Below are positions 1 to 64,000 of a DNA stretch of 64,000 nt, one piece after another (position 1 is the stretch's first letter; every line of letters starts with the position of its first letter). Position numbers and translations under genes: made by a program. This DNA comes from Dehalococcoidia bacterium (lineage in GTDB: Bacteria > Chloroflexota > Dehalococcoidia > UBA2979), in contig OZ253555.1 of NCBI GenBank assembly GCA_965262725.1, forward strand, positions 3,008,001 through 3,072,000. The letters are read 5' to 3'. The notes beneath the pieces are model-generated. The model had not been told where the DNA came from. It did not search any database and saw only the letters and a program-made list of their open reading frames with translations.

Positions 1-1
1 C

Positions 2-961
2 GCAGCCGTCGTCCACGAGCCGGGGCCGCCCGAGGTCCTCCGCTACGAGGAGGTCGAGAACCCCTCCTGCCACCCGCGCGGCGTCGTGATCGAGGTCGAG
101 GCGGCGAGTATCGAGGGCGGGGATCTGCGGGCCCGCGCGCAGGGCCCGCTCCCACACACGCCCCACGTGGTGGGGTACCAGTGCGCCGGCGTCATCCGCG
201 AGGTCGGGGGGGCCGTCACCGAGCGCTCGGTCGGCCAGCGCGTGGTCGCCGTTTCGGGCGCAGGATCGCACGCCGAGCTTCGCTCGGTGCCTGCGCGCGC
301 GACCTGGGTGCTCCCGGACGGCCTGGGCACCGAGGAGGCGGCGTGCGTCCCCGTCCCCTTCGCCACGGCGCACGACTGCCTGCACGAGTTCGGACGCGTC
401 GTCTCCGGCGAGACGATCCTGATCCAGGGAGCGACCGGGGGCCTCGGCATCGCCGCCATCCAGATCGCGAAGGCGGCCGGCGCGACGGTGATCGGCACCT
501 CATCGAGCGAAGAGAAGCTCGAGCAGCTCGCCGAGTACGGCCTCGACCACGGGATCCCGACCACAGGCGACACCGTGGCCGCGGTTCGGGAGCTGACCGC
601 GGGGCGGGGCGTGGACCTTGTCATCGACCCGGTGGGCGGCGAGACGCTCCAGCGGAGCCTCGCCATGCTCGCCTACCGCGGGCGCGCCCTCACCGTCGGG
701 AACGCGAGCCGCGGGGAGAGCACGGTCGACGTCTCTCCCCTGATGAACGGCAACCGCACGCTCCAGGGCGTCTACCTCGCCGCGGAGCAGGGGGCGAACT
801 TCGCCCGCGTCGAGGCGCTCATCTCGGGGCTCCTTGCGCAGGTCGCGGCCGGGGAGCTCCGCGTCCTCATCGACCGCCGCTTCCCGCTCTCCGAGGCCGC
901 CCGCGCGCACGCCTACGCCGAGAGCCGCCGCGCCCTCGGGCGCGTGCTGCTGATCCCCTAG
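2..961 (+). CDS. Zinc-binding/MDR-family NADPH:quinone oxidoreductase, 5' end just outside the window
   Basis: Frame is open from base 2 (AAVVHEPGPPEVLRYEEVENP...); GroES-like N-domain, GATGGLG nucleotide-binding motif, C-terminal AHAYAESRRALGRVLL. Confidence 0.85.
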   Translation, partial: AAVVHEPGPPEVLRYEEVENPSCHPRGVVIEVEAASIEGGDLRARAQGPLPHTPHVVGYQCAGVIREVGGAVTERSVGQRVVAVSGAGSHAELRSVPARATWVLPDGLGTEEAACVPVPFATAHDCLHEFGRVVSGETILIQGATGGLGIAAIQIAKAAGATVIGTSSSEEKLEQLAEYGLDHGIPTTGDTVAAVRELTAGRGVDLVIDPVGGETLQRSLAMLAYRGRALTVGNASRGESTVDVSPLMNGNRTLQGVYLAAEQGANFARVEALISGLLAQVAAGELRVLIDRRFPLSEAARAHAYAESRRALGRVLLIP

Positions 962-969
962 CCGACCCC

Positions 970-1794
970 GTGAACCCGCCCGTGCCCCGCCGCGGCTACG
1001 CGCCGACGTCGCTCGGCCAGATCCACTATCAGGAGGTGCCGGGCCCCGCCGTGGCCCTGCCCGGGGCGGGCGACGCGCTCGTGCTCCTCCACCAGACGGC
1101 CGACTCCTCGGCCCAGTTCCAGGAGCTGCTCGGGGAGCTCTCGGGCCGCGTGCGCGCCCTGGCCCTGGACACGCCGGGCTACGGGCACTCCGACCCCATC
1201 CCCCCGGAGCTCGCGCCGCCCTCCATCCCGGACTACGCGCGCGCGGTGGCGGAGCTCCTCAAGGCACTCGCGGTGGGGAGAGCGGCCCTGGTCGGCACGC
1301 ATACCGGCGCCGCGATCGCACTCGAGCTCGCCGCCTCGCGGCCTCGGTTCGTCACGCGCCTCGTGCTCTCCGGGCTCCCCGACTACGAGCCCGACGAGAG
1401 GGAGGGGAAGATCGCAGGAGCCCACCCCGCGAGCCCGATGCCGGACGGTGCCCACCTGCTCCAGGCCTGGGAGCGCGCCGCCGATCCGATGTGGGGGCGC
1501 ACCTCGCTCGCTCAGGTCGCGCGCTCCGCCGTCGACTCCGTGCGCGCACTCCCCGACCGCCACCACGGCCCGCTCGCCGTCTTCCGCTACCACGCGCGGG
1601 AGCGCATCCCGCTCGTCCGGGCCCGGGCGCTCCTGCTCTACGGCGGGCACGACCCCTTCGCCGCCATCCAGCCCCGGCTTGCAGGGCTCTTCGCCGACGG
1701 CCGCTCAGAGCACATCGAGGGCGGTGGAGCCTCGCCGATGCAGCAGCGCCCGGCCGACTACGCAGGGCGGCTCCTCGCCTTCCTCACGGAGTAG
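970..1794 (+). CDS. Alpha/beta-fold hydrolase with a non-canonical nucleophile elbow (GTHTG)
   Basis: GTG at 970 in the 181..1794 frame; LVLLHQT, ALDTPGYGHSD, LVGTHTGAAIA motifs. Confidence 0.8.
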   Translation: MNPPVPRRGYAPTSLGQIHYQEVPGPAVALPGAGDALVLLHQTADSSAQFQELLGELSGRVRALALDTPGYGHSDPIPPELAPPSIPDYARAVAELLKALAVGRAALVGTHTGAAIALELAASRPRFVTRLVLSGLPDYEPDEREGKIAGAHPASPMPDGAHLLQAWERAADPMWGRTSLAQVARSAVDSVRALPDRHHGPLAVFRYHARERIPLVRARALLLYGGHDPFAAIQPRLAGLFADGRSEHIEGGGASPMQQRPADYAGRLLAFLTE

Positions 1795-1804
1795 GCCGTC
1801 GGGC

Positions 1805-3400
1805 TTACGCGCGCCCCTCCGGAGGGAAGGCCGGATCGCCGGTGAAGCCCTCGAGCGAGAGCTCGCGCAGCCTGAGGACGGCCTCACGCAGTGGCTTCAG
1901 GGACGGCGAGCCCTGGCCGCCCTGCTCCTCCATCCCCGGCGGGTATGGGGGCGCAGGCGACGCCGGGTCGAGCGGCGGCGCCTCCCACGGCGGGGCGAGC
2001 GCCTCCGCGCCGGCGGCGGCCCGCAGGAGCGTCGCCTCCTCGTGGCGGCGCCCCACCAGCTGCAGGCCGACCGGCAGCCCGGAGGGAGCGCCCGGGGCGG
2101 GGATGCGCCCCCAGGGGAGCGTCACCGCCGGCAGCCCCAGGAGGGAGGAGACGCGGTGCAGGTTGTGCCACTGCGGCCCGACCTCAAGCGGGCGGTCGCG
2201 CATCGCGCCGAAGCCGCCGTCGAGCCGGGTCGCCGCTGTCGCGGTCGAGGGCGAGGCGATGACGTCGACCTCGGAGAACGCCTCGTCGATTTCCTCTCCG
2301 ATGGCGCGGCGGGCGCGGAGGGCGAGCAGGTAGTCCTCGGCGGGGATCGCGCGATCGGCGGCGAGACGGGCTGCGAGTTGCCGCGAGTAGGGGGCGCCGC
2401 GGTCGAGGGTCGCGGCGTGGGCGGAGGCGACCTCGGAACGCATTATCGCGGTCGAGCAGGCCGCGGCGTACTCGGTGCGCGCGAGCGTGAGCTCGACGAC
2501 GGTGGCGCCGGCGTCCTCCATCGCCGAGACGGCCGAGCGCACGCGCGCGAGCACCGAGTCGTCGACCGTCCCCTCGGCATGGCGCCACGAGACGCCGACG
2601 CGAAGGCCACGGAGCCCCTCCGCGCCGCGGCCGCAGGCCGCGCCCATGCCGCGGAGCGGCTCGCCCGATGAGAAGGGGTCGCCCGGGTCGGCGCCGGAGA
2701 TCGCCTCGAGCACGAGCGCGGCGTCCTCGACGGAGCGGGCGAGGGGACCGACGTGGTCGAGCGACCACGAGTTCACGATCACACCGCGGCGGCTCACGCG
2801 GCCGAAGCTCCCGAGCAGGCCGACCAGGCCGCAGAAGGCCGCCGGGCGCCTCACCGAGGCGCCGGTCTCCGTGCCAAGCGCGGCGAAGGCGAGCCCCGCG
2901 GAGACGGCGGCCGCGGAGCCGCTGGAGGAGCCGTTGGTGGAGCGCATCAGATCCCAGGGGTTGCGCGCCGCGCCGAAGCCCGCCGACCAGAGCGAGCCGG
3001 CGATCGCGAACTCGTGGAGCAGGGTCTTCCCCACGAGCACCGCGCCCGCCTCGCGCTGGCGCGCCCAGCAGGTCGCGTCCTCCTCGGGCACCCAGCCGCG
3101 CAGCACCTCGGAGGCGGCGGTGGTCTCGACGCCCGCGGTCGCGATATTGTCCTTGAGCGCGACGGGTATCCCGTGGAGCGGCGATCGCGGGCCCGAGCGC
3201 GCGATCTCGCTCTCGGCGTCCGCCGCCTGCTTGAGAGCGAGCTCGGCCGGGACGGTAATGTAGGCGGCTAGGTGTCCGTTCAGCGCCTCGATGCGTTCGA
3301 GCGTCTGGCGGGTGAGTTCGACGGGGGAGATTTCGCGGGCGGCGATCTGCCGCGCGGCTTCGACCAACGTCAGGGTCGCGAGCTCCGGGTGGGCGTCCAT
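1805..3400 (-). CDS. Amidase-signature family protein (GatA/AtzE-like)
   Basis: LHGIPVALKDN, GSSSGSAAAV and GTETGASVRRPA (Ser-cisSer-Lys triad); ATG at 3400. Confidence 0.9.
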   Translation of the reverse strand: MDAHPELATLTLVEAARQIAAREISPVELTRQTLERIEALNGHLAAYITVPAELALKQAADAESEIARSGPRSPLHGIPVALKDNIATAGVETTAASEVLRGWVPEEDATCWARQREAGAVLVGKTLLHEFAIAGSLWSAGFGAARNPWDLMRSTNGSSSGSAAAVSAGLAFAALGTETGASVRRPAAFCGLVGLLGSFGRVSRRGVIVNSWSLDHVGPLARSVEDAALVLEAISGADPGDPFSSGEPLRGMGAACGRGAEGLRGLRVGVSWRHAEGTVDDSVLARVRSAVSAMEDAGATVVELTLARTEYAAACSTAIMRSEVASAHAATLDRGAPYSRQLAARLAADRAIPAEDYLLALRARRAIGEEIDEAFSEVDVIASPSTATAATRLDGGFGAMRDRPLEVGPQWHNLHRVSSLLGLPAVTLPWGRIPAPGAPSGLPVGLQLVGRRHEEATLLRAAAGAEALAPPWEAPPLDPASPAPPYPPGMEEQGGQGSPSLKPLREAVLRLRELSLEGFTGDPAFPPEGRA

Positions 3401-3482
3401 CGCCGGCGACGATAGCAGTTCGGCGCCCGAGGCGCCCCGCGCCCGGGGCGTCCTGAGGCGTATGCGGAGGGGGGCGGGGCCG

Positions 3483-4238
3483 ATGGCGGGGAGGCTCGAG
3501 GGTCGGGTCGCGATCGTGACCGGCTCGGCGGCGGGGATCGGGCTTGAGACCGCGCGGCTCTTCGCGCGCGAGGGGGCTCGGCTCGTGCTCGCCGACCGCA
3601 ACCGCGCAGGCGGGGAGCAGCAGGCGGCGGAGCTCTCCGCGGGCGGATCCGACGCCCTCTTCGTCGCGACCGACATCTCGCGAGCCTCCGACGTGGAGGC
3701 CCTGGTCCTAGCCTGCATGGAGCGGCACGGCCGGCTCGACGTGCTCGTCAACAACGCCGGCATCTACCCCCGCACCGGCCGCCTGCACGAGGTGTCGGAC
3801 CTGGAGTGGGACCTCACCGTCGGCACCAACCTGCGCGGCACCTTCCTCTGCTGCCGCGCCGCCATTCCGCACATGCTCGGCAGGGGCGGCGCGATCGTGA
3901 ACCTCTCCTCCGGCTCGGGCGTGCGTGGCTCTCCGCACGGCGCGGCCTATGGCGCGACCAAGGCAGGGATCCTCCACCTGACGCGCACGGCCGCGCTGGA
4001 GTACGCCGCGGACGGAATCCGCGTCAACGCGGTCGTACCGGGACTGACCGACACGGCGCAGGCGCGCGGATCGACGGGGAGCCGGGAGGCGTACGAGGCG
4101 TGGGAGCAGCGGCTGCCGCTCGGTCGCGCGGCCCGGCCCGAGGAGGTGGCGGCCGTGATCCTCTTCCTCGCCTCCGACGAAGCTTCCTACGTGACCGGCG
4201 CCGAGTACGTGGTCGACGGGGGCCGGACGGCCGGCTAG
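3483..4238 (+). CDS. Short-chain dehydrogenase/reductase (SDR)
   Basis: TGSAAGIG, NNAG, YGATK, IRVNAVVPG, YVTGAEYVVDGG. Confidence 0.92.
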   Translation: MAGRLEGRVAIVTGSAAGIGLETARLFAREGARLVLADRNRAGGEQQAAELSAGGSDALFVATDISRASDVEALVLACMERHGRLDVLVNNAGIYPRTGRLHEVSDLEWDLTVGTNLRGTFLCCRAAIPHMLGRGGAIVNLSSGSGVRGSPHGAAYGATKAGILHLTRTAALEYAADGIRVNAVVPGLTDTAQARGSTGSREAYEAWEQRLPLGRAARPEEVAAVILFLASDEASYVTGAEYVVDGGRTAG

Positions 4239-4259
4239 GGGCGACGGGGGAGGGGCGCG

Positions 4260-4502
4260 ATGGCGAGCGAATCGGCGCGGGCACTCGCGGAGAAGGCGAT
4301 CGCCGACTACGGCTTCCGCCAGGCGCTGCTGTGGGGCACCGACGAGGTGCTCGCCGCCTGGGCGCTCGAGCCGTCCGAATCCGAGGCGGTGCGCGAGCGG
4401 ATGCTGGCGGAGGTCGAGGAGCTGCCGGTCCCGGTCGAGCCCGCGGAGCGACCAGCGGTCCTCACCCGCCTGCTTCAGGCGATCGACGCGGCGGCGCCCT
4501 GA
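4260..4502 (+). CDS. Small hypothetical protein with an NHLP-leader/Os1348/LigA-like helical motif
   Basis: GGAGG RBS; KAIADYGFRQALL...LAAWALEPSE pattern. Confidence 0.55.
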   Translation: MASESARALAEKAIADYGFRQALLWGTDEVLAAWALEPSESEAVRERMLAEVEELPVPVEPAERPAVLTRLLQAIDAAAP

Positions 4503-4524
4503 CCGCACGGCTCGCGGCGCATGC

Positions 4525-5394
4525 TCAGGGCGGCGGCTCGAGGTCGTCGAGCCCGAAGGGAGCTGCGGCTCGCGCCGCGTTCGCGACGCGGATCGCGCGC
4601 GACACCTCCGTCACGTCGTGCACGCGCACGACGTGCGCTCCAGCCACCGCGGCGAGCACGTTGAAGGCGATCGTGGCGGCGAGGAGCGCGGGCGCGCGCT
4701 GCGTGTAGCCGACGCCGACGAGCTCGCCGAGGAACCCCTTGCGCGAGGCCGAGATCACGACCGGCCGCCCCGTCGCGCGGAGCGCCCGGACGGCGGCGAG
4801 GAGCCGCACGTTGTCTGCGGCCGAGCGGCCGAAGCCGAAACCGGGATCGAGCCACACGGCGGGGACGCCGGCCGCCTCCAGCTCGCGGGCGCGCCGCTCG
4901 AGGTCGGCGGTCACCTCGGAGGCGACGTCGTCGTAGTGCTGGTCGGCCTCGCCGTGACGCGTCGGCTCTCCCCGCATGTGCATCGCCAGGACCGGGAGCC
5001 GGTGCTCAACGGCGACCGAGGCCATCTCCGGGTCGCGGAGCCCGGTCACGTCGTTGAGCAGGTGGACCCCCGCCCCGGCGGCGGCGCGAGCCACCTCCGG
5101 CTTCCAGCTGTCGAGCGAGACCGCCACGCCCTCCCGCGCGAGCGCGTCGATCACCGGGCAGACCCGACCGATCTCCTCATCGAGTGGCGGCGCCTGACCG
5201 CCCGTGCGCGTCGAGTGCGCGCCGACATCGACGATCTCCGCACCCTCGGCGACCAGCCCGAGCGCGCGCTCAACGGCGCCACCGGGTTCGACGACGGAGC
5301 GCGCGACCGGCGAGTCAGGCGAGACGTTGACGATCCCCATCACCACCGTCCGCCCGGTCGCGTCGATCACATGCTCGCCCAGCGCAAGCCGCAT
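4525..5394 (-). CDS. folP: Dihydropteroate synthase
   Basis: MGIVNVSPDS, DVGAHSTR, LNDVTG, MHMRG, DPGFGF, SRKGFLG, RVHDV; ATG at 5394. Confidence 0.93.
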   Translation of the reverse strand: MRLALGEHVIDATGRTVVMGIVNVSPDSPVARSVVEPGGAVERALGLVAEGAEIVDVGAHSTRTGGQAPPLDEEIGRVCPVIDALAREGVAVSLDSWKPEVARAAAGAGVHLLNDVTGLRDPEMASVAVEHRLPVLAMHMRGEPTRHGEADQHYDDVASEVTADLERRARELEAAGVPAVWLDPGFGFGRSAADNVRLLAAVRALRATGRPVVISASRKGFLGELVGVGYTQRAPALLAATIAFNVLAAVAGAHVVRVHDVTEVSRAIRVANAARAAAPFGLDDLEPPP

Positions 5395-5402
5395 GACGGC
5401 GC

Positions 5403-6365
5403 CTACCCGTGCCCGGCGGGGGCACCGGCGCCGGCCTGCGGGGTCTCCCCGACCTCCGGCGGGGCGAGGAGGGTCGCGAGCGCGGCGGCGGTGTGGGGCG
5501 GATGCGCGAGGTCGAGCGCGAGCAGTTCGCGCCCAAGCGCGGCGTAGAGCGCCCGAAGCGACGGCTCCCGGGCGAGGGCCTCGAGGTGGCCGGCAACGGT
5601 CGGGATGTCGCCGCGCGCGAGGGGCCCCGTCAGGGCGGCCTCGAGCCCGACCGCGGGCGGGAGCTCCGCTACCGCGGAGGCGGCACCCGCGAGGAGCGGG
5701 CCGAGCGCCCGGGGAGCCTCCTGGACCGGGAGCCCGGCGAGCGCCCACGCGCGCGCGGCGGCAGCGGCGAGCGCCACCACGTCGTTCGACGCGAGCACGG
5801 CCGCCGCGTGATAGCAGGCGCGATCGATACCCTCCAGGCGGAGCGTGCGCTCCGCGCCGAGGTCTGCCGCCAGCGCCTCGAGCAGCGCGCCGAGATCGGA
5901 TCCATCCTCCTCGGCCGCCTCAACGCCGACGGCGATCCCCCTCAACCGCTCCGGGGAGCCCGCGGGATCGGGGAAGGCCTGCAGCGGGTGCAGACAGCCG
6001 AGCGCGACCCCCGAGGCGGCGAGCGGGGCGAGCGGGGCGAGGTCGAGCGCGCCGGCGCAGTGGACCGCCGCCTGTCCCCGCCTCCACGGGAGCGTGGCGG
6101 CAAGCGCGGCGACGGTGGCGTCGGGGACGGCGAGCAGCACGAGGTCGCTCTCCCGGACCACGTCCTCGGCCGACAGGGCGCTGGCGCCCGGGATCGCCCG
6201 CGCGAGCGCCTCGGCGCGCCCGGAGCCCCGGCCCGCGAGGGCCGTGACGCGGTAGCCGGCCGAGGTCATCCCGCGCGCGAGCGAGGCACCGAGGCGCCCG
6301 CAGCCGATGACGCCGACGGCGAGCTCTCGCCGCGCCGTGAAGCCGATCCGAGCGCTCTTCGCCAC
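5403..6365 (-). CDS. Rossmann-like + DUF2520 oxidoreductase (PanG-like ketopantoate reductase family)
   Basis: GCGRLG, LAVPD, HCAGA, LHPLQAF, YHAAAVLASN, ALTGPLARGD. Confidence 0.85.
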   Translation of the reverse strand: MAKSARIGFTARRELAVGVIGCGRLGASLARGMTSAGYRVTALAGRGSGRAEALARAIPGASALSAEDVVRESDLVLLAVPDATVAALAATLPWRRGQAAVHCAGALDLAPLAPLAASGVALGCLHPLQAFPDPAGSPERLRGIAVGVEAAEEDGSDLGALLEALAADLGAERTLRLEGIDRACYHAAAVLASNDVVALAAAAARAWALAGLPVQEAPRALGPLLAGAASAVAELPPAVGLEAALTGPLARGDIPTVAGHLEALAREPSLRALYAALGRELLALDLAHPPHTAAALATLLAPPEVGETPQAGAGAPAGHG

Positions 6366-6520
6366 GCGCCTTCCCTCCGCCGGCCGGCCGCGCCCTCGAT
6401 TCTAGCGGCGCGGGAGGGCGGCGCCCGCGCCGCCGCGGCCACACGCCCGGGTGGCGCGCACCCGCGGCCCTCCGTAGAGTCGGCGCGCGCCCGTGCGGCG
6501 CGCACGGCGGCGGGAGAGCG

Positions 6521-7297
6521 ATGTCCGAGGGGCTCCTGATCGGGATCGAGTTCACCGCGGACGAGCTGCGGCTCGCGCTCGCCGAGCCCGGCGGCGCCCC
6601 GCTCGGGGAGCCCCGCCGCTGGGCGCTCCCCGAGCTCCCGGACGAGGAGTCGTGGGCATGGGAGGTCGGCGGCCATATCGCCACCGCCTTCGCCGAGGAG
6701 GGGAGCGGGCGCTCGGCGCTCGCGATCGCGATGGCGGCGCCCGGAGCCGTCGACCCCGTCGCCGGGCAGCTGCTCGAGGGCGGCCAGAGCGGATGGGAGG
6801 GACTCTCCGTCGTCGAGGCGCTGCGTCGCCACATCGACGCCCCGGCCGCGGTCGAGAGCCGCGCGCACGCCGGCCTGCTCGGAGAGCGCGCGGAAGGCGC
6901 CGCCCGGGGCGCCGACAACGTGCTCTACCTGCTGCTGCGCGGCGAGCCCGCGGCGGCTGTGCTCACCGGAGGCCGCGCGCTGCGCGGCGCCCACGGACGG
7001 GCGGGGGCGATCCCCGCCGTCGCCGATCTCGACCCGGAGGAGCGCCTCGGCGGCGAGGCGCTGGAGGAGCTGGCGGTGCCGCTCGCCGACGCCGCCGCCC
7101 TGCTCGACCCGGAGCTCGTGGTCGTCGACGCGCCGACGCGACTGCGTGATCTGCTCATCCCGGTGCTCAAGCGGCTCACCGCCGACGTGGCGCCCGGCGC
7201 ACGCGTCGTGCCGGCGCTGCTCGGCGCCGACGCGCCGCTCACGGGGGCGCTCACCATGGCCGCGACGCTCGCCTACGAGTCGGGGCGCGAGGCGTGA
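6521..7297 (+). CDS. ROK family protein with degenerate motifs
   Basis: AAPGAVD, LRGAHGRAG, LLDPELVVV, LGADAPLTGA; no HTH and no Cys cluster. Confidence 0.75.
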   Translation: MSEGLLIGIEFTADELRLALAEPGGAPLGEPRRWALPELPDEESWAWEVGGHIATAFAEEGSGRSALAIAMAAPGAVDPVAGQLLEGGQSGWEGLSVVEALRRHIDAPAAVESRAHAGLLGERAEGAARGADNVLYLLLRGEPAAAVLTGGRALRGAHGRAGAIPAVADLDPEERLGGEALEELAVPLADAAALLDPELVVVDAPTRLRDLLIPVLKRLTADVAPGARVVPALLGADAPLTGALTMAATLAYESGREA

Positions 7298-7725
7298 GCC
7301 AGGCGGCGGGCGGCGGCGGGCGGGTGAACCGCATCCGGCTCTCGCTCGCGCCGGAGGAGACCGGGACGCTCCTCGGCGCCTGCGCCTGGGTGCTCGGCGC
7401 GCTCGAGATCCTGAAGGACCGCGGCCACGCCGCCGAACAGGAGGACCTCCACGAGCTCCACGACGGTCTGGCGCCGGCTGTGAACCGGCTCGCCGCCCTC
7501 GTCGGCGGGGCGCGCGGCGCGCTGGGAGCCGACCAGGAGACGCAGGAGGCGATCGAAGAGGCGTTCGGGCGCGTGCGCTCGGCCTTCGAGCGCTGGATCG
7601 AGGTGACGGCCGCCGACACGATGGCCGCCGCCCTGGAGCAGCGCCTCGAGGAGATCGACGGACAGGGGGGCGAGGTGCCCCGGGACGGAGACGCCGCGAC
7701 CGTGCCGGGAGGCGACGGGAGCTAG
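7294..7725 (+). CDS. Hypothetical acidic helical protein
   Basis: GTGA overlap with the ROK gene; codon usage matches neighbouring genes. Confidence 0.6.
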   Translation: MSQAAGGGGRVNRIRLSLAPEETGTLLGACAWVLGALEILKDRGHAAEQEDLHELHDGLAPAVNRLAALVGGARGALGADQETQEAIEEAFGRVRSAFERWIEVTAADTMAAALEQRLEEIDGQGGEVPRDGDAATVPGGDGS

Positions 7726-7765
7726 GCCGACCCCGGCGCGCGGTGCTCCGCCGACACACGAGAAG

Positions 7766-7786
7766 CGCCGGGCGGCGCGCCCGGCG
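7766..7786. terminator. GC-rich hairpin between convergent genes
   Basis: CGCCGGGCG-GCG-CGCCCGGCG inverted repeat. Confidence 0.35.
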
Positions 7787-9496
7787 TCAGGGCGAAACGT
7801 AGCGCGACGCCAGGGGGAACCGCCGGTCGCGGCCGAAGGCGCGCGGCGTGATCTTCACCCCGGGGGGCGCCTGGCGGCGCTTGTACTCGTTGCGGTCCAC
7901 GAGCTCGACGACCTGGCGCGCGGTCGCCTGGTCGTGGCCGGCCGCCACGATCTCGGCGACCGAGAGGTGGCGCTCCACATAGGCCTCGAGGATCGGGTCG
8001 AGCTCCTCGTACGGCGGCAGCGAGTCGGAATCGAGTTGGCCGGGCCGGAGCTCGGCGGAGGGCGGCTTCTCGATGGAGCTCCTCGGGATCACCGGCCTCC
8101 CCGATGCGTTGCGGTGGCGGGCGAGCTCGTAAACGAGCGTCTTCGGGACGTCCTTGATCACGGCGAAGCCGCCGGCCATGTCTCCGTAGAGCGTCGCGTA
8201 ACCGCAGGCGTACTCCGACTTGTTGCCGGTGGTCAGGACCAGGGCGTCGCTCGAGTTGGAGAGCGCCATGACCAGCATTCCCCGGATCCGCGCCTGCACG
8301 TTCTCTTCGGCGCTGCCCGTCCCGCCGCCGGCGAGTTCGTCGCGGAGAACCTCGAGCGCCCCCGCGTGCACCGACTCGATGGGGAGGGTGGCGAGCTCGA
8401 TGCCCAGGTTCGCGGCGAGCGCGCGCGCATCGGCGACCGAGCCCTCCGAGGAGTAGCGCGAGGGGAGCGCGACGCCGCGCACGTGCCGGGGCCCCAGCGC
8501 GTCCACGGCGACGGCCGCGACGAGGGCGGAGTCGATGCCGCCGGAGAGCGAGACGATCACCTCGCCGAAGCCGCACTTGCGCACGTAGTCGCGCGTGCCG
8601 ACCACCAGCGCGCGGTAGGTCTCCTCGAGTGGGCCGGGAGGCGCGGCTGCGGACCGCGGCGGGAGCGGAGGGAGCGGCGATGCCGGGCGGTCGCTCACCG
8701 TGAGCGCCCCCGCGGCGGGCGGGCGCTCCGGGAGCGGCACATCCACGAGCAGGAGATCCGTCTCAAGGAAGGCGCCGCGCGCGATGAGGCGGCCGGCCTC
8801 GTCGACCACGAGCGAGTTGCCGTCGAACACCAGCTCGTCCTGCCCCCCCACCTGGTTCACGTAGGCGACCGGCGAGCCGTGCCCGCGCGCGCGGTCGGCA
8901 GCGACTGAGAGCCGCTCCTCCGTCTTGCCGGCCCAGAACGGCGAGGCGTTGATGTTCACGATCAGCTGCGCGCCGGCGGCGCAGAGTGCTCCCACCGGTC
9001 CGTCCTCGTACCAGATGTCCTCGCAGACAGTGAGCCCAACCTGGGCTCCGCCGACGAGGAAGAGCGGCATCTCCTCGCCCGGGACGAAGTAGCGCGCCTC
9101 GTCGAAGACGCCGTAGTTGGGGAGCCGCTGCTTGCGGTAGCGCCCGACCACGCGGCCCCCGTGGAGGAGCGCTGCGGTGTTGTAGAGCGCGCCGACCGCC
9201 GAGCCGAACCGCGGCGAGTCCCCGGGATCGGGCGCGCCGACCACGAGCGGCGGGAGGCCCCTCGCGTCAGCGGCGAGCCGCGTGAGCGCACGCTCGGCGT
9301 CCGCGATGAACGCCGGGCGGAGCAGCAGATCCTCGGGCGGGTAGCCGGTGAGCGCGAGCTCGGGCGCGGCGACGAGCTGGGATCCCGCCGCCGCCGCTTC
9401 GCGAGCGGCGTCGAGCACGAGGCGAGCGTTGCCCTCGAAGTCGCCCACCGTGGTGTTGAGCTGTGCGAGCGCGAGCCGGAGAGTCGGCGCCGGCAT
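7787..9496 (-). CDS. nadE: Glutamine-dependent NAD+ synthetase
   Basis: Nitrilase domain (PELALTGY, KQRLPNY, VCEDIW) plus SLSGGIDS, ENVQARIRG, TGNKSE, PSAEL, EYKRRQAPPG. Confidence 0.96.
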   Translation of the reverse strand: MPAPTLRLALAQLNTTVGDFEGNARLVLDAAREAAAAGSQLVAAPELALTGYPPEDLLLRPAFIADAERALTRLAADARGLPPLVVGAPDPGDSPRFGSAVGALYNTAALLHGGRVVGRYRKQRLPNYGVFDEARYFVPGEEMPLFLVGGAQVGLTVCEDIWYEDGPVGALCAAGAQLIVNINASPFWAGKTEERLSVAADRARGHGSPVAYVNQVGGQDELVFDGNSLVVDEAGRLIARGAFLETDLLLVDVPLPERPPAAGALTVSDRPASPLPPLPPRSAAAPPGPLEETYRALVVGTRDYVRKCGFGEVIVSLSGGIDSALVAAVAVDALGPRHVRGVALPSRYSSEGSVADARALAANLGIELATLPIESVHAGALEVLRDELAGGGTGSAEENVQARIRGMLVMALSNSSDALVLTTGNKSEYACGYATLYGDMAGGFAVIKDVPKTLVYELARHRNASGRPVIPRSSIEKPPSAELRPGQLDSDSLPPYEELDPILEAYVERHLSVAEIVAAGHDQATARQVVELVDRNEYKRRQAPPGVKITPRAFGRDRRFPLASRYVSP

Positions 9497-9663
9497 CGGT
9501 CGCTCCCTCCATCCCGCCGGCCGGACCCGGCGCGATCAGGCTAGCAGTCGCGCCCCGCGGGCGCCGCCCGGGGACAGGCCACGCTCGCCCCCGGCTCGCG
9601 CCCGGTGCACACTCGGGTCCCCCGGCCCCCGGATCACCGGGGCCGCGGCTCCGAGGAGCGCCG

Positions 9664-10617
9664 GTGCAGCTACATCTCGCCCCGCGCGCGCTCGAGCTCC
9701 TGCACCCCGCGCACGTCAACCATGCCGGCGACCTGTGGGGGGCCTGGAACGTGGACCCGCAGCTGCTGGTCCCGCTCGCGCTGGGGGCAGTGTGGTACGC
9801 GCGCGGCCTCTCGCGCTGGCCCGAGCGCAGCCGCGAGCACCCACGCTGGCGCACCGCGCTCTTCTACTCCGGGCTCCTCGTGCTGCTGCTCGCTATCGAA
9901 TCGCCGCTCGACGCGGCGGCGGAGCACCACCTGACCTTCCACATGGTCCAGCACGAGCTGCTCATCCTGATCGCACCGGCGCTGATCCTGCTCGGTGCAC
10001 CGACCACGCCGCTCCTTCGCGGCCTCCCGCGCGAACTCCGGCTCGGCGTTGTGGGGCGCCTCGCGAGGCGCCACGCGGTGCGGAGGGGATGGCGCGTGGC
10101 CACGCACCCCGTCCTCGCCGGAGGGCTCTTCACCAGCGTCCTCTGGCTCTGGCACCTCGCCCCCGGCTGGTACGAGGCGGCACTCACCAACGAGTGGATC
10201 CACGAGCTGCAGCACGCCTCCTTCGCCGCCGTCGGGCTTCTCGTCTGGTGGAACCTGATCGACCCCGCGCCACTGCGGGCACGGCTCGGTTACCTCCCCC
10301 GCATCCTCTTCCTGCTCGCGATCGGCGTGCCGAAGCACATCCTCGGTGCCCTCCTCACGTTCGCGTCGGACCCCTTCTACGAGCACTACGAGGGGCGCCA
10401 GCTCCTAGACATCTCGCTTGCGACCGACCAGCAAATCGCGGGACTCATCATGTGGGCGCCGAGCCAGCTGCTGATGCTCGGCGTCGCGGGGGTGATCTTC
10501 GCCGTCTGGTACGAGAAGAGCGGCCAGAGTCAGCCGGACGAGCCGACCGCGGGCGCGGCGGCAGTGGCGGGCGGCTCGGGAGCGGAGCCGCTCGGCTCGC
10601 GAGAGGCAGGCGCGTAG
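9664..10617 (+). CDS. ctaG: Cytochrome c oxidase assembly factor (Caa3_CtaG family)
   Basis: GAGGAG RBS then GTG; SPLD, HMVQHELL, WLWHLAP, DQQIAGLIMW. Confidence 0.88.
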   Translation: MQLHLAPRALELLHPAHVNHAGDLWGAWNVDPQLLVPLALGAVWYARGLSRWPERSREHPRWRTALFYSGLLVLLLAIESPLDAAAEHHLTFHMVQHELLILIAPALILLGAPTTPLLRGLPRELRLGVVGRLARRHAVRRGWRVATHPVLAGGLFTSVLWLWHLAPGWYEAALTNEWIHELQHASFAAVGLLVWWNLIDPAPLRARLGYLPRILFLLAIGVPKHILGALLTFASDPFYEHYEGRQLLDISLATDQQIAGLIMWAPSQLLMLGVAGVIFAVWYEKSGQSQPDEPTAGAAAVAGGSGAEPLGSREAGA

Positions 10618-10669
10618 GCCCGCTGCCGGTCCGGGGCGAAGGCTGCTGTCGAGGCGTGCCGCGCGAGAG

Positions 10670-10999
10670 CTAGCGGTTGATGATGGCCGGGTCACCCCAG
10701 AACAGCGCGAGCAGCGCGACCATGATCGCGCTGGCGAGCACGAAGCCGAAGACGAAGAGCCGCGTGAGCAGCGCCTGCTCGAAGCGCAGGTGCATGAAGT
10801 AGGCGACGACGATCGCGAACTTGATGGCGGAGAGCACCAGCAGGATCGGGATCAGGAGCACGCCCAGGCCCGGCGTGTAGGAGGCGAAGAGCTCCACGAC
10901 CGTGATCACGGTCAGGAGCAGGCCGATGAGCACGTACTGCCGCACGGTGGGGTGCGGGCGATCGTGCGGCCCGGCCGAGTGTCCGCTCTCGGCGCTCAT
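10670..10999 (-). CDS. ctaF: Cytochrome c oxidase subunit IV
   Basis: Three TM helices, KFAIVVAYFMHLRFE; last gene of the cta operon. Confidence 0.85.
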   Translation of the reverse strand: MSAESGHSAGPHDRPHPTVRQYVLIGLLLTVITVVELFASYTPGLGVLLIPILLVLSAIKFAIVVAYFMHLRFEQALLTRLFVFGFVLASAIMVALLALFWGDPAIINR

Positions 11000-11027
11000 C
11001 TTGTCCTCCCGCCGTCCGTCCCGGCGC

Positions 11028-11705
<678 letters not shown>

Positions 11706-11724
11706 CTCGCTCTCCCCCGCTCCC

Positions 11725-13557
11725 CTAGTGCCCGCTCGCGGCGGGCTCGGGGCCGGTCGGCTCCAGAGCCCAACCCCAGACGCCGTAGATGACCACCACG
11801 ACGCCGAGTGCGAGCACCGCGAGGTGCGAGAGCGCGCCGATGCCCATCAGCGCGAAGCCCACACCGATGAGCAGCGGGTAGTAGGACGGCGGCGGGAGGT
11901 GGATGTGCTCATGCGGGTCCGGCTCGGGCGGCGCGATGCCGTGATCGCGGTCGTACCACACAGGGTCGCGGCCGCGCACCACGGGGACGACGTCGAAGTC
12001 GTGCTCCGGCGGCGGCGAGCTCGTCGCCCACTCGAGCGTCGCCCCGTCCCAGGGGTTGTCGGGCGCGGTGGGTTCCTCCCGCATCGAGCGGAAGAAGTTC
12101 CAGATGAAGACCGCCATGCCGGCCGCGATCGTGAAGGCACCCAGCGTGGCGACGAAGTTCCACGTCTCCCAGCCGAGGCCAGCGTCGTAGGTGTAGATGC
12201 GGCGCGGCATCCCCGAGACACCGAGGAAGTGCATCGGGAAGAAGGTGGCGTTGAGGCCGATGAAGAACAGCCAGAAGTGGAGCTTGCCGAGCCCCTCCGC
12301 GAGGAAGCGGCCGGTGAACTTCGGGAACCAGTAGTAGACGCCGGCGAAGATGCCCATGATCGCGCCGCCGAAGAGAACGTAGTGCAGGTGGGCGACGATG
12401 AAGTACGTGTCCTGCTGCTGCGTGTCGATGGGCGGCGAGGCGTGCATCACACCCGAGATGCCGCCGACGGTGAAGGTCGCGATGAAGCCGACCGCGAAGT
12501 ACATCGCGGTGGTGAAGCGGATGTTCCCCCCGTAGAGCGTCGCCAGCCAGTTGAAGATCTTGACGCCCGTCGGCACCGCGATCGTCATCGTGGTCGCAGA
12601 GAAGACGACGCGCGGCACGGCGCCGAGCCCCGAGGTGAACATGTGGTGGCTCCAGACGGCGAAACCCAGCACCGCGATCGAGACTCCGGCGAAGACCACT
12701 GCGCCGTAGCCGAAGAGCGGCTTGCGCGCGAAGGTCGGCAGCACCTCCGAGACGATCCCCATCGCCGGGAGGATCAGCACGTAGACCTCGGGATGCCCGA
12801 AAATCCAGAAGATGTGCTGCCAGAGCACCGGGTCGCCGCCGCCCTCCGGGATGAAGAAGTTGGTCGTGAAGTTGCGGTCGAAGTAGAGCTGGACGAGGCC
12901 GACCGTGAGCACCGGGAGCGAGAGCACCAGCAGCCAGGCGACGATCATCGTCATCCAGACGAAGACGGGGAGGCGGAACATCGTCATCCCCGGCGCGCGC
13001 AGGTTGATGATGGTGACGATGAAGTTGAGCGAGGCGATCAAGGACGAGGTGCCGAGGATGATCAAGGACACCGTGTAGAAGTCCATCGAGCGGCCGGTCG
13101 AGTAGGTGTTCTCGGTGAGCGGCGCGTAGGCGAACCAGCCCGTGTCCGGCGCGCCCCCGAGCAACCAGCTCGCGTTCAGCATCAGCGCCCCCGAGAGGAA
13201 GATCCAGTAGGAGAGCGCGTTGAGCCGGGGGAAGGCAACGTCGCGCGCGCCGATCATCAGCGGCACCAGCCAGTTGAAGAACGCCGCGCCCAGCGGCATC
13301 ACGCCCAGGAAGATCATCGTGAGCGCGTGCATGCTGAAGAGCGCGTTAAACAGGTCGGCGTCCACCACCTCGCCGTTGGGGACCGTGAGCTGGCTGCGGA
13401 TCAGGAGCGCCTCGGTACCGGCGACGACGAAGAACACCATTCCGGAGACGCCGTAGAGCGTCCCGATCCGCTTATGGTCGACCGTCGTGAGCCAGGACCA
13501 GATGCCGGAGGGCGCCTGGACGGCAGGCGGGGCGAGCGTGCCAGCGGCGGTCGCCAT
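11725..13557 (-). CDS. ctaD: Cytochrome c oxidase subunit I (type A1, caa3-like C-terminal extension)
   Basis: TVDHKRIG, GHPEVY, WSHHMF, VAHLHYV, MPRR. Confidence 0.97.
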   Translation of the reverse strand: MATAAGTLAPPAVQAPSGIWSWLTTVDHKRIGTLYGVSGMVFFVVAGTEALLIRSQLTVPNGEVVDADLFNALFSMHALTMIFLGVMPLGAAFFNWLVPLMIGARDVAFPRLNALSYWIFLSGALMLNASWLLGGAPDTGWFAYAPLTENTYSTGRSMDFYTVSLIILGTSSLIASLNFIVTIINLRAPGMTMFRLPVFVWMTMIVAWLLVLSLPVLTVGLVQLYFDRNFTTNFFIPEGGGDPVLWQHIFWIFGHPEVYVLILPAMGIVSEVLPTFARKPLFGYGAVVFAGVSIAVLGFAVWSHHMFTSGLGAVPRVVFSATTMTIAVPTGVKIFNWLATLYGGNIRFTTAMYFAVGFIATFTVGGISGVMHASPPIDTQQQDTYFIVAHLHYVLFGGAIMGIFAGVYYWFPKFTGRFLAEGLGKLHFWLFFIGLNATFFPMHFLGVSGMPRRIYTYDAGLGWETWNFVATLGAFTIAAGMAVFIWNFFRSMREEPTAPDNPWDGATLEWATSSPPPEHDFDVVPVVRGRDPVWYDRDHGIAPPEPDPHEHIHLPPPSYYPLLIGVGFALMGIGALSHLAVLALGVVVVIYGVWGWALEPTGPEPAASGH

Positions 13558-13620
13558 ACTCCGTGCCTCCCTCAGCGGCCGAGCGCGCTCGGCGCCGGCT
13601 CCCGCGCGTCAGACGCGCCG

Positions 13621-14721
13621 CTACTTGAGCTCCCGCAGGTACGCGGTGATCGCCGTGATCTGCTCGTTGGTCAGGTGCTCGCCCCACGCCGGCATGCCGT
13701 TCTGGCGCACCGTGACGCCGGGCTTGATGTCGTCCGGGTTCGAGATCCAGCGTTGGAGCTCGCGCTCCACGCGATCGGGATCCTCGGAGCTCGCAAAGCC
13801 GTCGCGGATCCCGGCGAAGAGCGTCGAGCGGGAGGCGACGTGCGTCAGGTCGGGGCCGATCAGCCCGACGGCCGGCGTCCCCTTCACGGTGTGACAGCCG
13901 ACGCACGGCGTCACGCCCAGAGCGAGGATCGGGTTCTGGAAGAGCGCCGCCCCCTCCTGGGCGAGTTCCGAGAGCGCCTCCGCGGCGACGGGCGGGGCGA
14001 GCTGCGCCTCGACCCACGCGTCGAAGTCGGCCTGCTCGTCGACGAAGACGCGGAAGCGCATGTTCGCGTGCGAGGTGCCGCAGAACTCGACGCACTGGCC
14101 GAGGTAGGCCTGATCGCGCACCTCGTTCGGCGTGAAGAGGACTGCGTGTTCGCGGCCCGGCACCATGTCGACCTTGCCGACGAGCTTCGGGATCCAGAAG
14201 GAGTGGATCACGTCTTCCGAGCGGAGCGCGACGTAGACGGGCCTGTCCACGGGGACACGCATCTCGTTCGCCGTCACGATGCCGAGGTCTGTGTAGCGGA
14301 ACTCGAACCACCACTGGTGGCCTATCGCCTCCACGCGGATCGCACCCTCGGGCAGGTTGTCCGCGTCGGGTTCGAGGTCCGCGATCGCCGTCACCGTCGG
14401 CACGAAGATCGCCACGAGTATGACAACCGGGAGCAGGGTCCACACGATCTCGAGCCGCGTGTTGCCGTGGATCTGCTTGGCGACGCGGCCCGGCCGCTCG
14501 CGGAACCAGATGGAGAGGACGAGCGTCGCCCCCAGCACTCCCACGAAGACCACCGTCGCGAGCCAGAAGACGACGACGTAGACGTTCTGCACCGTCTGCG
14601 TGGCGTCGGACTTCGGATCAATGGTGGACTGCGGGTCGCTGCAGGCGGTGAGCGCGAGTCCGGTAAGGAGCATCGCGGCGGCCACAGAAAGGCGCCGCGC
14701 GTGCACGCGATCGAGGCGCAC
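13621..14721 (-). CDS. ctaC: Cytochrome c oxidase subunit II with a fused cytochrome c domain (caa3), lipoprotein
   Basis: LTAC lipobox, HQWWF, DVIHSFW, CVEFCGTSHANM (CuA), CVGCH heme c motif; start chosen at the GTG after GGGAGG. Confidence 0.93.
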   Translation of the reverse strand: MRLDRVHARRLSVAAAMLLTGLALTACSDPQSTIDPKSDATQTVQNVYVVVFWLATVVFVGVLGATLVLSIWFRERPGRVAKQIHGNTRLEIVWTLLPVVILVAIFVPTVTAIADLEPDADNLPEGAIRVEAIGHQWWFEFRYTDLGIVTANEMRVPVDRPVYVALRSEDVIHSFWIPKLVGKVDMVPGREHAVLFTPNEVRDQAYLGQCVEFCGTSHANMRFRVFVDEQADFDAWVEAQLAPPVAAEALSELAQEGAALFQNPILALGVTPCVGCHTVKGTPAVGLIGPDLTHVASRSTLFAGIRDGFASSEDPDRVERELQRWISNPDDIKPGVTVRQNGMPAWGEHLTNEQITAITAYLRELK

Positions 14722-14879
14722 CGCCACCTCCCGTCGGGCTCGCCGGCGCCCTGCCCTCGAATCGCCGCACGGCCGCGCGTACAGTCGCACCAGCCCGCGC
14801 ATCGGTCAACTGCCGCGAGCGCCGCCCCGGCGGCCGGGCGCGTTGATCGGCGCTCGGTGGGGTCGTAGCCTCTCCCCCG

Positions 14880-15446
14880 ATGTCCCACTCTCCGGCGAAG
14901 CTGATTCGGCGGGCGGGACCACCCCGCCTTGCGCTGGGCGCAGTCGGCGTGGTGCTCGCGCTCCTGCTCGCGGCGCTCGGCGTCGCAATCGACCGCGGCG
15001 TCGGCGACTCGCCCCTCGGGGAGAGCCCCGCCGCCTTCCGGCTCGCCCCCGACTTCACCGCCGAGACCCTGGACGGCGAGAGCTTCAGCCTCGGCCGCCA
15101 CTCAGGTGGCCCGCTCTTCCTCTACTTCTGGGCCTCGTGGTGCGCCCCCTGCGAACGCGAGGCGCCCCTCATCGAGCGGCTCTGGCAGGAGTACGAGGCG
15201 AGGGGGTACACCTTCGTCGGCGTGAACGTGATGGACAATCACACGGACGCCGTTGCCTTCGCCCGCCGGCACGGGCTGACTTTCCCGATCGTGCGCGGGG
15301 CCGACGTCTACCTCGACTACGGTGTGATCGCCCTGCCGGAGGCCTTCTTCCTGCTGCCGGGACTCCGCGTCTCCGGGAAGTACTTCGGAGAGCTGCGGGA
15401 GGCCGACTTCCGTGCGATGCTGGAGCGTCTGGCGGAGGGGACCTGA
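14880..15446 (+). CDS. TlpA/ResA/CcmG-like thiol-disulfide oxidoreductase
   Basis: N-terminal TM, APDF, FWASWCAPC, YGVIALPE. Confidence 0.9.
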   Translation: MSHSPAKLIRRAGPPRLALGAVGVVLALLLAALGVAIDRGVGDSPLGESPAAFRLAPDFTAETLDGESFSLGRHSGGPLFLYFWASWCAPCEREAPLIERLWQEYEARGYTFVGVNVMDNHTDAVAFARRHGLTFPIVRGADVYLDYGVIALPEAFFLLPGLRVSGKYFGELREADFRAMLERLAEGT

Positions 15447-15448
15447 GC

Positions 15449-15918
15449 ATGCGTCGGCCGACCGCCTCCCTCCTCCCCCGTCGCCTCTCCCGCCGGGGAC
15501 GCCTCGTCGCTCTCTTCCTCGTCGCCTCGCTCGCGATCGGGACGCTGGCCGCCGTCGCGGCCTCCTCCTCCCTCTCCTACTACGTCACGCCCGAGGAGTT
15601 CGCGCAGGAGATCGACCCGGAGGGCGGGCGCTGGCGTGTGGGCGGGCGCGTCGTGCCCGGCACGATCGCCGAGAGCCCCGGCCATCCCATCGCCTTCGAG
15701 ATCGAGGGCGAAGAGGGTGAGCGGATGGCGATCACCTACGACGGCGTCGTCCCGGGACTCTTCGGCCCCCGCACCTTCGTCGTCGTCGAGGGCGTGGCCG
15801 ACGGCCCGGCGCACCTCATGGCCTTCTCGGTCGTGATCAAGCATGAGAACGAGTTCGTGACCGACGCCGCCGACACCGACGTCTTCGTGCCGGAGCGCAC
15901 CTCCTCCGCCGGATCCCC

Positions 15919-15922
<4 letters not shown>
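15449..15922 (+). CDS. ccmE: Heme chaperone CcmE (HxxxF variant)
   Basis: SYYVTPEE, RVGGRV, YDGVVPGLF, VVVEG, KHENEF. Confidence 0.88.
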
Positions 15923-17922
<2,000 letters not shown>

Positions 17923-17929
17923 GGCCCCG

Positions 17930-18391
17930 GTGGAGGCGAGGCGTGGACGGGCGGGGACCGCGCACGTCGCGGGGGGAGCGGCGCTCGTGGCGGCCGCACT
18001 CCTCCTCGCCGCGACGGCCCTGTCGGGCGGGGCGCACCCCGCGGCCGCCCAGCAGGTCGACCCCGAGCAGCAGCTCGCCATCGAGCGGCAGCTGCTCTGC
18101 CCCCAGTGCGTGAACGAGCGGCTCGATCAGTGTGATCGGGCGATCTGCGAGGACATGCGCGCGACCATCCGGGAGCAGCTCGCGGCCGGCACGCCCCCCG
18201 ATCAGATCGTCTTCTTCTTCCGCGCGCGCTACGGGGATCGCGTTCTCGCGCAGATCCCGCGGGAGGGGTTCAACCTGCTGCTCTTCGGGTGGGTCGGCGG
18301 CTCGCTTCTCCTCGTCTCGCTCGGAGGCGGCTTCGCGCTGTGGAGGATGCGCCGCTCCGCCGGCGCGGCGACCGACGGCGAGGAGCCCTAG
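17930..18391 (+). CDS. ccmH: CcmH/NrfF-family cytochrome c biogenesis protein
   Basis: LLCPQC, MRATIREQL, FRARYGDRVL, C-terminal TM. Confidence 0.85.
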   Translation: MEARRGRAGTAHVAGGAALVAAALLLAATALSGGAHPAAAQQVDPEQQLAIERQLLCPQCVNERLDQCDRAICEDMRATIREQLAAGTPPDQIVFFFRARYGDRVLAQIPREGFNLLLFGWVGGSLLLVSLGGGFALWRMRRSAGAATDGEEP

Positions 18392-18392
18392 C

Positions 18393-18671
18393 GTGGAGTG
18401 GCTCCTGCTCGCCGTCGTCGTGCTGGCAACGGCCGCCTTCGTCGCGCCGGCGTTCCGCGAGTCCGGCCGGGAGGGGCCCGGGCCGGCCGAGGCCGCGCGT
18501 CAGGCGCGCGAGGAGCGGCGGCGGATCCTGGGCGAGTTCCGCGCGATCGATGCCGCGCGGGCGGCCGGACGCCTGAGCGCCGAGGAGCGGCTCGCGAGGC
18601 GGCGGGCGCTGTCTCCACGCCTGCTCGCCGCCGCCAGAGAGCCGGGGACCCGCCCGGAGCGGGAGGCGTGA
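18393..18671 (+). CDS. Small membrane protein, CcmI N-terminus-like
   Basis: TM helix then a charged helix (ILGEFRAIDAARAAGRLSAEE); lies inside the ccm operon. Confidence 0.55.
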   Translation: MEWLLLAVVVLATAAFVAPAFRESGREGPGPAEAARQAREERRRILGEFRAIDAARAAGRLSAEERLARRRALSPRLLAAAREPGTRPEREA

Positions 18672-19735
18672 GGTGCTTCCTCGGGGACGGGGCGCGGCGG
18701 CTCGTCGTCGCGGCCGCGCTCGCGGCGGGGGCGCTCGCCGCGGGCGCGATGGCGACTCCGGCCACCGAGGCGCAGGCGCCGCCCGGCTCCGGCGGTGGCG
18801 AGCGTGGCCGCGTCGTCGTGCTCGTCGTCCCCGGCACGGCCGGGGCGAGCCTCGCGGGGGAGGTCGAGATCGAGCTCATCACGCTCGGCGAGGCCGCGGG
18901 CATCGGCGTGGCGCGCGCGTCGGCTGCGGGGGGGCGTGCCGAGTTCACCGTCCCCACCGACCCGATGCTGACACACGTGCCGCTCGTGAGTTACCGGGGC
19001 GTGCAGTACTTCGGCGACGCCGTGGTTCTCTCCCCCGAGCTCCCCGCCGCCGAGGTCTCGGTGCGCGTCTACGAGCCGACGGCGGAGCCTCCGCCGCTTG
19101 CTGTGCGGGCGACCACGGTCACCGTGCTCGCGCTCGACCGCGCGTCGGCGGAGCTGACGCTGGCCAGGGAGGATCTCGTCGAGAACCCCTCCGACCGAGT
19201 CTACGTCGGGTCCGGCACGTCGGGCGTGACGCTCCGCATCCCGCTACCGGAAGAGACGCGCGACGCCGCGGGGCTCAGCGAGGAGGGGAGCTTCGAGCTC
19301 GGCTCCGGCACGCTCGACGTGGCGCTTCCGCTCCGGCCCGGCGTGACCTCCGTCGTCACCACCTACAGGGTCGGCTACGATCCCGCGCGGGACGCCTACC
19401 GGCTGCGCGTGACGGCACCCCTCCCGACCGGGCGCGTCGAGGTCCTCGTCCCCGAGCGCTTCGTCGAGGAGCTCAGGGCGCTCGACGGCGCCGAACTGGC
19501 TCCCAGCACCGAGGTCGAGGGCGAGCCGGCGCTGGTGGCGAGACGCGCGGGCCCGGCGCGCGAGGGGGAGGGGACGCTCGTGGAGCTGCGCGGTCTCTCC
19601 GGAAGCACCGCCTCCAATCCGCTGACCGAGGGGCGGGGCCCGCTCGCCGCGACCGCGCTCGCGCTCGTGCTGCTCCCGGCCGCGGCGTGGGCGCTCGCCC
19701 GGAGCGCGCGCGCGCGGGGGGCGCAGACGCCGTGA
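18668..19735 (+). CDS. Exported beta-rich protein with a C-terminal TM anchor, ccm-operon associated
   Basis: Signal peptide (...ATEAQA), beta-rich body, C-terminal hydrophobic helix; GTGA overlaps on both sides. Confidence 0.7.
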   Translation: MRCFLGDGARRLVVAAALAAGALAAGAMATPATEAQAPPGSGGGERGRVVVLVVPGTAGASLAGEVEIELITLGEAAGIGVARASAAGGRAEFTVPTDPMLTHVPLVSYRGVQYFGDAVVLSPELPAAEVSVRVYEPTAEPPPLAVRATTVTVLALDRASAELTLAREDLVENPSDRVYVGSGTSGVTLRIPLPEETRDAAGLSEEGSFELGSGTLDVALPLRPGVTSVVTTYRVGYDPARDAYRLRVTAPLPTGRVEVLVPERFVEELRALDGAELAPSTEVEGEPALVARRAGPAREGEGTLVELRGLSGSTASNPLTEGRGPLAATALALVLLPAAAWALARSARARGAQTP

Positions 19736-20466
19736 GCGGCGAGCGCTCGGGCCACCCCGGGCCGTGCGGGATGGAGATCGAGGCGCGCGGCCTCACCAAG
19801 AGCTACCGCGGGGTGGTTGCCGTCGACGACGTGAGCTTTTCCCTGGCCCCCGGCTCACGGACGGCGCTGCTCGGGGCGAATGGCGCGGGCAAGAGCACGC
19901 TCCTCGCGCTGCTCGCGACGCTGATCTCCCCCACGAAGGGGTCGGCCTTCATCGGGGGCGCGGAGGTGGCGGAGGCCGGGGGCGACCTTCGCCGCCAGAT
20001 CGGCTTCATGGGACATCTCCCGATGCTCTACGAGGAGCTCACCCCCTCAGAGAACCTTCGCTTCTTCGCGCGCCTCTACGACGTCGACGCCGGGGCGGAG
20101 CGCGCCGGGGAGCTGCTCCGCGCGGTCGGGCTCTGGGCGCGGCGCGACGAGCCCACCTCGGTGCTCTCGCGCGGGATGCACCAGCGCCTCGCGCTCGCGC
20201 GCGCCGTGCTCCACCGCCCGCGCGTGCTCCTCCTCGACGAGCCCGAGACCGGCCTCGACCCAGACGGGCTCGAGATCCTCGAGCGGCTCGCGCTGGGCGA
20301 CGAGGGCCCGACCGTGCTCGCCGCCACACACCGGCCGGAGCGCGTCGGGCGCTGGGCGACCGGGCGGCTCGTCCTCGACCGCGGCCGCGTCGTGGAGGAG
20401 GAGGCGGCGGCGCGCGGAACGCCCGATGCAGTGGGCGCCGGGGCAGCGGAGGGGGACGCGACGTGA
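19732..20466 (+). CDS. ccmA: Heme exporter ABC ATPase CcmA
   Basis: GANGAGKST, LSRGMHQR, LLLDEP; alternative ATG at 19771. Confidence 0.9.
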   Translation: MSGERSGHPGPCGMEIEARGLTKSYRGVVAVDDVSFSLAPGSRTALLGANGAGKSTLLALLATLISPTKGSAFIGGAEVAEAGGDLRRQIGFMGHLPMLYEELTPSENLRFFARLYDVDAGAERAGELLRAVGLWARRDEPTSVLSRGMHQRLALARAVLHRPRVLLLDEPETGLDPDGLEILERLALGDEGPTVLAATHRPERVGRWATGRLVLDRGRVVEEEAAARGTPDAVGAGAAEGDAT

Positions 20467-21119
20467 GGGCCGCTCTCGCCGTCATGGAGAAGGATCTCCG
20501 GCTCGCCTGGCGTGATCGGGCGGGCTGGCTGACGGCGGGGAGCTTCGCCGCGATCTCGGTGCTCGTCTACTCCTTCGCGCTCGACCTCGCCGCTCGCGAC
20601 GTGCGGCCGCTCCTCCCAGGGTTGCTGTGGGTCACCTTCCTCTTCGCCGGCATCATCTCCTCCGGTGCCGCCTTCCACGGCGAGGGGGAGCGCGGGACGC
20701 TCGACGCCCAGCTGCTCGCGCCCGTCGCCCGCACGGCCCTGTACGCCGGGAAGCTCCTCGCCAACCTGCTGGCTCTGCTCGCCGTTGAGGTTGCCACTCT
20801 CGCCCTCGCCACTATCCTGTTCAACGAGCCGCTCCTCACCCCCGAGCTCGGTGGGATACTGCTTGTGGGGACCGCTGGGTACGTCTCGCTCGTCACCGTA
20901 CTCGCGACACTCGGGAGCCGCGTGCGGGCGCGCGCCGTGCTGATGCCGGTGCTCGCGCTCCCCCTGCTCGTGCCGCTCCTGATTGCGGCGGTGCGCGCGA
21001 CGGGGGCCGCGCTGGGGGAGCCGGCCGGGGAGGCGCCGTGGCTGCTCCTGCTCGCGGTCTTCACGGCGTGGTCGGCGATCGGGAGCGCCCTCCTCTTCCC
21101 GCTGGCGGTCGAGCGATGA
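20463..21119 (+). CDS. ccmB: Heme exporter permease CcmB
   Basis: KDLRLAWR, PGLLWV, EGERGTLD, LMPVLALPLLVP. Confidence 0.9.
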   Translation: MRAALAVMEKDLRLAWRDRAGWLTAGSFAAISVLVYSFALDLAARDVRPLLPGLLWVTFLFAGIISSGAAFHGEGERGTLDAQLLAPVARTALYAGKLLANLLALLAVEVATLALATILFNEPLLTPELGGILLVGTAGYVSLVTVLATLGSRVRARAVLMPVLALPLLVPLLIAAVRATGAALGEPAGEAPWLLLLAVFTAWSAIGSALLFPLAVER

Positions 21120-21141
21120 GCACGCTCGCGGCCGGGCCACG

Positions 21142-21882
21142 ATGAGCGCCCTCGGTCGGTTCGCGTCGGGCTGGGCCGAGCGCGGCTACGCGCTGCGCTG
21201 GGCGGTGCTCCCCCCCGTCACCGGCGTGGCGATGTTCGCGTTGCTCGTGGGCGCGGTGATCGCGGCCCCGCGGGAGGCCGTGGAGGGGGAGGTGCAGCGC
21301 ATCTTCTACATCCACGTCCCCTCGGCCCTCGCCTCCTACCTCGGGGTCGGCATCGCCTCCCTCGCCTCGGTGGTGCTCCTGTGGCGGCGCGACATGCGAT
21401 GGGACGCGGTGGCCCGCGCGGGTGCGATGGCCGGCGTGCTCTTCACCGGGCTCACGCTCGCCACCGGCATGATCTGGGGGAAGCCGATCTGGGGCGTGTG
21501 GTGGACGTGGGACGCGCGCCTCACCAGCACGCTCGTCCTCTTCCTGCTCTACTCCGCCTACCTGCTCGCGCGGCAGCTCGCCGACGAGGCCGATGAGCAG
21601 GCGGCGCGCTTCGCCGCGATCTTCGCCATCGTCGCCTTCATCGACATCCCGATCATCAACATGTCGGTGCGCTGGTGGCGCACGCTGCACCCGCAACCGA
21701 TCGTCTTCGATCCGTTCGGCGAGCAGGCGCTCCCCGGATCGATGATGCTGGTGCTCGTGATCGGGATCGTCGCGGTCGGCGCCCTCGCCCTCTGGCTGGT
21801 GGTGCTCCGGTCGGAGGCCGAGGGGCTCGCGCAGCGGGCCACAGCCGTGCGCCAGCTCATCGACCGCAGGGAGGCGCGCTGA
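21142..21882 (+). CDS. ccmC: Heme exporter/cytochrome c assembly protein CcmC
   Basis: RIFYIHVP, WGKPIWGVWWTWDARLTS (WWD domain), SVRWWRTLHP. Confidence 0.95.
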   Translation: MSALGRFASGWAERGYALRWAVLPPVTGVAMFALLVGAVIAAPREAVEGEVQRIFYIHVPSALASYLGVGIASLASVVLLWRRDMRWDAVARAGAMAGVLFTGLTLATGMIWGKPIWGVWWTWDARLTSTLVLFLLYSAYLLARQLADEADEQAARFAAIFAIVAFIDIPIINMSVRWWRTLHPQPIVFDPFGEQALPGSMMLVLVIGIVAVGALALWLVVLRSEAEGLAQRATAVRQLIDRREAR

Positions 21883-22091
21883 TGGACCACCTGGAGTTCC
21901 TGTTCGCGGGCTTCGCCGTCTTCTGGGCGGGTCTCTTCGTCTACCTCCTCTTCCTGCAGGCGCGGCTGCGGGGACTCACCCGCGAGATCCAGCGCCTCGA
22001 GGAGCGCCTCACCGAGTCCGCCTCGGGTGGGCCGAGACCGGGGAACGCCCCGGAGGAGGCGGGCCCGGGCGCGGCGGAGGGCGGCGGGTAG
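21882..22091 (+). CDS. ccmD: CcmD family small membrane protein
   Basis: FLFAGFAVFWAGLFVYL followed by a coiled tail; directly after ccmC. Confidence 0.75.
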   Translation: MDHLEFLFAGFAVFWAGLFVYLLFLQARLRGLTREIQRLEERLTESASGGPRPGNAPEEAGPGAAEGGG

Positions 22092-22092
22092 C

Positions 22093-23058
22093 GTGCGCGC
22101 GCGCATCGGCTCCGGTGGGAGACTCAGCGGCTACACGTTGCTGACGATCGCGACCGCCGCGTCAACGCTGGCCCTGATCGCGATCGGAGGCGTGGTCCGC
22201 ACCACCGAGTCCGGCCTCGGCTGCCCGGACTGGCCGCTCTGCCACGGGGGGCTGCTGCCGCCGCTCGAGCGGGCGGCAATCATCGAGTACACCCACCGCA
22301 CCGCCGCCTCCGTCGTCGGGTTGCTCATCCTCTCGGTCGCGGCCTGGACGCTGTGGCGGCACCGCGCCGACCGCGCGCTCGCGGGTCTCGCCCTCGCCTC
22401 TCTCCCCCTGCTCGCGGTGCAGGCATGGCTCGGCAAGGAGGCCGTGGAGCGAGAGCTCCCCGCCGTGGTCGTGACGCTCCACCTCGCGACCGGCCTCCTG
22501 CTCTTCGCGGTGGTCACGCTGCAGGCGGCGCTCGCGTGGCTCGGCCCCGGACGCCGTCGCATCCGCGAGCCCGAGCGCGCGCACTTCCTGCGCGTCGTGG
22601 CCTGGGCTTCCGCGGTCACCTTGATCGTCCTGATCGCCGGCTCCTACCTCGTCGGCGAGGGCGGCGGCCCTGCCTGCACGGGCTGGCCCGGGTGCCCGGA
22701 AGCGCCGATCCCCTTCCTCGACGGGAGTCGGCTGCACGACGCGCACTGGCTCCACCGCGTCACGGTCCTTATCGGCGGAGTCGCCGTCGCCGCGGTGGCG
22801 TGGTCCGCCGCGGGACTTGCCCGCGTCGGCGACGCGCTCCGGCTCGCCGCGGCGTCGCTGGTCGTGCTCTACCTCGCGCAGGTGGTTCTCGGCGCCGCGA
22901 ACATATGGACCGACCACTCCGCCGCGGTGCGCACCGCGCACCTCGCGCTCGCCGCAGCGCTCTGGGGGCTGCTCGTGACGATGGCCGTGGCCGGGCGCTT
23001 CGAGGCGACGGTGCCCGCGGAGGAGCGGCCGCCAGAGGCCGGGGGCTCCGGTGTCTAG
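22093..23058 (+). CDS. ctaA: Heme A synthase (COX15/CtaA)
   Basis: GGVVRTTESGLGCPDWPLC, EYTHR, HWLHR, AHL. Confidence 0.92.
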   Translation: MRARIGSGGRLSGYTLLTIATAASTLALIAIGGVVRTTESGLGCPDWPLCHGGLLPPLERAAIIEYTHRTAASVVGLLILSVAAWTLWRHRADRALAGLALASLPLLAVQAWLGKEAVERELPAVVVTLHLATGLLLFAVVTLQAALAWLGPGRRRIREPERAHFLRVVAWASAVTLIVLIAGSYLVGEGGGPACTGWPGCPEAPIPFLDGSRLHDAHWLHRVTVLIGGVAVAAVAWSAAGLARVGDALRLAAASLVVLYLAQVVLGAANIWTDHSAAVRTAHLALAAALWGLLVTMAVAGRFEATVPAEERPPEAGGSGV

Positions 23059-24010
23059 GCCACGCGCGGCGGCGGGTGCCCACGGCGCAGCCGCGGCGGA
23101 GCCGGAGGACCCCACTCCCCGCGCCGCGGGTCGGGCCTCGGGGCTCGGAGCGGTGGCACGCTCCTACGTCGAGCTCACCAAGCCGAGGATCATCTGGCTG
23201 CTCCTGATCACGACCGTGCCGGCGATGGTGATCGCGGCGGGGGGATGGCCGGACACCGCCCTCGTCGCGAGCACGCTCCTCGGCGGCATGCTCGCGGCCG
23301 GGGGCGCGAACGCCATCAACCAGTACGCCGACCGCGACATCGACCGGCTGATGCGCCGCACGAGCGGCCGTCCGCTCGTTCGCGGCACGGTGTCGCCCGG
23401 GCAGGCGGCCGCCTTCGGGCTCGTGCTCTCGGTGATCTCGGTCGCGTGGCTCGCCGCGACGGTGAACGCGCTGGCGGCGGCGCTGGCAGCGGCGGCGATC
23501 GCGTTCTACGTCGGCGCCTACACCTACTATCTGAAGCGGACGACGACGCAGAACATCGTGATCGGCGGGGCGGCCGGCGCGGCGCCGCCCGTCATCGGCT
23601 GGGCCGCCGTGACAGGCAGCATCGAAGTCGAGGCGGCTCTCCTCTTCCTCGTCGTCTTCTACTGGACGCCGCCCCACTTCTGGGCGCTCTCGCTCCTCCT
23701 CGCCGACGACTACGAGCGGGCCGGTGTGCCGATGCTCCCGGTAGTGAAGGGGGAGGCGGAGACGAAGCGCCAGATCGTGCTCTACACGCTGCTGCTCATC
23801 CCGCTGACGCTCATCTTCGGCGCCGTTGCCGAGCTGCGCTGGATCTACTTCGCGACGGCGGCGGCGGGCGGCGCCGCCTTCATCTGGTTCGCGCTCGCGC
23901 TGAGGCGGCTGCCCGGCATCGAGGGTGCGCGCGGTCTCTTCCGCTTCTCCGTGATCTACCTCGCGCTGCTCTTCGCCTCGATGGCGGCGGATCAGCTGCT
24001 GCTGGACTAG
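23051..24010 (+). CDS. ctaB: Protoheme IX farnesyltransferase (heme O synthase)
   Basis: LTKPRI, NQYADRDIDRLMRRTSGRPL, LKR, WTPPHFWAL, DYERAGVPMLP. Confidence 0.96.
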   Translation: MSRPRAAAGAHGAAAAEPEDPTPRAAGRASGLGAVARSYVELTKPRIIWLLLITTVPAMVIAAGGWPDTALVASTLLGGMLAAGGANAINQYADRDIDRLMRRTSGRPLVRGTVSPGQAAAFGLVLSVISVAWLAATVNALAAALAAAAIAFYVGAYTYYLKRTTTQNIVIGGAAGAAPPVIGWAAVTGSIEVEAALLFLVVFYWTPPHFWALSLLLADDYERAGVPMLPVVKGEAETKRQIVLYTLLLIPLTLIFGAVAELRWIYFATAAAGGAAFIWFALALRRLPGIEGARGLFRFSVIYLALLFASMAADQLLLD

Positions 24011-24071
24011 GGTGTCGTGTTACCCCGTCGGCCGCCCGGACGCTCGGGCGCCGCGACGACCGTAACCCGTT

Positions 24072-24836
24072 CTATCCCAGCTGTTCCCGGATCCACGCGG
24101 CCGTGACCGAGGCGACCTCCGATAGTGCACCCGACCTTGTCCTGTCACTCCCTATCGGTGGGTCATAGGAGTGGTCAGCACCGTCTATCACGTGAAGGGT
24201 TGCCCGATCGTCCAGTGCCGCGAGGGCAGGCCGAAGCTCCGTCAGGTCGGTGAACTCTTCGTCACGTCCACCCTGGACGAACAGCATGGGCACCGGCACC
24301 CGCCGGAGATGATCCACGGGGTCATCCAACAGGATGCGCCATCGCATGGGGAAGACGTACAACACGGCGCCCCGGACCTCCGGCCAGCTCTCACGCGTCA
24401 GGGCCAGCGAGATGACTTGGCTGCTCATCGAGCGTCCCCCGAGGAACAACGGAAGCCCCAGCGAGAGAGCCGCCGCGGCATCCTTGGCTGAGCTTGTTGT
24501 AGCGAGGAGAACGTCGAGGGAGTCAATGACGACAGAGGAGGAGTCGATCATTCCCTGGCTGTACGGATAGTTGTACCGGAAGGTCGCGATCCGCTGATCG
24601 GCGAGCGCGTCAGCCAGCTGCACCATGATGGGCGTGTATATCGGGGTTCCCGAGCCGTGACCCAACACCATCAGGGCCACGGCGTCTTCCGGCTTCAGAA
24701 GGACGGTAGCGACCTCCGGACCCCCGGGAGTCAGGAGCAGCGTGCTCTCGGTGACCTCGGCGTCAGCCAATCTCGCTGCGCCCGTTCTCGCGCGAGCGCG
24801 TACTGACCGTCGATCGAACAGACTGCACCGCGCCAC
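24072..24836 (-). CDS. Alpha/beta hydrolase (dienelactone-hydrolase-like, Abhydrolase_11 type); start uncertain (probably near 24756)
   Basis: LGHGSG, FRYNYPY, GGRSMS, VQGGRD, DGADHS; visibly lower GC than its neighbours. Confidence 0.75.
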   Translation of the reverse strand: MARCSLFDRRSVRARARTGAARLADAEVTESTLLLTPGGPEVATVLLKPEDAVALMVLGHGSGTPIYTPIMVQLADALADQRIATFRYNYPYSQGMIDSSSVVIDSLDVLLATTSSAKDAAAALSLGLPLFLGGRSMSSQVISLALTRESWPEVRGAVLYVFPMRWRILLDDPVDHLRRVPVPMLFVQGGRDEEFTDLTELRPALAALDDRATLHVIDGADHSYDPPIGSDRTRSGALSEVASVTAAWIREQLG

Positions 24837-25020
24837 CGTTTGCCCGCGCGCTCCTCGGTTGGGCGAGCCGCCCGCATCGGCTGTGGTATCTCCGGGACCG
24901 CTCCCCCTCCTCCCCTCGCCAGCGCTTCACGGGTGGTCCCTTATGTCGCTCTGTCCCACGCTCGCCAGCGAACTGCCGACGGCGCACCGCGAGGCCGCTG
25001 ACGACGGAGCCACTTCCCGC

Positions 25021-25782
25021 CTAGTCGGGCGGCCGTGCCCGGCCCGAGGCGCTCTCGCCCGGCACCCGCTGCGCCCACGCCCCGTGATGGCGCTCGGCCC
25101 ACGAGCGCCGCACGCGGCCGCGTGTGATCCCCCGCATCGACTCGCGCGTCTCAGGGTTGAGGACCGCCATATAGAGGTGGCCAAGGATGAGCGGAAGCAG
25201 CAGCAGCGAGAGGACGGTATGCCAGCGGAAGACGACGGCCACCAGGTCGGCGTCGATGACCTCCTTGCTCCAGAAGTTCACGCCGAGTGCGACCCCGGTC
25301 CCGAGGAGCAGCAGGACGGCGACCGTCGAGAGCGCGGCGTTGATCTTCTGGCCGGCGTTGAACTTGCCCACGCGCGGTCCGATGGAGCGCAGCCCCGCGA
25401 CGCGAAGCGCCCGGTGCTGCAGCCAGAGATAGTCGTCAAGACGAACCACGAAGAGATCCCGCGCATCGCGGCGTGCGGGCCGGCGCGAGAAGAGGGTCAG
25501 CGCCCCGGGTACGAGCGCGACCACGAAGCCGAGGCCTAGCAGTACGTGCAGCCACGCCAAGAGCCGCGCGCCTCCGAGATGGAGCGCCTTCGCCTCCGGC
25601 CAGAAGTTCGTAAGCCCCGTCAGCATCAGCAGCAGCACGGGGATCGCAATCAGCCAGTGGAGCGCCCGGGTGGAGGGGCCGAAGCGCTCGAGGAACTCGG
25701 GCGTCGCGCCTCCGCCCGGGGCGCCGGCCCCGGCGCCGGCGGCATCCGCAGCCGGAGGAGTCAGCCGCTCGCGCGAATCCAC
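25021..25782 (-). CDS. Di-heme cytochrome b membrane protein (FdnI/Ni-hydrogenase CytB family)
   Basis: RALHW, WLHV, GKFNAGQK, WHT, GHLYMA, MRGITRGRVRRSWAERHHGAW. Confidence 0.85.
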   Translation of the reverse strand: MDSRERLTPPAADAAGAGAGAPGGGATPEFLERFGPSTRALHWLIAIPVLLLMLTGLTNFWPEAKALHLGGARLLAWLHVLLGLGFVVALVPGALTLFSRRPARRDARDLFVVRLDDYLWLQHRALRVAGLRSIGPRVGKFNAGQKINAALSTVAVLLLLGTGVALGVNFWSKEVIDADLVAVVFRWHTVLSLLLLPLILGHLYMAVLNPETRESMRGITRGRVRRSWAERHHGAWAQRVPGESASGRARPPD

Positions 25783-26423
25783 GCGTCCACCCGCCAGCCC
25801 CTCTGCTGCCAGTAGCCGAGATCCTGCCGGTCACGGAACTCGACACGCGTCAGCCACTTCGGCCCCTTGTAGCCGAACATGCGCGGCATCACGAGCCGTG
25901 CCGGGGCGCCGCGTACCCGCGAGAGGGGGGCGTCGTCCAGATCGTAGGCGATCAGCACCCCCGGGAGTCGCGCCTGTGCGATGGAGAGCGAATCCCTGTA
26001 GACGCCGCCCAGGGAATGGAACGTGACGTAGCGGGCGTCCGGCAGCGGCTCCACCAGCTCCGCGAGGCTCTGGAAGCGCACGCCGTCCCACTGCACGTCC
26101 GGCACCCTCCAGCCCTCGACGCAGTGGAAGTCCGAGACCTGCCGCACGGGCGGCAGGGCGCGCAGCGCCTCATATTCGAGGCTCAGCGGCCGGGCGACCA
26201 GCCCGTCCACAACAAGGCGGTAGGTCGCCGGGTCGAAGACAGGCCGCCGGTCCTCGACGGTGTTCTCCCGCCAGCCGTCGACGAGGCCGAAGACGCGCGT
26301 CGAGAGGGCGCCGACGGCGGCTCCACCCGCGAGCAGGGCGAGGAAGCGGGCGCGGGGGAGCAGGCGCCGGGCGCGTCCCGCGCCCTGCTCGTCGTCCCCG
26401 GAGCGCCGTGGCTCGTTGCTCAT
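25761..26423 (-). CDS. Molybdopterin-dependent oxidoreductase, sulfite-oxidase family (YuiH/MsrP-like)
   Basis: DFHCVEGW, WDGV, GAPARLVMPRMFGYKGPKWL, GYWQQRGW; Tat-like N-terminus. Confidence 0.88.
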   Translation of the reverse strand: MSNEPRRSGDDEQGAGRARRLLPRARFLALLAGGAAVGALSTRVFGLVDGWRENTVEDRRPVFDPATYRLVVDGLVARPLSLEYEALRALPPVRQVSDFHCVEGWRVPDVQWDGVRFQSLAELVEPLPDARYVTFHSLGGVYRDSLSIAQARLPGVLIAYDLDDAPLSRVRGAPARLVMPRMFGYKGPKWLTRVEFRDRQDLGYWQQRGWRVDAWIRASG

Positions 26424-26525
26424 CTCATCCCGCGTCCGCGCATAGACGGCCCGTCGCAGTCAGTGTAGGGCACGCGAACGAGCGGATCGTGAGGCTTCGT
26501 TCACCGACACCGACGCGCCGCAGGG

Positions 26526-27326
26526 CTAGCCCTCGATCACCAGCAGCCGCAGGCGCATCGAGCCGCCGGGTGCCGTCACGGTGACCTCGTCGCCGACGGT
26601 GTGGTTGGCGACGGCGAAGCCGACGGGCGATTCGACCGAGATCCGCCCTTTGGTCGGGTCGACCTGCGAGGGGCTCACGAGGTGGAAGACCTGCTCTACG
26701 TCGCGCTCCATGTTGAGCACGCGCACCGTGGATCCGACGTGGGCACGCCCGCCCTTCGCCTCGGCGTCGATCACAACCGCGTGGCGGAGCCGGTTCTCGA
26801 TCTCCCGGATGCGCGCCTCTAAGTGCGCCTGGGAGTCGCGCGCCGCGTCGAGGGGGGCGTTCTCGCGGAAGTCCTTGTCGGCCATCGCGGCGCGCAGCTC
26901 CTCGGCGATGCGCGGACGCTCGTCCTTCAGCTTCTTGAGCTCCTCCTCGAGCGCCTGGATGCCCTCGAAGGTCATGTAGAAGGCCTCGCCGCCGAGTTCC
27001 TCTATGGCACCGCGCCCGCCGCGCGCACCGCCCCCGAACTCCCCGAGGTGCGGCACGAGGTTCTCGGCCGTGAAGGCGAGTCGCGAGGCGTACGCGAGGA
27101 ATCCGCGGATCGGCTCCGCGTGATCGGCGTCGTGCTCCAGCGCCTCGGCATGGGTGGCCGCGTACTGCTCCACCTCCTCGCCGGTGATCTCGCCTATGGG
27201 GCGCTCCTCGCCGCCGAGCTCCTCGATGAAGCGATCGAGGGCCGGACGCTCGGCACGCGCCTTCTCGGGCTCCAAGCTGTTCAGATAGTGGGCGCTCGCG
27301 TCTCCAGCAGTCATCAACCCCGCCAT
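26526..27326 (-). CDS. greA: Transcription elongation factor GreA with an ~110-aa N-terminal extension
   Basis: MTFEGIQALEEEL, DFRENAP, GRISVESPVG, APGG; GGAGG RBS before the ATG at 27326. Confidence 0.9.
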   Translation of the reverse strand: MAGLMTAGDASAHYLNSLEPEKARAERPALDRFIEELGGEERPIGEITGEEVEQYAATHAEALEHDADHAEPIRGFLAYASRLAFTAENLVPHLGEFGGGARGGRGAIEELGGEAFYMTFEGIQALEEELKKLKDERPRIAEELRAAMADKDFRENAPLDAARDSQAHLEARIREIENRLRHAVVIDAEAKGGRAHVGSTVRVLNMERDVEQVFHLVSPSQVDPTKGRISVESPVGFAVANHTVGDEVTVTAPGGSMRLRLLVIEG

Positions 27327-27500
27327 GAGGCGGCCTCCGCTCCAGCGCGGCGGGCCGCGCCGCGTGCTGTTCGTGTGATGGGCGGACCAGCGGCCGCCCC
27401 AGCCGCCGGTCGGAGCCGCTCCCCGCCATGCCGACTGACGCCGCGCGAGTCCAGAGTAGCTCTCCCCAGTGTAGGAGAACGCGCGCGTACGATACCAACC

Positions 27501-28349
27501 ATGAGCGGACTCCACAGCGCTCCCGAAGCCACGAGCGCGGACCGCACCCCGGATGACCCGGCGGCGGGCGACGACACAAGCCGGGCGGCCGCGTGGCTCG
27601 CCTCGGAGAGTGAGCGGCTCGGCCTCGCCCTCGACCGCCGGACGCACAACCAATTGGCGTCGTACCGCACCCTCATCGCGGCCGGCGCCGCGCGCGCCGG
27701 GCTCACCTCCGTGCGCGACCCCCTCGGGATCGCGCGCCGCCACCTGGGCGAATCGCTCGCGCTGCTCGCGGCGCTCCGCGAGGCGAAACTCCTTTCGGCG
27801 GGACGCGCCGCGCGGGTCGTCGATATTGGAAGCGGAGCGGGCCTCCCAGGAATCGCGATGCGAATCGCCGACCCTCAGATTCGACTCACGCTCGTCGAAT
27901 CGCACGGGCGGCGGTGTACCTTCCTGCGGGAGACCTGCGCGGCGCTCGGCATGGAGGACGTGCGAATCGTGTGTGCGCGGGCCGAGGACGCCGGGCACGA
28001 TGCCGACCTGCGCGGGAGCTTCGACCTCGCGGTGGCCCGGGCGGTCGCGCCGCTTGCCGTGCTCCTCGAGTACGCGCTGCCGCTCCTGGCGCCGGGAGCC
28101 CTGCTCGCGGCGCCGAAAGGGAGCCGCGCGGAGGAGGAGCTCGAGGCCGCGCGTCCGGCCATCCGCGCACTCGAAGGCGAGGCGCTCACGCCGCTCGCGC
28201 TGCCGCTCCCGCCCGACGCGCCGCCCCAGCGCGTACTGCTGGTTCGGCGAGTCGGCGAGCTCCCGGCCGAACTCCCGCGCCGGCCGGGCGCCCCCTCGCG
28301 TCGCCCCCTCGGCATGCCCGGCCGCCGGCGCCGAACCGCTCCAGACTGA
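27501..28349 (+). CDS. rsmG: 16S rRNA m7G527 methyltransferase RsmG (GidB)
   Basis: LTSV, HLGESL, DIGSGAGLPG, RAE, ARAVA, PRRPGAP. Confidence 0.93.
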   Translation: MSGLHSAPEATSADRTPDDPAAGDDTSRAAAWLASESERLGLALDRRTHNQLASYRTLIAAGAARAGLTSVRDPLGIARRHLGESLALLAALREAKLLSAGRAARVVDIGSGAGLPGIAMRIADPQIRLTLVESHGRRCTFLRETCAALGMEDVRIVCARAEDAGHDADLRGSFDLAVARAVAPLAVLLEYALPLLAPGALLAAPKGSRAEEELEAARPAIRALEGEALTPLALPLPPDAPPQRVLLVRRVGELPAELPRRPGAPSRRPLGMPGRRRRTAPD

Positions 28350-28415
28350 GGCCCGCGCTCCGTGGGATAGAATCACGCAGCGGGCACTTCCCTCCCGCAG
28401 ACAGGGGGCGACGGG

Positions 28416-29039
28416 TTGCTCGCCACAACGATCTCCCGGGTCTGTCGGCTCGCCCGTTTCGACCTCCGCGTGCTCAGCGAGGTGCGTGACGATCCGAACG
28501 CGACAATCCCCGCCGTCGTCGTCGCAGCGGGCTCGGTGCTGCTGCTCGGCTTCGGCGGGTGGCTGTGGTGGGTCACGTCCGGGCTCGGCGACACGGGAGC
28601 CGTCTTCCTGAAGAGCACGCTCCTCGGGAGTGGCCTCGCCTTCGCCCTGTGGTTGGTGTGGCTGCTCGTCGCCTACTCGGTGCTCCAACGCGTCGCGTCC
28701 GTCACGGTCCCCACGGAGCGCCTCCTTCGCTGCGCCGGGTTCGCCACGATCCCCGCGGCGCTCGGCGTGCTGATGATCGTCCCCGCAGTCTCGTTCGGCG
28801 TGGGATTGTTCGCGATCGGGGCGTGGGCTCTGCTCACCCAGGTTGCGACCGAGCGGGCCGTGGGCATGGGCGGGGCCAGCGTGATCCTCGCGAACGCCGC
28901 CGGCTTCGCGGCGTGGGCGCTCGGGATGTCCCTGCTCTCGACTGGCAGCAATCAGCTCGGGGTGGGCCCGTTCCTCGCCGAGTCGATCTGGGAGGCACTC
29001 ACCGGCTTCGAGGCCGCGCGCTCGATCATCGCCGGGTAG
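28416..29039 (+). CDS. YIP1-like membrane protein
   Basis: EVRDDPNAT N-motif, 5-6 TMs, LLRCAGFA; TAGAAT -10-like box upstream. Confidence 0.7.
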   Translation: MLATTISRVCRLARFDLRVLSEVRDDPNATIPAVVVAAGSVLLLGFGGWLWWVTSGLGDTGAVFLKSTLLGSGLAFALWLVWLLVAYSVLQRVASVTVPTERLLRCAGFATIPAALGVLMIVPAVSFGVGLFAIGAWALLTQVATERAVGMGGASVILANAAGFAAWALGMSLLSTGSNQLGVGPFLAESIWEALTGFEAARSIIAG

Positions 29040-29117
29040 GCGTGTTCGGCGGACTGGCGATGGACCGAGCCCCTCGGCGCCGCCTACACTCGGCCCGAAC
29101 CCTCAGACGGTCGACGT

Positions 29118-29193
29118 GGGCCTGTAGCTCAGCTGGGAGAGCGCCACACTGGCAGTGTGGAGGTCAGGGGTTCGAGCCCCCTCAGGTCCACCA
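29118..29193 (+). tRNA. tRNA-Ala (anticodon GGC)
   Basis: 76-nt cloverleaf; acceptor GGGCCTG/CAGGTCC with G3:U70, anticodon arm CCACA-CTGGCAG-TGTGG, TTCGA T-loop, encoded CCA. Confidence 0.97.
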
Positions 29194-29241
29194 TATTTAG
29201 GTTCAAGTCCCAGCGTTGACCCCGCGCAACCGCCGTTAACC

Positions 29242-29264
29242 GGGTACATGTTGGGTACATTCAG
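29242..29264 (+). repeat. Tandem GGGTACA-N4-GGGTACATTCAG motif, copy 1 (possible integrase arm-type site)
   Basis: 21/23 identical to 39820..39842; lies 48 nt after the tRNA 3' end. Confidence 0.6.
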
Positions 29265-29519
29265 GCGAGCAGGTGGCCCGGCTCGCCCTCTGCAGCCGGG
29301 TTGCTGGACGCGCAGCAAGCGACCGCACATACCCACCGCGAGCACTGGTGATGCCCGAGCTCGTCGGGCACCCCGACGGTGTCCTCGTACGAGCAGCCTC
29401 GACGCGGTGCGGTGCGCTCGATTCCGTCGTCGCCGACGAGGAAGTCCACGAGTATGTGCGACTTCTTCGCTGCATCGTGTGCACCACCCCGTCGAGGGCT
29501 CGACATGGGGCGACAACTA

Positions 29520-29773
29520 CGGACCCTGACGCCGCCTTAGATGGCGGGAAGACCGTCCACGTGCACTGCTGGGGCGGCGTCGGGCGGACCGGCACCGTGA
29601 TAGCGTGCCGGCTCGTGCGGCACGGGAAAAGGGGAGACGCGGCGCTGGGCCAGATCGGCGAGTGGTGGCGGGGAGTGCGGAAGGCGCGTCGCCGGCCTCG
29701 ATCCCCGGAAACACCGGCGGAGCATGCGTGCGTCCGCGACTGCGCCGAGCCGCCGGGGGGAAGCGCCGCATGA
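29520..29773 (+). pseudogene. C-terminal remnant of a CX5R protein-tyrosine/dual-specificity phosphatase
   Basis: DAALDGGKTVHVHCWGGVGRTGTVIAC...SPET; upstream part of the ORF does not look like a phosphatase; ATGA overlap with the next gene. Confidence 0.7.
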
Positions 29774-31407
29774 GTGAGATCACCGCGCGGGACCGGTTCC
29801 GGGGCTGCCTGCTGGGCCTCGCGGCGGGTGACGCGCTCGGCACGACGCTGGAGTTCAAGCCGCCCGGCACCTTCGAGCCGATCGACGACATGGCCGGGGG
29901 CGGGCCGTTCAATCTGCAGCCCGGGCAGTGGACCGACGACACCTCGATGGCCCTCTGCCTCGCCACGAGCCTGATCGAGCAAGGCGGGTTCGACGCCACT
30001 GACCAGATGCAACGCTACGTGCGCTGGTGGCGGGAGGGCTACCTGTCCTCCACCGGACGCTGCTTCGACATCGGCACCACCGTGCGCGGTGCACTGTCAC
30101 GGTTCGAGCGGGACGGCAACCCGTACGCCGGTTCCACCGACCCGAACTCCGCCGGGAACGGTTCGCTGATGCGGCTGGCGCCCGTGCCGATGTACTTCTT
30201 GGCAGACCTCGAGGACGTCGTCGGCATGGCCGCCGACAGTTCCGAGACGACGCACGGAGCCCGGGAGGCAGTCGATGCCTGCCGCTACTTCGCCGCGCTG
30301 CTGTTCGACGCACTGCGCGGCGACGACAAGGAGACGTTCCTCTCCCCGAACTACTGGCCGATCTCGTGGTGGGAACCCGAACCGCTCGTGGAGAAGATCG
30401 CGCGCATCGCCGACGGGTCGTTCAAGGATCGCAACCCTCCGGACATCAAGGGCACGGGCTACGTCGTCGACGCGCTCGAGGCAGCCTTGTGGGCCTTCCA
30501 CCGTTCGCACGATTTCCGCGAAGGCGCCCTGCTCGCGGTGAACCTCGGCGACGACGCGGATACGACCGGCGCGATCTACGGGCAGATCGCGGGTGCCTAC
30601 TACGGGGTCGAGGCGATCCCGGACACGTGGCGGGATCGCCTGACGATGGTGGCTGAGATCACGTCGCTGGCCGACAGCCTCCATGACCATGCCCAGGAGC
30701 ACATGCCACCCGAGCTCCCGCCGCTCCGGGCCTCGAGCACCGAAGAGACAGTCACGGTTGCCGGCGTGCAGGCGCGCCGGGTCAGCGTCATCGTGTTGGG
30801 ACACACCGTGCAGCAGGCGCTGTTCTACGACATCGCCGAGGCGGAGGCCGCACACGGCCGACCGTTCGACGATGAACTGGACCGCGAGATCCAGATCACC
30901 ATGTTTGCCGTGGATCGCATTTGGATGGACGAAACGATGCATAAGGTCGCGTCCGCCACGAGCTACCCCATGGGTGGCATGTGCATACGGGCCGCAACCA
31001 TCAACGACTGCAACGAGATAGTGCCGGCCAGTGCCAGCTGGGTCGTCACCCGCGCCGATGGGACCGAGGTGGAGCGTGAACCCTGGAGTTGCGTCCCGGA
31101 CACACCCCCGATCTCGCATCTCGAACTGATCAAGGACCACGGCAAACTGGAATACGAGGGAGTTCCGGGCGCCGTACGCGCGATTCTTGAGTGGGAACTC
31201 CGCCTCGACAGGTACATCCTCGAGTGGCAGTCAGGGCTCATCCTTGGCCCGGCCGGCCATGGGCACGAGAGCACCATCACCGCGCTGCGCTACGTAACCA
31301 GGCGGAACGGCCAGCAGGTCCCGATCGATGATCAGGGTTGGGGACTTGCGAAGAACGGCCGGCGCGACCTGCGGTACAAGGGGCCGATTGGTCCTCCGCT
31401 CCCCTGA
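29770..31407 (+). CDS. ADP-ribosylglycohydrolase (DraG/ARH) fused to an unknown ~230-aa C-terminal domain
   Basis: GLAAGDALG, WTDDT, GNGSLMR, THG, GDDADTTGAIYGQIAGA. Confidence 0.9.
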   Translation: MSEITARDRFRGCLLGLAAGDALGTTLEFKPPGTFEPIDDMAGGGPFNLQPGQWTDDTSMALCLATSLIEQGGFDATDQMQRYVRWWREGYLSSTGRCFDIGTTVRGALSRFERDGNPYAGSTDPNSAGNGSLMRLAPVPMYFLADLEDVVGMAADSSETTHGAREAVDACRYFAALLFDALRGDDKETFLSPNYWPISWWEPEPLVEKIARIADGSFKDRNPPDIKGTGYVVDALEAALWAFHRSHDFREGALLAVNLGDDADTTGAIYGQIAGAYYGVEAIPDTWRDRLTMVAEITSLADSLHDHAQEHMPPELPPLRASSTEETVTVAGVQARRVSVIVLGHTVQQALFYDIAEAEAAHGRPFDDELDREIQITMFAVDRIWMDETMHKVASATSYPMGGMCIRAATINDCNEIVPASASWVVTRADGTEVEREPWSCVPDTPPISHLELIKDHGKLEYEGVPGAVRAILEWELRLDRYILEWQSGLILGPAGHGHESTITALRYVTRRNGQQVPIDDQGWGLAKNGRRDLRYKGPIGPPLP

Positions 31408-31562
31408 GCGAGCTCGCTCCTCCGCTCAGGACTACTGCGAGTGCGGCTGCCCGTGCCGTTGCACAGCGAGCAGTCCGCGTCGGCGGGTGCCTTCGGCATC
31501 AGCGGCGAGAACCCACCAGGTAGCGGAGGCGGGCGGCGCGGCGCTCGCTACACTCGGGGGCG

Positions 31563-34490
31563 ATGGGCGAATTGGTGATGGTGTACGGGCCCGCCGGATC
31601 CGGCAAGACCGGGCGGCTTGTCGATCATGCCGCGGGGCGCTACCAGGGCGACCGTTTCGCCTCGACGCTCGTGCTCGTGCCGACGGCGCGGCACGGCGAT
31701 CAGTTCCGCCGCCGCCTGGTCGCGCGGAGCGGCGTCGCGCTCAACCTCGATGTCTCCACGCTGGCCCGGTACGCGCGCCTGCACGCCGCCGGGCGGACGC
31801 TGTCGCGGGACGTGGCGGCGGATCTGCTGCGGCGCGTCTCCATGGACCGCATCGCCTCGGGCGGGGCCGGCCGCTTCGAGCCGATCGCCGAGAAGCCGGG
31901 CCTGCACACGCTCATCGCCGAGGCCGTGGCGGAGCTGGTGGCGGCGGCCGTCGAGCCCACGGACTTCGCGCAGGCCGCCACGGGCGCCGAGAGCGCCGAC
32001 CTGATCGCACTCGCGGACATCTACTCCGCCTTCCGGTGCACGCTGGCCGATCGCGGGTGGCGCGATCCCGGCGAGGCGCCCTCGCTGGCCGCGGAGGCGA
32101 TCGAGGGCAATCCCGGGCTACCGGGCCTCGTACTCGTCGACTCGTTCGAGTTCCTCAACCCGCGCGAACAGTCGCTCGTCGCCGCCCTGGCGGACCGCAC
32201 CCACGTGCTGGTCGCCATCGATCGCGAGGCGAGCGAGCGGGCGCGCTGGACGGCATCGCGCCTCGAAGCGCTTGTCGCCGGCGCCACAGCCGAGGAGCTG
32301 ACGCCGCGCGACGGCTCCCCCGGCACCAGCGCCCATCGCGCGTTCGACGCCGAGGCGCAGTTGCGCGGGATCGCGCGGGCGATCAAGAAGCGGCTGGGCG
32401 AGGAGGACGCGCTGCGGCCCTCGGACATGGCCGTGGCCTTCCGCCAGGCGTCGCAGCACCTTGCGCTCGCCCGCCGCGTCTTCGCGGAGTACGAGCTGCC
32501 GTTCGACCCCGCCGCCGGCGAGCGGCTCGCCTCGCGCCCGTTCGGGACCTGGGTGCTGGCGCTGCTGCGGCTGCCCGCGCACGACTGGCGACTGACGCGA
32601 TTGGCCGAGCTGCTGCGCTCCGCCTTCCTCGATCGCCGCCGCTGGCGCGTCGAGGCGGACACCGTCGACCACCTTCTGCGCATCGGGCGAAGGAATCACC
32701 TGATGTCGGGCCTCGAGCGGTTGCGGGCACTCCCGCGGGCGCTCGAAGGCGAGGCCACGCAGGCCGAGGGCAACGGCCGCGAGCCGTACGCGACGCGCCT
32801 GCGAGCCGCCGGCGACGGTCTCGCGCGAGCCGTCGCGGACCTCCGCGACCTGCTCGGCGGCGGGGACCGCTCGGCGGGGGACTGGGCGACGGCGCTCGAG
32901 GCCGCCCTGCTGGTCCCGGGCGGCCTCGTCCGCGCCGCCGTCGAGGGCTACGAGAGCCTCGATGTCGAGACGGCGGCGCTGCGCGCCGACCTCGACACGA
33001 TGCGCGCGATCGACGAGCGGCTCGGGGGGAAGCCGCTCACGCTTGAGGCATTTGCCGCGGAGTTGGAGCGGCGCATGCAGCGGCCCGCGGTGCTGCTGCG
33101 CGAGGCCGGCGGCGTGCTGTTCGCGCCGATGCACACGTTGCACGGACTGCGCTTCGCGCACGTCTTCATCGGCGGCCTCGTGGAAGGCGAGTTCCCCGCT
33201 CCGCGCCGGGCCGCCCGCCTGCTCGGTCGCGAGGGGCGCGAGCGCCTGGGCGAGGCGGGCCTCGCGCTGCCGCCGGAGCCGCGTTCGACGGAGGATGAAC
33301 TGTGGGGCTCCGCCTCGACGCGCGCCGACGCGCGGACCTCGTTCTGGCGGCCGCGCTTCGATGATTCCGGGCGCCCCCTGCCCGCCTCGTGGTACTTCGA
33401 CGAGCGGGAGGCAACCGACGAGCCGGGGAGCGTTGAGCCGCACGACGCCGCCTCACGCCGGGAGCTGGCGGTCACGCTCAGCTCGCGCTGGGGGGAGGGC
33501 GAGCGCCGCCGACCGGCCGCGTTCGCGGCCTGGCCGCTGGTGGTGCGGACGGCGGCGCCGATCGAGCAGCGGCGGCGCTCCTTCGAGGGCGCCGGCCGCC
33601 ACGAGGGTGCCCTGCCGCGCGGCGCGCCGGAACGGCTGATCGGGCCGGAGGTGCGCTGGAGCGCGACCCGCGTCGAGACGTACCGGACCTGCGCATTCCA
33701 GTTCTTCGGCCGCTACGGGCTGGAGCTCTCCGAGGTCGAGGACGAGCTCTCGGAGGCCGATGCGGCGATTCGCGGGACCGTCATCCACAAGATCATGGAG
33801 GCGGCCCTGAGTCCGCTGGCCAGGGACGGCCGCCCGCTCGTCCCCGCGACGGAGGACGAGGCGGTACGGCGCATGCGCGAGCTCGGCCGGGAGATCTGGC
33901 TGCGCGCACCGGACGAGCACCACTTCGGGCGCGCCGCGCTCTGGCGCCTTGGCTGGGAGGACACCGCCGCCGGCGCCGAGCGGCTGATCCGCCGCGAGGC
34001 GAGACACAACGAGGCACTCGGCACGACGAGGATCGCCGGTATCGAGGAGTCGATCCGGATCGCATTGCCCGGCATCGACCCGGAACTGCGACTGCACGGC
34101 AACATCGACCGAGTCGACGTCGGACCGGGCTTCGCGCAGATCGTCGACTACAAGAGCGGGCGGGCGATCAGCCGCAGTTCCGTCGAGAGCGGCGAACGCC
34201 TGCAGCTGCAGCTCTACGCGCTCGCCGCGCGTGAGCAGCTCCAGGCGGAGCGGCTGATCGCCCGCTACGCCTACCTCAACCACCGGGCCGACGAGTGGGC
34301 GCTGGACAGTGCGAACCCGGACGATGCTGCGCTGATCGAGGAGGCGGCGCAACACGCGGAGGGGGTGCGTACCTCGGTGGCCGAAGGTGACTTCCGGGTG
34401 GACCCGCAGGTGCCGACCTGCCCCAGCTACTGCGCCTTCCGCCATATCTGTCGCGTCAACCAGTTCACGAGGCGTAAGCAGTGGACCTGA
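31563..34490 (+). CDS. addB: AddB/RexB-like inactive-helicase + PD-(D/E)XK nuclease with a 4Fe-4S staple
   Basis: GPAGSGKT, LVPT, GLRFAHVFIGGLVEGEFP, YRTCAFQF, RGTVIH, GNIDRVD, IVDYKSG, QLQLY, CPSYCAFRHIC. Confidence 0.85.
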   Translation: MGELVMVYGPAGSGKTGRLVDHAAGRYQGDRFASTLVLVPTARHGDQFRRRLVARSGVALNLDVSTLARYARLHAAGRTLSRDVAADLLRRVSMDRIASGGAGRFEPIAEKPGLHTLIAEAVAELVAAAVEPTDFAQAATGAESADLIALADIYSAFRCTLADRGWRDPGEAPSLAAEAIEGNPGLPGLVLVDSFEFLNPREQSLVAALADRTHVLVAIDREASERARWTASRLEALVAGATAEELTPRDGSPGTSAHRAFDAEAQLRGIARAIKKRLGEEDALRPSDMAVAFRQASQHLALARRVFAEYELPFDPAAGERLASRPFGTWVLALLRLPAHDWRLTRLAELLRSAFLDRRRWRVEADTVDHLLRIGRRNHLMSGLERLRALPRALEGEATQAEGNGREPYATRLRAAGDGLARAVADLRDLLGGGDRSAGDWATALEAALLVPGGLVRAAVEGYESLDVETAALRADLDTMRAIDERLGGKPLTLEAFAAELERRMQRPAVLLREAGGVLFAPMHTLHGLRFAHVFIGGLVEGEFPAPRRAARLLGREGRERLGEAGLALPPEPRSTEDELWGSASTRADARTSFWRPRFDDSGRPLPASWYFDEREATDEPGSVEPHDAASRRELAVTLSSRWGEGERRRPAAFAAWPLVVRTAAPIEQRRRSFEGAGRHEGALPRGAPERLIGPEVRWSATRVETYRTCAFQFFGRYGLELSEVEDELSEADAAIRGTVIHKIMEAALSPLARDGRPLVPATEDEAVRRMRELGREIWLRAPDEHHFGRAALWRLGWEDTAAGAERLIRREARHNEALGTTRIAGIEESIRIALPGIDPELRLHGNIDRVDVGPGFAQIVDYKSGRAISRSSVESGERLQLQLYALAAREQLQAERLIARYAYLNHRADEWALDSANPDDAALIEEAAQHAEGVRTSVAEGDFRVDPQVPTCPSYCAFRHICRVNQFTRRKQWT

Positions 34491-37400
34491 CCGGCGAGCA
34501 ACGAACGATCATCGAGGCGGACGCCTCGGACCTCACGGTCGCGGCCGGCGCGGGCAGCGGCAAGACCCGCGTGCTGGTCGAGCGCTACCTGCGGCTGCTG
34601 CGCGACTGCTCGATCCCGGAGATCGCGGCGATCACCTTCACCGAGGCGGCCGCCGCCGAGATGCGCGAGCGGGTGCGCAGCGCGGTGATGTTGGACCCCG
34701 CGCTGGAGCAGCATCGCGCCTTGCTCGACGAGGCGGCGATCGGGACGGTGCACTCGCTGGGCCTGCGCCTGCTGCGCGAGCACCCCGTCGAGGCGGTACT
34801 CGACCCCTCGGCTGCCGTGCTCGCCGACGACGAGGCGGAACTGCTGCGGCGCACGGCCTGCATCGAGGCGATCGATGCTGCCGCGGAGGCCGACGACGAG
34901 CGCACCACCGCGCTGCGCGGGATCGGCGTCTACCACGCCGGTGTCCGGCTCCCGCGGATGGTCGCCGAGCGGGACGCCGTCGAGTCCGCCTTCGCGGCGA
35001 TGGGCGCGGACAGCGCCGGCTGGCCCGGCCGCGTCCGCGCCACCCTCGACGGGCGCTACGGGCCCCGACAGAGATCGATCCAGGAGCAGACGCCGACGAT
35101 CGCCGCGCGGATCAGGCGCGACGCCGACGCCGTGAGCGACAGGCTTGCCGAGGTCGTGCGCGACGTCCTGGCGCCGCTCACCGAGGCCTGCGAGGCGGAC
35201 TCCTGGCAAGACTTCGCCGCCCTCCTCGGCGACGCGGCGGCGCGCATCAGACTCAACGTGGGGCGCAGGAGTCCGCCCGACTCCGACGTCAAGGACGCGC
35301 TGCGCGAGCTGCGCGAGCTTGCCGGCGAGGCCGGGAGGCTGCCCGCCTGGAACGAGCACGACGAGCCGGCTCTCGAAGCGCTCGCCGGGCTGCGCGCGCT
35401 CTTCGAGAACGCGGTGCGGCGCTACACGGCGGCGAAGGAGGCGCAGGGCGCGCTCGACTACCTCGATCTCGAGCTGGGCGCCGTCGGCCTGCTCCGCGAT
35501 CACCCGGCCGTGGCCGCCGCCGTGCGCGAGCGCTTCCGCCACCTGATGGTCGACGAGTCACAGGACATCAACCCCGTGCAGGCGGAGCTGATCGAGCTGA
35601 TTGCCGGCGGCGACGGCGACGGGCCGCGACCCGCGCTCTTCCTCGTCGGCGACGCGCGGCAGTCGATCTACCGCTTCCGCGGGGCGGACGTGCATCGCTT
35701 CACCGCGTTGCAGGGCCTCGTCGCCCGGCGAGGCGGACCGCTGTTGCCGCTCAGCCGCTCGTTCCGCAGCCACAACGCACTGGTGGCGCGCATCAACGAG
35801 CTCTTCGGCGAGGTCTTCGCCGGTACCGCGCTCTCCCTCGCGGCGCTACCACCGATGACGGGCCGCCCCGGCGAGGCGCCGGGCGACGGCCCCTACCTCA
35901 CGCTGACGCAGGTCGGGAGCAAGGCGCCGGACGGCGGGCGGCCGCGCGAGCCCGAGCGGCGACGGGTCGAGGCGGACGTGGTCGCGGAGGAGATCGAGAG
36001 GCTGCTCGCCGACGGGCGGCTGGTCTGGGACCGGGACGAGCGCGTGATGCGCCCCGCGCGGCGCGGCGACATCGCGATCCTGCTGAGGCGCTTCAGGCAC
36101 GTCCATGTCTTCCAGCAAGCCCTCGACACGCATGGCATCGCGGCCGCGACACCGAGCGGCACGGGTTTCTTCACGCGGCAGGAGGTGTTCGACTGCATCA
36201 ACCTGCTGCGCTGGCTGGCGGAGCCGCAGGACGATCTCGCGCTCAGCGGCGTGCTGCGCTCGCCCTTCTTTGCCCTCGGTGACGACACGCTGCTGGCGCT
36301 GCACGAGCGGGGCTGGCCGGTGGCGGCGCTGGCCGATCCGCCCGACGAGATCGCCGGCGAGGAGCGCGCACGCTGCGCGCATGCCCGGGAGACGCTCGCC
36401 GCACTGCGACGGACCGCTGCCTCCCTGCCGGCCGACGCGCTGCTCGAGCTGGCTCTCGACCGCACCGCCTTCGAGGCGTCGTGGGCGCCGCTCGCGGGCG
36501 GCGAGCAAGCCCGCGCGAACATCCGCAAGCTGCTGCGCATCGTGCGCACGCTGGCCGGGCACCCGCTCTCCGAGGTGGTCTCCTACCTCGAGCAGCGTCG
36601 CGACGACCTCGACCCGCGCGAGGGGCCGGCCACGCTCGACCGCCCCGATGCGGTGCAGCTGATGACGGTGCACGGCGCGAAGGGCCTCGAGTTCCCGATC
36701 GTCTTCGTGCCGGAGGCGCACCTCTCATCCTGGTCGACCTGGGACGCAGTCCGCTGGTCTCGCGAGGACGGCGTCTCCGTCACGCTGGAGCGCGACGAGG
36801 ACGACGACAAGCGGCCGCGGCCCGGCTTCTATGCGCACCTACAGCAACAGGACCAACTGGAGGACGCGGAGGAGCAGCGGCGTCTCTTCTATGTCGCGGC
36901 GACGCGTGCCGGGGACTACCTCCATATCTCGGGCGACGAAACGGGAGGCGGGGGCTGGCTGCACTCGGTGCGCGACGCGCACGCCAGTGGCGCCCTGCGC
37001 GAGATCGGGCTGCGCGAGCCGGTCCCACCCGACCTCGAGGCGATCGCCAGGCGGCGGGCGCCCTCCGCCCTGGAGCGCCCCGACACATCCGAGGAGGAGG
37101 ACTACATCTCGCCGCTGCTCGCGCGGCCACCCGCGATCCCGCTGCGCGCGAGCACGCCCGTCACGGCGCTCCGCCCTCCGGAGACCGCCCCGCGGCAGCA
37201 CGAGCACGGTGACGGCCTGGCGGCGCTGCGTGGCCTGCTCGTGCACCGCGCCCTCGAGGTCTCCGGGGGCGCACCCGGCTCCCTCGACGACGATGCGCTG
37301 GCCGATCTCGCCCGGGAGCAGAGCGAGCGCGCCCTCGACGACGCGACGGCGCGGGCGTTGGCCGGCGAGGCCCGGGAGATGCTCGACCGCTTCACGCGGT

Positions 37401-37801
37401 CGCCGGTCGCGGCCGCGCTGGCCGCACCGGACGTCGAGCGCTGGTTCGAGCTGCCCTTCGCCTGGGACTGGGACGGTGTGCCGGTCCACGGCAGCATCGA
37501 CCTCGTCTACCACGACGCGAGCGGTTGGCACGTGATCGACTTCAAGAGCGATCGACTGGACGGCACCTCGGCTAAGGAGGCGGCACGCCACTACGCCGTG
37601 CAGATCGGGCTCTACCAGCGCGCCATCGAGGCCGCCGTCGGCGCTCCGGCGAGCGCGGGCCTGCTCTTTCTGCGCAGCGGCGCACTGGCGAGGCCGGGGC
37701 ACACCGAGGTCGAGGCGGCCCTCGCCGAGGCGCGCGAGCGGGTGGACGCCGGAGTGCTGCTCGAGCCTGCCGACGCAGGGTTCCTCGAGGAGCCGGAGTA
37801 G
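34481..37801 (+). CDS. addA: AddA/RexA-like UvrD helicase + PD-(D/E)XK nuclease
   Basis: AGAGSGKT, ITFTEAAA, VDESQD, VGDARQSIYRFRGA, MTVHGAKGLEF, YVAATRA, GSIDL, IDFKS, QIGLY. Confidence 0.9.
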   Translation: MDLTGEQRTIIEADASDLTVAAGAGSGKTRVLVERYLRLLRDCSIPEIAAITFTEAAAAEMRERVRSAVMLDPALEQHRALLDEAAIGTVHSLGLRLLREHPVEAVLDPSAAVLADDEAELLRRTACIEAIDAAAEADDERTTALRGIGVYHAGVRLPRMVAERDAVESAFAAMGADSAGWPGRVRATLDGRYGPRQRSIQEQTPTIAARIRRDADAVSDRLAEVVRDVLAPLTEACEADSWQDFAALLGDAAARIRLNVGRRSPPDSDVKDALRELRELAGEAGRLPAWNEHDEPALEALAGLRALFENAVRRYTAAKEAQGALDYLDLELGAVGLLRDHPAVAAAVRERFRHLMVDESQDINPVQAELIELIAGGDGDGPRPALFLVGDARQSIYRFRGADVHRFTALQGLVARRGGPLLPLSRSFRSHNALVARINELFGEVFAGTALSLAALPPMTGRPGEAPGDGPYLTLTQVGSKAPDGGRPREPERRRVEADVVAEEIERLLADGRLVWDRDERVMRPARRGDIAILLRRFRHVHVFQQALDTHGIAAATPSGTGFFTRQEVFDCINLLRWLAEPQDDLALSGVLRSPFFALGDDTLLALHERGWPVAALADPPDEIAGEERARCAHARETLAALRRTAASLPADALLELALDRTAFEASWAPLAGGEQARANIRKLLRIVRTLAGHPLSEVVSYLEQRRDDLDPREGPATLDRPDAVQLMTVHGAKGLEFPIVFVPEAHLSSWSTWDAVRWSREDGVSVTLERDEDDDKRPRPGFYAHLQQQDQLEDAEEQRRLFYVAATRAGDYLHISGDETGGGGWLHSVRDAHASGALREIGLREPVPPDLEAIARRRAPSALERPDTSEEEDYISPLLARPPAIPLRASTPVTALRPPETAPRQHEHGDGLAALRGLLVHRALEVSGGAPGSLDDDALADLAREQSERALDDATARALAGEAREMLDRFTRSPVAAALAAPDVERWFELPFAWDWDGVPVHGSIDLVYHDASGWHVIDFKSDRLDGTSAKEAARHYAVQIGLYQRAIEAAVGAPASAGLLFLRSGALARPGHTEVEAALAEARERVDAGVLLEPADAGFLEEPE

Positions 37802-37929
37802 CCGCGGCCGCGTCAGTCCGCAGCCGAGGGCGGCCAGGACGATCAGACCCGCATGGTGAACGAAGACGACGCCACGGACGCAATCGTGATGGTGAGCGAG
37901 ACCTGCGCGACGGTGAAGCGGCTGGTGGT

Positions 37930-38472
37930 GTGATTCGGACCGTCCTGCTCATCGCGGTCGCGTCTCTCGCCGTACTGGCCCTGGCCGGGTGCGCGCGTTT
38001 GTTGCCCGACGTCGAGGACTGGATCGCCGACTCCGAGACGCTCGCACGGCGCTTCGACGCGCGCCTGGACGATCTGAGCGAGTGCGTCGAGGAGGACGAC
38101 TGCGAGGAGGCGCTTGGGACGGAGACGGGCGCCTTCGCCATGTGCTCGTGGGTCACGTCGCGCGGAACGCCTGCTCCGGAGGGGTTCGAGGCGGCGGAAT
38201 GGCAGCGGTTTGACGCCCTCTGCGAGGGTCTGGAGGGGCTGCTGGAGCTGCCGGAGGCGGACGCTCTCCGGCGCATCGAGGACCTCCAGGCTGAGACGGA
38301 CCGCATCAGCGAGGGAATCCGCGCCGACATCGAACCCCGGGAGCAGGAAGAGGCGAAACGAGACGAACGCTCGCCGAGGCCGTCGCACGGAGTGGCGTGG
38401 GTGGAGTGCCGAACAAGAGGGGCAACGAGCAGCGCTCTCCGCGGCAGGCGTCGAATCGAGCAGGCAGGGTAA
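37930..38472 (+). CDS. Hypothetical lipoprotein, acidic and Cys-containing
   Basis: Signal peptide with LAGC lipobox; C-terminal tail looks degenerate. Confidence 0.55.
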   Translation: MIRTVLLIAVASLAVLALAGCARLLPDVEDWIADSETLARRFDARLDDLSECVEEDDCEEALGTETGAFAMCSWVTSRGTPAPEGFEAAEWQRFDALCEGLEGLLELPEADALRRIEDLQAETDRISEGIRADIEPREQEEAKRDERSPRPSHGVAWVECRTRGATSSALRGRRRIEQAG

Positions 38473-39181
38473 CCCGGGGACGAGCGACGGCAGAGGAGGC
38501 ACGCGAGCGGCAGGGCAGCAAGACGGCGAGCGGTGAGGTGCGGCCGCGAGAGGGGGGACCACCCATGAAGTCGGAATGACGCGGACCGGCTCACGCGAGT
38601 TCGCATAGGTGCGACCACGAGCGACAGCTGAGACCCGAGCCTCGCTCAGATGCGAGCTGCGGCAGCGCCCTGCGCGTGCCACGGGTTCGGTGTCGGCGAC
38701 GAAGCGGCCCCGTACGGCTCCCGTGCCACGGGGCTTCCTCCATATCCGGCAGGGGACGGCGATCGGACCAGGACCGTCCTGGTCGACTGAGCCGCAACGG
38801 AACAACAGGAAGGGAGAGTCGGATGGCAGGCAGGAAGAAGAGCCGGAGCCCGGGGCCGCGGGGCCGGTGGTCCGCATGCGGAGCTGGTGCGGCCGGCGGT
38901 TCACGGCGATGCGGAGCGCGTTTGCCTCACGGCAACGGCCGTGCCGGCCGATGGTCGAGGCAGACGCGGAAGGGAGACACGGGCGCCTCCTGCGCCGGGC
39001 GATCACGCGCGTGACGCGAGGTGACCTCCGCGGACTCGACGTCAGGCCCCCGGAGCACCTGCTCGCCGTCGTGCAGCGCACGGTCGCGCTCGAGGAGCGT
39101 CCGCTGGAGTCGCTGCTGCAGGTGTCCGAGATTGGCGATCGCACGCGAGAGGGAAAGCCTAACCCGCGAAACGGCGGGCAG

Positions 39182-39757
39182 CTAGGGCGCGTCGACCATC
39201 TCCAGCAGTGTGAGGACCGTGCGCCAGTTCCGCATGGTACTCGCGGTTTGCAACTGCGCGGCAACGTATTCGTTCGTCAGCTTGCTGCGAGCGACGCCGT
39301 TAGGGTAGTGCAAGTGGACGTTGCGCCCTCGCACCGCAAATGCGTCTGGCGGCGAACGCTGCGGGTCGAGACGGGATACCGCTTCGGCGCCGGGCGTGTT
39401 CTCGAGAAATGCCACCTGGAGAAATCGCGGATCACCGGCGGTGTCGAAGGGGTTTGAGGCCACGATCTGCCGCAGTTCCTCGCGCGAACGCACGACGACC
39501 ACCGTCTCGTAGCCAAACCGCCGGCGAATGGACTCAGACACAATCTCCGGCACCCGTCTGGCCAAGTCCTGTCCTGCGTCGAATACGACGTTCCCGCTCT
39601 GAATGTAGGTTCGCACTGCCGAGCAGCCGGCTGCAGTGAAGATGTCCCTCAGATCCGCCATCGGGAGCCTATTCCTGCCGCCGACGTTCACTCCTCGAAG
39701 TAGGGCAACGTACCGCTGCCCGCCAGTCGCCACAGGCGATTCACCCTGTCGGACCAT
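39182..39757 (-). CDS. DUF1697 family protein
   Basis: YVALLRGVNVGG, TYIQSGNVVF, NPF, SKLT, TMRNWRTV. Confidence 0.88.
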   Translation of the reverse strand: MVRQGESPVATGGQRYVALLRGVNVGGRNRLPMADLRDIFTAAGCSAVRTYIQSGNVVFDAGQDLARRVPEIVSESIRRRFGYETVVVVRSREELRQIVASNPFDTAGDPRFLQVAFLENTPGAEAVSRLDPQRSPPDAFAVRGRNVHLHYPNGVARSKLTNEYVAAQLQTASTMRNWRTVLTLLEMVDAP

Positions 39758-39819
39758 GCGCCGTCCTCTCGCTCCCCGCAGCAAACTCGGTCATTGGACA
39801 AGACGCAGCCGCTGCTTCT

Positions 39820-39842
39820 GGGTACACCTTGGGTACATTCAG
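39820..39842 (+). repeat. Tandem GGGTACA-N4-GGGTACATTCAG motif, copy 2
   Basis: Direct repeat of 29242..29264 (21/23 identical). Confidence 0.6.
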
Positions 39843-39988
39843 CCGAGGAGGGGAGTTGGGGGATCCGTTCGTGGCCACCGTGGCGACGCTGGAGGTCCTC
39901 GAGGACTGTTCGCGCTCCTTCGACGCACGTCGGAATCCCTACCGCCGCCGAAGCGGCGATGGCGGATCCCGATGCGGGTTCTTCGAAG

Positions 39989-42900
39989 CTAGTTGTCTTC
40001 CGGGAGCAGCACGACGCGTACGTAGCGGTCGCCTGGCAGGTAGCGCCGAGCTGCGGCAGCGACCTGCGCCAGCGTCAGCGCGTCGAGTCGTTCATCGAAG
40101 CCGTTGATCTCGGTAAACGACTCACCTCGCTGGGTCGCAGCCCGGATGTGTCTGAGCCAGAACCCATTGTCACGCAACTGTTCCTCCCGCGGGGTGCGAA
40201 GCAGTTCCTTGGCCGTGTCCAGGTATCGCTGTTCACCGCCCTCACGCAGCCAATCCAGTTCGACCGCCACCTCCGCCACCAGCTCCTCCGCGCGGGACGG
40301 GTCACTGCCGAAGATGATGGCGACCTGGTATTCGGGATCCGGCAGTAGCTGGAGGTCGGCACTCACACCGATGCTGTAGGTACCGCCCAGTTCCTCCCGC
40401 ACTCGCTCGCGCAGACGGATCCCGAGCACCTCGCCGACTACGCCAAGCGCCAGCGCTTCCCGGCGGCTCCACTCCGCATCCCCGGCGAACACCAGTATCG
40501 TGGTACTGCGTGGCTCGATGCCGCTGCGGACGACATGGTCCGCGATCCCGTCCGGTGGGTCGATCCCGACGTCCAGCCACTGCTCAGCACGCCCGGTAGT
40601 CGGCAAACTGGCCAGATACGTCTCGGTCAACGAGCGCAGGGTGTCCCAGTCAAAGGCGCCCACAAACACGAAGGTGGCGTCACCCAGGTCGGCGAACCGG
40701 TCCGCGTAGATCGCTTCCGCACGCTCCAAGCTGAGTTCCTCGAGGAGTTCGAGGGTCAGGGGTCGAACCCGGTGGTGATCCTGGCCGAGCACAGTGTTTG
40801 CCGTGTCGTAGAGGACTGCGTCCGGCTGGGCGGCCCGAGTCTCGGCGTTGCTGCGCAGCCTTGCCTCGTAGGTCGAGAAGTAGGTCGGGTCGAACCTCGG
40901 CGCCGTTGCATACAGGGTGATCAGTTGGAACAGGCTCTCCATATCCGCTGGGGAGGCGCTCCCGCTGAAGCCTTCGAACAGCTCCCGAATATACGGGGAC
41001 ACCGAGACCCGCTTGCCCGCGAGCAGCTTGTCCAGGGTGACACTGTCGTGCGGACCGGCGCCGCTGCCGTCAGCCAGCGCGGCGGCGTACACAGCGGATA
41101 CGTGATCCGTGTCGGCGACTAGCGAGTGCCCGCCCGGGCTGAAGGCGGTGAACACCACCTCGTCGCTGCGGAAGTCCGTCTGCTTGGCGATGACGGTGAT
41201 GCCGTTCGACAGTGTCCAGCGGAGAGCGTCGATGGACTCGATGCGTTCTTCCTCGACGATGCTCCCCGGAGTCGGGAGCGTTGCCATGAGCGGGACATCG
41301 TCGAACGTGTCTGTGTACGGCTCCACGACCAGCGTGTCTGCTCCATCGAACTGGGTCCGCAATGCTGCGGCCAACTCTGCATCCGAGCTGGTGTCAGCAC
41401 CCTCGGGCTGCAGTACGAGGAGCACCGTGTTCGCGGGCTCCGTCCAGTACACCGCCACGTCAGCGATGTCCGCCAGTGAGATTTGCGGTAGCAACTCCTG
41501 GTACAGCTCCCACTCGGCCTCGATGCCGAGGACCGGCGTCCCGCTGAGGAAGTGGTTCCGGTACGACCCGGCAAGCCGGCCCGACACCTGCTGGTCGCGC
41601 TGCTTGTACACGCTCTCGATCGAGCTCGACAGGTTGACCTTCTCGCGAGCCAGCTCGGTGGCGGTAAAGCCGTGCAGCCGAACGCGCTGCAACTCCTCGA
41701 GCACCGCCGCGAGTCCGCGTTCGACGCCGTCTTGCTCCACCTGCACCGTGAAGGTCGCGATGTCGATCGGATCCACGAACGACCCGCGCCCGCCTTGGGC
41801 CCCCAGGTAGGGAGGGTCGGCGACCTGGCCCCGCTCGAACAGCCGCGCGTTCAGCATCATGAAGGCAAGCCGTTCCGCCGCGCCGCGCCGGAATGCCGCC
41901 AGATCCTGGCCGGTATCGGGGGCAACCTTGCGGACCAGGGTCAGCTGGGTAACGGGCGCCTCGGGATCGCTGAACACATCGATGCGCGGAGCGTCGTGGG
42001 CGGGAACATCAAAGCGCGGCCGGTCGGCAGGATCCGCAGCGGCGGCCCGCTCCTGCGACGCCTCGCCCTCGGGAGGCGGCGCAAAGTGCTGTCGCACCTT
42101 CGCCTCGATCAGCGCCGCATCGAAGTCGCCCACGGCGACCACCGCCATGAGGTTGGGCCTGTACCAGCGCTCGTAGTACGCCTTCAACTGCTCCACGGGC
42201 GCCGTTTCGATGATCTCCGTGAGACCGATTGGACCCCGGTCGGCGTAGCGCGAGGAGCCGAAGAGCAACGGGAACAGGCTGCCTTGCCAGCGAGAGCGGA
42301 ACCCCTGCCCCCTGCGCCACTCCTCCAGCACGACCTTGCGCTCCAGCTCCACCTCCTCGGGCGAGAAGGTGATGGCGTAGGCCCAGTCGCTGAGAATCTG
42401 GAACGCCGTCTCGATGGTGTCGGGCTCGTCCGTCGGAATCTCGAGCCAGTACATGGTTGAGTCGTAGCCGGTTTGGGCGTTCAGGTCGGCACCCAGGCTG
42501 CTCCCGATGGACTCAAGGTAGTCGACGATCTCCTGCTTCGCGAAGCGTGCCGTCCCATTGAAGGCCATGTGCTCTACGAGGTGGGCGAGTCCGCGCTGTT
42601 GCTCCTCCTCAAGGACGGAGCCGGCCTTCACGACGAGCGACAATTGCGCGCGGCCGCGCGGTTCCTCGTTGTGCCGGATGTAATAGGCGAGACCGTTACC
42701 GAGCGTGCCGCGGACGACCGTCGGATCGAAGGGCAGCGGAGCATCGGTCTCGGATACCGGCGGCACGGGAGTAGCTGTGGGTTCTGGGGTCGGAGTGGAC
42801 GCCTCCACGACAGGCGTAGCGGTGGCTGTGGGTTCTGGGGTCGGAGTGGGCGCCTCCGCGACAGGCGTAGCGGTGGCTGTGGGTTCTGGAGTGGCGGTCG

Positions 42901-43060
42901 GCGTCTCGACGGTAGGCGGAGCTGTGGCCGTGGGTGCCGGAGTTGCCGCGGGCTTAGCCGTGGATTCCGGACTTGCCGTGGGGGAGGGGTCGGAGGTGCA
43001 GCCCAGCAAGGCGACCGCGACGCAGACGACGGCGAGCAGGGACTTCAGACTGGCGTTCAT
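39989..43060 (-). CDS. M16 family zinc protease (PqqL-like) lipoprotein with a Pro/Thr linker
   Basis: LLGC lipobox, GLAHLVEHMAFNGT (HxxEH), NAQT, ERKVVLEEWR, LRERVREELGGTY. Confidence 0.92.
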   Translation of the reverse strand: MNASLKSLLAVVCVAVALLGCTSDPSPTASPESTAKPAATPAPTATAPPTVETPTATPEPTATATPVAEAPTPTPEPTATATPVVEASTPTPEPTATPVPPVSETDAPLPFDPTVVRGTLGNGLAYYIRHNEEPRGRAQLSLVVKAGSVLEEEQQRGLAHLVEHMAFNGTARFAKQEIVDYLESIGSSLGADLNAQTGYDSTMYWLEIPTDEPDTIETAFQILSDWAYAITFSPEEVELERKVVLEEWRRGQGFRSRWQGSLFPLLFGSSRYADRGPIGLTEIIETAPVEQLKAYYERWYRPNLMAVVAVGDFDAALIEAKVRQHFAPPPEGEASQERAAAADPADRPRFDVPAHDAPRIDVFSDPEAPVTQLTLVRKVAPDTGQDLAAFRRGAAERLAFMMLNARLFERGQVADPPYLGAQGGRGSFVDPIDIATFTVQVEQDGVERGLAAVLEELQRVRLHGFTATELAREKVNLSSSIESVYKQRDQQVSGRLAGSYRNHFLSGTPVLGIEAEWELYQELLPQISLADIADVAVYWTEPANTVLLVLQPEGADTSSDAELAAALRTQFDGADTLVVEPYTDTFDDVPLMATLPTPGSIVEEERIESIDALRWTLSNGITVIAKQTDFRSDEVVFTAFSPGGHSLVADTDHVSAVYAAALADGSGAGPHDSVTLDKLLAGKRVSVSPYIRELFEGFSGSASPADMESLFQLITLYATAPRFDPTYFSTYEARLRSNAETRAAQPDAVLYDTANTVLGQDHHRVRPLTLELLEELSLERAEAIYADRFADLGDATFVFVGAFDWDTLRSLTETYLASLPTTGRAEQWLDVGIDPPDGIADHVVRSGIEPRSTTILVFAGDAEWSRREALALGVVGEVLGIRLRERVREELGGTYSIGVSADLQLLPDPEYQVAIIFGSDPSRAEELVAEVAVELDWLREGGEQRYLDTAKELLRTPREEQLRDNGFWLRHIRAATQRGESFTEINGFDERLDALTLAQVAAAARRYLPGDRYVRVVLLPEDN
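42775..42890. repeat. 51-bp coding tandem repeat (~2.3 copies; TPTPEPTATATPVxEAx)
   Basis: CTGTGGGTTCTGG recurs at 42775, 42826 and 42877. Confidence 0.85.
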
Positions 43061-43485
43061 CCATCCCATCTCTCGGTGAATCCTATCCCCGGGGAGGGCC
43101 CGGACAAGGATTTCCGGAGGAGGACAGGCGCGACGGGCATTGTCCGCGACCGGCCACCCACGCGCACCCCGTCGGCCCTGCCACGCCTGGCGGGTGAGCT
43201 GCCGGCGGCACTCAACTTGCATGCCCGTGGCGGTCGTGCCGGACGGCGGTTATGTATGGTATGGGTGCACTTGTCGACACCGCACCACCAACTATTGAGC
43301 TGACCGCGGAGCCGAGGGCGGAAGCCGTGCGCTCGCGGCGTGGCTTCCGCACAGCCGTGGCCGGCTCTAGTCTCGAGCTGCGGCCGCTGGCATCCCACAC
43401 GCTGGTCAGGAAGCGTCCCTTGCCCATGACGCCGCCGGAGGCCTCGCGGCTCCCGGAGCGCGCTCGGATCGGGATCGGATAGCCC

Positions 43486-45708
43486 GTGCTCGGCGTCGTC
43501 GCCGGTTTCGTCAGCAGCCCTCGAGGCAAGTGGATCACGCTGCTTCTCTGGGTCGTGCTCGCCGCGATGTTGATCTCGCAGCTGCCGCGGCTCGACGAGG
43601 TGACCGAGAACGAGCAGGCGCTCTTCCTCCCCGGCGATGCCGAGTCGACCCGCGCCTTCGAGCTGGCGCGCGAGCGCTTCCCCACCACCGGCACGCCCGT
43701 GCTGGTCGTCGTCCGCGAATCCGGCGGACTGAGCGGGCCGACGTGGGCGGCCGTCGCAGATCTTGATGCGTGGCTGAACGGACCGGAGGCGCCGGGCAGC
43801 GTCACGCAGGTCCGCGCACCCGGACCGGACGGGGGCGTCGAGTCCGGCCTTGTCTCCCCGGACGGGACAACCCTCTATGTCTTCGCCGATCTCGCCGGCG
43901 AGCCCGCCGAGCCCGGGTTCGCCGATGCCGTCACCGCGATCCGGGACCACACCGCGGCGCTCGACCTGGCCGGCGTCGAGGTCGCCGTCGGCGGCCCCGG
44001 CGGCCTAATCGTGGACCTCGTCGAGGTCTTCGCGAACATCAACTCGTTCCTGCTGATCGTCACCGTGCTGCTGGTGCTGGTGCTGCTGGTCCTCATCTAC
44101 CGATCGCCGATCATCGCGCTGATCCCGCTGCTGGCCGTGGGGCTCGTCTTCCAGCTGGCCGGCGCGGTCGGCGCCTTCGTGGCGCAGCAGTTCGACCTGC
44201 CGATCTCTGGCCAGACCACCGGCATCATGACCGTCGTGCTGTTCGGCACCGGGACGGACTACGTGCTCTTTGTCTCCGCTCGCTTCCGCGAGGAGTTGAC
44301 GCGCCACGACGACAAGCACGAGGCGATGCGCCGCACGATGCGGGGCGTCGGCGGCGCCGTCGCCTCGGCGGGTGCGACGATCCTGATCGCCTCGGCCGCG
44401 CTGGCGTTCGCGATCCTGCGTTCATACCAGTCGCTCGGTCCGGTGATCGCGATTGCGGTTGGGCTGATGATGCTGGCGGCGCTCACGCTGGTGCCGGCTC
44501 TGCTTACGATCATCGGGCGCCGCGCCTACTGGCCGATGCAGCCGCGCCACGACCCGGCCGCAGCCGAGCAGCCGGGAGCGCGCGAGGACTGGCGACGCAC
44601 CATCTACGGCCGGATCGGCGGCGTCGTGCTGCGTCGGCCGCGCGCGACGCTGGCGGCCACAATGGCGGTACTGACGCTGCTCATCGCGGGACTGTTCGCC
44701 TTCCAGACCAACTACGACCAGCTCGCGAGCCTGCCGGGCAACGCCGAGTCGGTGCGCAGCTTCGAGCTGTTGCGCAGCGGCTTCCCGGCCGGCGAGCTCG
44801 CCCCCACGCGCGTCTACATCTCGCTGCCGCCGGGCGAGCAGGTACTCGATCCGCAGAGGCTCGAGCGGCTCGACGCGCTGACGCTCGCCATCGCCGGACA
44901 CCCGGCGGCCGCGAGCGCGTCCGGACCGAGCCGGCCCTTTGGCACCGGCGCGCCACCCGGCGCGCCAGCGGGAGCCGGGGCGCGCTTCGTCTCCGCCGAC
45001 GGCGGCACGGCGCGGATCGACGTCGTCCTGCAGCAGAACCCGTTCGCCGGCGAATCGCTCGACATCGTCCCCGAGTTGCGCGAACGCGCCCGCGACGGCG
45101 CGGCCTCGGCCGGGCTCGACGCGGGTGGCGTGCTGGTCGGCGGCGACACGGCCGAGGCCGCCGACACGCGGACGGCGGGCGATCGAGACTCGCGAGTCGT
45201 GCTGCCACTGATCCTGCTCGCGATCGGGGTCGTACTGGCCGTGCTGCTGCGCTCGCTGATCGCGCCGCTCTACCTGATGGCGACGATCGCGTTCACGTAC
45301 TTTGCGACGCTCGGTCTCGCGGTCGTGGTCTTCCTGCTGGTCTTCGACCACGCGGGCATCGGGCCGGGCGTCCCGTTCTTCCTGTTCGTCTTCCTGAACG
45401 CGCTCAGCGTCGACTACAACATCTACCTGATGTCCCGGATCCGCGAGGAGGTGCGGCACGCCCCGCTCAAGGAGGCGACGGCGTACGCCCTCGCACGCAC
45501 CGGTCCGGTCATCACCTCGGCCGGCCTGATCCTCGCGGGGACCTTCTCTGCGCTGATGACGCTGCCGCTCGACGATCTCGTGCAGCTCGGGTTCGCGGTG
45601 GCGGCGGGCGTGCTGATCGATACCTTCATCACGCGCACGCTGATCGTGCCGGCGCTGGTCTCGATCTTCGGCCGATGGAACTGGTGGCCGTCGCGCCTCG
45701 GGGCCTGA
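43486..45708 (+). CDS. MMPL/RND family transporter
   Basis: LFGTGTDYVLF, RFREE, ALSVDYNIYLMSRIREE, TGPVITSAGLILAGTF. Confidence 0.93.
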   Translation: MLGVVAGFVSSPRGKWITLLLWVVLAAMLISQLPRLDEVTENEQALFLPGDAESTRAFELARERFPTTGTPVLVVVRESGGLSGPTWAAVADLDAWLNGPEAPGSVTQVRAPGPDGGVESGLVSPDGTTLYVFADLAGEPAEPGFADAVTAIRDHTAALDLAGVEVAVGGPGGLIVDLVEVFANINSFLLIVTVLLVLVLLVLIYRSPIIALIPLLAVGLVFQLAGAVGAFVAQQFDLPISGQTTGIMTVVLFGTGTDYVLFVSARFREELTRHDDKHEAMRRTMRGVGGAVASAGATILIASAALAFAILRSYQSLGPVIAIAVGLMMLAALTLVPALLTIIGRRAYWPMQPRHDPAAAEQPGAREDWRRTIYGRIGGVVLRRPRATLAATMAVLTLLIAGLFAFQTNYDQLASLPGNAESVRSFELLRSGFPAGELAPTRVYISLPPGEQVLDPQRLERLDALTLAIAGHPAAASASGPSRPFGTGAPPGAPAGAGARFVSADGGTARIDVVLQQNPFAGESLDIVPELRERARDGAASAGLDAGGVLVGGDTAEAADTRTAGDRDSRVVLPLILLAIGVVLAVLLRSLIAPLYLMATIAFTYFATLGLAVVVFLLVFDHAGIGPGVPFFLFVFLNALSVDYNIYLMSRIREEVRHAPLKEATAYALARTGPVITSAGLILAGTFSALMTLPLDDLVQLGFAVAAGVLIDTFITRTLIVPALVSIFGRWNWWPSRLGA

Positions 45709-45952
45709 TCGGCGCGCACGCGCACGGGGGCGGCCCAAGGCGCCCTACTGTCTAGGCAGGTCGCGATGAGTGGCAGTGGTAGTCCGGCTGGGGCTTTCCC
45801 GCGAAGGCGCGCTGCGGACCTCAGCCGAGCGGCACCGTTCGGCATCAAGTCCAAGTCGGCCACCACGCGGACCCCTCATCGCACACGCGAAGGGGGTGTC
45901 CATCAGCCTGCCACGGAGAGAGGCTCCGTCTCCCGCCAGCCGGTCGCGTCCT

Positions 45953-46486
45953 CTAGCCGAGAATCCCTCCGACGATCGCGAAGATGATGCCCTGCGCGAT
46001 CAGTCCCAGAAGTCCCGTCCCGATCGCACGCCACGTGCCGAAGTCGAGTGCGGCCTTCAGCGCTGTGATCGTCGTCAGGATGACCCATATTCCGACCACG
46101 AGGCCGACCAATTCGAACAACCCCGGCACGAGACCCAGCAGAAGCAGCAGCCTCGGCGCGCTCGCGAAGCCGAGCGTGCGCGCAAGCTCGCCCCAGTCGG
46201 CGCTCGTCTCGGACGTCGCGAAGATTCGCGTTCCGATGATGTAGGTAAGCCAGGCGTAGACGGCCCACCCCACCAGCCCGGCGGCTGTGTAGGTGACGAA
46301 CGCGAGAGTTCCCTCGGAGCTGACGGCGCCGATGCCGGCGGCCACGCTAGTCGCAACGACGATGGCCGCCGCCTGTTTCGTCGCATCGCGGTCGTGCTCG
46401 ACTTCCTCATACGCGGCGCGTTTGAGCCGCGCCACGCCCACCACGCGCTCAAGTAGAGAACTCTTCGTCACATCGTCCTGCTGCAT
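45953..46486 (-). CDS. YIP1-like membrane protein (paralog of 28416..29039)
   Basis: YEEVEHDRDATKQA, LARTLGFASAP; GGAGG RBS before the ATG at 46486. Confidence 0.78.
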   Translation of the reverse strand: MQQDDVTKSSLLERVVGVARLKRAAYEEVEHDRDATKQAAAIVVATSVAAGIGAVSSEGTLAFVTYTAAGLVGWAVYAWLTYIIGTRIFATSETSADWGELARTLGFASAPRLLLLLGLVPGLFELVGLVVGIWVILTTITALKAALDFGTWRAIGTGLLGLIAQGIIFAIVGGILG

Positions 46487-46984
46487 CGCCTCCCCCTCCA
46501 CGGGCCCGATCGCGGGCCACCGCCCACTTGGGCCGCCCGATTCGGCAGGCCTCGCCCAAGCTGCGCCAGCCCGCGGCGACGGCGCGGCTAACGTAGCACC
46601 GCGCACTGGATGCCGCACCCATGGCGGCCGTCACCGAGACTCCGCCCCGCAGGGCGCTCGCTCGCGACATCACCCGCCGCCCGTGCCCGCTCTGCCCACC
46701 CGCCGGCCGGCGCGGTGAACCTGGAGGCCCGCCGGAAGGGTGTGTCCCGGCCAGCGTCTGGTGTGCGCGCTGTCTAGGCGGGCCACAGTATCCCGCCCGT
46801 AGCCCACGTCCCCGACCAGCAGCGGCTTCTCACGGCTTCCCTTCGGCGCGACCGTCGGAGCACACGAAGAGGAGCAGGGGCTCAGTCGGGCAGTCGGTCC
46901 GCCACTCCCCCGTCGGGTCTGCCGGAGGCCGCAATCGCTCCTCCAGCGGGACCGCCATCGCCCCACGCGGCGGGGTGGACTCGC

Positions 46985-48202
46985 TCAGTCGGTGCTCAGG
47001 AGGCGGAAGGTGATCGCCGCTGAGACCGGCCGGAACTGGCGGCTCAGGCTGATCCCCTGATGCTGGAAGTGCGAGCCCGATCCCGTCTCCCCGTAGAGCT
47101 GCTCCGGTTCCCGCGCCATCCGCTCATAGGCGAGGCGTGCTATAGGCTGCCCGTCCTCCAGCAGGAACGGAATGTCGTGCGCGCGGACCTCGAGCACCGC
47201 CCTGGTCCCGTAGAGCTCGGGCCCGAAGCCGAATCCCGGGTCGAAGAACCCCGCGTAGTGCGTCCGCAGTTCCCCGTTCGTCGGATCGTAGGCCGCCATC
47301 TCCGCGGCGAGCGACGGGGGGATGCGGACGTACTCCCGCGAGACCAGGAGGTAGAAGTAGTCGGGATCGAGTACGAGGCGCCCACTGCTCTCCGCCACGA
47401 CCGGCTCCCAGTAGTGGAGGGGGTCGTACGCCTGGGTCACCGAGAGATCGAGCAGCGGCGCGTGATGCCGGGCCCGCCAGCCGACCTGATAGCCCCCGGA
47501 CGGCAGGCTCACGCTGAGCAGGATGCCCCGCGAGCCGATCCTCGGCTCCGCGACCGCGCGGCGCCGCTTCCGCGAGTCTGCGTCCGGGGTGAAGAGCAGC
47601 GGCTCACGCTCGTGCTCCGCCGCGATCTCGCCGGGGGAGAGTGGCTCGCTGGCGGTGGTGAGCCGGAGCTGCGCCAAGCATAGCCCGGCGCGGAGGTTCA
47701 CGGTGAAGGTGTTCGAGTAGAGCTCAAGCCAGAGCGGGCCCTCGTAGCCGTCGTCGATCTCGTCGAACTGGCTGCCGCGGTCGGTGAGCACCCGCGTGAA
47801 GATGTCGAGCCTCCCGGTCGAGCTGCGGGGATTCGCGCGGGCGCGCACGCCCGGCGGGAGCCTCAGCCGCTCCGCGAGCTGGATGAGGTACGGGATGCGC
47901 GGATCCAGCACCACGCCGCCTGACTGCCCGAGGTCGATCTCCGGACCCACCTGGAGCTCGGAGAGCCGATCGCGGACCCGCGCCCCGCCCGGGAGGAAGC
48001 TGCTACGGAGGCGGTAGGCGCGGGCGCCGATGCGCAGGTCGAGGCTCGCCGGCTGGACCTGCTCGTCCCGGATGGCATGCGCGGCGCGGACGACTCCGTC
48101 CCGGATCGCGCCCCGGAGCATCCCCGCCGAGTAGACCCCGGCGCGCTCGCCCCCCTTCGGGGTTCCCGCCGTGCCGTCGGCCGTGCCGACCGTCGCCTGC
48201 AT
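46985..48202 (-). CDS. dcd: 2'-deoxycytidine 5'-triphosphate deaminase (long, two-domain DCD type)
   Basis: QVQPASLDLR, ANPRSSTGRLDIFTR, GELRTHYAGFFDPGFG, VLEVRAHD. Confidence 0.9.
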   Translation of the reverse strand: MQATVGTADGTAGTPKGGERAGVYSAGMLRGAIRDGVVRAAHAIRDEQVQPASLDLRIGARAYRLRSSFLPGGARVRDRLSELQVGPEIDLGQSGGVVLDPRIPYLIQLAERLRLPPGVRARANPRSSTGRLDIFTRVLTDRGSQFDEIDDGYEGPLWLELYSNTFTVNLRAGLCLAQLRLTTASEPLSPGEIAAEHEREPLLFTPDADSRKRRRAVAEPRIGSRGILLSVSLPSGGYQVGWRARHHAPLLDLSVTQAYDPLHYWEPVVAESSGRLVLDPDYFYLLVSREYVRIPPSLAAEMAAYDPTNGELRTHYAGFFDPGFGFGPELYGTRAVLEVRAHDIPFLLEDGQPIARLAYERMAREPEQLYGETGSGSHFQHQGISLSRQFRPVSAAITFRLLSTD

Positions 48203-48395
48203 CCGCCCCGCCACTCCTCTCTCGCCCCCGCCGTGTGGGCGGGCTCCACGCACAGGCCCCATGGAGCCCATGGCGGACACGCTACGCGATCCCGCGCACC
48301 GGCGGCAGGGGAGATGCGAACCAAGTGCGAGAGGCGCCGCGCCCGGGCGTGCATGACCTGTGGAGAGCACGCCCCGCCGGGCGCAGCTCTCCCGT

Positions 48396-48848
48396 TCACT
48401 CCCCCGGCGCCTCCGCCCCCTGCGCCTCCCCGATCGCCGTCTCGAGAGGAGCTCCGTGATCGACCAGTGTCCGCACCTCCTCCATCGCCTCCAGAAGCGC
48501 CACCTCGAGGCCCGGCGTCTCGGCGATCGGTCGGAAGTAGGAGGCGGGGCCCAGTGCCATCTGATCGGAGGCAACGCGCTCCACGAGTTCGGTCGCGAGT
48601 GGCGGCTCGATGATGCGCGTCCCGGGCGCGAGATCGCGTGCGAGCTGGGCGACTGTCTCGACGCGGAGTGCCAGCGCCGCGCCCACGTGTACGACGAGGC
48701 GCCGCCGGAACTGATCGCCGTGCCGCGCGGTGGGGACGATGACCATCGTCTCGGCGCAGGGATCCTCCCGGTAGCGGGAGGCCGCGCGCTCGACCAGCCG
48801 CTCTGCCTTCGCCGACGCCGCGGGACCGGTGACGAGGGTGGCCGTCAC
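48396..48848 (-). pseudogene. Stand-alone N-terminal fragment paralogous to the AddB-like gene at 31563
   Basis: Shares VPTARHGDQFRRRL and FxPIAExPGL with 31563..34490; ends after 150 aa. Confidence 0.8.
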
Positions 48849-50546
48849 GACGCGCCCGCCTTCCGGGGATGCTCCCGGGCGGTTCGGGGCACCCAGATGG
48901 CGGCGGTCTCATCCCCGTAGGGATCGGCCTCCCCACGCCGGTAGCAGAGGGCCGACCACGCGCACACGACGCCGTCGATCGCGTCCTCGTAGCGCTTGAG
49001 CACGCGGAGCGAGGGGATCTCCGCAGCGGCGGGGAGCGCAAGCGCGATCCCCCCCAGGCGCCCGCGGAGGCAACCCAGGATCGAGGCGAGCTCGGCGCGC
49101 AGCCTTCGGATGCGTTCGCGGATGCTGGCGCCGGGGTGGTAGCGCCCGCTTCTCTGCACCTTGTAGGGGAGCCGGTAGTTCGCGCCGGTGAGCGCGAGCA
49201 GGGTAGCGTGTAGGGTCAGGGGCTGGCGCGGTGCGAGCCGTAGGCGGTGGCGCATCAGTTCCAAGCCGGTTTCCCGGTGGTGCCCAACTCCACGGCCATA
49301 GCAGCGTCCGTCTCCAGCCCCTGCCACATCGAACCGGACGTGAGGTTCTCCCTCATCCGGCTCACCGATGCCCTTCACCAGATGGCATGCAGCGCTCCCC
49401 ACAACGTGGGTCGTGCCTTGGCCAGCCGGTACAGCATGTGCGGAGAGCCTCGAACCCTACCAAGTGGTTGCTAGCCCCGAGGGGCACTCACCAGTCCACA
49501 CCCCCAGCAACATGCACGGACAAAGTAGGGGTCCTTCCCATCACCGGCGGTTATGTTGTCCGTCCGGCTCCAGCGGTACTACGACCCCCTCCGCCACCCT
49601 TCCGGCTGGCTGTCCACTTCCCGGCTCTGACCGGTTATAGGACGCCTCGCTCCGACGCCCTCTCACAGGGTGCCGGGCCGGGGAGGGCTTCTCCGGTTCC
49701 CGTCGCTACCTTCCGTACGTTCCACGTCCCATACGCCGGGAGGTTTCTTGAGGCTGCATTCCAGGATCTTCACCTCGTCCATGGCCTTCGCCCTGACCAC
49801 CCGGGCTCGGCTCCTCCTTGGTCCTGTCAATAGACAGGCGAGTCTCACGGCGCGGCAGACTTCGCGTCATGCTGCGGACCGCACGTTTGCTCCCCCTCAT
49901 AGGGCTCTTGACGTCGGGCTTCGACGCAGACCGTTTCCCGTCCACGCCGCCGACCTGCTAACGGGCCTCCTGACAGTTACCCGTGCCGGACTCTCACCGG
50001 CTGGCAGCAACGAGCATGTCTCCGGACCGGTCACGTCATCACGTCACCACCCCTTCGACTTCCGGACGCACGCGGGTAGACCTCGATCAGAGCCGGGGTG
50101 CGGCCGCGGCCGGTGGCCGCGGTCGCGAGCGGGTAGCCGTGGGCGCCGAAGCCGGCGCGAAGCGAATCGGCGAGGGGGCCGGGCCGGACGGCGGAGGGGG
50201 AGTGCACGGAGGCACCGCGGGCACCGAAGGCGCGGGAGACGGCATCATCCGCCGGCCGCCTGGCGGTGACAGGCGAGGTGGCGAGCGGCATATCGACCGC
50301 GACGACCTCGACCGGGCCCGCCCCGAGCCCGCGGGCAGCGGCGAGCAACGCCCCCACATCGGCGCAGCCCGCGTCCGGCCGCACCTCCCAGTCGACGGGG
50401 GTACCCCCGGCGAGGGCGAGGAAGGAGCCGTAGCTCGGCGCGAGCGCGGCGCAACGCCAGCCGCCCTCGCCGTCTGCGACAAGCAGCGAGACGCCGCTCG
50501 GCCCGGTGGCCGTCCACGCTGCGTCGATTCCGAGCACGGCGGGCAT
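48845..50546 (-). CDS. DUF429 (RNase H-like predicted nuclease), split by a group II intron; exons 50546..50072 and 49209..48845, 279 aa when spliced
   Basis: LGIDAAW, VAVDMPL, EVYP|H joined across the intron, EDAIDGVVCAW, IWVP. Confidence 0.85.
49210..50071 (-). mobile_element. ORF-less group II intron (862 nt; IEP internally deleted)
   Basis: 5' GTGCG, domain V GAGCCGGATGAGGGAGAACCTCACGTCCGGTTC (49363..49331), domain VI with bulged A, 3' ...GACCCTAC; removal restores the host frame. Confidence 0.93.
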
Positions 50547-50763
50547 GCGCCTCATCCTAGCGCGGCGCGGTCCGGCGAGGCGCCTGCTGGGCGACACCAC
50601 TGCGGCTGGCACGGTGCAATCGCGGGCAAAGCGATCCAGCGGTGTGCTAGGATGCGTAACAGCTACCGGCACTCTTGTGTGACGCCACGTCGTGCTGCTC
50701 GCGCAATGTCGCGCGTCGCAAAAAAGGAGACAGCACGTCGGAGAGCGTGATCGCGTGGAATCC

Positions 50764-52005
50764 ATGGCCGACACACACGACTTATCGATGAGCGATAACG
50801 GCTCATCGAACGAGGCACTCATCTCGGTCCGGAATCTCTGGAAAGTCTTCGGCAAGAACCCCCTTCGCGCCCTCGCCGGCGAGAACGCCGGGCTGGGGAA
50901 GCAGAAACTCCAAGAGGACCTGGGACTGGTGGTCGGCCTGAGCGACGTGAGCTTCGACGTGAGCCGCGGCGAGACGTTCGTCGTGATGGGGCTCTCCGGG
51001 AGCGGGAAGTCCACTCTCATTCGGTGCCTGATCCGGCTCATCGAGCCCACCGCCGGCGGCGTCGTCGTGGACGGGACCGACATCATGGCGGCTGACCGCG
51101 ACCGCCTGCGGAAGTTCCGGCGGGGGAAGATCGCCATGGTCTTCCAGCAGTACGGGCTCCTGCCGCACCGCACGGTGATGGACAACGCGTCGTGGGGTCT
51201 CGAGGTCCGGGGCATCCCGAAGGAGGAGCGCTACTCCAGGACCCAGGAGATGCTCGACATGGTGGGCCTGGACGGCTGGGAGGCGTCCTACCCCCGGGAG
51301 CTGAGCGGCGGCATGCAGCAGCGGGTGGGGCTGGCCCGCGCTCTCGCCGTGGATCCGGAGATCCTGCTGCTCGACGAGCCCTTTAGCGGGCTCGATCCAC
51401 TCATTCGCAGGCACATGCAGGACGAGTTGATCCGCATCCAGCACGAGCTCAACAAGACCATCGTTTTCATCACGCACGACCTCGCCGAGGCCGTCCGGCT
51501 CGGCGACCGCATCGCGATCATGCGCGACGGATCGGTCGTGCAGATCGGAGAGCCCGAGGACATCGTGCTCCGGCCCGAGGACGAGTACGTCGCCGAGTTC
51601 ACGCAGGACGTCCGCAGGGAGTCGATCCTGACGGCGCGGCACGTGATGGTCGACGCTCCCGCCGTGATTTTTTGCGACGCCGCGCCCGAGGAGGCGCTCG
51701 CGGTGATGGAGGGCACGGGCGCGGAGGCGGCAATGTTGCTGGAGCGCGACCGCACCTACGTCGGATTCGTGACTTCGGAGCAGGCGCGGGCGGCGCTTGA
51801 GGCCGGCGAACGCGTCCTCAGAGATCACGTCGAGCGCGAACCCGGCGACGGTCCGGAGCCCGTCGCCCCCGACGTCACGCTAGAGGAGCTCATCCCGATC
51901 TCGATGGCGAGTGAGCACCCCGTCCCGATCGTGGATCGGTCGGGGAGGCTGCGCGGCGTGGTCGACAGGAGCACTCTCGCCGAGGCGATCTCAACGACCG
52001 ACTAG
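50764..52005 (+). CDS. proV: Glycine betaine/proline ABC transporter ATPase with CBS domains
   Basis: GLSGSGKST, LSGGMQQRVGLARAL, DEPFSGLDPLIR, FITHD, C-terminal CBS pair. Confidence 0.92.
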   Translation: MADTHDLSMSDNGSSNEALISVRNLWKVFGKNPLRALAGENAGLGKQKLQEDLGLVVGLSDVSFDVSRGETFVVMGLSGSGKSTLIRCLIRLIEPTAGGVVVDGTDIMAADRDRLRKFRRGKIAMVFQQYGLLPHRTVMDNASWGLEVRGIPKEERYSRTQEMLDMVGLDGWEASYPRELSGGMQQRVGLARALAVDPEILLLDEPFSGLDPLIRRHMQDELIRIQHELNKTIVFITHDLAEAVRLGDRIAIMRDGSVVQIGEPEDIVLRPEDEYVAEFTQDVRRESILTARHVMVDAPAVIFCDAAPEEALAVMEGTGAEAAMLLERDRTYVGFVTSEQARAALEAGERVLRDHVEREPGDGPEPVAPDVTLEELIPISMASEHPVPIVDRSGRLRGVVDRSTLAEAISTTD

Positions 52006-52079
52006 CGCTGGAGGGCCCGCCGCACGTCCCGTCTTCGGTGCGCGAGGGTGCGGGGAAGCTGAGGCAAGGATGCACTCAC

Positions 52080-53150
52080 GTGGATAGAGCCGCCCCGGAT
52101 GACGCGGGGCCGAGTGCGGGAGCAGCGCCGCGCGGCATCGTTGCGCTCGCCGCCGAGATGACGGGGCGGATCCCGGATCTCGCCGCGGTCAGTTTCGGCG
52201 TGTGGCTCGTCGCGTTCTTCGTCTCGGTGGTGACCGTCGGATTCGTCAGTGCGGCGATCTGGGGAACGGCGATGGACTTCCCCGTGGCCTGGGGGCGGCC
52301 GATCGGCCTCCGCGTCGACGCTTTCGTCGACTGGATGACCGACAACATGGACTGGCTCTTCGACGGATTCAGCAACGCCGTGCTGCACCTCCTCGTCTGG
52401 ATCGAAGACTTCCTCGTCTGGATGCCCTGGCCCGCCACGGTGCTGGCCGTCTGCCTGCTGTCGTGGAGGGCCTCGGGGCTCGCGCTCGCGGCCTTCTCCG
52501 GCGCCGCGCTCCTCGCCATCGGGTTCATGGGCCGGCTCCCCGACAATCCGGACAGCCTCTGGGGGGCCTCGATGGAGACGCTTGCCCTCATCATAGTCTC
52601 GGTCCTCATCTCACTGGTCATGGGAATCCCCGCCGGCATACTGGGCGCCCAGAGCCGGTGGGTGGACAACATCAGCCGGCCCCTCCTCGACGGCGCTCAG
52701 ACGATGCCGAGCTTCGTCTACCTCGTGCCCGCCCTGCTCTTCTTCGGCTTGGGTACCGTTCCCGCCGTCGTGGCCACCGTCATCTACGCGGTGCCCCCGG
52801 TCATTCGTTTGACCAACCTTGGTATCCGGCAGGTCGCGCCCGAGACCGTCGAGGCGGCCCGCTCGTTCGGAGCCACCACCATGCAGCTCCTGGTGAAGGT
52901 CCAGTTCCCTATGGCGACGCCAACGATCATGGCCGGCGTGAACCAGACGACGATGCTCGCGCTCTCGATGGTCGTGATCGCCTCCCTCGTCGGGGCCGGC
53001 GGCCTCGGCGAGACGGTGCTCCGGGCACTCGGCCGCCAGGAGCCCGGCAACGCCCTGATAGGCGGGCTCGCGATCATCATCCTCGCGATCATCACCGACC
53101 GCATCACGCAGGCCCTGGGCAAGGCGAGGGAGGCGGCATTGTCCGGATAG
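52080..53150 (+). CDS. proW: Glycine betaine/proline ABC transporter permease
   Basis: LDGAQTMPSFVYLVP, EAARSFG, IMAGVNQTTMLALSMVVIASLVGAGGLG. Confidence 0.92.
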   Translation: MDRAAPDDAGPSAGAAPRGIVALAAEMTGRIPDLAAVSFGVWLVAFFVSVVTVGFVSAAIWGTAMDFPVAWGRPIGLRVDAFVDWMTDNMDWLFDGFSNAVLHLLVWIEDFLVWMPWPATVLAVCLLSWRASGLALAAFSGAALLAIGFMGRLPDNPDSLWGASMETLALIIVSVLISLVMGIPAGILGAQSRWVDNISRPLLDGAQTMPSFVYLVPALLFFGLGTVPAVVATVIYAVPPVIRLTNLGIRQVAPETVEAARSFGATTMQLLVKVQFPMATPTIMAGVNQTTMLALSMVVIASLVGAGGLGETVLRALGRQEPGNALIGGLAIIILAIITDRITQALGKAREAALSG

Positions 53151-53309
53151 GTTAACCTTGGCCGGAGCATGCCCGTCGGCGCGTGGTCCGACGTGGAGGA
53201 CGGAGAGTCGATCACCGACGATGACATGAGATTGGAGCGACGTACGGAACTTGAAAGATCCTGCTTTGTTAGCCATCTTCGGCAACATAATCTGATTGGA
53301 GACTTGTGG

Positions 53310-54350
53310 ATGTTTAGATCACGCATGATACGCGTAATGTTTGCGCTGGTCGCGCTACTTGCCGTATCGCTTTTCGCAACGTCGTGCGGTGACGACGAGA
53401 CCACGGACGCACCAGCGGGCGATGCCGTGGCGGAGGTTGTCGACAAGCCAACGATCGTTTTCTCGGACCTGAACTGGACGAGTGCCCAAGTCCAGAACAG
53501 GATAGCGCAGTTCATCGTTGAGAACGGCTACGGGTACGAGACCGACGCCATCCTCGGCGGAACGCTGCCGAACTTCCAGGGCCTGCTCAAGGGGGACATC
53601 CACGTCACGATGGAGATCTGGCTCCCCAACCAGAACGAGCAGTGGGACCCGGCCGTGGCCAACGGCCAGGTGGTCTCGATTGGCAAGAGCCTGGGTGAGG
53701 ACTGGCAAAGCGCCTTCGTCATCCCCCGTTACGTCGCCGACCAGTACCCCGGCCTCAAGTCCGTCGAGGACTTGAAGAACGACGAGTTCAAGTCCCTCTT
53801 CGCCACCATCGACTCGGGCGGCAAGGCTCGCATCGTGGGGTGCGTGGTGGGCTGGTCCTGCGAGGTTGTGAACCTCGCCCAGTACGAGGCGTACGGTCTC
53901 GGCGATCACGTGGAGGTGGTGAGCCCGGGCTCGCAGGAGGCGCTCTTCGCGGATCTGCAGGGCCGCTACGATGACCAGGAGCCGTGGCTCGGCTACATGT
54001 GGGGCACGGCCGACCCCGCGCTGGTGCTCGACCTGGTCCGCCTGGACGAGCCTCCTTACTCCGATGAGTGCTGGTTCACCACCAAGGCGTGCGGTTACAA
54101 GGACGCGACGATCCTGATCGCCGTCCACCCAACCGTGGTCACAGACGCTCCGGACGTAGTCGAGTTCCTCCGCAACTGGGGTTTCAACATCGACGTCTAC
54201 CGGGGCGTCGCCCAGTACATCGCCGAGAACCCCGGCATCGAGGCGCAGGACGCGGCCGTCTGGTTCCTCAAGAACAACGAGGCCGTCTGGTCGACCTGGG
54301 TTCCCGCCGACATCGCCGAGAAGGTGATGGAGGCCCTGGCGGAGGCCTAG
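53310..54350 (+). CDS. proX: Glycine betaine ABC transporter substrate-binding lipoprotein
   Basis: FATSC lipobox, NWTS, GDIHVTMEIWLP, GCVVGWSC, YMWG, APDVVEFL. Confidence 0.88.
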   Translation: MFRSRMIRVMFALVALLAVSLFATSCGDDETTDAPAGDAVAEVVDKPTIVFSDLNWTSAQVQNRIAQFIVENGYGYETDAILGGTLPNFQGLLKGDIHVTMEIWLPNQNEQWDPAVANGQVVSIGKSLGEDWQSAFVIPRYVADQYPGLKSVEDLKNDEFKSLFATIDSGGKARIVGCVVGWSCEVVNLAQYEAYGLGDHVEVVSPGSQEALFADLQGRYDDQEPWLGYMWGTADPALVLDLVRLDEPPYSDECWFTTKACGYKDATILIAVHPTVVTDAPDVVEFLRNWGFNIDVYRGVAQYIAENPGIEAQDAAVWFLKNNEAVWSTWVPADIAEKVMEALAEA

Positions 54351-55113
54351 GGTAAGGAGCCGACAGTCGGGCGCCCTATCGCGCCGGTCGCGCCAGCGAC
54401 CCGAGCGAGGCGCCCGGCACAGCACACCGCGGCGGCCGGCGATTCCGTTGGGCAGGTCCTGCCCACGGGTCGCCGGCGGTCGTGTTGGGCCGCAGCGGGG
54501 GCGGATCCCCTGCTCCCACAGGAGGCGAGGGCCGTAGGCGTGCCGCCGTGGGGGGGTGGGCGTACGCGCCCTGCGCACCTCGCCCGCGGCAGGCGTCGGG
54601 CGCCTGCATCGACGTTGAGGGCAGGCGGCCGGCGCCCGCCCCCTAGCTAGACCGCCACACGCAAATGATGCGAGGATCGCCGTCATTGCGCTCGTCCTCG
54701 GCTCACACTGTCGGTGGAGACGGGGCGCGCCCGCGCGTGCTCACGCGCGATGGCGGCTCCCGGTGAGGCGCAGGCTGACATGGTCTTCTCCGGGACCGTC
54801 GTCCGGGACGGCCGCCCGGGCACGGTCGTCTAGCGGGAGAACGAACACCATTTCGGTCCTCACCCAGTTCGACGTCACAGACTGGTGCAAGTGGTCACGG
54901 CTCGAGACGATCGTCACCGAGCAGACAGGGGCAGTCGGCCGTTCGTGCCGCCCACATCAATCCGAGTTCGGTAGATGTCGCATACGCCTATGGAGGTCAC
55001 GGGGCACCCTCCGGCAAGGCCTCCTGACCCGCCCCCGAGGCCTCCTACCAGGGGGGGTCCCTATCTTCTCTGTCAAGGGCCTCGAGGTTGTGAGTCGAGG
55101 TGGCCGGAGGCCA

Positions 55114-56328
55114 TCAGGCAGCTGCCGCGTTGTGGCGAGATTGCGTGGCTCGGTAGGGCTGGCGCAAGCGAAGCATGGCCAAGATGACGTCGCAGCGCCG
55201 GCGCGCGAGGCAGATGACGGCGGCGTTGTGTTTCTTCCCCTCGGCCCGCTTCCGGTCGTAGAAGGCCCTCGATGCGGGATCGCGCAGCGAGGCGAAGGTC
55301 GCCAGGAACATCGCGTTCTTGAGGCGGTGGTTCCCGCGCCGGCTGCGCGCTTCGCCGCGGAGACTCGACCCGGACTGGCGGGTCACCGGAGCGAGGCCGG
55401 CGTAGCTCGAGAGCCTCGATCCGTTCGCGAACCGGGCGCCGTCGCCGATCTCAGCGAGGATCCTCGACCCGGCCCGGGGGCCGATGCCCGGGAGCGTGCC
55501 GAGGATGCGTCCGAAAGGGTGTGCCTCGAAGAGCTCCTCGATGTCGGCCGCGAGCCGCTTCCGTCGCTCCAGCGTGCGGTCGAGTTCGACAACGACCTCG
55601 GAGATCACGCGCCCCATCACGGCCTCGACCGGCACGACGACGCTCTGAGCTCCGAGCGCCTGCGTCACGGCGACGGTGAGGGCCTTCGCCAGCCGCGGCG
55701 AGCGCTTCCGGATCGTGCTCTCGATGCGGCCGCGGCCGGCCTTCGCCAGTGCCTGGGGAGCCGGGTAGCGTGCCAGGAGATCCCGGACGCCCGGATGGTG
55801 CAGCCTCGGGCCCAGAACGCGTTCCAGCGCCGGGGAGATGCCCGTGAGCGCGTCCCGGAGCCGGTTCGACAGCCGTGTGGCGTCCGTGGCGAGGTCGGCG
55901 TCGTAGCCGTTCAGGACGCGGAGCTGCGCGAGCAGCTCGTCGTTGCCGGCGTCGAGCCAGTGCACCTGGTGGCGCCGGATGCGGCCGGTGTCGGCGAGGA
56001 CGAAGGCGTCGCGACGGTCGGTCTTGGCCTCGCCCGGGTAGAGGTCGGCGGCGCGGCGCATTATCAGGCCGGGCACCTACGCCACCGGCACACCGAGGCG
56101 CGCAGCGACGGCGAGCACGAGGCTGGCGAGCGAGCCGGGCTGGTCGACGACCAGGGCAGGGGCACCCAGGGCCTGGGCACGGCCGAGGAGCGTCTCGATG
56201 TCGGCCTCGTCGTTGGCCACGGCGCCGGCGAACAGCGACTCGCCCGCGGCGTCCAGCGCGTCAGCGAAATGTTCTGCCTTGCCGATGTCGAGGCCGATCC
56301 ACACGTCGATGTCATCGGGCGTTCCCAC
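55114..56328 (-). pseudogene. IS110 DEDD recombinase with an in-frame TAG at 56079..56077
   Basis: GAGGAG RBS then GTG; IGLDIGK, VVDQP, VA*VPGLIMRR, KTDRRDA, LPGIG, YAGLAPVTRQSGSS, GNHRLK, LARRR all in one frame. Confidence 0.9.
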
Positions 56329-56561
56329 TGCGGCTCCTCTCGGGTGCTTCGTCCACTCGTCCGGAAGGCCGCAGGTGCGCGCGCCGTCATCCACCTTACG
56401 AATCAGCGATCAGCTCGCATGTCCCTATCAGAGGTTCACGCACCGAGCAGTGCCGGTGGCAACACCCCCCAGGCCGTCAAGCGACAAGGGGCACTGAGCC
56501 ATGCCGGCACTGCCGGACTCCCGGCCCGGGAAGCTACCCAGGCCGCAGAAAGAAGGTAAGG
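56329..56561 (-). ncRNA. Predicted bridge/seek RNA region in the IS110 non-coding left end
   Basis: Internal GATAGGGAC (56429..56421) matches the right end; GTAAGG (56399..56394) is complementary to the left-end CCTTAC. Confidence 0.7.
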
Positions 56562-57023
56562 GGGTCGTAGGCCCCCGTACCCGGACGCGACCACTCAAGC
56601 GAGAGCGCAGGACGACCTCGATGCGCTGCCTGAGCCGAAGCACGACCTGCCCGTGCCCGGCTGGTTGATCGGTTCGCTCGCAGCGGGCAGCTCCGCGTTG
56701 GCCGCAGCAGGACTGGTGGCCATCCGCCGCCGGCACTACTGGAGCACGAGTCCCTGATGCGGCCGGCTCCGGCGGCTATTGCACTGGCGCCCCCGCGGCC
56801 CGGCCGGTGTCGCTCGCAGCCGATGGGGCGCCGTCAATGCTGCCGCTCGCCGTCGCGCTTCTCGAGGGCGTCTTCTTGGGCCACTCCGCGGGGCGAGCTG
56901 GCAGCGGCCACAGGCCGCTCGCTGCCGCCCGTGTGGGGCCCAGGTCGCCGCTATGCGGGGATTCCGCCACGGCCCCCCCGGGCGACTTCGCCCCGGGCGC
57001 CGCGATGCGGAACTCACGTGAAG

Positions 57024-57057
57024 CGAGGGGGGAGCGCCCGCGGGCGCTCCCCCCTCG
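57024..57057 (-). terminator. Perfect 34-bp palindrome, probable terminator of the amino-acid-binding protein gene
   Basis: CGAGGGGGGAGCGCCCG/CGGGCGCTCCCCCCTCG, 37 nt after the stop at 57095. Confidence 0.6.
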
Positions 57058-57094
57058 TATCGGTCGGTGCGTGCGCACCGTACTCCGCTAGAGG

Positions 57095-58192
57095 CTAGCG
57101 GTACGGCATCGCGTAGAGGATGCCCCCGCTACCGGGCGGGCACCCACTCTTGTCCTCGGTGTAGAGGGCGTTCAGCGTGCACGCGCGATCGATCCCCACC
57201 GGCACGATCGTGCGGTCGTAGATCTCGCCGTAGTTCCCCACCGCCGCGAGCGCCCGCTGCAGGAACTGCGGGTCCACCGCGAAGCCCAGGTCCGCAACCT
57301 CACCGCCGCCAAACGAGACGCCCAGCAGACGCGCCACTGCCGTGCTCGGCGGGTTCGCCGCCTGCTGCGCCACGTTGCCCGACGTCACCCCGAGCTCCTC
57401 GGCGAAGATCAGGCCGTACACGACCCAGTTCACCACGTCCTTCCACTCGCTGTCGTAGTCGCGCACGCCCGGCGCGAGTGGCTCCTTCGAAATGATCTGG
57501 CCCAGCACCCGGTACGCCGACGGGTCGTCGAACGCCGAGATCCGCGATGCCAGGTTGCTCTGGTCCGCCGTCCACACGTCGCAGCGACCCGCCACGAATG
57601 CGTCCTGCGTCTCCGCGTCCTCACCGCCGAGAGGCGTGTAATCAAGACCCAGCTCCGCGAAGTGGTCAGACAGGTTCTGCTCCGTCGTCGTCCCCGACTG
57701 CACGCAGATCGTCGCCCCGCCCATGTCCAACGTGGACTGGATGTCGGAGTCCCCCTGCACCGCGAAGCCCTGGCCCGTGAAGAACGTCGTCTGCGCGAAG
57801 TCCACCGCGCGAGACGCATCGCGCTCTGCCGTCACCGTCGTGGTGCGGATGAGCACGTCGATCTCCTCCGACGCCAGAAGCTCGAAGCGCGTCGCCGCGT
57901 TCGAGGCGTCCACGAAGTTGACCTTGCTCGCGTCGCCCAGAACCGCCGCCGCCAGCGCCTTGCAGAACTCGACGTCGAACCCGACCACGCTGCCGTCCGG
58001 CTTCTTGAAGCCGAAGCCCGGCTGCGTCTGCTTCACGCCGCAGTTCAGCTCGTCGCGGTCCTCGATGGTCTGCACCGTGTTCCCGCGCTCGCTCGCCCCT
58101 TCACCGCCGTCGTCGTCCCCGCCGCACGAGACGGCGACGAGCGACACCACCGCCACCAGCACGGCAGCGGCCACACCAAGACGTATCCTCAT
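57095..58192 (-). CDS. General L-amino acid ABC transporter substrate-binding lipoprotein (AapJ/BztA-like)
   Basis: AVSC lipobox, GFDVEFCKALAAA, ICVQSGTTTE, ISKEPLAP, VGNYGEIY. Confidence 0.9.
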   Translation of the reverse strand: MRIRLGVAAAVLVAVVSLVAVSCGGDDDGGEGASERGNTVQTIEDRDELNCGVKQTQPGFGFKKPDGSVVGFDVEFCKALAAAVLGDASKVNFVDASNAATRFELLASEEIDVLIRTTTVTAERDASRAVDFAQTTFFTGQGFAVQGDSDIQSTLDMGGATICVQSGTTTEQNLSDHFAELGLDYTPLGGEDAETQDAFVAGRCDVWTADQSNLASRISAFDDPSAYRVLGQIISKEPLAPGVRDYDSEWKDVVNWVVYGLIFAEELGVTSGNVAQQAANPPSTAVARLLGVSFGGGEVADLGFAVDPQFLQRALAAVGNYGEIYDRTIVPVGIDRACTLNALYTEDKSGCPPGSGGILYAMPYR

Positions 58193-58337
58193 ATTCGCTC
58201 CCCCACCTCATCGCCCCCGCACGCTGCAGGGATCGACATCCACCAGGCCCAGAAAGACTACCCGCACACGGCGGCCGCGGCTACTACACCACGCCCTTCG
58301 CGCGGCCACGGGACAGTGGACCGGGACTGCCCGCGCC

Positions 58338-59609
58338 TCAGAGCGGGCGATCCGCGGCCCCGAGCACCGCTCCGAGGGTGCCAGAACTCTGGGGCAGCGG
58401 CGTCTCGCGTGCCCCCGCGGGCGGGCGCGCCTGCCAGATGATGGCGGCGCCCAGCACGAAGAGCGCCGCCACCGTGGCGAAGGCCGGCAGGTAGGAGCCG
58501 GTCGCGTCAAAGGAGATGCCGACCAGCGGCGGGCCGACGAGGTGAGCACCGAGCGTGAAGAAGTTGACGAGGCCGAAGATCGTCCCGAAGGCCCTCAGGC
58601 CGAACGTGTCCTGCACGAGCAGCGGCATGAGCGCGCCGAGCGCGCCGAAACCGAGCCCGAAGATCGGTGCGAATGCCCAGAACACACGTGAGGAGCCGGC
58701 CACGACCAGGATCGCGATGCCCGCCACCTGGCAGGCCAGGCTCAGCCCCACCACGTAGCGGGACGGCGCCCGCTCCGTCAGCCAACCGAAGCTCACCTTC
58801 CCGATGGCGCCGAAGAGTGCGAGCAGCGAGAGTGCGGCCGCCGCCTCACCGCGGCCGACCCCGACGTCCTCCAGGTGCGGCACGACCTGCGTGAGCACCG
58901 AAAGATAGGTGAGCTGCGCGAGGAAGAGCCCGAGCACGATGAGGTAGAAGGCGCGGGTCCTGAGCGCCTGGTGCGTGGTCAGTCCGCGGAGCAGGGCGTG
59001 CGGCGAGCGCTCGGCGGCAGGGCGATCGCCTGCGGCCTCCGGTGGTGCCTCCCGGATCACGAGCAGCGCGACCGGGACCAGCGCCAGGAAGAGCAGACCG
59101 AAGAGGAAGTAGCTCGCGCGCCACCCGATCGAGACGATCAGAGCCGCCGACAGCGAGGAGAAGAAGATGCCACCGACGTTCGCCCCCATCGCCGTCATCC
59201 CCATCGCGCGGCCGCGCGCGCCGGCGAACCAGATGGCGACGAGCCGCCCTACCGGGATCATCACGACGCCCGGAAGCCCGGCGAACTGCAGAAGGGAGAG
59301 CGCGTAGAGGTGCCAGACCTCGCTCATCCACGGCCGCAGGAGCTGGCTCACACCGAGCGCCACAAGCGAGGCCGCGATGACCGGCCGCGTGCCCCAGCGA
59401 TCGACCGCCCACCCGACCACCGGGGCGGCGAGACCGGCGATCGCGAAGGTCGAGAGCGAGCCGTTGATCGCGGTGCGGCTCCAGCCGAGGTCCGCCTCGA
59501 GCTCCGTCACGAAGACGCCGAAGGCGTACTGAGTGACGCCGATCGTGAGCACGAAGCCCCAGAAGAGTACCGCGCCAATCGCCCACCCGTAGTGGAGCCT
59601 CGCCTGCAT
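58338..59609 (-). CDS. MFS transporter (OFA/MCT-like)
   Basis: HYGW, DLGWSR, GWAVDRWGTR, WFAGARGRAMG, FGLRAFGTIFG, FDATGSY. Confidence 0.9.
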   Translation of the reverse strand: MQARLHYGWAIGAVLFWGFVLTIGVTQYAFGVFVTELEADLGWSRTAINGSLSTFAIAGLAAPVVGWAVDRWGTRPVIAASLVALGVSQLLRPWMSEVWHLYALSLLQFAGLPGVVMIPVGRLVAIWFAGARGRAMGMTAMGANVGGIFFSSLSAALIVSIGWRASYFLFGLLFLALVPVALLVIREAPPEAAGDRPAAERSPHALLRGLTTHQALRTRAFYLIVLGLFLAQLTYLSVLTQVVPHLEDVGVGRGEAAAALSLLALFGAIGKVSFGWLTERAPSRYVVGLSLACQVAGIAILVVAGSSRVFWAFAPIFGLGFGALGALMPLLVQDTFGLRAFGTIFGLVNFFTLGAHLVGPPLVGISFDATGSYLPAFATVAALFVLGAAIIWQARPPAGARETPLPQSSGTLGAVLGAADRPL

Positions 59610-59810
59610 CCGAGCGGCCGTCCTCGTTCCTCTGCTCGGCCTCACTCGAATCCGGCCGTGGGTCGCGCAGCGTACCCATCGCGTCTCGCGCGCTGGGGCC
59701 AGTCTCTCGCCCCGCGGCGGGAGGGCGGCCCGGCGGGAGTCCGCCCGCGATCCGGGGAGGCACAGGCCTCCACACCCTACGGTACCGCCGGAGAAGGGCA
59801 GGCACACCGC

Positions 59811-61136
59811 ATGAGACGCGCCCTTCTCCTGGCGGCGGCTGTGTTCGGGACGCTCGCCGGTGGCTGTGGCAACGGCGGGACGGTCGAGCGGCCCGCGGTC
59901 GCGACGCCGGAGACGGCCCCGGCCGTCTCACCGACCGCGAACCACACAGCCGGACCGGCGGCCACCCTGACGGCCGAGAGCCCCGCGAGCGCCACTCCGA
60001 CCGCGAGCTCACCGGCCGCCTCGCCGACGGCGGACCCGACCGCCAGCCTGACGCCGGACACCGCACAGGGCGCGGCACGGACGCCGGCGTCCGTGGCCTT
60101 CGTCGAGGCGCTCTCGGGACGGCGCTTCGACCGGCCCACCGATGCGACGGCCTACCCGGACGGACGCGTGCTCATCGCCGAGCAGTCGGGCCTCGCGCTT
60201 CTGCTCGACCCGACCAGCGGCGAGGGGCAGGTCTTCTTCGACCTCACCCGGCAGGTCAGCCGGGGGGGCAACGAGGAGGGGCTGCTCGCGCTCGCCCTCG
60301 ACCCCGGCTTCGACGCCACCGGCCGGATCTACGCCTACTACTCCGTGAGGGGCGGGGAGCGCCGCACGCGGCTCTCCCGCTTCACCGCGGCCGACGGCGT
60401 CGCCGAGCCGGGGAGCGAACTCGTGATTCTCGAGGTCGCGCAGCCCTTCTCCAACCACAACGGTGGCGCCGTCCGCTTCGGCCCCGACGGCATGCTCTAT
60501 CTCGGGCTGGGCGACGGGGGCTCCGCCGGGGATCCCGCCGGTAACGCCCAGGACCTCGGCACGCTTCTCGGCTCGATCCTCCGGATCGACGTGCGCGCGG
60601 CGAGCGCGACGGAGAGGTACCGCGTCCCCGACGACAACCCCTTCGTCGGCGTCCTGGGCGCGCGTCCGGAGATCTGGGCGTACGGTCTCCGCAACCCGTG
60701 GCGGATGGCCTTCGACCCCCAAGGCGGGGAGCTCTGGGTCGGTGACGTGGGACAGAACCGGATCGAGGAGGTCGACCTGGTGGTGCGCGGCGGCAACTAC
60801 GGTTGGAACCGCCTCGAGGGGGACGACTGCTACCAGCCCCCCTCCGGCTGCGACCGGGAGGGCACGGAGCCGCCCGTCGCCGCCTACGACCACCGGGAGG
60901 GCTGCTCGATCACTGGCGGCGTCGTCTACCGCGGCCGGGCGGTGCCGGAGCTGGATGGGGCGTATCTGTTTGGTGACTTCTGCAGCGGGCGCGTCTGGGC
61001 GATGGACGCCTCGGGCGGGGCTCCTGCCGTCCCCGTCGCCGACACCGGCGCCTCTATCGCCTCCTTCGCGCAGATCGGGGAGGAGCTCTGGGTTCTGCGC
61101 TTCGGCGGCCCCGTGCTGCGGGCGGTGAGCCGGTGA
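59811..61136 (+). CDS. PQQ-dependent sugar dehydrogenase (GSDH/Asd-like) lipoprotein with a Pro/Thr/Ala linker
   Basis: AGGC lipobox, EEGLL, NHNGG, FGPDGMLYLGLGDGG, GLRNPWR, DVGQ, GNYGW. Confidence 0.9.
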   Translation: MRRALLLAAAVFGTLAGGCGNGGTVERPAVATPETAPAVSPTANHTAGPAATLTAESPASATPTASSPAASPTADPTASLTPDTAQGAARTPASVAFVEALSGRRFDRPTDATAYPDGRVLIAEQSGLALLLDPTSGEGQVFFDLTRQVSRGGNEEGLLALALDPGFDATGRIYAYYSVRGGERRTRLSRFTAADGVAEPGSELVILEVAQPFSNHNGGAVRFGPDGMLYLGLGDGGSAGDPAGNAQDLGTLLGSILRIDVRAASATERYRVPDDNPFVGVLGARPEIWAYGLRNPWRMAFDPQGGELWVGDVGQNRIEEVDLVVRGGNYGWNRLEGDDCYQPPSGCDREGTEPPVAAYDHREGCSITGGVVYRGRAVPELDGAYLFGDFCSGRVWAMDASGGAPAVPVADTGASIASFAQIGEELWVLRFGGPVLRAVSR

Positions 61137-61318
61137 GCGCGCCGACCCTCGGCCTGGTCGCGCTCTTCCTCCTCTACCTGGCGCTCGTGAGCCGGCAGAT
61201 GCGACGGGCGCTCGCGACGGCCGAGCCACGCGCGCGCCTCGTCGCGGCTAGGCGGCTGCTGCTGCTGGTCACGCTGGGCGTGCCGCTCGCCGTCGCCTTC
61301 ATCCTGCTCGCCGGATAG
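61133..61318 (+). CDS. Small two-TM membrane protein
   Basis: GTGA overlap with the upstream gene; two hydrophobic helices. Confidence 0.5.
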   Translation: MSAPTLGLVALFLLYLALVSRQMRRALATAEPRARLVAARRLLLLVTLGVPLAVAFILLAG

Positions 61319-61482
61319 GGGCCGGGAGCAGGGCGCCCCGCCCGCCTCGCCTCCTGTGCGCGTTGACGCTCTCGCGCGGCCGCCGGGATACTGGCTCAGC
61401 ACCCACAAGCCGCACGCGCCGACATCGTCCCCGGGCGGCGCCCGGGGCGCGGTGCGCGCGGGGACGGCGTCGAGGAGGGCCC

Positions 61483-64000
61483 GTGACCGCTCCCGCACGC
61501 GGCGAGCCCGGCGCCGGGCGACCGAGCCCCGCCCCCGGGGGCGCGCGCGCCGAGCGCTACGACCCCGCCTCCATAGAGCGCGGCTGGCGCGAGTGGTGGG
61601 ACGCCGAGGGGGTGAACAGCACCCCCGATCACGACCCGGAGCGCCCAAACCGCTACCACCTCACGATGTTCCCCTACACCTCCGGCGACCTGCACATCGG
61701 CCACTGGTTCGCGATGGCACCCTCCGATGCGCTGGCGCGCTTCCACCGCATGCGCGGGAGCAACGTGCTCTTCCCCATCGGCTTCGACGCCTTCGGACTC
61801 CCGGCCGAGAACGCCGCGATCCAGGGGGGAGCGCATCCCGCCGACTGGACGCGCGCCAACATCGAGCGAATGCGCGGGCAGCTGCGCTCGATGGGCGCGA
61901 TGTTCGACCTCAGCCGCGAGATCGCGACGAACGCCCCGGACTACTACCGCTGGACGCAGTGGTGGTTCCTGCTCCTCTACCGGCAGGGCCTCGCCTACCG
62001 GAAGGAGGCGCCGGCGAACTGGTGTCCCTCGTGCAACACAACGCTCGCCAACGAGCAGGTCGTGGACGGCCGCTGCGAGCGCTGCCACACCCTCGTCGAG
62101 CAGCGCCGGCTCGCGCAGTGGTTCCTGCGCATCACGCAGTACGCCGACGAGCTGCTCGAGAACGAGGAGCTGGACTGGCCCGAGCACGTCAAGCTGATGC
62201 AGCGCAACTGGATCGGCCGCTCGGAGGGAGCCGAGGCCGCCTTCCCCCTGGAGGGGGGCGGCGTCGCGAACGGAGCTGGCGAGATTCGCGTCTTCACGAC
62301 GCGACCGGACACGCTGTGCGGCGTCACCTTCATGGTGCTCGCGCCCGAGCACGAACTCGTCGAGCGGCTCACCCGCGAGGAGCAGAAGGGCTCCGTCGAC
62401 GCGTACGTGCGCCAAGCGGCTCACGCCACCGACATCGAGCGGCAGGCGACCGACCGTCCGAAGAGCGGCGTCTTCACCGGCTCCTACTGCCTGAACCCGC
62501 TCACCGGCGACCGCGTGCCGATCTGGATCGCCGACTACGCGCTCGCCTCCTACGGGACGGGCGCCGTGATGGGCGTACCGGCGCACGACCAGCGCGACTT
62601 CGAGTTCGCCGAGCAATTCGATCTCCCGATCCCGGTCGTCGTCGCGCCGCCCGGGTGGGACGGCGAGCCGCTCACGACCGCCTACGTCGAGCCGGGGACG
62701 ATGGTCGGCTCCGGCCGGTTCGACGGGATGCCTTCCGAGGAGGCGAAAGAAGCGATCGCCCGCCACCTCGAGGAGCACGGGCAGGGCGGGCCCACCGTTA
62801 CCTACCGGCTGCGCGACTGGCTGATCTCCCGGCAACGGTACTGGGGGGCGCCGATTCCGATCGTCTACTGCGAGCGCTGCGGCGAGCAGCCGGTGCGCGA
62901 TGACGCACTCCCGGTGGAGCTCCCCTATGACGTGGAGTTCCTGCCCACGGGGGAGTCGCCGCTCGGGCGCTCCGAGGAGTTCGTGAGTGCCACCTGCCCG
63001 GCGTGCGAGGGGGCGGCGCGGCGCGAGACCGACACGATGGACACCTTCATGTGCTCCTCGTGGTACTTCATGCGCTACTCCGATCCGCACAACTCCGAGC
63101 ACCCCGTCTCGCCGGAAGCCGCTGAGAGCTGGCTCCCGGTCGACCAGTACACCGGCGGCTCCGAGCACGCGACGATGCACCTCCTCTACGCGCGCTTCTT
63201 CTACAAGGCGGCGCGCGATGCGGGCCTGGTCCCGGGCGACGAGCCCTTCACGCGCTACTTCAGCCAGGGACAGATCCTCGGCCCCGACGGCCGGCGCATG
63301 TCGAAGTCACGCGGCAACGTCGTGGCGCCGGACACCCAGGTCGAGCGATGGGGGAGCGACGCCTTCCGCTGCTACCTGATGTTCCTCGGCCCGTGGGAGC
63401 AGGGCGGCCCGTACGACCCCGACGGGATCGTGGGGGTCGCGCGCTGGCTCAACCGCGTTTGGTCGGTCGCGACCGAGCCGGCCGACCTCGCCGACTCGGG
63501 GGACCCGGCCGCCGCGCGCTCCCTCCGGCAGGCGGCGCACCAGACGCTCGCGCGCGTGACGGGGGATCTGGAGCGACTGCGCTTCAACACGATGGTCGCC
63601 GCTCTCATGGAGTACACGAACGCGCTATGGCGCAGCCGCGAGTCCGGGGCCCAGGACCGCGGCGCCTGGGAGGAGGCCCAGGAACTCCTGGCGCTGATGC
63701 TCGCGCCGGCATGCCCGCACCTCGCCGAGGAGCTCTGGCACCGCGCCGGTCACGAGAGCTCCGTGCACAGGCAGCGGTGGCCCGAGGCCGACCCCGACCT
63801 CGTTCGCCGCGAGACGATAGAGCTCCCCGTCCAGGTCAACGGACGCGTCCGCGAGCGCCTGGAGATCTCCTCCGACGCCGACGAGGCGGCAGTACGCGAG
63901 GCAGCGCTCGGCTCCGAGCGCGTGCGCGCGCACCTCGCCGGGCGCGAGATAGTGCGGACGATCTACATCCCCGGCCGGATGCTCAACCTCGTCGCGAGGT
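61483..64000 (+). CDS. leuS: Leucine--tRNA ligase (stop codon falls at the window edge)
   Basis: GAGGAGG RBS then GTG; MFPYTSGDLHIGHW, WIGRSEG, FTTRPDT, RLRDWLISRQRYWG, RMSKSRGN, VQVNG, LNLV. Confidence 0.96.
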   Translation, partial: MTAPARGEPGAGRPSPAPGGARAERYDPASIERGWREWWDAEGVNSTPDHDPERPNRYHLTMFPYTSGDLHIGHWFAMAPSDALARFHRMRGSNVLFPIGFDAFGLPAENAAIQGGAHPADWTRANIERMRGQLRSMGAMFDLSREIATNAPDYYRWTQWWFLLLYRQGLAYRKEAPANWCPSCNTTLANEQVVDGRCERCHTLVEQRRLAQWFLRITQYADELLENEELDWPEHVKLMQRNWIGRSEGAEAAFPLEGGGVANGAGEIRVFTTRPDTLCGVTFMVLAPEHELVERLTREEQKGSVDAYVRQAAHATDIERQATDRPKSGVFTGSYCLNPLTGDRVPIWIADYALASYGTGAVMGVPAHDQRDFEFAEQFDLPIPVVVAPPGWDGEPLTTAYVEPGTMVGSGRFDGMPSEEAKEAIARHLEEHGQGGPTVTYRLRDWLISRQRYWGAPIPIVYCERCGEQPVRDDALPVELPYDVEFLPTGESPLGRSEEFVSATCPACEGAARRETDTMDTFMCSSWYFMRYSDPHNSEHPVSPEAAESWLPVDQYTGGSEHATMHLLYARFFYKAARDAGLVPGDEPFTRYFSQGQILGPDGRRMSKSRGNVVAPDTQVERWGSDAFRCYLMFLGPWEQGGPYDPDGIVGVARWLNRVWSVATEPADLADSGDPAAARSLRQAAHQTLARVTGDLERLRFNTMVAALMEYTNALWRSRESGAQDRGAWEEAQELLALMLAPACPHLAEELWHRAGHESSVHRQRWPEADPDLVRRETIELPVQVNGRVRERLEISSDADEAAVREAALGSERVRAHLAGREIVRTIYIPGRMLNLVAR

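Follow-up and report, generated by a model that had tools for sequence, protein, structure and literature searches.

An ORF-less group II intron in the conserved motif of a DUF429 gene, one of 28 copies in a Dehalococcoidia genome

Background

How does a group II intron come to lie in the most conserved motif of a protein-coding gene, and does its position serve the host? We addressed these questions for a DUF429 gene in a 64,000-nt stretch (hereafter the window) of contig OZ253555.1, from the Dehalococcoidia assembly GCA_965262725.1. A sequence-only reading had described an 862-nt insert without reverse transcriptase (RT) in the EVYP|H motif of this gene, whose removal would restore a 279-aa frame, and had proposed that it was a non-autonomous group II intron that could act as a splicing-controlled switch. 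It had also called for a search with the Rfam group II models, for RT-bearing relatives and further ORF-less copies in the genome, and for intron-less orthologs in relatives.

The evidence assembled here makes it very probable that this ORF-less intron (hereafter the mini) expanded in a recent burst with the aid of a helper RT and inserted off-target into DUF429, and that the resulting dependence on splicing is a by-product rather than the work of an evolved regulator.

Results and discussion

The insert and its boundaries

The insert occupies window positions 50071..49210 on the minus strand, starts with GTGCG and finishes with ...GACCCTAC at 49210 (Table 1). The termini conserved among group II introns (5' GUGYG, 3' AY) are thus present as GTGCG...CTAC, and they are set independently of the host gene: similarity among the 24 exact copies in the genome stops precisely at these two ends. 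The joined exons (475+365 = 840 nt) amount to 279 codons and a stop, with the DUF429 frame running across the invariant E-x-x-P|H motif, so that the boundaries and frame first proposed are borne out in every detail. Neither exon contains frameshifts or premature stops, and both share 68-82 % identity with the orthologs of four related genomes. The DUF429 gene is thus intact apart from the intron, which lies in sense orientation within its most conserved motif.

Table 1 Features of the interrupted DUF429 locus (window positions)
Feature	Position	Strand	Description
DUF429 exon 1	50546..50072	-	475 nt = 158 codons + first base of the His codon; ends ...GAG GTC TAC CCG C
IBS2	50080..50085	-	exon -14..-9, CGAGGT; pairing with EBS2: 4 Watson-Crick + 1 wobble of 6
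IBS1	50072..50076	-	exon -5..-1, CCCGC; 4/5 positions pair with EBS1
ORF-less group II intron (mini)	49210..50071	-	862 nt, GTGCG...CTAC; one of 24 exact genome copies
D1 core	49867..50003	-	Rfam group-II-D1D4-4, model positions 1-138 of 138, 102.8 bits
EBS2 candidate	49839..49844	-	GACUCG, intron 228-233; perfect 6-bp complement of the homing site
EBS1 candidate	49796..49800	-	GUGGU, intron 272-276, hairpin loop
Domain V	49331..49363	-	RF00029 and DV-only plastid models; reads GAGCCGG...CCGGUUC
Extended domain VI	49214..49325	-	fold z -4.67; bulged branch-point A at 49216
DUF429 exon 2	49209..48845	-	365 nt including stop; begins AC GCT ACC CTG; TGA at 48847..48845
Downstream 150-aa ORF	48396..48848	-	GTG start overlaps the DUF429 stop (GTGA)

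Ribozyme anatomy

The Rfam search returned covariance matches. The match to the D1 core (gathering score 49) had an E of 7.8e-22 over the whole window. Intron_gpII (RF00029, domains V and VI) matched 49365..49210 (model positions 1-77, the entire model, 37.5 bits, E 1.9e-5 in a 1.3-kb search) and terminated exactly on the proposed 3' splice site; its score is 2.5 bits under the gathering score of 40, because of a ~100-nt insertion in domain VI. Domain V, where the first reading had placed it, was also recovered by the DV-only models (E down to 1.7e-4); it has the expected ~34-nt hairpin with AGC triad, and one compensatory pair was found among related introns.

Domain VI with a bulged A was likewise upheld. 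A49216, which lies 7 nt from the intron's 3' end, bulges from a 12-bp basal stem; stem and bulged A are kept in 6/6 related introns, with eight pairs changed on both sides (RNAalifold), and compensatory changes adjoin the bulged A. A B.c.I4-like arrangement, i.e. a short hairpin just after domain V followed by a 3' extension, was considered, as the RF00029 match in the parent intron (see below) falls on such a hairpin; it was rejected since covariation backs the long stem, with its A at that distance from the real end. Folding the complete 862 nt by minimum free energy was uninformative (z -2.29).

Profile searches of the genome with RVT_1 and GIIM gave no match inside 49210..50071, and the longest minus-strand ORF wholly within this interval is 79 aa. 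The insert is a genuine ORF-less, non-autonomous group II intron of the splicing type, its splicing being predicted from the sequence.

Copies, parent intron and twintrons

The 3.67-Mb genome carries 28 copies of the mini, i.e. 27 besides the one in DUF429: 24 are base-identical over the full 862 nt, one is near-full and three are interrupted. Twelve insertions are ectopic and 16 lie inside twintrons. The description as an ORF-less, trans-dependent ribozyme stands, but the element is not specific to this locus. The perfect identity of the 24 copies could partly reflect assembly polishing. Genome-wide, an uncurated BLAST census gave ~57 group II intron copies; in a survey (PMC8919778), bacterial genomes with such introns had 5.3 on average and 101 at most.

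Compared with parent A, an RT-bearing intron of the same genome, the mini is 86 % identical over its positions 1-551 and 89 % identical over 666-862, and it lacks ~1,223 nt of the ORF region; this agrees with the missing RT and the non-autonomous character first deduced from the length of the insert. The mini probably arose when an RT-bearing intron lost ~1.2 kb of domain IV, and its recent rise to 28 copies would have been aided by the endonuclease-less RT/maturase of related introns.

Fifteen related intron-encoded protein (IEP) genes were identified, and every one is split by the mini at residue 197/198 (parent A, 12/12; parent B, 3/3; tblastn, RT read across the junction). No contiguous A/B-type RT gene was found in the genome by tblastn (0/15 uninterrupted), and the other RT family present is only 37-41 % identical to the A/B RT. 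Against TIGR04416 (353 positions), the first RT half aligns with 2-137 and the second with 140-352, and removing the inner mini restores the RT frame exactly, with YADD motif and X domain intact. No En domain is present in the A/B-type RT, whose nearest solved structures are an unnamed group II intron RT/maturase (7uim), the GsI-IIC RT and the maturase RT 6me0 (E 6e-27 to 2.5e-22). These RT genes are the principal home of the mini; all 15 are interrupted at the same codon (...ESIP|H...), giving twintrons, and a three-level nest occurs at one locus (L051). A same-genus genome holds a parent-type intron with intact RT and unoccupied homing site, and 6/6 related RT loci from public genomes read unbroken through residue 197/198. 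We infer that the helper of the mini is an A/B-type IEP. The conditions that the sequence-only reading had set for its own refutation do not refute it: covariance matches exist, and so do 15 related IEP genes, although the mini splits all of these.

Parent A is flanked by the 3' ends of IS transposase genes, five such sites being empty. An origin of its 12 copies as one large duplicated block was rejected, as the shared flanks mostly extend only ~25-40 nt upstream and ~42 nt downstream.

Target recognition

The candidate EBS loops, whose assignment is our own and not that of a curated model, pair with 12/12 distinct target sites; eight of these share the IBS2 register and the remaining four are shifted by 1-2 nt. 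Within D1, mini and parent differ as blocks in the EBS2 stretch, in the EBS1 loop and at an 11-nt indel near position 312. The EBS1 loop is GUGG in the mini but CAAU in the parent, either one fitting the IBS1 of its own target.

These pairings suggest how the mini reached DUF429. Its EBS2 and EBS1 appear tuned to the helper's own RT gene (...TTCGAGTCGATACCGC|ACGAC, encoding ...FESIP|H...), and as inner intron of twintrons it occupies all 15 such genes. The DUF429 copy would then result from off-target retrotransposition into the look-alike site ...ATCGAGGTCTACCCGC|ACGCT, encoding ...IEVYP|H.... The two sites share the codon phase C|AC and an A at +1, and pairing is weaker at DUF429 (IBS1 4/5, IBS2 5/6 with one wobble) than at the homing site (5/5 and 6/6). 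Nucleotide mimicry of the RT-gene homing site, rather than function, thus accounts for an intron in a conserved motif. As the insertion is precise, forward splicing would restore the DUF429 mRNA exactly; the mini presumably does splice in vivo at this site, and the weaker pairing means that it may do so inefficiently.

Ectopic insertions and strand bias

At least five of the 12 ectopic insertions lie in sense orientation inside host protein genes, i.e. DUF429, an RNase T/ExoX-like exonuclease, a 1,550-aa LRR/cadherin surface protein, an ABC-2 permease and probably an NAD kinase. Two are antisense and disrupt genes for a phosphotriesterase and a histidine kinase. Cumulative GC skew is lowest near 0.39 Mb and highest near 2.51 Mb; 11/12 ectopic copies map to the leading-strand sequence of their own replichore, and the twelfth (2,536 kb, +) falls on the flat top of the skew curve. 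Among the 16 twintron copies, 13 conform to this bias, one is ambiguous and two are contrary. En-minus introns use primers of replication forks, according to PMC4424553, and we infer insertion at replication forks here. The DUF429 copy would owe its sense orientation to insertion on the strand that is single-stranded at the fork.

Empty sites and polymorphism

The orthologs sought in related genomes proved intron-less at 4/4 loci (three of the same genus, one of the same family); they are 276-279 aa long and read ...ALIEVYPH.... Their junction nucleotides are the same as here, exon 2 follows exon 1 after exactly one codon, and nothing was duplicated or lost upon insertion.

In contigs of two public sequencing runs, X12 (532 nt, 0 mismatches) and X17 (2,118 nt, 16 mismatches), exactly 49210..50071 is absent. 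Were these runs RNA, the exact joint would stem from spliced mRNA and not from an empty allele. In X12, depth is even over exons, neighbouring gene and intergenic DNA (3.7-5.1), which points to DNA. Given this exact joining of the exons in two other runs, the insertion is probably recent and polymorphic. Two further runs that are RNA or guessed to be RNA (X19, X20) yielded only intron pieces and nothing covering the DUF429 exons; these pieces, of 263 nt and 179 nt, are identical to the mini and are accompanied by DV-like fragments of relatives, and may be DNA carry-over.

The DUF429 protein and its downstream ORF

Exon 1 matches the Pfam DUF429 profile (PF04250, RNase H-like superfamily) at positions 21-78 (26.4 bits, cut-off 23); the match of exon 2, at positions 150-210, stays under the cut-off (19.1 bits). 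Residues D8, D85, E155, D234 and D237 are invariant in 22/22 homologs. The NCBIfam search assigned neither exon to a family, and a PDB sequence search with exon 1 gave nothing meaningful (best E 0.37). A model of an ortholog (pLDDT 89) showed weak RuvC/Ydc2 likeness in Foldseek (best E 8.8e-3, TM up to 0.53 on the target), with no match at E <= 0.001. Nuclease activity of DUF429 is a prediction made in PMC3985635. The downstream ORF is kept directly downstream in 2/4 orthologous loci (62-66 %) and matched no Pfam or NCBIfam family. Through translational coupling it would, together with DUF429, now depend on splicing of the mini; the first reading is supported in that both can be expressed only after intron removal, by self-splicing or with a maturase in trans.

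Alternative explanations

The insertion might be dead, i.e. the mini might no longer splice here, through want of a functional maturase or through too weak an exon pairing, leaving DUF429 and its coupled ORF knocked out at an early stage of pseudogene formation. The interruption of 15/15 related IEP genes and the weaker IBS pairing fit this explanation, as do the presence of DUF429 in only 5/40 sampled relatives, which makes it look dispensable in the group, and the broken phosphotriesterase and histidine-kinase genes, which indicate that the lineage tolerates gene loss. Yet 24 identical copies at sites that fit the EBS/IBS pairings indicate that lariats formed and reverse-spliced very recently, hence an active ribozyme with a helper at hand; moreover, the DUF429 exons are intact and close to their orthologs, and the RT frame is restored exactly on inner-intron removal with its motifs preserved. 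We therefore regard a dead insertion as unlikely, while giving it some weight.

As no helper gene is uninterrupted (0/15), production of the maturase has to await splicing of the mini from the maturase mRNA. Mini and helper may accordingly form an obligate self-reinforcing circuit, in which maturase and efficient mini splicing each require the other and which might be bistable (splicing on or off), but we hold this to be rather improbable. With every close IEP gene interrupted, the helper arises only if the mini already splices, a point that also speaks against the explanation favoured here; its bootstrap would need basal self-splicing or aid from the 37-41 %-identical RT family.

The switch suggested by the sequence-only reading would have the intron retained since it ties expression of the putative nuclease and its partner to splicing activity. 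A sense, in-frame intron in a catalytic-looking motif, on which protein output strictly depends, would suit such a role, as would the reliance of several host genes on one splicing machinery. The suggestion was not sustained: the site is unoccupied in all four orthologs and exactly joined in two other runs, and the 27 further copies include antisense, gene-breaking ones. Homing-site mimicry accounts for the site and the replication-strand bias common to ectopic copies for the orientation, and identical copies leave too little time for selection on the one in DUF429; an adaptive switch is thus very unlikely. That assembly misplaced a repeat into DUF429 is hardly credible: 28 near-identical repeats in a repeat-rich, single-contig assembly and the exons joined without intron in other runs might suggest it, but the insertion is base-precise relative to the orthologs and follows the same EBS/IBS rules and strand bias as the other copies do, unlike a mis-join.

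Comparison with known systems

A recent off-target insertion from an intron burst, the explanation that we favour, has its closest parallel in the TeI3/TeI4 introns of Thermosynechococcus elongatus (vestitus) BP-1. Mohr, Ghanem & Lambowitz 2010 (PMC2882425) describe that ORF-less introns there move with help in trans, that twintrons share identical inner introns and that other mobile elements serve as insertion sites. Both systems have 28 related introns per genome, mostly ORF-less derivatives of one ORF deletion; in both, diverged EBS loops give access to new targets, identical inner ORF-less introns sit within IEP genes of outer introns and IS elements are invaded, and the trans mobilisation by IEPs of related introns known from T. 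elongatus is proposed here as well. According to the same paper, the inner intron of T. elongatus lies between two start codons, so that the IEP can be made without inner splicing, and few introns lie inside genes. Here, in contrast, the RT is split at TIGR04416 position 137/140, inner splicing is obligatory, and at least five ectopic copies lie in sense inside host protein genes and two lie antisense. The host also differs, being a high-GC genome with Dehalococcoidia MAGs as closest relatives and not a cyanobacterium.

Dai & Zimmerly reportedly studied the nested introns of Methanosarcina acetivorans in 2003. These nests are described, in PMC4424553 and PMC2882425, as ORF-less and RT-bearing introns homing site-specifically into related group II introns at several levels, as at L051, and as lacking coding flanking exons, whereas the same mini also occurs here in host protein genes.

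The introns of Geobacillus recA and the Azotobacter heat-shock operon are RT-encoding. PMC4424553 cites them among introns in conserved bacterial genes, in sense orientation within a functional gene whose expression needs splicing, as proposed here; unlike them, the mini is ORF-less, multi-copy and at a secondary look-alike site. The same paper states that bacterial ORF-less introns occur in genomes with related IEPs and that C.te.I1 of Clostridium tetani, likewise ORF-less and bacterial, is a self-splicing intron in a genome that lacks any related IEP, whereas here there are 15 related IEP genes, all interrupted. A literature search on group II introns in sponge or Chloroflexi symbionts found nothing relevant.

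Conclusions

The mini is a proliferating genomic parasite and a further member of a kind whose closest known representatives are the Thermosynechococcus ORF-less introns and twintrons. For annotation, DUF429 is best recorded here as a split gene, rather than as two fragments or a pseudogene, and the 15 RT genes likewise. The self-reinforcing circuit, if it were true, would gate at least five sense-interrupted host genes at once, DUF429 and its coupled ORF among them, and a bacterial genome would have been caught gaining a shared trans-acting splicing apparatus for protein-gene introns. The burst itself appears fresh: one non-autonomous intron has saturated the genes of its helper and gone on to enter host genes, where sense copies are potentially spliceable and antisense copies destructive. 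It thus offers a natural system for studying the spread of degenerate introns, the target mimicry that places introns in conserved coding motifs and the possible rise of shared splicing machinery.

Structure and boundaries of the intron

The insert in the DUF429 gene was recovered as a group II intron with the limits proposed in the sequence-only reading, and its removal (minus strand, window 48700-50700) joins exons of 475 and 365 nt into 279 codons plus stop. At Rfam gathering thresholds, group-II-D1D4-4 was the sole group II match in the whole window (102.8 bits, E 7.8e-22). A permissive Rfam scan of 49000-50300 added a full-model match to Intron_gpII (domains V and VI; 37.5 bits), which ends exactly at the proposed 3' splice site; an insertion of about 100 nt in the domain VI loop keeps its score 2.5 bits under gathering. 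Domain V was matched by the DV-only models, the segment from domain V to the intron end folds strongly (z -4.67), and domain VI forms a long stem with a base made of GGCAGGGGCUGG and CCAGCCCCUG-A-CC. When this ORF-less intron (hereafter mini) was aligned with five related introns, the stem was retained, the bulged A was present in 6/6 and eight pairs were altered on both sides, two of them adjoining the bulged A. Domain search found no RT or maturase domain in the 862 nt, as had been claimed.

Independent data bear out these boundaries. Contigs from two other public sequencing runs, X12 (532 nt, 0 mismatches) and X17 (2,118 nt, 16 mismatches), join 49209 to 50072 exactly, skipping the 862 nt (GT..AC). 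This holds whether the joint is an empty-site allele, if DNA, or spliced mRNA, if RNA. X12 depth is even (3.7-5.1) across exons, neighbouring gene and intergenic DNA, which suggests DNA and therefore favours a near-identical strain whose site is empty.

Coordinates of the features discussed (window positions unless stated; G000:C1, the single-contig genome)
Feature	Position	Strand	Remark
DUF429 exon 1	50546-50072	minus	ATG start; ...ALIEVYP, last bases ...CCG C
Intron (mini)	50071-49210	minus	GTGCG to ...GACCCTAC
group-II-D1D4-4 match	50003-49867	minus	
Intron_gpII match	49365-49210	minus	
Domain V	49363-49331	minus	
Bulged A	49216	minus	7 nt before intron end
DUF429 exon 2	49209-48845	minus	AC GCT ACC CTG, frame resumed; TGA 48847-48845
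150-aa ORF	48396-48848	minus	start overlaps DUF429 stop (GTGA)
Long open frame	46985-48574	minus	
tRNA gene	29118-29190	plus	Rfam tRNA, 64.9 bits; only other Rfam match in window
Mini in phosphotriesterase-family gene (L041)	G000:C1:537614-538475		antisense
Mini in histidine-kinase gene (L042)	G000:C1:1018206-1019067		antisense
Tandem minis (L050 2001-3724)	G000:C1:549500-551223		
Three-level nest (L051)	G000:C1:732582-737446		

The interrupted gene and its orthologs

Exon 1 matches Pfam DUF429 at positions 21-78 (26.4 bits, above cut-off) and exon 2 at positions 150-210 (19.1 bits, below cut-off). A search with exon 1 retrieved orthologs from 4/40 relatives (three of four same-genus genomes and one of 20 other same-family genomes), plus one weak match. 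The four genes (276-279 aa, ...ALIEVYPH(A/V)SLL...) are uninterrupted: exactly one codon separates the last residue of exon 1 from the first of exon 2, in the same frame. Their junction nucleotides, ...GAGGTCTACCCGC/ACGC..., equal the intron flanks here with 0-1 change within 12 nt; the insertion therefore neither duplicated nor lost bases. Across these orthologs and 18 distant homologs from the phylum (24-33% identity), D8, D85, E155, P158, H159, D234 and D237 are invariant in 22/22, and the intron separates the first base of the H159 codon from the other two. Judged from this alignment, it splits the most conserved motif of DUF429, at the EVYP/H position first noted.

An ortholog structure model (pLDDT 89) has a weak RuvC/Ydc2 resolvase likeness (best E 8.8e-3), in agreement with the prediction in PMC3985635 that DUF429 is RNase H-like and belongs to a resolvase clade; the product is thus a putative nuclease. 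The 150-aa ORF is kept directly downstream in 2/4 orthologous loci, and protein family searches found no family for it; its N-terminus gives the impression of a degenerate Walker A motif. From its translation, the long open frame at 46985-48574 looks dCTP-deaminase-like in its C-terminal part; because its 5' portion runs into the 150-aa ORF, the true start codon probably lies farther downstream.

Copy census, candidate helper RT genes and twintrons

The genome, a single contig, measures 3,674,403 bp (70.6% G+C). It holds 28 minis, namely 24 exact copies, one covering positions 1-857 and three broken by other insertions, and copy-to-copy identity ends exactly at GTGCG and CTAC. Two copies carry disruptive insertions, one of about 1.2 kb and the other of about 2.6 kb, both having short duplicated ends. 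By BLAST census, about 57 group II introns occur genome-wide: the minis, 12 copies of parent A, 3 of parent B and about 14 of a 1.9-kb family. The RT-bearing relatives envisaged in the sequence-only reading thus exist, as 15 intron-encoded protein (IEP) genes. Parent A (2,074 nt without insert) is 86% identical to mini over mini positions 1-551 and 89% over 666-862, and mini lacks about 1,223 nt of the parent A ORF region; parent B is 79% related.

The 12 parent A copies contain twelve exact minis and one interrupted mini, and parent B holds three more. All lie at one RT-gene site, the homing site (...TTCGAGTCGATACCGC/ACGAC, ...CFESIP/HDRL..., phase C/AC), and Rfam confirmed the nested ribozymes of these twintrons. 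Reading the RT across the junction by tblastn, we found the genes split at residue 197/198 in 12/12 A-type and 3/3 B-type copies (e.g. locus L049, 800-3735, minus strand), and no contiguous A- or B-type RT gene in the genome; the only other RT family there is 37-41% identical. Against TIGR04416, the group II RT/maturase model, the two halves align at 2-137 and 140-352 of 353, with YADD and the maturase (X) domain intact and no endonuclease domain present. In a genome of the same genus the 472-aa RT frame is intact and the homing site empty, and 6/6 related RT loci from public genomes (by title, four Dehalococcoidia MAGs, one Pseudonocardiaceae and one Frankiaceae) are uninterrupted there.

Since 15/15 related IEP genes can be translated only after mini removal, a bootstrap problem arises: helper expression seems to need the splicing of its own parasite. 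The cycle would have to be started by basal self-splicing or by cross-help from the 1.9-kb family. This problem is the basis for reading mini and helper as an obligate circuit, which we consider improbable.

Nesting extends further. In L050, two exact minis stand head to tail in one parent RT gene, the upstream copy directly abutting the GTGCG of the next at its 3' end, pointing to a repeat insertion at one and the same IBS junction, here with G at +1. In L051, the parent B RT holds a mini that itself holds a 1,923-nt element in the loop of its domain V (between 722 and 723 of the intron). This element starts with GTGCG, carries an RT frame of 500 aa and matches Rfam D1D4-6; its 3' end (...CGCGAA) is non-canonical against AY, and that boundary is provisional. 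Another genome has related introns (L074, L079) that are likewise interrupted at this domain V loop position. Parent A introns (12 sites, e.g. 15735 onward) all occupy the 3' end of an IS transposase gene in antisense orientation, adjoining the terminal repeat, and five such sites are empty (996179, 1981712, 1986232, 2582090, 2585242). As read from these arrangements, mobile elements are nested within mobile elements, mini in parent A and parent A in IS.

Target pairing

Over D1, mini differs from parent A by scattered substitutions and three block-wise stretches: loop 228-233, hairpin loop 272-276 and an 11-nt indel near 312 (mini positions). Loop 228-233 (GACUCG) is the perfect complement of homing-site -14 to -9, and its parent counterpart (CGGAUA) complements the parent's own target at -15 to -10. 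Loop 272-276 reads GUGGU in mini versus CAAUU in the parent, each complementary to the final five bases of its own target. We infer that these loops are candidate EBS2 and EBS1; pairing with them was found at 12/12 distinct insertion sites. At DUF429, IBS2 (CGAGGT) offers four Watson-Crick pairs and one wobble out of six, IBS1 (CCCGC) pairs at 4/5, +1 is A, and the site matches the homing site in phase and P/H codons. The intron sits in an E-x-x-P-H motif because DNA coding for ...IEVYPH... resembles DNA coding for ...FESIPH....

Spread and consequences for host genes

Introns without an endonuclease domain are described in PMC4424553 as using replication-fork primers, and mini, if spread by an endonuclease-less helper, would do likewise. 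Cumulative GC skew places the origin at about 0.39-0.49 Mb and the terminus at about 2.5 Mb. The sense strand lies on leading-strand sequence (the lagging-strand template) in 11/12 ectopic copies, i.e. those outside the homing site, the twelfth being in the flat terminus zone; among the 16 twintron copies, 13 conform, one is ambiguous and two are contrary. The DUF429 copy (genome 3,057 kb, minus strand) conforms. Mini orientation flips at about 0.41-0.54 Mb and 2.54-2.56 Mb, coinciding with the skew minimum and maximum. Most genes, too, run in the direction of replication, so the bias by itself would lead one to expect more sense than antisense insertions.

The mini copies are identical throughout, and the burst appears recent. 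Searching 40 relatives with intron DNA, we recognised no ORF-less mini copy; matches occurred in 4/40 only, and those examined were RT-type relatives.

Ectopic neighbourhoods were typed by Pfam on flanking frames. Sense copies lie near the 3' end of an RNase_T/ExoX-like exonuclease gene, within a 1,550-aa LRR/cadherin protein, within an ABC-2-type permease (Pfam scores under gathering), at the 5' end of NAD kinase, either inside it or immediately ahead of it, within the RT of another intron family, and in DUF429. Antisense copies lie in a phosphotriesterase gene (the profile being interrupted near position 261 of 298), in a histidine kinase between HisKA and HATPase_c, and adjoining a DDE_3 transposase. 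No gene was recognisable at two sites, and one further copy is itself broken by insertion. The L041 and L042 insertions are likely fresh knock-outs. Because splicing cannot free the host mRNA of an antisense copy, the burst destroyed genes, which argues against any site-specific purpose of mini. The proposal of a splicing-controlled switch at DUF429 was accordingly not upheld, its site being explained by mimicry of the homing site.

Relation to known systems

As described for T. elongatus in PMC2882425, an ORF-less intron has arisen, would be mobilised in trans and has diverged in its EBS; identical inner introns occur in twintrons, and IS elements are used (here, as parent A sites). Unlike in that description, helper expression here would obligatorily need inner splicing, and several insertions lie within host genes. 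Homing into sequences of related introns and multi-level nests are described for Methanosarcina in PMC4424553, and both have their counterpart here, the latter in the three-level nest at L051. The system is thus ordinary in principle and of a kind already known; its value is that of a rich, fresh example.

Follow-up and report, generated by a model that had tools for sequence, protein, structure and literature searches.

An insertion element of the IS110 group in a Dehalococcoidia genome with a putative bridge RNA that reads its own ends and its landing site

Introduction

IS900, IS116 and IS117 are actinobacterial elements of the IS110 group that reside in hosts of high G+C content. For IS621 of Escherichia coli, published accounts (PMC11208160, PMC11208158) describe a transposase that joins a DEDD RuvC-like domain to a Tnp domain whose nucleophile loop contains Ser-Gly. 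In these accounts the left end is long and the right end short, the RNA of the left end has the order 5' hairpin, target loop and donor loop, and the -35 and -10 halves of a promoter are split over the joined ends. Each of these features has a counterpart, observed or predicted, in the element that we describe here from the window, that is the whole 64-kb stretch of DNA that was analysed. The two systems differ in several respects: only the Tnp domain aligns by sequence, IS621 encodes a protein of 326 aa compared with 404-405 aa in the family of the window element, and IS621 is described as having a CT core at both ends, whereas here a single C is shared, with AC in the donor and CC in the target at positions 8-9. 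The landing site is different as well, being a C-run or, in one subfamily (B), the terminal repeat of an IS21 element.

The IS1111 group belongs to the same transposase family and likewise uses RNA-guided site choice (PMC11208160). According to that source its members carry a short left end, a long right end with the RNA, and sub-terminal inverted repeats of 7-17 bp. The window element has the opposite layout, with a left end of 232 nt that holds the RNA region and a right end of 57 nt, and no inverted repeat linking its termini was found. By the criterion given in PMC11208160, its sequence places it in the IS110 group and not in the IS1111 group. ISPpu9 and ISPpu10 of Pseudomonas putida are described as IS110 elements that also land in multi-copy host sequences, in their case repeated extragenic or intergenic sites, while the subfamilies of the present element use C-runs (A) or an IS21 terminal repeat that is not REP-like (B).

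Our analysis leaves us confident that this 1.5-kb element of the IS110 family (IS110 group) has a bridge RNA that reads both its own ends and its landing site. A bridge-RNA element was thus legible from raw sequence, and the reading survived testing.

Limits of the element and its copies in the genome

The genome consists of one contig of 3.67 Mb with 70.6% G+C and holds six full copies and six fragments of the element. Alignment of the copies together with their flanks showed that similarity begins at the step from ...CC to CTTACC and ends with GGG(A/G)AC-AC before a C-rich flank. In the window the whole insertion occupies 55055..56562 on the minus strand, and sequence shared by the six full copies is confined to these limits. 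The element proper runs from 56560 to 55057 (minus strand, CTTACC...GGGAC) and is bordered by the position-8/9 dinucleotides, CC at 56562..56561 and CC at 55056..55055, the latter being AC in the other five full copies. Read on the minus strand, the left side passes from the flank GGGGGCCTACGACC through CC into CTTACCTTC, and the right side from TTGACAGAGAAGATAGGGAC through CC into CCCCTGGTAGG. The non-coding left end, which begins at 56560 and reaches the GTG at 56328, measures 232 nt; the initial annotation had recognized this non-coding span but counted 233 nt, having begun at 56561. The right end comprises 57 nt (55113..55057) from the TGA stop to the element end. When positions were recomputed, the strings named in that annotation were all found where it had placed them.

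Three of the full copies, the window copy, L002 and L003, form subfamily A with a mutual identity of about 99%, and the other three (L004, L005 and L006) form subfamily B, about 80% identical to A. The window copy carries seven private changes in all. One of them, an A-to-C change, lies at the right junction, and the ending GGGAC-CC occurs in this copy alone.

An empty site was sought in 31 genomes, the window's own included, and none was recovered. Two of these genomes (G001 and G003) keep only distal flank blocks corresponding to window positions 54200-54373 and 57021-57400, with 621-702 nt between them, and the DNA directly adjoining the element is without a match among the 31 genomes searched.

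The transposase gene and its product

The transposase gene lies at 55114..56328 on the minus strand and is interrupted in frame by a TAG (56079..56077); the corresponding codon of L002 and L003 is TAC (Tyr). Because of this stop codon the window copy cannot make the transposase, and protein models were scored on the open sister copies instead. These reach 199.6 and 218.3 bits with NF033542, 'IS110 family RNA-guided transposase', for which the cut-off is 140 bits. PF01548 (N-terminal DEDD, RuvC-like) was matched over positions 1-155 of 155 with E-values of 4.5e-39 in L002 and 1e-38 in L004, and PF02371 (C-terminal Tnp domain) was matched in the open copies, so that the family membership proposed initially is borne out by three models. 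The best named relatives come from Nocardia, Gordonia and Streptomyces (49-53% protein identity).

The Tnp domain aligns to that of IS621 (8wt6) with an E-value of 1.9e-16, and in this alignment the QSGSS of the present elements sits on ESGSS of IS621. The IS621 paper describes S241 as the nucleophile, followed by a conserved G242; the Ser of QSGSS aligns with S241 and hence occupies the nucleophile position. It is kept in 84 of 86 motif matches among the loci L001-L092, the window copy included. A phmmer comparison of the N-terminal domain with IS621 gave no match.

Within the genome the state of the gene differs between the subfamilies. L002 is the sole A copy with an open frame, and in it Pro replaces the nucleophile Ser, while L003 is frameshifted by a one-base insertion. 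Judged from these sequences, subfamily A seems to be without an active transposase of its own in this genome. In subfamily B, L004 and L005 have open frames and keep the Ser.

Predicted structure of the left-end RNA

A sequence profile of the left end, built from 19 relatives, detected this region upstream of the transposase gene in the majority of the 80 homologous loci that were retrieved, giving 85 matches in 92 loci when the genome's own copies are counted. The loci come from Chloroflexota, Acidimicrobiia, Thermoleophilia, Nocardia, Gordonia and Streptomyces. RNAalifold, run on an alignment of 34 sequences, predicted two long-range stems, each of which closes an internal loop (all coordinates on the minus strand). 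The order along the RNA is 5' hairpin, target loop, donor loop. The 5' stem-loop (GGCCTGGG / CCCGGGCC) lies at 56523..56544, and the hairpin is present with differing sequences in A, in B and in the relatives. The target-binding loop and its closing stem span 56447..56514, where 56514..56498 pairs with 56460..56447 (helix 1: 15 pairs, 9 with compensatory changes, 96.5% of cells paired). The donor-binding loop with its closing stem follows at 56374..56444; here GGTGC at 56444..56440 pairs with GCACC at 56378..56374 (helix 2: 5 pairs, all 5 with compensatory changes, 98.2% of cells paired). Inner stem-loops within both loops are visible by eye.

Taken together over the 34 homologs, the two stems have 96.9% of cells paired compared with 75.2% in shuffles, and compensatory changes were found in 14 of 20 pairs, a number reached by none of 500 shuffles. 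As a control the partners were slid by 1-3 columns, upon which pairing fell to 30-55%. The fold of the single sequence is unremarkable (z = -1.5), and an Rfam scan of the region returned only noise, namely miRNA and SAH models below their gathering scores. RNAalifold also proposed a pairing of the C-run in the left guide with the G-run in the right guide of the target loop, which we take as a by-product of the homopolymer target and not as part of the scaffold.

The target loop holds a left target guide and a G-run, and the donor loop holds GATAGGGACA and GTAAGGTGG. In each loop the 5' side has the sense of the DNA and the 3' side is complementary to it, so that, as in the published layout, the former would pair with the bottom strand and the latter with the top strand. 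The strand sense assigned at the outset, with a 5' loop side identical to the right end and a 3' side complementary to the left end, thus agrees with the published geometry.

Donor guides and the element ends

The left donor guide GATAGGGACA is located at 56420..56429 (minus strand) in the sense of the right end. Its nonamer GATAGGGAC, at 56429..56421, recurs at 55065..55057 on the same strand as the terminal 9-mer of the right end, which constitutes the left donor sequence. These are the sole two copies in the 64-kb window, where 0.36 would be expected. The 1541-nt GC-rich stretch around the element contains five exact direct repeats of 9-12 nt (D11-D15), and the repetition of a 9-mer taken alone is therefore not beyond chance; what makes it significant is that it lies exactly at the terminus of the element and that it covaries in homologs. 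The right donor guide with its handshake bases, GTAAG-GT-GG, lies at 56391..56399 (minus strand) and is complementary to the left end: GTAAGG at 56399..56394, 21 nt beyond GATAGGGAC, is the complement of CCTTAC at 56561..56556.

Covariation of the guides with the ends across homologs had been suggested as a check, and both donor guides passed it. The relatives fall into three groups according to the start of the left end, CTTAC, GTTAC or ATTAC, and the corresponding right donor guides read GTAAG, GTAAC and GTAAT. The fifth base of this guide is complementary to the first base of the element in 74 of 75 loci (C-G 24, G-C 36, A-T 14), L048 being the exception. Left donor guide and right end have the same base at variable position 4 in 39/42 loci and at position 8 in 42/42. 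Among 13 distinct pairs of left donor guide and end the mean match was 8.54 out of 10 against 7.78 for shuffled pairs, and none of 5000 shuffles reached the observed value. The same holds within the genome, where subfamily A has GATAGGGAC at guide and end and subfamily B has ATGGGGAC at both.

Identity between a left-end motif and the right end, and covariation of the two, would also be expected of two copies of one protein-binding site. The repeated motifs could then be sub-terminal repeats bound by the transposase and the left end a mere leader of the transposase gene. We find this scarcely credible, since the motifs lie in internal loops closed by two stems with compensatory changes, which a DNA site would not need, and since the target loop, as detailed below, agrees with host DNA beyond the element and differs between A and B along with the landing site. 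The protein moreover belongs to a family in which RNA guidance is described as demonstrated for IS621.

Target guides and landing sites

Subfamily A lands in C-runs, which by arithmetic from the junctions are 8, 10 and 14 C long; the genome contains only 13 runs of C or G of at least 9. The landing site of subfamily B is the second terminal repeat of another mobile element, which NF033546 (240 bits) and a Mu-transposase C-terminal domain assign to the IS21 family. Fourteen unoccupied copies of this landing site exist and read GAATTGGCCCCACCCCCGACC. The donor loop of B is nearly that of A, while target loop and landing site are different, and the two subfamilies in this way constitute a natural experiment.

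The G6 run at 56470..56465 had been suggested to pair with the C-run at the insertion site. It forms the right target guide, which together with its handshake bases (GGGGGG-TG) occupies 56463..56470 on the minus strand. Extended by the three bases that follow, the G-run reads GGGGGGTGT, which in L002 and L003 is exactly the reverse complement of the right junction ACACCCCCC; in subfamily B the guide is GGGTGGTGT, matching the junction ACACCACCC in L005 and L006. Across loci the guide tracks the right flank: of 39 loci with a poly-G guide 36 have CCCCCC in the flank, and of 4 with a GGGTGG guide 3 have CCACCC. L014, inspected by eye, agrees. The suggestion of a target guide is thereby upheld.

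A convincing left target guide had not been found in the initial annotation, but a probable one lies at 56487..56495 (minus strand), just past the first stem. It reads AGTGCCCCT in the window copy, which has a private C-to-T change at 56487, and AGTGCCCCC in L002 and L003. In subfamily B it is AAATGGCCC (L004, L006) or AAGTGGCCC (L005), and in all three copies it equals the copy's own left flank at 9 of 9 positions, a single-base A/G difference included, so that single-base variants of the guide match single-base variants of the site. In L015, from another genome, 7 of 9 positions match the flank. In the poly-C-targeting elements, the window subfamily included, only the C-run of the left guide matches the flank; for 19 elements of this type the first five bases of the guide agree with the flank no better than shuffled pairs in registers -3 to +3. 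Such a match restricted to the C-run fits the partial ('half-match') insertion that a 2026 preprint describes for IS621, although it leaves the left guide of the window subfamily supported in its C-run part only.

Matches between target loop and flank could in principle arise from boundaries that were set wrongly or from co-conversion of the flank, without any RNA-guided choice of site. None of the 14 unoccupied IS21 repeats has the guide-matching flank base of L004, and L004 and L006 are not independent, their flanks being swapped. The L014 genome, which was consulted for a test of flank-base conversion in L004, has one IS21-like end only, and this end is occupied. Several observations nevertheless render such an origin very unlikely. 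The sequence upstream of the 9-11 matched bases differs between the copies, unoccupied sites of the same sequence exist without the element, further matches come from L005 (G) and from L014/L015 of another genome (C), and the right-side guide tracks the right flank as well. RNA-guided choice of the landing site therefore remains the reading that we adopt.

Predicted circle junction, split promoter and crossover

By homology with IS621, the element would move by way of an excised circle in which the right end, carrying a -35 half (TTGACA), meets the left end, carrying a -10 half (TACCTT), and the promoter thus assembled would drive transcription of the left end. The transcript, of about 180 nt, would be the bridge RNA. 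Its first loop would read the landing site (the C-run) with the left target guide on its 5' side and the G-run as right target guide on its 3' side, its second loop would read the joined element ends, and the DEDD/serine recombinase would exchange strands beside the shared C.

Five of the six full copies read GGGACAC before the flank, and only the window copy reads GGGACCC. The canonical junction is probably ...GGGACAC+CTTACC..., one base beyond the GATAGGGAC-CCTTAC predicted initially; that prediction was probably one base short, as judged by the five copies and the unoccupied site. In subfamily B the comparison of occupied and unoccupied sites fixes the inserted string and predicts the circle junction ...GGGGACAC+CTTACC. 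Two other registers were considered. One with a CC core, a CTTACC start and an ...ACA end was rejected, as it predicts three C in the unoccupied IS21 site, where the 14 sites have four. The other, in which the element starts at TTACC and the donor core is C followed by C/G/A, was not adopted: the variable base always remains at the left junction and changes in concert with the right donor guide, so that it must travel with the element. For the same reason the top strand is taken to be cut just 5' of this base [C/G/A].

On the minus strand, the predicted promoter halves are found at 55071..55076 (TTGACA, right end) and 56553..56558 (TACCTT, left end). Of 44 loci, 42 have TTGACN, at a constant distance from the right end, and 43 have TACCNT. 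The initial annotation is thus supported as to the two halves at the joined ends, but its spacer of 17 nt, which arises from the end points it had chosen, does not apply to the window subfamily, where it is 18 nt; over the predicted junction, 9 loci have a spacer of 17 nt and 34 one of 18 nt (43/44). TACCTT matches TATAAT at 3 of 6 positions, A2 and T6 being present, which is below the 4/6 rule of the promoter scan. A scan of the integrated arrangement detected no sigma-70-like site. By analogy with IS621, the two halves may act as a promoter when the ends are joined.

Positions 8-9 read CC at the left junctions. At the right junctions they read AC in 43 of the 44 loci with a parsed right end, the window copy with CC being the remaining one. 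At positions 6-9 the donor has ACAC and the target CCCC or GCCC. Within the dinucleotide at positions 8-9, donor and target share just the C of position 9. Both 3' guides place GU opposite positions 8-9, and the two bases after GU match positions 6-7 of the respective other partner (GU against donor AC, GG against target CC). For IS621, two handshake bases are described as following the 3' guide, and the bases after GU appear to obey this rule. The bottom-strand cut of IS621 is reported to lie four bases from the top-strand cut, so that mixed junctions would be expected if both strands were transferred. Nearly all natural junctions conform to the top-strand type, with CC at the left and AC at the right. 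A 2026 preprint proposes for IS621 a copy-and-paste route in which the top strand alone is transferred.

We tentatively suggest, well aware that this is more apt to fail than to hold, that the Chloroflexota/Actinomycetota clade uses one shared crossover base, with position 8 serving as a third handshake base and not as part of a common core, and that subfamily B kept its donor loop and had its target loop rewritten for the IS21 repeat. If true, the junction types would be field evidence for top-strand-only transfer and the copy-and-paste route described in the IS621 preprint. The difference between donor and target at position 8 is consistent over about 60 relatives and bears on the question which strands are transferred. 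It provides useful background for the engineering of bridge recombinases and leaves the known picture of these systems unchanged.

Sequencing contigs and the fate of the window copy

Contigs of four runs from four studies, out of twenty listed runs from nine studies that cover most of the stretch and of which none is recorded as RNA, were aligned to the window. Neither a circle-junction joint nor an empty-site joint was seen in the contigs of the four runs. The sequence of the right junction is identical wherever a contig of these runs reaches it; under a 31-nt rule only record 17 of X2 bridges this junction, and the other contigs end 24-30 nt inside the element.

The window copy might be an immobile fossil, with the anatomy of a bridge-RNA element but unmovable even in trans. 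Its TAG in the transposase, the C-to-T change in the left target guide and the A-to-C change at the right junction, among its seven private changes, would agree with this, as would the lack of a subfamily A copy with an intact catalytic protein, and the uniform right junction in the contigs of all four runs, each from a different study, points to an insertion that is old and fixed. We consider this a genuine possibility but do not favour it. The window copy retains an intact donor loop and unaltered donor recognition sequences (GATAGGGAC and CTTAC). Mobilization in trans is conceivable, as L004 and L005 are open with Ser and have a closely similar RNA scaffold. In two of the four runs, in addition, neither the TAG nor the guide change was seen, which speaks for a recent origin: X1 and X2 contain the TAG (56077) and the T in the guide (56487), while all contigs of X5 and X10 read the intact letters at both positions. 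This distribution suggests that both changes are recent, bearing in mind that contigs can miss variants and that other copies overlay the same places. With its interrupted gene, the window copy is non-autonomous and could move only if another copy provided the protein.

Landing site of IS110 subfamily B

The contig of the window's own genome (G000:C1) carries about 15 copies of an element of the IS21 family (NF033546; Mu-transposase C-terminal domain), as seen for example at 245310-245420 and, beside the subfamily B copies, at L004:1460-1500 and L006:1-1500. This element has two direct repeats of GAATTGGCCCCACC at its end, and the second of these is the exact insertion point of IS110 subfamily B. 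Two of the subfamily B copies, L004 (G000:C1 1438900-1440418) and L006 (G000:C1 1516337-1517856), are inverted relative to each other and seem to have swapped flanks, because the left flank of L006 and the right flank of L004 together match an unoccupied paralogue at C1:1513142. Such a swap suggests that about 76 kb has been inverted between the two copies.

The occupied IS21 repeat at the left flank of L004 (G000:C1 about 1438893) reads GAAATGG, the unoccupied copies GAATTGG (14 of 14). In this single case the altered base equals the guide base of the element inserted there; the change could have arisen by gene conversion from the L006 flank, be a rare variant or have another cause.

Target guides and transposase of the poly-C-targeting elements

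The two target guides of elements that target poly-C, CCCCC on the left (window 56487-56495) and GGGGG on the right (window 56465-56470), are complementary, and the RNAalifold prediction pairs them with each other. Within subfamily A only L002 has an open transposase frame; at its Ser-Gly nucleophile codon (L002:2730-2760), Pro replaces the Ser that is present in 84/86 relatives and aligns with S241, the nucleophile of the E. coli element IS621.

To the left of the window copy lies a 377-nt stretch (window 57024-57400) with a second copy of 100% identity at G000:C1:2659215-2659591. It starts with a 34-nt palindrome and overlaps a gene for a solute-binding protein (PF00497) at that gene's 3' end.

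Relatives in Streptomyces

On the Streptomyces contig of L092 (L092:2690-2782) an IS110 right end terminating in CATAGGGGCACC is followed by CC and then by GTTATC, the beginning of the left end of another IS110 element unlike the first; the two elements are inserted in tandem in one C-run. Twelve Streptomyces relatives (L038, L040, L042, L046, L055, L056, L059, L060, L062, L073, L088 and L090) measure 1613-1888 bp. After the transposase gene and before the right end they contain additional sequence, which seems to be an open frame on the reverse strand.
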